A stretch of DNA of 20,000 nucleotides, taken from an uncultured virus (IMG/VR IMGVR_UViG_3300042465_006787) (Duplodnaviria > Heunggongvirae > Uroviricota > Caudoviricetes). The number at the start of each line of letters is the position of its first letter. Within the stretch, counting starts at the first letter, position 1. Location: the IMG/VR virus record IMGVR_UViG_3300042465_006787; one strand, given 5' to 3'. The position numbers and the translations under genes are program-made. Shown piece after piece: positions 1 to 20,000 of the stretch. The notes below the pieces were generated by a model that was given only the letters and a program-made list of their open reading frames with translations, was not told the DNA's origin and made no database searches.

Positions 1-274
1 CAAAATAAATCTTTAAAATTTCTGTTGTGTCAACTGGTGTTAATACCTGTACCTCTACTCTTTTTTCAACCTCTACCTCAACTGGAACCTCAATTTCAAT
101 TTCTACCTCAATTAAACTATCCACTGATATTGTATCGTGTACGGCATAACCTATTGAATCAACCCTTGTGATTGTTCTATTTGGTAAATGCCCGCCTGGA
201 TTGTAAAAAGCCAAGAATAATAAAATTATTAAAATAACAATAATAAAATTCTTGGCTGTTAAATGTTTTTTCAT
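1..274 (-). CDS. Partial membrane-anchored protein (N-terminal TM, EVEV-rich stalk), runs off the window edge
   Basis: Not in the ORF track. Manual translation from ATG at 274 gives MKKHLTAKNFIIVILIILLFLAFYNPGG...VDSIGYAVHDTISVDSLIEVEIEIEVPVEVEVEK..., open to position 1. It starts 1 nt after the stop of 276..701. Confidence 0.85.
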   Translation of the reverse strand, partial: MKKHLTAKNFIIVILIILLFLAFYNPGGHLPNRTITRVDSIGYAVHDTISVDSLIEVEIEIEVPVEVEVEKRVEVQVLTPVDTTEILKIYF

Positions 275-275
275 A

Positions 276-701
276 TTACTTAATCAATAATATACTAGTA
301 GCAATTATCCCGACATAAGTTCCAACTTTATATAAAAATGTTTTGGTTCTTTGCCCTTTAAGTTCTTTTAATAAACTTTCAGATTTTTGTCTTTCTAAAC
401 CAAACTGTTCATCTTTCTTAGAAATAATAACTTCTAAGTTTGTTATTTTTTGGTCTTTTAAAGTGTCTTTTTGTTTAAACAAACCAATTTGTTCGTCTTT
501 TAGTGTTATTACTTTATTTAACTCAATAATTTCTAACTTAGCACCGTCGTAACGAAGCAAATCTTGAAATACTAATCTAGCAACTTTTGTTGTTATAGTA
601 ACTTTAGTAGTATCTAATACAATAACTTTAGTTGTATCTGTTTGCGAATAACTGCTCAAGCTCAACATTACCAATAGTAGTAATAGAATTAACTTTTTCA
701 T
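276..701 (-). CDS. Secreted coiled-coil protein with C-terminal hydrophobic anchor (possible spanin-like)
   Basis: Signal peptide MKKLILLLLLVMLSLSSYS|Q, heptad-rich middle and hydrophobic C-terminus (VGTYVGIIATSILLIK). Function is inferred. Confidence 0.7.
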   Translation of the reverse strand: MKKLILLLLLVMLSLSSYSQTDTTKVIVLDTTKVTITTKVARLVFQDLLRYDGAKLEIIELNKVITLKDEQIGLFKQKDTLKDQKITNLEVIISKKDEQFGLERQKSESLLKELKGQRTKTFLYKVGTYVGIIATSILLIK

Positions 702-963
702 CTGTGTTGTTTTTAATAATAGTTATGTTTTTTGTCACGTTGTCGATATCTTTATCAACATTAACAATGTGATTATCAACTTTTTCGATTTGATTGTCTA
801 TTTCTTTGTTTGCAATATAAACCGAATCAATTTCCTTTTGTAAGGATTCAATTTTAGCGTTATAACCCGCAACGTCAGTTTTTATACCTTGATTTTGAAA
901 TATGGTATAGCCAGCCAAACAAGCAATCAAAACTAATAGGATGTTTGTTTTATCAATCTTCAT
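628..963 (-). CDS. N-terminal TM plus coiled-coil protein (possible inner-membrane spanin-like)
   Basis: Start moved to ATG 963 (MKIDKTNILLVLIACLAGYTIF), because the track start at 999 lies inside a terminator hairpin. A long coiled coil follows, and the ORF overlaps the next gene by 74 nt. Confidence 0.7.
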   Translation of the reverse strand: MKIDKTNILLVLIACLAGYTIFQNQGIKTDVAGYNAKIESLQKEIDSVYIANKEIDNQIEKVDNHIVNVDKDIDNVTKNITIIKNNTDEKVNSITTIGNVELEQLFANRYN

Positions 964-977
964 ATTATCTGTTTTAT

Positions 978-985
978 TATAAATA
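978..985 (-). promoter_or_regulatory. TATTTATA putative phage late-promoter motif
   Basis: 14 nt upstream of ATG 963. The same motif recurs before several other gene starts. Confidence 0.55.
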
Positions 986-986
986 C

Positions 987-1009
987 AAAGAGGTCGCAAA
1001 AGCGACCTC
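987..1009 (-). terminator. Intrinsic terminator after the zinc-ribbon gene
   Basis: Perfect 8-bp stem GAGGTCGC-TTTT-GCGACCTC (990-997/1002-1009), followed by TTTGTATTT on the minus strand. Confidence 0.75.
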
Positions 1010-1014
1010 AGAGT

Positions 1015-1028
1015 TAGACCTTGTGATT
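1015..1028. repeat. Left arm of a 14-bp inverted repeat flanking ORF 1035..1874
   Basis: TAGACCTTGTGATT matches the reverse complement of 1955-1968 (TAGACCTTGTGGTT) at 13/14 positions. Confidence 0.85.
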
Positions 1029-1034
1029 AGTTTA

Positions 1035-1874
1035 TTAGTATTTTGTGCCACATTGTGGGCAGAACTTATATGTGTCTTTTTTCCTTCTACTGCCACATTC
1101 AGTGCAATATGTAGCCAAATCATCCATTGTTACCAATTGAGTTGATTTGGGTTTTATTTTCCACCAATTTGTGTTAGACGCCCAACTATTGAAAGATGTA
1201 CTATCGTATGTAAAGGATTGATTAGAATTGGAACCCTTTTCAACTCTACCTGTTTCAACCTGTCTTTTAGATTTTTTAACCTTATCGGGGTTGTTTAAGA
1301 ATGTATTTGAGGTACTAAACGTTCCACTTGTTAAAGATGAATTGGAAGTATAAACCGCATTTGTTCCCGTTGTTGTAATACTAGTAGGATTAAATGTATT
1401 CATACCTAAAGTATTATGTGTAGTGTAGGTAAATGGTGTCCCCGTGTTGTTTATCCAACCTGGGTTAGATATCGTTAACGTGCCTGAATTACCGCTATAA
1501 TATGTCGGTGGAGGCGTTTCGTTATAGAACTTAATAACCACATCACCATTATCAGCAATTGCTTCTTGTACTTCTAAATTATCACCATTTACAACATATG
1601 TTTCAAATAAAAACTTCTTTGCCTCATCAAGATATCTTTCGAGGAAAACGCGTTCACCTGGACGAATTATAATACCATTACCAACGGCATTACCATTCAT
1701 CTCAATTTTTGCTAAAACTTTATTGTGTGTTGGATTAAAAAGTTCGATTTCGAACTCATCACCGTTATTAAGATATACGGTGTCAATGTGCTGTTTTAAT
1801 CTTTGTTTACCTTTAGTAATGAAAGATTGTGGTACAGCAAGACCAGTTGTGTTAACTGAAATTCTTCTGTTCAT
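1035..1874 (-). CDS. Hypothetical protein: beta-rich N-terminal domain, T/N/S-rich linker, C-terminal zinc ribbon
   Basis: Start moved to ATG 1874 (MNRRISV, preceded by AAGGAA). The C-terminus has CTECG...CPQCG. Confidence 0.8.
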   Translation of the reverse strand: MNRRISVNTTGLAVPQSFITKGKQRLKQHIDTVYLNNGDEFEIELFNPTHNKVLAKIEMNGNAVGNGIIIRPGERVFLERYLDEAKKFLFETYVVNGDNLEVQEAIADNGDVVIKFYNETPPPTYYSGNSGTLTISNPGWINNTGTPFTYTTHNTLGMNTFNPTSITTTGTNAVYTSNSSLTSGTFSTSNTFLNNPDKVKKSKRQVETGRVEKGSNSNQSFTYDSTSFNSWASNTNWWKIKPKSTQLVTMDDLATYCTECGSRRKKDTYKFCPQCGTKY

Positions 1875-1894
1875 TTCCTTATATTTTTTTGTAT

Positions 1895-1968
1895 TTGAAC
1901 CCGAATTCGTTGGTATCAATTCCAACTCAAATGCCTCTGGGACACTTCGACTTCAACCACAAGGTCTA
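1895..1968 (-). ncRNA. Structured 5' leader RNA (three-way junction), candidate cis-regulatory element
   Basis: Outer stem UUGAAGUCGAA/UUCGGGUUCAA (1946-1956/1895-1905) encloses hairpins GUGUC-CCAGA-GGCAU and GUUGG-AAUUGAUA-CCAAC. The region is GC-richer than other intergenic DNA. Folded by eye only. Confidence 0.5.
1955..1968. repeat. Right arm of the 14-bp inverted repeat
   Basis: AACCACAAGGTCTA, inverted partner of 1015-1028. Confidence 0.85.
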
Positions 1969-1970
1969 GA

Positions 1971-1980
1971 AATAAATATA
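1971..1980 (-). promoter_or_regulatory. Putative promoter (overlapping TATATTTA and TATTTATT motifs)
   Basis: Lies directly downstream of the clpP terminator and 2 nt upstream of the inverted-repeat arm. Confidence 0.5.
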
Positions 1981-1991
1981 AGGGAATAAAT

Positions 1992-2022
1992 AAAAAAAGG
2001 GAAGTTAAAAACTTCCCTTTTT
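1992..2022 (-). terminator. Intrinsic terminator after clpP (bidirectional shape)
   Basis: AAAAAGGGAAGTT-aaa-AACTTCCCTTTTT stem with A/T tracts on both sides. Confidence 0.85.
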
Positions 2023-2052
2023 GTTGAAACCAAAATGTTGAATAAATTAACC

Positions 2053-2724
2053 CTATTTTCTTTTGACAACTTCGTCAATAATACCGTATGCTAAAGCATC
2101 TTCAGAACTCAACCAGAGATCCCTAGACGCATCTTGTTTAACTTGTTCACCTGTTTTACCACAATAACCACCCAATAGGTCAAATAATGTGTTATTTAAT
2201 TTATCCCACTCAACCATATCAATCTTAGCATCTTGAATGTTACCTCTAAAACCTCCAGATGATTGGTGTAACATTGTTCTTGAGAATCTCAATGAACCGC
2301 GTTTTCCCTTCGTTCCTGCCCCTAAAAGGATTGAACCCATAGATGCAGCCATTCCAGTATTAATCGTCCTAATATCGGACTTAATGTAATCCATAACATC
2401 AACCATTGATAAACCAGATTTAACGCTTCCGCCTGGGGTATCGATATGCATAGTTATGTCATTAGTATCTAAACTGTCCAAGAACATTAACTGTGCTTGA
2501 GTTATAACCGACATATTATCATTAACCTCACCGGCCACCCAAATAATTCTTTCCATCATTAAACGTGAAAACACATCCATTTGTGTAACGTTCAGTTGTC
2601 TTTCCTCTAAGACGTATGGAGTTAAACTACCCTCAATATTTTTTTGATGATAATGCATGTTTAAGGAACTAATTCCGCGGTCTTTTGCGTACAAACCGAA
2701 ATCTTTGTAATCTTTGGGTGTCAT
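2053..2724 (-). CDS. clpP: ATP-dependent Clp protease proteolytic subunit
   Basis: MDVFSRLMMERII, AQLMFL, PGGSV, GMAASMGS (catalytic Ser), MLHQ (His) and RDLWLS (Asp). Confidence 0.97.
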   Translation of the reverse strand: MTPKDYKDFGLYAKDRGISSLNMHYHQKNIEGSLTPYVLEERQLNVTQMDVFSRLMMERIIWVAGEVNDNMSVITQAQLMFLDSLDTNDITMHIDTPGGSVKSGLSMVDVMDYIKSDIRTINTGMAASMGSILLGAGTKGKRGSLRFSRTMLHQSSGGFRGNIQDAKIDMVEWDKLNNTLFDLLGGYCGKTGEQVKQDASRDLWLSSEDALAYGIIDEVVKRK

Positions 2725-2747
2725 GGTAGATTTAATTTAGTATGGAA

Positions 2748-2755
2748 CAAATATA
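2748..2755 (-). promoter_or_regulatory. Bacteroidota-type -7 promoter element TATATTTG upstream of clpP
   Basis: Exact match to the TAnnTTTG consensus, 23 nt before the ATG. Confidence 0.6.
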
Positions 2756-2793
2756 CTTAAAAATCCCCGTAATAAAAAACAATGTTTTTCTAA

Positions 2794-2801
2794 TATTTAT
2801 T
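2794..2801 (+). promoter_or_regulatory. TATTTATT putative late-promoter motif
   Basis: Directly upstream of ATGs 2805 and 2814. Its strand follows the plus-strand gene. Confidence 0.5.
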
Positions 2802-2804
2802 GTT

Positions 2805-3620
2805 ATGATTAAAATGTCCAAAATTATACGTGAAATTGAGGTTGGTGGGTTACCTAGTGAAAAACTTTTAGATTGGTTTTTAAAAAGAGTTAACCACACT
2901 TTTGTCTTTTTTGATACCGAAACCACCGGTTTAGATCGTAACCCAGCAGGTAGACCTGCTAACCAATTAACACAAATCGCAGCAATTGCGACTCAAATAA
3001 ATGGTGAGACATTAAGATTTTTTGAATTAGGTAGATTTAATATTGGTATTAAATTAAATGACGAAACTCTTCAACAGATGACTACCGAGCCAGACGCTCC
3101 AGAAGATGAAGAAAGTGACGAATATAAAAGATGGTTATTTAACACTAAAAAGGGCATTCTAAAATTTAATCACTATGATTTAGCAAATAGCGAATCATAT
3201 GAAGAAGAAAGAAACGCATTAGAAAAGTTTGATGAGTTTTTAAAAGAACATGAAAACGTTACTTTAATTGCACACAACGCACCATTTGATTTAAAATGGA
3301 TTCAATTCCACGAGATTTTTAAAGATAGCACCGATGAGATGATAGATAGTATCAATTTCTTTAAAAACTTCTTCTTCCCAATATTAAACACAATATCAAA
3401 AGATAACCCTGATTATCAAGCTAAACTAGATAAGTTCCCAGGCAAAGAAGGTGGTGCTAAATCAAATGCGTTAAAATCTTTAGCCACTGGGTTTGATGAT
3501 GAGATAAATCAATTAAAGAAAAAACTCCAAGGTGCTCACAATGCTGTAGTAGATTGTGAAATCACGATGGAGATTTTTGAAAGAGGTTTATTAACCGTTT
3601 ATCGTTACTTAAACGATTAG
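2805..3620 (+). CDS. DEDDh 3'-5' exonuclease (DnaQ/epsilon-like)
   Basis: ExoI FFDTETTG, ExoII IAHNAPFD and ExoIII AHNAVVD. Start is probably 2805 (or 2814) rather than 2742. Confidence 0.9.
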   Translation: MIKMSKIIREIEVGGLPSEKLLDWFLKRVNHTFVFFDTETTGLDRNPAGRPANQLTQIAAIATQINGETLRFFELGRFNIGIKLNDETLQQMTTEPDAPEDEESDEYKRWLFNTKKGILKFNHYDLANSESYEEERNALEKFDEFLKEHENVTLIAHNAPFDLKWIQFHEIFKDSTDEMIDSINFFKNFFFPILNTISKDNPDYQAKLDKFPGKEGGAKSNALKSLATGFDDEINQLKKKLQGAHNAVVDCEITMEIFERGLLTVYRYLND

Positions 3621-5959
3621 TAATTAATTTTAGGTGTTATGTAGTCGATTGATGATATATTATCATCTTTCTTCACCATAATAATATTATCCGACCAGTT
3701 TCTAATTAATGGGTTGTGTGAGATAACAAATATATGTTCGAAATAATTCTTAATCTTTTTAAAGAACTCACCAACCATTTCTAAATTTTCATCAGCTATC
3801 TTACCAAATACCTCATCCATTACCACTATGTTTGGTTTAGGTAACGAGGATACTTTAGTTAATACACTTCTTAACGCTAGTGACGATATTGTTCTTTCAT
3901 AACCAGATCCGGAGTTAAGTGGTTTAACTACTCTGGTTTCATTATCAATCATGATAAATTCAACTTCGTTCTTATCGTTAATGTTCAACTCTAGTGTGAA
4001 GTATGAACTATCTAATAGTAATCGAGACAACTCTTGATTTAGAAGTGGTATCATATTTTTTAATATGACTTTTGAAATACCATTCTTACCAAATACCATT
4101 AAGTATGTTTTAAACACTTGTAAGTATTCTTCCTCGCCCTTAATTTTTTCAATCAACTTAATATTGTTTTCAATCTTTTCTTTAAGATTGGTAATATTAT
4201 TTTTATGTCTTTCAATATTATTTAAGGTTTGTTGGATATCAGCATTTGCTGTTTCAATCTTAGTTCTTAAAGTGATGATTTCTGCCTCAATCTTTTGGTT
4301 GTTTTCCAATTTAGATTTGTTACTATCATAACGGTCTAACTTTGATTGTTTAGAATCAATTTCAACTTGTTTTTGTTCAACCTCTAATTCGAATCTACTT
4401 TTACGAAGTTTGTTTCTTTCGTATTCGTCATATTCTTTTTTAATCGCAGCATATAACTTTTCAGCGTCGTTTGCTTCGGTGTATTGAGATTTTAGTTCTG
4501 TTTGTTTATCCTTTAAACCCTCAATTTCCTTTTTAATTTTTTCAATCTCACTAGTGTGGTCAACCTCATCTAACGCTCTATGACATGTTGGACATACACT
4601 ACCTTTCTCTAATTGATTAACTAAATTTTCATTACGTGTAATAGTTTCACTCACGAGCTTACCATCAACAACAATTGAATTAACTTTGTCTTTTAGTTTA
4701 TCGTGTTCTTCATCCAAATAATACTGCGATGGTTCTACAACACTTACATCATTGCCTTGAGTTTTGCTAGATGTTTGAAGACGCTTAAGATCCTCAATCT
4801 CTCTTTGCAACAAGGTTGGGTTAGTTCTTATAAGGTCATCATCAATGTCGTTATTTTTTTGACCCAATATTAAATCTCGTCTATCTTCTAGATTTTTTAA
4901 TGTATCTTTAAACCCATCTAAAGAAACCCCTAAATCAGTAATTTGTGTGTTAGAATTCCCAATTGAATCTTCAAACGTTTTAATCTGATCATCTAAATCT
5001 GTTTTGTTATTTGTATTTGAAACCAACTTCTTACTCCATTCGCTATACATTTCTTTAGCAATATCCTCTTTTTGTTTTAAGGATTCTAACCCAAGAAATT
5101 TAGTGATGATTTGTCCTCTAGCAGTTGGTTTACTTTCAATAAGTTCTTCTAAGTTATAACCAGTTGTTAAAATTGTAGATAAGAAATCTTCTTCAGTTCC
5201 AATAGCGGATGTAATTAATATCTCTGTCTCTCTTCTTTGTTCACCAGATAAATTAATCAATTCGCCTTCTGGTGATTTCTTAAAGAACTCCAAATCATTT
5301 TTAACCGTGTATTCACCTGACTTACTTTTTTTGCGAGTAATAGTTCTACTGATAAGATAATCATCACCATCAATTGTAACCTCACCTTTTACCTTAACTT
5401 CATCTGAATCGGAAAACTTGTTGAATATCTCTCCGTTAGTTTTTGTTTTGGTTGTTGAATTAAAGAACAAAAACATCAATAAATCAACAGTTGCGGTTGA
5501 CTTACCACCAAAATTTTTAGGTGTTGATTCAATTACTGTGATGCCGTCTAAATCCGTAAAATCAATTACGTTCCCTTCACCATAGGATAGGAAGTTTGAG
5601 AATTCAACCTTTTTAATAAACCATTTATTATATCTAACCTTGTTCTGATTTAATTTATCAATTTCACCATTAACACGGTCATCTAAACGATTTATAAAAT
5701 CCCATTTAATTGTTGACTGGTTCTCAGTTAAGAACTCCTTTACCAAGTTTTTTTGATATTGAGGGTCCAATATATTATCAGACGCCTCTAACGATTTCAA
5801 CTTCGCATTGGATGAGTTGTTGATTGTCTTTGTAACAATCTTAACATTCGTGCTATTGTATTTGTTTTGGAAATACGATTTAACACGTTTGATTCTTTCT
5901 TGGGTAAGATTCTCTGGAGTATCTTCCCACTCAACTTTAATAAAAGGGTTATTATACAT
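3617..5959 (-). CDS. SbcC/Rad50/T4 gp46-like recombination ATPase with ~112-aa N-terminal extension
   Basis: FSNFLSYG, Walker A-like NFGGKST, coiled coils around zinc hook CPTC, signature-like SGYE, Walker B VVMDE and H-loop VISH. Confidence 0.93.
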   Translation of the reverse strand: MYNNPFIKVEWEDTPENLTQERIKRVKSYFQNKYNSTNVKIVTKTINNSSNAKLKSLEASDNILDPQYQKNLVKEFLTENQSTIKWDFINRLDDRVNGEIDKLNQNKVRYNKWFIKKVEFSNFLSYGEGNVIDFTDLDGITVIESTPKNFGGKSTATVDLLMFLFFNSTTKTKTNGEIFNKFSDSDEVKVKGEVTIDGDDYLISRTITRKKSKSGEYTVKNDLEFFKKSPEGELINLSGEQRRETEILITSAIGTEEDFLSTILTTGYNLEELIESKPTARGQIITKFLGLESLKQKEDIAKEMYSEWSKKLVSNTNNKTDLDDQIKTFEDSIGNSNTQITDLGVSLDGFKDTLKNLEDRRDLILGQKNNDIDDDLIRTNPTLLQREIEDLKRLQTSSKTQGNDVSVVEPSQYYLDEEHDKLKDKVNSIVVDGKLVSETITRNENLVNQLEKGSVCPTCHRALDEVDHTSEIEKIKKEIEGLKDKQTELKSQYTEANDAEKLYAAIKKEYDEYERNKLRKSRFELEVEQKQVEIDSKQSKLDRYDSNKSKLENNQKIEAEIITLRTKIETANADIQQTLNNIERHKNNITNLKEKIENNIKLIEKIKGEEEYLQVFKTYLMVFGKNGISKVILKNMIPLLNQELSRLLLDSSYFTLELNINDKNEVEFIMIDNETRVVKPLNSGSGYERTISSLALRSVLTKVSSLPKPNIVVMDEVFGKIADENLEMVGEFFKKIKNYFEHIFVISHNPLIRNWSDNIIMVKKDDNISSIDYITPKINY

Positions 5960-6905
5960 TTTGTGTTTCCTTTGGAATATAGGTTAAAGAAATGATATTT
6001 TGTCCTGTGTAATTAATTGTCATCACATTTTCATATAATGATGCCGGGTTTTGCGTAATATCTTCTGGTAATTCATTACCACTGTAACCACCATATTTGT
6101 GGCTATTAAGTTTAATATTCTTATCCATGTTTATTTTAGTAAAATCCATACCTAAGTTTTGGAATGGTAAAGATAAGTGATTTAATTTCTCTTTTACCAA
6201 AGATAAACGAGTTTCTTCGTCAATATTTTTACTGTTTAAACGTTTATTAAAGAATTCATAACCACCAAACATTTTTTTTGCTTCGTTTAATAAGCGTTCT
6301 GTGTCTTTTGAGAAACTGAATTTTTTAAATAACACCTTTAAAAACTTATCCTGGAATAAATCGTTTTTAAATAATTTATCTGCCCAGTTCTTAAAGTTTG
6401 TGGGGTATTTGTTTACCGTATTATATACCGCATCTGAAATATACAGAAGTTGTAATAACTCTTTTGATTCAAATAACTCAGGAAGATTTAATTCTTCTGA
6501 ATATAACTCAATTAGATAATGTGCGGTACCAAACGGGTACTTACCAGTATATTCTTTTACGGTTACACCAAACTGATAGTTAGGGTTTAAACAATTAACC
6601 AATCTGTCTTTAATTTCCTCGTAAACTTTAGGGCTTGTAATGTTATTATGATTACCAACAGATAATACATCTGGTAAGAACATTTCAACGTCAACAAAAA
6701 CATAATCACTTAACTTGTCGTTTTCATCGATACCATAAATGTTGTTATATAAATCCGATACACCAACAACATCTAATCCTGTTAATCTACTAATAATAAA
6801 CGCGGAATATAATCCGTCAGGGTCTAACTGTGCTATAATACCTTTTTTGGTTTTAGCAGTTTCCAACCATTTAATTTTTTTTACTTCAAATTCACTTGAT
6901 GTCAT
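5952..6905 (-). CDS. Hypothetical protein, distant DHH-phosphoesterase-like
   Basis: LDPDGLYSA (DxDG motif), FVD and GNH resemble DHH motifs, followed by LNPN and KYPFGTAH. The family call is weak. Confidence 0.5.
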   Translation of the reverse strand: MTSSEFEVKKIKWLETAKTKKGIIAQLDPDGLYSAFIISRLTGLDVVGVSDLYNNIYGIDENDKLSDYVFVDVEMFLPDVLSVGNHNNITSPKVYEEIKDRLVNCLNPNYQFGVTVKEYTGKYPFGTAHYLIELYSEELNLPELFESKELLQLLYISDAVYNTVNKYPTNFKNWADKLFKNDLFQDKFLKVLFKKFSFSKDTERLLNEAKKMFGGYEFFNKRLNSKNIDEETRLSLVKEKLNHLSLPFQNLGMDFTKINMDKNIKLNSHKYGGYSGNELPEDITQNPASLYENVMTINYTGQNIISLTYIPKETQNV

Positions 6906-6925
6906 TTTTTGTTATTTTATTTATA

Positions 6926-7243
6926 TTATTTTATTCTACTTTCTTCAAAAAATTCAACTATTCCGTTTATAGCCCAGACGATGCCGGCCGTATACATACC
7001 ATCAAAAAATATTGCTGGAATCCAATTAATGTCAAATATTTTAGTTGACAGCCCGCCCAAAACTAATGATAAGAAAAATCCGCACCAAGTTGATGTACAA
7101 AGCATACAACCAACAAGATCTCCAAAAAATTTTGAGTGTCTCTTAATGAACTCCCTAGGTTTATCGAATATTGATCCGTAAACAATTATTGTTGTCATAC
7201 CGTAAGCCATAAAAGCCCAGAAAAATAATAATGTCATATTCAT
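6926..7243 (-). CDS. Small membrane protein with CxxCxxxW (DUF1360-like)
   Basis: Three hydrophobic segments and GCMLCTSTW. Confidence 0.65.
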   Translation of the reverse strand: MNMTLLFFWAFMAYGMTTIIVYGSIFDKPREFIKRHSKFFGDLVGCMLCTSTWCGFFLSLVLGGLSTKIFDINWIPAIFFDGMYTAGIVWAINGIVEFFEESRIK

Positions 7244-7252
7244 ATGTTTTTA

Positions 7253-7260
7253 CTAATATA
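7253..7260 (-). promoter_or_regulatory. TATATTAG, -7-like promoter element
   Basis: 9 nt upstream of ATG 7243. An identical octamer occurs at 10396 and 10501. Confidence 0.5.
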
Positions 7261-7300
7261 CTTTATTTACCACATAATAAAAAATAACCGTTGCCCGATT

Positions 7301-7822
7301 TTATTCGCCATACAAGTCATTTAAGTCGCTGTTTTTAAGGTACTTGGCTTTACCCATCTTATTCAACGCTGTGGTTATTTTATTTAAATCATTTGTGAGT
7401 TTTTGATTTTCCTCTGTTAGTTTTTGAATTGTTTTATCCTTTTCAACATCTGGGATTATTTTATCTACAAAGACCTCTTTAATAACTTCTTTAGTTACAA
7501 TTTGAGTTTCCCCTTTCGTTTTAACTGGAACTTCTTTTATAATTTCCACAATTTTCTCAACAGGTATTTCTTTGATGACTTCTACTAATTTCACCACCTC
7601 TACAATCTTTTCAACAATTACTTCTTTGATAACTTCCTTCTCCACAATTTTCTCTTTACCCTGTACCCCATTAGGGGTTTCACCGTACTTGATGATTGAG
7701 AAACCTTGATTAAATATTCTTTTAGCAAATGATTGTTGATCCTCTATATTGTTGAGTTTGCAGTATTGTATAAAATCATCATCCAAGATTAACGAGATGC
7801 TCTTTTTGCTCTTCGATATCAT
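7301..7822 (-). CDS. Hypothetical protein with EVIKEV/VEKIVE repeats and C-terminal coiled coil
   Basis: Low-complexity K/E/V/I repeats. It overlaps the upstream nuclease gene by 44 nt, so the start is uncertain. Confidence 0.7.
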   Translation of the reverse strand: MISKSKKSISLILDDDFIQYCKLNNIEDQQSFAKRIFNQGFSIIKYGETPNGVQGKEKIVEKEVIKEVIVEKIVEVVKLVEVIKEIPVEKIVEIIKEVPVKTKGETQIVTKEVIKEVFVDKIIPDVEKDKTIQKLTEENQKLTNDLNKITTALNKMGKAKYLKNSDLNDLYGE

Positions 7823-8597
7823 TTATGTCTGTGATTTTAAAATGTAAAAACGGTTGTTCAACTTGTAAGTTTTTAAACTCATATGTGTTTGTATTAACAT
7901 CATAGACGCCATAACCATGATGATTAACTGTCTCACCGAAATTCTGTTGTATTAAAGAACCAATCATTACACCTTTACCACCGCTAGGTAATGTGAAGGT
8001 TTGTCTTTTGTGAATGTCGCCACATAGTAATAAATCTAAATCTCTAAAATTTAATTGGTCATATGCATCTTCAAACTCAAAACCTAAATCAGTTGATAAT
8101 CCTTGAATTGGTCCGTGAAATAATCCGATGTGTAGTTTACCTTCTTCTTTTTCAAATTCAGGTCGTTGATTATGTTGGTATAATGAATACACAACCCAAT
8201 TAACATTATCATCTTTATAAACACCCATGTCTCTATAATAAACAATATTTTTATTGTTTAACAATTCTATAATAGGTGTTATGCTGTCTAAACGCTCGTG
8301 GTTATTCTCTAAGAAGTCGTGATTTCCAGGGATGATAACAACCATACCATAACTTGATAGTTGATTTAAGAACCAACTAGTTAATAGTAATTGTTCGTTG
8401 GATATATTAATCTTTTGATGTGCTATGTCACCAGCAATTACAATGCGAATTTCTTCCCATCGAATACCTTCTGAAGTCCATTGTGCAGCATGTTCACGTA
8501 CTTCTTCAATTAACTTATCAAACTGTGTTTTATACAACTCGTGCATTTGATATGTACGGATGTGTAAATCTGCGATATGAATTATTTTTTTTATCAT
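7779..8597 (-). CDS. SbcD/Mre11/T4 gp47-like metallophosphoesterase nuclease (short form)
   Basis: Calcineurin-like motifs ADLH, AGD, PGNHD, FHG and GDIH, plus GSLIQQNFGE. Lies close to the SbcC-like gene. Confidence 0.9.
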   Translation of the reverse strand: MIKKIIHIADLHIRTYQMHELYKTQFDKLIEEVREHAAQWTSEGIRWEEIRIVIAGDIAHQKINISNEQLLLTSWFLNQLSSYGMVVIIPGNHDFLENNHERLDSITPIIELLNNKNIVYYRDMGVYKDDNVNWVVYSLYQHNQRPEFEKEEGKLHIGLFHGPIQGLSTDLGFEFEDAYDQLNFRDLDLLLCGDIHKRQTFTLPSGGKGVMIGSLIQQNFGETVNHHGYGVYDVNTNTYEFKNLQVEQPFLHFKITDINDIEEQKEHLVNLG

Positions 8598-9451
8598 TTT
8601 CTTGTGTATTTGCTTAAATCCATTCTTAAAATTGTTGAACTAATAACAGGCGGTACCTTATATTCAACATATGTTCCGTCGTCTTTTAATAATACAATTA
8701 CACCACCTAGTAATTTTAAATCGGCATATTTTGTTCCACTTAACATTTTTAACAATAAACGAACATAAAGAGGTAGTTGTAAAAAATAATGACCTAATGC
8801 ATTATCATGATAATCATTAAATGGTGGATACAATTTACCAGTATAATGATGAACCTCGAAGTTTTTTGGTTGATTTGTTTTCCAATCAGTAATTACGATT
8901 CCGTAATTGGTGTTATCCTTATTCATCATTAACCAAACCTTATCTGGTTGTCCCGTATAGCCCAGCTCATTATCACCTAAAATAATTTCAGTATCTAATA
9001 GAACTGCTCCACGTTCAGCCATTAAATCTAAAAATGAATTACCAGCTTTAATCATGTTGTCGCCTTTAATAATTTGACTTTCATCACAATTGAAAATTGG
9101 TTCTCTAACCTCTTTATAACCACCATAACGTTGGATTGTCTCCGACTCTAAAACATAGTGAACACGACTACCCATATTTGTTGAGTAGTCCCCAGCCGCT
9201 CGCCATTCACCCAATAATTGTTGTTGTTTCGTCCTGTCACCTTTAGACATTTCTAATGCTTTGGCCGGTGCGTCAAATGCTTTGTGAAATCTTTTAATTA
9301 CTCTAGAAACAGATGGGAAGTCATCTCTGACAATACCATCAAGATCCTTCATATAATAAATGTGTTTGTCCTCAACAAAGGTGAGTTCTAATTCATTTCT
9401 TCTTTTAGTCAATAATTCATTTATCTCTAACGAGATTTCTTTTAAATCCAT
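8594..9451 (-). CDS. PD-(D/E)XK (RecB/Cas4-like superfamily) exonuclease
   Basis: PSVS, GSRVH, E, GQPD, DWKT and QLPLY motifs. Confidence 0.85.
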   Translation of the reverse strand: MDLKEISLEINELLTKRRNELELTFVEDKHIYYMKDLDGIVRDDFPSVSRVIKRFHKAFDAPAKALEMSKGDRTKQQQLLGEWRAAGDYSTNMGSRVHYVLESETIQRYGGYKEVREPIFNCDESQIIKGDNMIKAGNSFLDLMAERGAVLLDTEIILGDNELGYTGQPDKVWLMMNKDNTNYGIVITDWKTNQPKNFEVHHYTGKLYPPFNDYHDNALGHYFLQLPLYVRLLLKMLSGTKYADLKLLGGVIVLLKDDGTYVEYKVPPVISSTILRMDLSKYTRK

Positions 9452-9452
9452 G

Positions 9453-10391
9453 TTACTTTAATTGAAAGGGTTTATAATTTTCTAATTTTCCTTGTAAGTC
9501 AGCGATATCTTTATCAATATCTAGTTTTACTATCCAAACTTTACCAAATAATCTACCGCCATTTAATTTATGATATACTCTTTGTGCATCTTCCCACGCA
9601 TCTCCATCTAATAATATCGTAATCCCGGTTGCGTTATCATATATCTTATTGAAAACAAACTCACTAACAAATTTACCAAGTAATGGTATTGAGTTTGGTA
9701 CGAATATACTGTCAAATGCGCCCTCAACAATGTTGATTGGTTTAGTCCAATCAAGCAAATGTTCATTAAAAATCAAATCCTCTTTTCTGACATCTGGATT
9801 TTTATATTTTAATTTAGTGTTTGGGGCATATGATCTGGCAATGAAATAGTTTAACATTAAATCATGCCCATATGATGGGATTATGATTCTACTAGCGTAT
9901 AAACCAGTGTATGCAAATCCTATTCGATATTTTTCAATCATTTCGTCAGTAATATTTCTACTACGTAAATAATTCATCGCCTGTTTATAGTAATGAGTTA
10001 ATTTTAAACCCATACTAGCGTCTTTTAATGGAATGTACTCGTTTGGTAACCTCGCAACCTTAGTTACTTTTCTTAATTCACCAATATCATCTGGTCTCAA
10101 TAACTCATAACGTTTTGTATGTTTAGGTCGACCATATTTTTTGATTAACTTATATAGCCCACCGTGAGTATCGTGTGTTTCACTACACGCCCAGCACTTA
10201 TAAACCCCAAAACGATAGTTAATTTCTAAATTACCCTTACCATCCCCTTCATCTAACCCCTTTAACTCATACGAGCAGACAGGGCAGTCAAAAGATATTT
10301 GACACCTATAGTCATTGTGCATATGTGGTTCTCCCAATATGTCCTCTAAAAGGTCAACAATAGCTGAATAGTCGATTTCGGTTTCCGGCAT
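9453..10391 (-). CDS. DNA primase (zinc-binding plus TOPRIM)
   Basis: CPVC...CWAC zinc domain, RIIIP, KYKNP, VEGAFD and LDGD. Start moved to ATG 10391 (MPETE). Confidence 0.92.
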   Translation of the reverse strand: MPETEIDYSAIVDLLEDILGEPHMHNDYRCQISFDCPVCSYELKGLDEGDGKGNLEINYRFGVYKCWACSETHDTHGGLYKLIKKYGRPKHTKRYELLRPDDIGELRKVTKVARLPNEYIPLKDASMGLKLTHYYKQAMNYLRSRNITDEMIEKYRIGFAYTGLYASRIIIPSYGHDLMLNYFIARSYAPNTKLKYKNPDVRKEDLIFNEHLLDWTKPINIVEGAFDSIFVPNSIPLLGKFVSEFVFNKIYDNATGITILLDGDAWEDAQRVYHKLNGGRLFGKVWIVKLDIDKDIADLQGKLENYKPFQLK

Positions 10392-10395
10392 ATGC

Positions 10396-10403
10396 CTAAT
10401 ATA
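10396..10403 (-). promoter_or_regulatory. TATATTAG, -7-like promoter element for primase
   Basis: 4 nt upstream of the ATG and just downstream of a terminator, which implies a near-leaderless mRNA. Confidence 0.5.
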
Positions 10404-10418
10404 TGTAAAATATGTGAG

Positions 10419-10451
10419 AAAAAAAAATCCCCTGGACACCACCCCAGGGGA
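10419..10451 (-). terminator. Intrinsic terminator
   Basis: Stem TCCCCTGG/CCAGGGGA with an 8-nt loop, followed by 9 T on the minus strand. Confidence 0.9.
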
Positions 10452-10497
10452 ACACCAACCAGATGTACATTTCTGTGCACCCGATTTGCTGTATTGT
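10419..10497 (-). ncRNA. Candidate ~78-nt small RNA
   Basis: Bounded by a promoter (10501-10531) and a strong terminator. Contains the hairpin GGGUGCACA-GAAA-UGUACAUCU. Confidence 0.55.
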
Positions 10498-10500
10498 ATA

Positions 10501-10531
10501 CTAATATACGCTATTAATAATTAATAACAAA
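10501..10531 (-). promoter_or_regulatory. Bacteroidota-type promoter TTTG-N19-TATATTAG
   Basis: -33 TTTG at 10528-10531, 19-nt spacer, and a -7 element with one mismatch to TAnnTTTG. Confidence 0.65.
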
Positions 10532-10543
10532 ATACTAGTTGCC

Positions 10544-11140
10544 TTATTCTTTTAACATGTTAATATAGCCGATTACCGCTGTTGCAGCATCACTCATATC
10601 ATAGTTTTCTTTTCTTAATGAACCGGTTTTACCATATAACCAAGTAACTTCTGGGCAAACAGCGTTTACGTGTTCCCAAACCACATGTTTCTTATCAATA
10701 TCTTTAGGATAACCGCCAAATAGAACATTTCTACCTTTATCATTTGGACCAACTAAATCTGGGAACGCAAATTTTCTTGCATTATATGTGGAAATAAATG
10801 TCGGAACAATACCCAAAATATCGTATACTATCTTGCAAATCATTGTGTTATATCTTAATAATGTACCTACTGTGTAGATATTATTAGAATTTAATAATGG
10901 TTCTTCAATGATAACTTTAACAATACCCATATCACGATAACCCTCAAGTTGTTTCTTGAAAGCATCCGCTTTTTTCATTAATTCCTCTAATTTGTCTTCT
11001 GGTAGGGGTTTAACCTTTGGTGAGAAATGTGTTAACTCTAACAACTTCTTACCGGCTAAATCGAATAGTGCCCAACCAATAGTTTTGGTTGAGATATCTA
11101 ATCCTAAAATTTTAGATTTGTTTTTGAATTTTGTTTCCAT
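10544..11140 (-). CDS. RuvC-like Holliday junction resolvase
   Basis: RNase H-fold acidic residues in LGLDISTKTIGWA, IIEE and DMSDA. Start at ATG 11140. Confidence 0.85.
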   Translation of the reverse strand: METKFKNKSKILGLDISTKTIGWALFDLAGKKLLELTHFSPKVKPLPEDKLEELMKKADAFKKQLEGYRDMGIVKVIIEEPLLNSNNIYTVGTLLRYNTMICKIVYDILGIVPTFISTYNARKFAFPDLVGPNDKGRNVLFGGYPKDIDKKHVVWEHVNAVCPEVTWLYGKTGSLRKENYDMSDAATAVIGYINMLKE

Positions 11141-11143
11141 AAA

Positions 11144-11174
11144 CAAGAATAACTATAGATATTAAAAATGTAAA
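11144..11174 (-). promoter_or_regulatory. Putative promoter TTTACA-N17-TATTCT(TG)
   Basis: Sigma70-like spacing, and TATTCTTG is also -7-like. It ends 3 nt from the ATG. Confidence 0.4.
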
Positions 11175-11177
11175 TGG

Positions 11178-13280
11178 TTAAAAATCAATTTTTAGTGCAA
11201 AAACTTGTACTCCAGACCTTATAACTGGTTTAGCTGTTTTTGACATCGCCAATACATTTTTACTTGCGTCTAGTAATGCTACCTCTGTAATTCTTTTAGT
11301 TGCACCAGAAATATACGTAGGATTCTGAGTTTGTGTGAATTGTGATGACGGTAGGTTAATCATAAACGTCATAACCTCTAAATCAGATGCTCTGGTTAAC
11401 TTAACACTACCTGGAAATGGTTGACTATCACCAAATTGTGGAAGTGTAGCATCACCGCTAGTTAATGTTGGTTGATAACCAATTAAATTATCTGTTGTTG
11501 ACGTATTTGTTCCGATTGAATATAAAGAACCACCATCTAACATATCTTGACCGATAACAAACTGATAGTCACATAAATTATCAGGATCAATTAAACTACC
11601 AACTGTGTGGTTAGGTATTTGGTCTGTTAAATCTATTACAGTCCAAGAATCTGATTCTGGTTGTGTACTTCCTGAAACTATTTGAACTAATGCTTTAAAC
11701 TTATTTGCTCTAAATCCGCTGGTGCTACCAACTAAATTGGCATTATTATTCATATACTTGAAATCATCAGTATTGAATTTAATTGATGCATTCACAGATA
11801 TACCAGTAACACTATTATAGTAATTACAATGTATCCCACTTAATGCTGTATTTCCTGTTAGTTCTAATTCATATGTGATATATGCTGTTTCACCACTTGT
11901 TATCATTGGCTGATCCCCAACAGTACATGGTAAATCCACCGGAACTGCACTAACTCTTGGTGAAGGTAGTGTGAATCTTCTATTTGATTTGTATTCTAAT
12001 GCTGCTATAATTTCTTGGTCATCAAATACTATTATCTTTTTACCTGTGAAAACTTTACCAACTTTATAACCTTGTTCATCTAAAAGATATCTGAATACAA
12101 CATTATTAGTATTTGGTTTATCGTTCTTACTTGATGTTACATAATAATTTGTTTCATCCATAGTAAACACTGCACCAATAGTGGTACCAGTATTTCTATG
12201 ATATAACATAAACGGAATGTACACTTCGAAACTTAAAATATCATCTTCAGTTTCAGATGCGATGTAATCATCGTATTTAAAAAATCTTTCAGGGTCGTTA
12301 ACCGAATCTCCTAATTCTGAGTAATGTAATATTGCTATTACTCTTTGGTCTTCTGGTTTAACATTAACTTCTTCACCAAATGAATTAACAAATGTTGTTG
12401 GTGTTGATAGTGTTCCTCCAGTAAAATTTGTAAATGTTTGACCTGATGTGCTATTATACCCTAAATATTCTTTTGTTGATGCGTATTGTGTCCCAGTATA
12501 TCCTGTTAAACTTTCATTTGATGCATTTAATCCTGCTGGTTTTTCTGTCCAAACGATTTCCATTCTCCATGGATCATGTGCTGCTGATGGATCTACGGGT
12601 GATGGTGAACAAACAGTTGTTGCTGTAGTATCAGACCCAAACTCAACATCACAATTGTGACATATCACTTGTGCGTAACCACTTAATGATGAGAAGTTTG
12701 GCATAATTCTATCAAACGCTAATTCATTACCCGTTATACCTGTAATTTTATAAACCAAACTATTTGTTTCACCAGTTAATGTTGGTATCTCACCGCAGGT
12801 TCTACTGTTAAAAAGAATTGTGACATATTCACAACCATTGTATGTTGCACCAGTTAAAACTGTTAATAAATTAGTACCATCAACTTGTGATAACGATATT
12901 TCTTGTATCTCACATGCAATTGTTGTTCCAGTACAATCCACTGAATCATATTCAACGTAATCTGAAACGAAACCTGCCGGTCCCATAACATTTTTAATTG
13001 TATCTAACGTATTTTGTTTTATTGGGTTACCGTATGTTAAACTTTCAGATGATGTTAATTTATATGGATACTTTACTTGAGCATCTTTATCCATTGGCGC
13101 CAACACTTTTTGATGTGGTGTTACACCATTCCCAGTGAATCCTGTGAAGTTGTAATCAAATTCAGAATCACCTATTTGGAAATAACTTATTACAAAATTA
13201 CCCTCAGCGATAGATTTTCTACCTTTTTGGGTAATTCTTGCTGTTAAAAATTCTGAATTATTACTGTTTAAAAAGCTCAT
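11178..13280 (-). CDS. Putative baseplate / tail-fibre-anchoring structural protein
   Basis: N-terminal ITQKGRKSIA...YFQIGDSE and C-terminal ITEVALLD...VLAMSK...FALKIDF resemble the two ends of phage tail-collar/baseplate domains. Preceded by TATTTATA. Confidence 0.6.
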   Translation of the reverse strand: MSFLNSNNSEFLTARITQKGRKSIAEGNFVISYFQIGDSEFDYNFTGFTGNGVTPHQKVLAPMDKDAQVKYPYKLTSSESLTYGNPIKQNTLDTIKNVMGPAGFVSDYVEYDSVDCTGTTIACEIQEISLSQVDGTNLLTVLTGATYNGCEYVTILFNSRTCGEIPTLTGETNSLVYKITGITGNELAFDRIMPNFSSLSGYAQVICHNCDVEFGSDTTATTVCSPSPVDPSAAHDPWRMEIVWTEKPAGLNASNESLTGYTGTQYASTKEYLGYNSTSGQTFTNFTGGTLSTPTTFVNSFGEEVNVKPEDQRVIAILHYSELGDSVNDPERFFKYDDYIASETEDDILSFEVYIPFMLYHRNTGTTIGAVFTMDETNYYVTSSKNDKPNTNNVVFRYLLDEQGYKVGKVFTGKKIIVFDDQEIIAALEYKSNRRFTLPSPRVSAVPVDLPCTVGDQPMITSGETAYITYELELTGNTALSGIHCNYYNSVTGISVNASIKFNTDDFKYMNNNANLVGSTSGFRANKFKALVQIVSGSTQPESDSWTVIDLTDQIPNHTVGSLIDPDNLCDYQFVIGQDMLDGGSLYSIGTNTSTTDNLIGYQPTLTSGDATLPQFGDSQPFPGSVKLTRASDLEVMTFMINLPSSQFTQTQNPTYISGATKRITEVALLDASKNVLAMSKTAKPVIRSGVQVFALKIDF

Positions 13281-13284
13281 ATGT

Positions 13285-13292
13285 TATAAATA
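13285..13292 (-). promoter_or_regulatory. TATTTATA putative late-promoter motif
   Basis: 4 nt upstream of ATG 13280. Confidence 0.6.
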
Positions 13293-13311
13293 TCTTTTTT
13301 TATTTTTATCA

Positions 13312-14817
13312 TTAAGGTGCGCATATACTATATCCGACTTGTGCACTATAAGAATTTATTACTCTTGTTTCATTTTCACAATTACCTTGTCCATTATCTA
13401 CAGGTACTGATGTATCAATGGTAAGCGTGCCCGAACTTGTTCCACTACTTATTTCAATTGGATATTCATATGTATTTTCCTGCTGGTAAAGGACATCTAC
13501 CGTAACATTAACATAGGCATATACATCACCAACAGCATTCATTGCATTACCATTACCATCAGTTAATAATGCTGTAATAACGGTATAGAAATATGGTACA
13601 GTATTAGATAAACATTCAGTGGTACCTTGTGAAGAATATTCTGTTATTTGAATACATGCTGACCCCGGTGCCCCGGCCGCACTAGGTGTTAATGTCGGTG
13701 TTGCTGTTAATGTTGGTGTTGGAGTTGGTGTTTGTGTTGGTGTGGTACAATAATTCCATTCACTTAATTCTCCCGAACTACTTATACGAACAACATAGTT
13801 GAATGTACTTCCACTACCATATATTAATATTGAGTAGTACTTGTCACCACCATTTACAACATTACCACCACCACTTATATTTGAATCATATAATGTGTAT
13901 ATTGTTCCTGGTACAATTGACGCCTCATTAACATAGAAAGATGTTGATCCACCTTGTGTTAAACCTGTATACCCCAATGACGATGCTTGGTATGGGTATA
14001 ATCCACATGTATCTGCTAATTGTTGTATATAACCCACTGAACCATCATGTGCCCACGCCGCTGTTAAATATGCCGTTCTTAATGTTGCTGATGGTGGTGG
14101 TGCCGGACAACCTGTTTCACCCTCAACAGCATATACGGTATATTTCGTACCGCCACCTGTTGGGTCAGTAGTTGCCATTTGAGAACCCATAACAACATAA
14201 TAGTAACTCGCACTACCTTCAACTCTGTCACCACTACTAAATGTTCCAGAAACTAATGAATATGACCAAACATCATAATCGCCATCCAAATATCCAGTAA
14301 ATCCTTGATACTCACAAGGTCTTAGTTTATAGTAAACATATGTTGCACTTGGTGTGCTTGTTTGAGTATTTGTCGGTGTTTGAGTTGGTGTACTTGTTTG
14401 AGTTGGGGCTATAACCGATGATGTTGTATTTGTCGGTGTAGCTGTTAGCGTTAATGTTGGCGTGGCCGTTGGGGTCGCACCTTCGGTTGTTGTGTTTGTA
14501 GGTGTTTGAGTAGGTGTACTTGTTGGTGTATTTGTAGCTGTCGCTGTTAAAGTTGGTGTTGGTGTAGCTGTTGGTGTTGGGTCTACTAATGAAACCAAAA
14601 ATATTTGGTCGTCACAACCATTGCAATTAATCTTTACATAAACTTGTGTTAAAGTGTCGCTTAAACCTGTTAAAGCACAACTGCTAGCGGTTATCCCATT
14701 ACATATTGTAGTTCCAGTCACATTATCAGCAGTTAACCCAGTATAAACATATTGAGGAAAATTTGATTGTGAATGATCCGAATCTATTGTAAAATTTATT
14801 GTTACTCCTTTAGCCAT
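13312..14817 (-). CDS. Modular Thr/Pro-repeat, Cys-containing putative virion fibre/decoration protein
   Basis: ~78-aa N-terminal module, two PT tracts and several small beta-rich Cys-bounded domains. Confidence 0.7.
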
Positions 14818-14827
14818 TTATTTATCT

Positions 14828-15118
14828 TTAACATGGAATTAATTCCACTAATCTTATTTGATATCCCCCCTGTTTTTTAGGCGTTGCATTTGGTACTGGT
14901 GTTATATGGTCATCGCAATGTTCAACAAAAACACAAACATATTTTGATGCGCCAGAATATATTATTTGAAATGTTTTTCCATTTAATGGTATGGCAACAT
15001 CAGAAAAAAGCGGTGTTGTTGGTATTGTTTCCCAAGTAGTTCCGGTATAAATGTTATAAACACTACACGGTGTTGTGCTTCCGCTTATATTCGATATTGT
15101 TATATTATATGTTGCCAT
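14828..15118 (-). CDS. Small putative virion protein (N-terminal module only)
   Basis: MATYNITISNISGSTTP resembles the starts of its neighbours. Tight operon spacing. Confidence 0.7.
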   Translation of the reverse strand: MATYNITISNISGSTTPCSVYNIYTGTTWETIPTTPLFSDVAIPLNGKTFQIIYSGASKYVCVFVEHCDDHITPVPNATPKKQGGYQIRLVELIPC

Positions 15119-15122
15119 TATT

Positions 15123-15130
15123 AATAAATA
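15123..15130 (-). promoter_or_regulatory. TATTTATT putative late-promoter motif
   Basis: 4 nt upstream of ATG 15118. Confidence 0.45.
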
Positions 15131-16273
15131 TTATATACATTCTGGATTACCACTACATCCTCCTAATGGCCCGAATCTATAAACACCATTTGGAACTGTC
15201 GTACCAGTTCCCGAACTAGGGGTTGTCATCGCAAGCCACGTTGGTTCCTCCGAACTACATATTGAATATGTGAAATAATCAACACCCTCAATTGTTGCTA
15301 TCCCTTGATACAAAGTTTCGAGGCGATTGTCAGTTGAAAGTGATCCAGGATATCTGTATCTTATACCATATTCTGTTGTGCTAACAGGCGCAGCTTGTGC
15401 AACACGATATGTGTAACATTGACCAAGTGATGCTGTCAGTGTCGGTGTCGGAGTTGGTGTTGGTGATCCTAAACAAGTAAATGTAACCGACCATCCATCA
15501 GAAGGATAAGCCGGATCGGCAAGTGGATTCGCCGGACCAACGTCAACACGTAATTCATAAGACATTCCACTTTGATATGTAAATGTGAACGAACCGGTAC
15601 CATCTGGATCTGTTAAACTTCCCGCAGTTCCCCATGGTCCAAAATATGTGTTATCCGCACCTACCCATCCGCTATCCTCAATTAACATCCCATTTCCGTA
15701 AATATTAAATCTATTTGGTCTATCATACGCAACGTACCCAACACTTATTATTGATTCATCAGTAGCTTCAGATAAATCTAATGCTTGTGTTTGAATCGTA
15801 AAACCTGTTGGAATATAAGTTCCTGTCAATGTATCACCACAACCTGGCAATGGTTCAGCCAAACTAGCCGTAGGTGTTTGCGTTAATGTTAAAGTAGGTG
15901 TCGCTGTTGGTGTTAACCCAATACTAGCAGTTAATGTTTGTGTAGGTGTTTGTGTTAATGTTAAAGTAGGTGTTGCTGTTGGTGTTAATGGTGGTGGAAC
16001 ACATGAAGCACTTAAATCAAAATCAATTGTATCATATAATGGGTATGCTTTACTATCGTGAATATATATATTTTCAATAATATATCTATTTGTAACCAAA
16101 TCTGTCAGTTTAATATAATATTGCGTGTCGAATTCAAATGGGGCACCACTAATTGTTGCTGTGGATGTCGTACCTGTAAGAGCTGTTGTAAATGAACCGT
16201 ATGGCGAGGTTGAATACGCCACGCTATACGATGTTGACCCACTAATATTAATTAATCTTATTGAAACACCCAT
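15131..16273 (-). CDS. Modular Thr/Pro-repeat putative virion protein
   Basis: N-terminal module, PT tract, beta-sandwich-like domain (YDRPNRFNIYGNG...DSGWVG), short PT tract and a Cys-bounded C-terminal domain. Confidence 0.7.
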   Translation of the reverse strand: MGVSIRLINISGSTSYSVAYSTSPYGSFTTALTGTTSTATISGAPFEFDTQYYIKLTDLVTNRYIIENIYIHDSKAYPLYDTIDFDLSASCVPPPLTPTATPTLTLTQTPTQTLTASIGLTPTATPTLTLTQTPTASLAEPLPGCGDTLTGTYIPTGFTIQTQALDLSEATDESIISVGYVAYDRPNRFNIYGNGMLIEDSGWVGADNTYFGPWGTAGSLTDPDGTGSFTFTYQSGMSYELRVDVGPANPLADPAYPSDGWSVTFTCLGSPTPTPTPTLTASLGQCYTYRVAQAAPVSTTEYGIRYRYPGSLSTDNRLETLYQGIATIEGVDYFTYSICSSEEPTWLAMTTPSSGTGTTVPNGVYRFGPLGGCSGNPECI

Positions 16274-16278
16274 AATAG

Positions 16279-16286
16279 TATAAATA
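16279..16286 (-). promoter_or_regulatory. TATTTATA putative late-promoter motif
   Basis: 5 nt upstream of ATG 16273, directly after a terminator. Confidence 0.6.
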
Positions 16287-16306
16287 CCTTTACATATAAT
16301 TTAAAT

Positions 16307-16334
16307 AAAAAACCCCTTAAAATAAAGGGGTTTT
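16307..16334 (-). terminator. Intrinsic terminator
   Basis: AAAACCCCTT-6 nt-AAGGGGTTTT stem with a T tract. Confidence 0.8.
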
Positions 16335-16355
16335 AATCAGTTATAAGTCAAAAGA

Positions 16356-16874
16356 TTATGGGGCACTACCGCTACAATCACTTATTGTTGAAATCATGCC
16401 TCCTGCCGCAACATTAAATAATCCAAATGTTAAACCATCGTTGAAATAGTAACCCGAAGTTAATGGTGTACCAGTTTGGTCTTCATATAGATAATCTCCT
16501 GACATTAATGAACTTAAAAGACCGTCGTAGAATACTGTTACAGGTAATGCGGTTCCTGTGTTACAAGCATTTATATCTGATGTACCATAATAGAATACGC
16601 TATTTGATGTGTGTTCGCCGCCACCGCCGCCACCGCCACCACCAGTTACCGAACTAATGTCCACTGTATCTAATGTGCTACAAGTTCCAGAACTTTCTAC
16701 TCTAATAGATTCGTCTAAAGAAGTTATATTTTGAATCAAATATCCACTTAATATTGTTGCTCTAGTAACATTTAAAAATGTTTGTGTTGCGGTATTACCA
16801 CTATCTCTAACGGTAACCGTAAAAGGTCCCACAGATAATGATGGTGTTGTTGAAAAACTAATTGTTATGTCCAT
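16356..16874 (-). CDS. Two-domain putative virion protein with poly-Gly linker
   Basis: N-terminal module (VGPFTV...VESSGTC), G9 linker and a C-terminal C...LYED...GYY...C domain. Confidence 0.75.
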   Translation of the reverse strand: MDITISFSTTPSLSVGPFTVTVRDSGNTATQTFLNVTRATILSGYLIQNITSLDESIRVESSGTCSTLDTVDISSVTGGGGGGGGGEHTSNSVFYYGTSDINACNTGTALPVTVFYDGLLSSLMSGDYLYEDQTGTPLTSGYYFNDGLTFGLFNVAAGGMISTISDCSGSAP

Positions 16875-16875
16875 G

Positions 16876-16909
16876 TTTTATATTTTATATTTTATATTTT
16901 ATATTTTAT
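16876..16909. repeat. 7-bp tandem repeat (TTTTATA) x ~4.9
   Basis: Fills nearly all of the intergenic spacer. Confidence 0.9.
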
Positions 16910-18000
16910 GTTAAATTAATACACACTGCGTATTCTATTAATTTACAAGTTGGCGTTTCTGGATCAGATGTATCTAAAACATATCCACTTGCGCAACTAT
17001 AATTAGTACAGAAACCTTGTCCGTATTTTGAACCAGCGCCTACGTTTTCAATAAATTGAACGGAGCCCGCCGAAGCAGCTGTTGTTACACCAGATATCGC
17101 CCTAGCTGGTAAATAATCACCAGTTGAGAATATTATATTTAAACTACTTGCTGAAGTTGCACCAGTTAATTGTGCCAATGTGTTGTCATATATTTCCGCT
17201 GCGTAATCTCCAACAGAACCAGCATTATAGTTTGATAATTCAACAATATTTGGCCCAGCGTTTAACACATATGGATAAACGTGCCAATATTTAAAGTTGT
17301 TTGACGCAGTTGTAGATCCGCCAACTGTCGTTCCACCTGCTGGTTGGTCTACTATTGTTGTTCCATTAACTTTAATCATAATCTCATTATCACCAGCAAT
17401 GCCTATATAATAAACCTTGGTTGTTGCAACATTTATTGTTGTACAAAAACTAAGTGTGCCAACATAATTTGGGTTTCCACTAACCCAAACTCCGTTATAA
17501 TTCATTCTATTAGCCCAGAATAATTCACTAACTGTCATACTAGCGTTAGTTCCAAAATAGCTACCGTTATATGCGTAATTACCACTAGTTGAACTACCAT
17601 TTAAATTGAAATCACTAACATTGTATATCAAAACACCAAAATCGCCATAAGCACCGTTAGCGGCGCCAGTTCCTGGTTGTTTTGTGTCTACTGACGTTGC
17701 ACTTGTTATTGTTACTTTATAACAACCTAAACCATCATTTGTCACCGTATATCCCTCATCACACAAGCAAACAGGTCCACTATCAAATGTATATGGTCCA
17801 ACACTATTATTACAAGTACCCGAACTAGTTAAAGTAATACCAGTATATATCCCCATATCAATATCATATACTTGACCGGTTGATAGGTCGTTATACGATT
17901 GAGTAGAAAATAATAAAGCGTTCCCAGGTGTGCCAATTATATCAAAAGGCCCACTATTTGTGGAAGATCCAGCCGCTAATGTTATTGTTACGTATGCCAT
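16906..18000 (-). CDS. Putative virion protein with PA14-like carbohydrate-binding domain flanked by CxxGY modules
   Basis: N-terminal module (SGPFDI...TSSGTC), CDEGY and CASGY motifs, and PA14-like YYIGIAGDNEIMIKVNG...LNAGPNIVEL. Confidence 0.65.
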   Translation of the reverse strand: MAYVTITLAAGSSTNSGPFDIIGTPGNALLFSTQSYNDLSTGQVYDIDMGIYTGITLTSSGTCNNSVGPYTFDSGPVCLCDEGYTVTNDGLGCYKVTITSATSVDTKQPGTGAANGAYGDFGVLIYNVSDFNLNGSSTSGNYAYNGSYFGTNASMTVSELFWANRMNYNGVWVSGNPNYVGTLSFCTTINVATTKVYYIGIAGDNEIMIKVNGTTIVDQPAGGTTVGGSTTASNNFKYWHVYPYVLNAGPNIVELSNYNAGSVGDYAAEIYDNTLAQLTGATSASSLNIIFSTGDYLPARAISGVTTAASAGSVQFIENVGAGSKYGQGFCTNYSCASGYVLDTSDPETPTCKLIEYAVCINLT

Positions 18001-18010
18001 ATTTGTCTAC

Positions 18011-18018
18011 TATAAATA
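18011..18018 (-). promoter_or_regulatory. TATTTATA putative late-promoter motif
   Basis: 10 nt upstream of ATG 18000. Confidence 0.6.
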
Positions 18019-18046
18019 TACTATTATTTCAAATTATTCTAAAGGT

Positions 18047-19969
18047 TTAGCATCCAAAACAACTATTTAATGCAACTAATCCAATTATGTAGTTTTGTGA
18101 ACCGTTTGATGCTGGGTTTACGTCCATAATCCAAGCATCGGTTATGATTTCATAATTTTGTAAAGCTGGTCCATTTACAGTACTAGCACAAAAATAACCA
18201 TTAAGTATTGTTATAGTATGCGCGGTATCAGTACCTAAATCACCAATTATTCTCACATCAACGGTAACATTTGTGTTCACCGAAACATCGGAATTTACTT
18301 GTACCGTTGTACTATTATTACCACCAGCCATTACACAAGCACTAATTACAACATCTGTTGCGTTTGGATTACACTCAATACATCCAACTGGTGGTGTTGA
18401 GTAATATTCACAACCGTATCCACAGTTGTAATAACCTAGATAAGCTGTTGTTGTTGGTGTAGGTGTTGGCGTTGACGTTAAGGTTAACGTTGGCGTATTA
18501 GTAGGTGTTGATGTTAACGTAGGTGTGTTTGTCGCTGTTAATGTAGGTGTACTTGTTGATGTTTGTGTAGGCGTGTTTGTTGCGGTTAATGTAGGTGTGT
18601 TTGTTGATGTTTGTGTTGGTGTGTTAGTAGGCGTTGATGTTAACGTAGGTGTATTAGTTGCAGTTAATGTAGGTGTACTTGTTGCAGTTAATGTTGGTGT
18701 ATTAGTTGCGGTTAATGTAGGTGTACTTGTTGCAGTTAATGTTGGTGTCGGAGTTGGTGTAGGTGTGTTAACAACATATTGAATTGCGAAATTACAGTCA
18801 ATAGTTGGTGTATTAGTAGGTGTACTAGTTAAAGTTTGTGTTGGTGTGTTAGTAGGTGTTGATGTTAATGTAGGCGTGTTTGTCAACGTTAACGTAGGTG
18901 TATTAGTTGATGTTAATGTTGGTGTATTAGTTGCAGTTAATGTAGGTGTACTAGTTAAAGTTTGAGTAGGTGTATTAGTATTAGTAGGTGTTAATGTTGG
19001 TGTAGCTGTTAAAGTTTGTGTCGGAGTTGGTGTAGGTGTGTTAACAACATATTGAATTGCGAAATTACAGTCAATAGTTGGTGTATTAGTAGGTGTACTA
19101 GTTAAAGTTAATGTTGGTGTGTTTGTTGGTGTTTCCGTAGGTGTTAACGTAGGTGTTAGCGTAGGTGTTAATGTTGGTGTATTAGTTGCGGTTAATGTAG
19201 GTGTGTTTGTAGGTGTGTTTGTTGGTGTTTCCGTAGGTGTACTTGTCAACGTTAATGTAGGTGTATTCGTAGGTGTTAACGTTGGTGTCGGAGTTGGTGT
19301 TGGTGTTGCAGTATTAACAACGTATTGAATTGCAAAATTACAATCAATAGTTGGGGTATTAGTAGGTGTGCTTGTCAACGTTAATGTAGGCGTATTCGTA
19401 GGTGTTTCAGTCGGGGTTAACGTAGGTGTTTCAGTAGGTGTTGATGTTGGCGTCTCTGTAGGTGTGCTTGTCAACGTTAATGTAGGCGTATTCGTAGGTG
19501 TTAATGTAGGTGTAGGTGTAGGTGTTGGTGTTGCAGTATTAACAACGTATTGAATGCTAAAGTCACAATCAATTGTTGCTGTAGGTGTTAACGTAGGTGT
19601 GTTTGTCGGTGTTTCTGTTAATGTAGGTGTAGGTGTCGCTGTCGGTGTTTCTGTTAATGTTGGTGTAGGTGTTGCTGTTGGGGTCTCTGTAGGTGTATTA
19701 GTTGGTGTTTGTGTTGGGATTGGTGTAGGTAAAATATAAGTAATGTCCGAATTACAACTATCGTTATATAAAATTATTGTTGTAATAGAATCTGGCATCG
19801 ACACTAAAACTCCTGGACTAGTCGTTAAATCACTATATGATAAATTCGTAGCAGGATTACTATTTGAAAATAAAGTTGCAATATTAGAAACATTTACACT
19901 ATCATAATATACCGTATACGGTCCTTGTGAAGTGCCTCCTGTTATTAATATGTGATATTTTTTTGCCAT
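18047..19969 (-). CDS. Mucin-like Thr-x repeat putative virion protein
   Basis: N-terminal module (QGPYTV...DSC), a >400-aa T-x tract interrupted by four IDC(N/D)F(A/S)IQYVVN blocks, and a Cys-rich C-terminal region. Confidence 0.8.
18745..19109. repeat. Exact 92-bp direct repeat (18745-18836 = 19018-19109) within the coding tandem-repeat region
   Basis: Direct comparison of the two segments, offset 273 nt. Confidence 0.9.
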
Positions 19970-19982
19970 TTTTTATTCTATA

Positions 19983-20000
19983 TTAAGGACATATGTTTTG
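19983..20000 (-). CDS. 3' end of an upstream gene (...QNICP*), probably another member of the array
   Basis: CAA AAC ATA TGT CCT TAA. It ends in a near-terminal Cys like its neighbours, 13 nt before ATG 19969. Confidence 0.5.
   Translation of the reverse strand, partial: QNICP

Follow-up and report, generated by a model that had tools for sequence, protein, structure and literature searches.

To our knowledge, end-to-end pairing of a bacterial-type mRNA has been proven experimentally in a handful of cases (hbs, icaR and the type I toxins), in one species each. In the type I toxin systems hok/sok and aapA1/IsoA1, 5'-3' pairing closes the full-length mRNA and silences its translation until the 3' end is trimmed. 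These systems produce small toxic peptides and are controlled by antisense RNA. Complementary flanks also surround rRNAs and T7 early mRNAs, where they form stems of about two helical turns that are cleaved by RNase III. In the ompA and ermC leaders, a paired 5' terminus (a stem-loop) guards against 5'-end-dependent decay. The 3' UTR of the icaR mRNA reportedly pairs with the Shine-Dalgarno (SD) region, blocking translation and inviting RNase III. In S. aureus, the 3' UTR of icaR pairs with its 5' UTR in cis (PMC3868564). In B. subtilis hbs, as described by Braun, Durand & Condon 2017 (PMC5737220), a 14-nt segment of the 5' UTR pairs with a segment directly before the terminator. Mutation of either arm leads to faster decay of the primary transcripts, a compensatory double mutant restores them, and the pairing limits endonuclease cleavage in the leader (PMC5737220).

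The unit studied here is the single-gene mRNA of uncultured freshwater jumbo (giant) phages. It lies on the minus strand of the window, by which we mean the whole 20,000-nucleotide stretch of DNA that was analysed, and its features are collected in Table 1. We are highly confident that a selected RNA helix joins the two ends of this mRNA. The ORF upstream of the unit (2056-2724) matches Pfam CLP_protease with an E-value of 2.3e-54, and its terminator-like hairpin separates the unit from what lies 5' of it. With the hairpin of the unit itself, also on the minus strand, this agrees with the claim of a previous sequence-only reading that the unit has terminators on both sides. The unit region (700-2300) has no blastn match among 50,697 phage records. 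The neighbours of the 279-aa gene vary from phage to phage.

Table 1. Positions of the features of the unit in the window, listed in the direction of transcription
Feature	Position	Strand	Remarks
Terminator-like hairpin, Clp-protease gene upstream	1994..2022	-	13-pair stem, then T run
-10-like promoter element TATATTTATT	1971..1980	-	putative; from sequence and comparison with relatives
5' arm of closing helix	1954..1968	-	TAGACCTTGTGGTTG; invariant core ACCUUGU at 1965-1959
Three-way-junction leader (P1-P4)	1895..1956	-	covariation in all four helices
P1	1956-1952 with 1899-1895	-	leader helix
P2	1950-1946 with 1905-1901	-	leader helix
P3	1945-1941 with 1935-1931	-	leader helix
P4	1926-1922 with 1913-1909	-	leader helix
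Junction UUGAG	1930-1926	-	conserved
A-rich linker	1875..1894	-	near-invariant AUAAGG (AAGG at 1880-1877), 2 nt 5' of start codon
ORF, 279 aa	1035..1874	-	stop codon 1037-1035
3' arm of closing helix	1015..1029	-	TAATCACAAGGTCTA; begins 5-6 nt past stop codon
Terminator-like hairpin of the unit itself	990..1009	-	begins 6 nt past 3' arm

In the window, the two arms form 15 contiguous pairs on the minus strand, two of which are G.U (G1957.U1026 and G1954.U1029). RNAduplex gives -22.4 kcal/mol for the pairing of the first 29 nt with the 25-nt 3' UTR. Dinucleotide shuffles have a mean of -9.3 kcal/mol (sd 2.7), and 1 of 2000 was as good. The sequence-only reading had proposed a pairing of 14-15 bp between the predicted 5' and 3' ends, with the sole DNA mismatch of the 14-bp core becoming a G.U pair on the coding strand and with the 3' arm six nt past the stop. 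All three points were borne out; the core of the 3' arm lies at that distance because the stop codon occupies 1037-1035. The arms are the sole occurrences of their motif in the window, and the same is true of a relative of 90,962 bp. The last three bases of the 5' arm (1956-1954) could alternatively pair within P1.

The stronger evidence for the helix comes from its conservation. A first homologue set started from 117 relatives; 80 of them were retained, 57 proved distinct, and 56 loci had both ends. A second, more distant scan found 278 relatives, retained 80 and added 29 new distinct loci. The helix in the 56 loci was scored in an anchored, ungapped register, and folding of duplexes with long flanks gave uninterpretable extended interactions. 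The helix is in register in 56 of these 56 loci. It is also present in 27 of the 29 loci of the second set, where 23 were placed by an unbiased longest-helix search and 4 were added by reading the sequences. Of 85 distinct homologous loci in total, 83 have a closing helix at this position, so the flanking complementarity on which the earlier claim of pairing depended is kept in homologues. Compensatory changes linking the 5' UTR with the 3' UTR are present as well. Helix position -2, which changed at least 4 times along the protein tree, is G-C in 35 cases and A-U in 15, and position +6 is G-C in 43 and U-A in 9; such covariation cells are non-independent events, with much of the diversity lying within a few clades, and the invariant 7-bp core of the helix is uninformative on covariation, for or against. 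In a MAFFT alignment of whole transcripts, 88.7% of the helix cells are paired despite three misaligned rows, compared with 33-42% when the partners are slid. Three lineages (L293, L289/L306 and L312) have wholly different arm letters at the same positions. Related phages retain the design through complete turnover of the paired letters. By partition-function folding, the closing helix has a predicted probability of 0.86-1.0 in 12 of 12 diverse full-length mRNAs (about 900-1030 nt).

Co-varying inverted repeats would also be expected from two copies of one DNA site. The arms would then be two inverted occurrences of a site for protein binding or recombination, acting for example in inversion, looping or insulation, an explanation with which the differing gene neighbours among phages are compatible. 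However, the 728 helix cells comprise 599 Watson-Crick pairs, 81 G.U or U.G and 13 A.C or C.A, which means that the arm copies persistently differ by transitions that keep pairing on the sense strand only. This bias of wobble pairs to the sense strand argues for RNA and against a DNA site. Together with the compensatory changes, it upholds the earlier suggestion that selection acts on sense-RNA pairing. A DNA site also sits poorly with the bulges or shifted ends of some helices, with their variable length and with the placement of the arms, one lying exactly in the gap from promoter to leader and the other exactly in the gap from stop codon to terminator. None of the 9 window ORFs scanned belongs to a recombinase family, and the RNA-library contigs aligned to the window contain no inversion joint. 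We therefore reject an invertible DNA segment on account of the recombinase scan and the wobble bias, and we regard any feature acting at the DNA level as very improbable.

One lineage of two loci (L310 and L314, 2 of the 85) has no 3' partner. Where the 5' arm would be, it carries a local hairpin of 6 bp, in keeping with a requirement for pairing of the 5' end. In two others (L289 and L306), an outer helix of 8-9 bp extends the closure to about 21 bp, with an internal loop, and no terminator follows.

A -10-like element, TATAYTTAT, ends 5-8 nt before the 5' arm in nearly all of the 56 loci, and many relatives have TTTACA about 16-17 nt further upstream. In the window, the -35 position is occupied by the T-tract of the upstream terminator, and no promoter upstream of the 5' arm is among the best 60 of 97 sites of a consensus scan. 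The promoter-like motif that had been read before the 5' arm is thus confirmed in part, through its conserved -10-like element. From the position of this element, transcription would start at about 1968-1966. At the other end, the 3' arm begins 4-10 nt past the stop codon in 54 of 56 loci, and where the ORF has a C-terminal extension the arm follows the new stop. A terminator-like hairpin comes after the 3' arm in 55 of 56 loci, and the sequences of these hairpins are unrelated. Among assembled RNA-library contigs, only two reach the 5' arm (X16 record 8 and X17 record 9), and they run 38 and 52 nt upstream of it, into what is the promoter region in relatives; the contigs are uninformative over 982-1145, which they leave uncovered and which includes the 3' arm. 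The contigs that pass the 5' arm reflect either some RNA that starts upstream (read-through) or DNA in these libraries.

Between the 5' arm and the linker lies a Y-shaped leader. Its cells are 97% paired, and 17 of its 20 pairs are changed on both sides, in an alignment that was fitted to the structure; P1-P4 are likewise supported on an unfitted alignment. A covariance model of the leader finds a single sense-strand match in the window (1872-1983, minus strand, E 3.4e-23) and one sense-strand match per locus in 56 of 58 sources. P4 and the UUGAG of the junction hardly vary, and the conservation of the leader exceeds that of the protein. In Rfam 15, at E up to 10, no match is centred on the leader; every match listed scores far under its gathering threshold, and most of them rest on the two terminator hairpins. 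A hammerhead-like motif, CUGAUGAG, noticed by eye in a few leaders, was dismissed since it is absent from most loci and has no Rfam match. A loose leader-pattern scan of IMG/VR gave 80 loci among the matches listed. Of these, 72 were chance matches, L139 and L187 (identical over 180 nt) matched within a coding region by chance, and 6 resembled the leader and stood before a gene of the 279-aa family, 2 confirmed by reading and 4 by motif only. The true leader copies found, among the matches listed, are all attached to this one gene family. Our literature search found no description of this end-pairing element. The proposal that the unit is an undescribed phage module is supported.

The encoded protein has an N-terminal Ig-like beta-sandwich, a disordered middle rich in Ser, Thr and Asn, a conserved ETGRVEKG segment and a putative C-terminal CxxC...CxxC zinc ribbon. 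Its match to Pfam Zn_Ribbon_1 (PF13240) scores 21.7 bits against a gathering cut-off of 25, and the four Cys are present in every one of 16 aligned homologues. We found no match to it in PHROGs and no Foldseek match in the PDB with E <= 0.001. VIA-align describes a generic Ig-like sandwich (best Z 6.6), and the ESM Atlas returns viral hypothetical proteins only. The family is very common in metagenomes, with 2537 clusters (50% identity, E <= 0.001). Since the leader sequence (UUGAG and P4) is conserved beyond what its helices need, the leader junction and the closing helix could be a putative site for the encoded zinc-ribbon protein or for a host protein, which would repress or stabilise its own message. 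The zinc ribbon and the restriction of the leader to one gene family are in keeping with such autoregulation, but the generic character of the fold is not, and we give it a slim chance. It is compatible with the protection of the ends that we propose below.

The 5' arm has a second possible partner, because its CCUUGUG could pair with the AUAAGG of the linker. Such pairing would block initiation until the 3' arm displaces it, so that only completed transcripts would be translated. RNAalifold predicts this pairing when given the leaders alone, and 94.6% of the cells are paired across the 56 loci, with one pair changed on both sides (G.U 31, U-A 9, G-C 4). Moreover, an SD-like motif so near the ATG is exceptional in this genome: an SD-like tetramer stands upstream of 3 of 19 window ORFs, and close to the ATG only at the 279-aa ORF. 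The 3' arm itself contains AAGG and is better matched to the 5' arm. However, most pairs between the 5' arm and the ribosome-binding site (RBS) never vary and therefore carry no information, the one variable pair is broken in 12 of 56 loci, and the RBS motif is altered in L117 and in the L097 group. In partition-function folding of the 12 diverse mRNAs without the 3' arm, the probability of pairing between the 5' arm and the RBS is at most 0.15; the accessibility of the start region is 0.57-0.88 with the 3' arm and 0.58-0.85 without it, and within 0.07 at every locus. Folding with and without the 3' arm thus lends no support to a switch that sequesters the RBS, which we consider quite improbable. 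The same calculation bears on silencing of the type I toxin kind, in which 5'-3' closure would keep the full-length mRNA inert until 3' processing. The phage unit and these toxin mRNAs have the same three parts, namely an element at the 5' end, a complement inside the message close to the start, and a further complement at the 3' end, and to this extent the analogy with hok and aapA that had been drawn from the sequence stands. But the start region is predicted to be open in the closed form, and the ORF encodes a soluble-looking protein of 279 aa that combines a beta-sandwich with a putative zinc ribbon, not a small hydrophobic toxic peptide. We find this explanation extremely improbable here.

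The explanation that we favor, and hold to be rather probable, is that the unit is a conserved cis-acting architecture of one monocistronic jumbo-phage mRNA in which end pairing protects the ends and the leader from ribonucleases. Transcription would begin a few bases 5' of ACCUUGU, and the first bases of the mRNA would form a closing helix of 10-15 bp with the stretch that follows the stop codon and precedes the terminator. This helix would adjoin P1 of the leader, a P1-P2 stem bearing hairpins P3 and P4, and could stack on it. One compact domain would thereby take in the leader, the 3' UTR and the 5' terminus; measured from the junction, the start codon would be about 25 nt away and the stop codon about 5-10 nt. 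The 5' end and the leader would be hidden from 5'-end-dependent and endonucleolytic decay, and the closure would back up the terminator against 3' exonucleases. With the ends and leader shielded in this way, only full-length transcripts would be long-lived. The mode of action would be that of the 14-bp pairing in hbs. The analysis shows complementarity, conservation, covariation, strand bias and thermodynamic plausibility; we infer the transcript ends, the formation of the helix in vivo and the stabilisation. The functional claim, stabilisation, is much less secure than the structural one.

Two other functions of the closed form deserve mention. If the closing helix, P1 and P2 are taken as quasi-continuous, they would make about two helical turns that an RNase III-type enzyme could cut, trimming the leader tip and the terminator to leave a mature mRNA with paired, protected ends. 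The helix does enclose the whole gene, as rRNA processing stems do, and the closing helix (10-15 bp), P1 (5 bp) and P2 (5 bp) are adjacent, amounting to about 21-25 bp only if stacked; the closure of L289/L306, without a terminator after it, reaches about 21 bp by itself. In most loci, however, the continuous duplex is just 10-15 bp, a mismatch parts P1 from P2, no staggered ends are visible among the assembled RNA-library contigs (which do not display true transcript ends), and L310/L314 manage with a 6-bp local hairpin that is too short for an RNase III-type enzyme. We see a small but real chance for a processing stem. Alternatively, the unit might be a prokaryotic closed-loop mRNA, in which closure couples ribosome recycling, translation rate and mRNA lifetime. 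The closing helix and the leader junction would bring the stop codon and the start codon side by side; a terminating ribosome would melt part of the helix, be released beside AUAAGG and re-initiate on the same message. In function, such a loop would resemble the cap-poly(A) loop of eukaryotes and the genome cyclisation of certain RNA viruses, but with nothing more than RNA pairing to build it. We regard it as a doubtful, minor candidate.

Whichever function applies, closure of an mRNA is supported here by purely comparative data: uncultured freshwater jumbo phages keep it at 83 of the 85 distinct loci. The element is a compact natural model for the control of mRNA fate by end pairing, and it may be usable as a portable stabilising cassette. 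Ready controls are offered by its natural variants: L310/L314 with the local 5' hairpin, and L289/L306 with the 21-bp closure that no terminator follows.

End protection of the kind that we favor also has counterparts among the known systems. Like the phage unit, hbs is monocistronic and has a highly structured 5' UTR, and its pairing is given as -19 kcal/mol, against -22.4 kcal/mol for the phage unit. The hbs layout of complementary UTR segments of about 14 nt, the 3' one before the terminator, recurs here as a helix of 15 bp in the window, found in 56 of 56 loci and followed by a terminator in 55 of 56. There are also differences. The 5' segment of hbs lies downstream of two hairpins, whereas the phage arm is at the predicted 5' terminus; the hbs pairing has been proven by mutagenesis in one species, while that of the phages is seen through natural covariation alone, across 83 loci; and the leader fold, the gene and the host are unrelated. 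Unlike in icaR, the partner of the phage 3' arm is the very 5' end of the mRNA, and the start region is predicted to be open. We rejected an icaR-type pairing with the SD region, since the 3' arm carries the same AAGG as the RBS, complements the 5' end and leaves the accessibility of the RBS about unchanged. The phage ORF, at 279 aa and without toxin features, differs from those of hok and aapA1, and a continuous helix of 10-15 bp in most loci differs from the two-turn stems cut by RNase III. The local 5' hairpin of L310/L314, which stands in for the closure, is like the paired 5' terminus of the ompA and ermC leaders. Unlike these leaders, most phage loci take the partner strand for their 5' end from about 900 nt downstream.

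The RNA closure of this single-gene unit is real and selected, and it comes with a new leader motif. In the window, the two arms are complementary at 15 positions on the minus strand, two of them as G·U pairs. The arm duplex has an energy of -22.4 kcal/mol, compared with a mean of -9.3 (s.d. 2.7) for dinucleotide-shuffled short flanks, where only 1 in 2000 shuffles was equally good. No other site in the 20-kb window matches the arm motif at 0-1 mismatch, and in a 90,962-bp relative the motif is confined to the two arms. Thus, the flanking complementarity proposed in the sequence-only reading was described accurately. The promoter it placed before the 5' arm is weaker than implied: there is a -10-like element, but where a -35 element would lie there is the T-tract of the terminator upstream. 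An arm-like motif (AAGACCTTGTGAGT), two mismatches from the arm pattern, also lies in a local hairpin inside a 501-aa minus-strand ORF; this is probably a chance occurrence.

Positions of the unit and of other features in the window
Feature	Position	Strand	Remark
Terminator-like hairpin after the upstream Clp-protease gene	2022-1994	minus	
-10-like element	1980-1971		TATATTTATT
5' arm	1968-1954	minus	complementary to 3' arm
Leader covariance model match	1872-1983	minus	single match, E 3.4e-23
ORF between the arms	1874-1035	minus	279 aa
3' arm	1029-1015	minus	complementary to 5' arm
Terminator-like hairpin of the unit	1009-990	minus	
Imperfect inverted repeat, 42 nt	1852-1893 with 1967-2008		74% complementary
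Arm-like motif in local hairpin	14303-14323		
Dense repeats	~12400-19700	plus	period 6/12/24 nt, GTTGGTGTT-like

The closure is kept across the homologous loci. Querying IMG/VR with the 279-aa protein gave 38 loci, and a 16-sequence alignment query gave 117 relatives, of which 80 were kept; these represent 57 distinct leader/3'-UTR combinations, 56 with both ends. The contigs carrying homologues are mostly 50-330 kb, and the loci thus belong to jumbo phages. Metagenomes from freshwater and lakes contain DNA of the window. When the invariant ACCUUGU is used to fix the register, the helix is present in all 56 loci, with 9-15 contiguous pairs. Numbering from C0 (window 1964), 50-56 of the 56 loci pair at -2 to +6 and 42-50 at +7 to +10. 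The helix is sharp-edged, because pairing falls to 32/56 at -4 and 7/56 at +11. At -2, 35 loci have G-C and 15 have A-U, with a minimum of four changes per side on a protein tree; at +6, 43 have G-C and 9 have U-A, and at +7, 39 have G·U, 7 have A-U and 2 have G-C. When whole transcripts are simply aligned with MAFFT, which misaligns three rows (L086, L088 and L090), the long-range helix has 88.7% of its cells paired and five pairs with both-side changes. Sliding the partners by 1-3 columns as a control left 33-42% paired for the whole structure.

A second, more distant scan used eight divergent members as queries and returned at least 278 relatives, of which 80 were kept. De-duplication and removal of known loci left 29 new distinct loci, and one more without a stop codon in the stored DNA. 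When the upstream and downstream flanks were searched, without regard to sequence, for the longest contiguous helix that they can form with each other, it lay at the expected place in 23 of the 29. Direct inspection of the remaining six found it in four: L247 (10 bp), L287 (9 + 5 bp with a bulged G), L301 (9 bp) and L289 (12 bp). In total, the closure is present in 83 of the 85 distinct loci. Three lineages, L293 (10 bp), L289/L306 (12 bp) and L312 (11 bp), carry differing arm sequences at the same positions; pairing is retained there rather than the letters. In L289 and L306, a small internal loop separates the closure from a further, outer helix of 8-9 bp, which brings the total to ~21 bp, and there is no recognisable terminator after the 3' arm. 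L310 and L314, which form one lineage, have no 3' partner; a local 6-bp hairpin occupies the place of the 5' arm, directly before the leader and ~100-130 nt upstream of the ATG. These two lineages are natural variants of use for experiments. L085 is the sole locus among the 56 without a terminator-like hairpin; the core of its 3' arm is also mismatched (CACAATGTC), and it may be a decaying copy.

The arms could also be read at the DNA level, as two inverted copies of one site, which would likewise be expected to co-vary. However, the 728 helix cells (cells, not independent events) comprise 599 Watson-Crick pairs, 81 sense-strand G·U/U·G pairs, only 13 A·C/C·A pairs, which would be the wobbles of the antisense strand, and 35 others. 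Sense-strand G·U pairs are also numerous in the leader helices, and the arms are placed exactly at the expected transcript ends. In nearly all of the 56 loci, a -10-like element ends 5-8 nt upstream of the 5' arm. The 3' arm begins 4-10 nt past the stop codon in 54/56 loci and tracks the new stop where the ORF is C-terminally extended (L088, L124). In 55/56 loci a terminator-like hairpin comes after the arm, and these hairpins are unrelated in sequence. The preference for RNA over DNA pairing, drawn earlier from one G-U pair, is borne out by these observations, and the homologous loci do retain flanking complementarity, with covariation.

The leader, ~95 nt from arm to start codon, is more conserved than the protein. 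It folds as a three-way junction, in which a P1/P2 stem bears two hairpins, P3 and P4, separated by a conserved UUGAG. In the unfitted whole-transcript alignment, 96.4% of cells are paired in P1 (both-side changes in 3 pairs), 93.2% in P2 (5/5 pairs), 100% in P3 (3 pairs) and 100% in P4 (1 pair). The model-fitted alignment, which leans towards the model, has 97% of cells paired and 17/20 pairs changed on both sides. A leader covariance model gave one sense-strand match per locus in 56/58 sources, none in L289 and L310 at E ≤ 1, and two weak antisense matches (E 0.35). Rfam 15 held no match to the leader. P1 starts where the closing helix stops, and since the three bases 1956-1954 fit either helix, the two can stack or compete.

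Contigs from metatranscriptome libraries of four studies cover 1652-1968, which takes in the leader and the 5' half of the gene but not the 3' arm; one matches the window without a difference over 180 nt. The two contigs reaching the 5' arm extend 38 and 52 nt further, into what in relatives is the promoter region. These extensions represent read-through RNA or DNA carry-over; assembled contigs cannot show ends. The cover agrees with, but does not prove, expression in lakes, as DNA may be present in the libraries. The 42-nt inverted repeat, which pairs the promoter/-10 (CCCTTATATTT) with the start region (AAATATAAGG), is whole only in RNA read through from upstream, where it could mask the start site. 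On visual inspection, CCTTATA occurs in the -10 region of roughly a dozen of the 56 relatives, and this pairing is not universal.

In the AlphaFold model of the 279-aa protein (pLDDT 60.8), residues 15-120 and two C-terminal strands form an Ig-like beta-sandwich, residues 124-204 are a disordered middle rich in Ser, Thr and Asn, and a zinc ribbon lies at the C terminus. A structure search of the PDB gave no match at E ≤ 0.001, and the best VIA-align Z was 6.6, to generic Ig-like domains. The top BFVD match is to a protein from an uncultured marine phage (E 1e-17). Further Foldseek matches there (E 1e-8 to 1e-3) are uncharacterised giant-virus, nudivirus, nimavirus and iridovirus proteins, e.g., ranavirus ICP-18 and wsv390, with low TM-scores (0.23-0.44) and high rmsd; they may reflect only the beta-sandwich and zinc-binding layout. 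Clustered at 50% identity, the family comprises 2537 clusters at E ≤ 0.001 and 1076 at E ≤ 1e-30. One BFVD relative is named 'SHOCT domain-containing', and SHOCT occurs in 10% of members of one Atlas cluster. Six loci (L088, L090, L124, L302, L305 and L316) have a ~60-70 aa C-terminal extension past the zinc ribbon (330-341 aa in total), with the 3' arm after the new stop. Elsewhere in the window, the dense repeats, with family D1 counting 91 copies, fall within large minus-strand ORFs of 700, 501, 380, 364 and 640 aa. The 700-, 501- and 640-aa ORFs have no Pfam match, and the repeat-bearing ORFs may encode repetitive structural or fibre proteins.

When 12 diverse full-length mRNAs were folded with a partition function, the closing-helix probability was 0.86-1.0 in all 12, even with ~900 nt between the arms. 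One possible role is a switch at the ribosome binding site, where the unusual AUAAGG next to the start codon is initially covered by the 5' arm and then released by the AAGG-containing 3' arm. RNAalifold predicts this arm:RBS pairing (94.6% paired, nearly invariant), and SD-like motifs stand upstream of 3/19 window ORFs, near the ATG only at this one. Such rarity would presumably fit a host not relying on them, e.g., Bacteroidota. However, when the 12 mRNAs were cut before the 3' arm, the probability of arm:RBS pairing was ≤ 0.15 and the start region was as open as in the full-length forms. We therefore consider the switch improbable. Closure might also provide a substrate for RNase III-type processing, be bound together with the leader by the gene's own product, or aid ribosome recycling around the junction.

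By analogy, the best-supported function is protection, in which paired ends and a compact leader would stabilise the mRNA. A paired 5' terminus and compact leader would confer resistance to 5'-end-dependent and endonucleolytic decay, and the closing helix would support the terminator as a backup. Protection fits the local 5' hairpin that substitutes for closure in the L310/L314 lineage, and also the precedent of the Bacillus subtilis hbs mRNA. In hbs, 14 nt of the 5' UTR are paired with a stretch lying directly before the terminator (-19 kcal/mol); the primary transcripts decay faster when either arm is mutated, and a compensatory mutant reverses this (PMC5737220). The two closures are alike in pairing the 5' UTR with a segment before the terminator, at -19 kcal/mol in hbs and -22.4 kcal/mol in the window.
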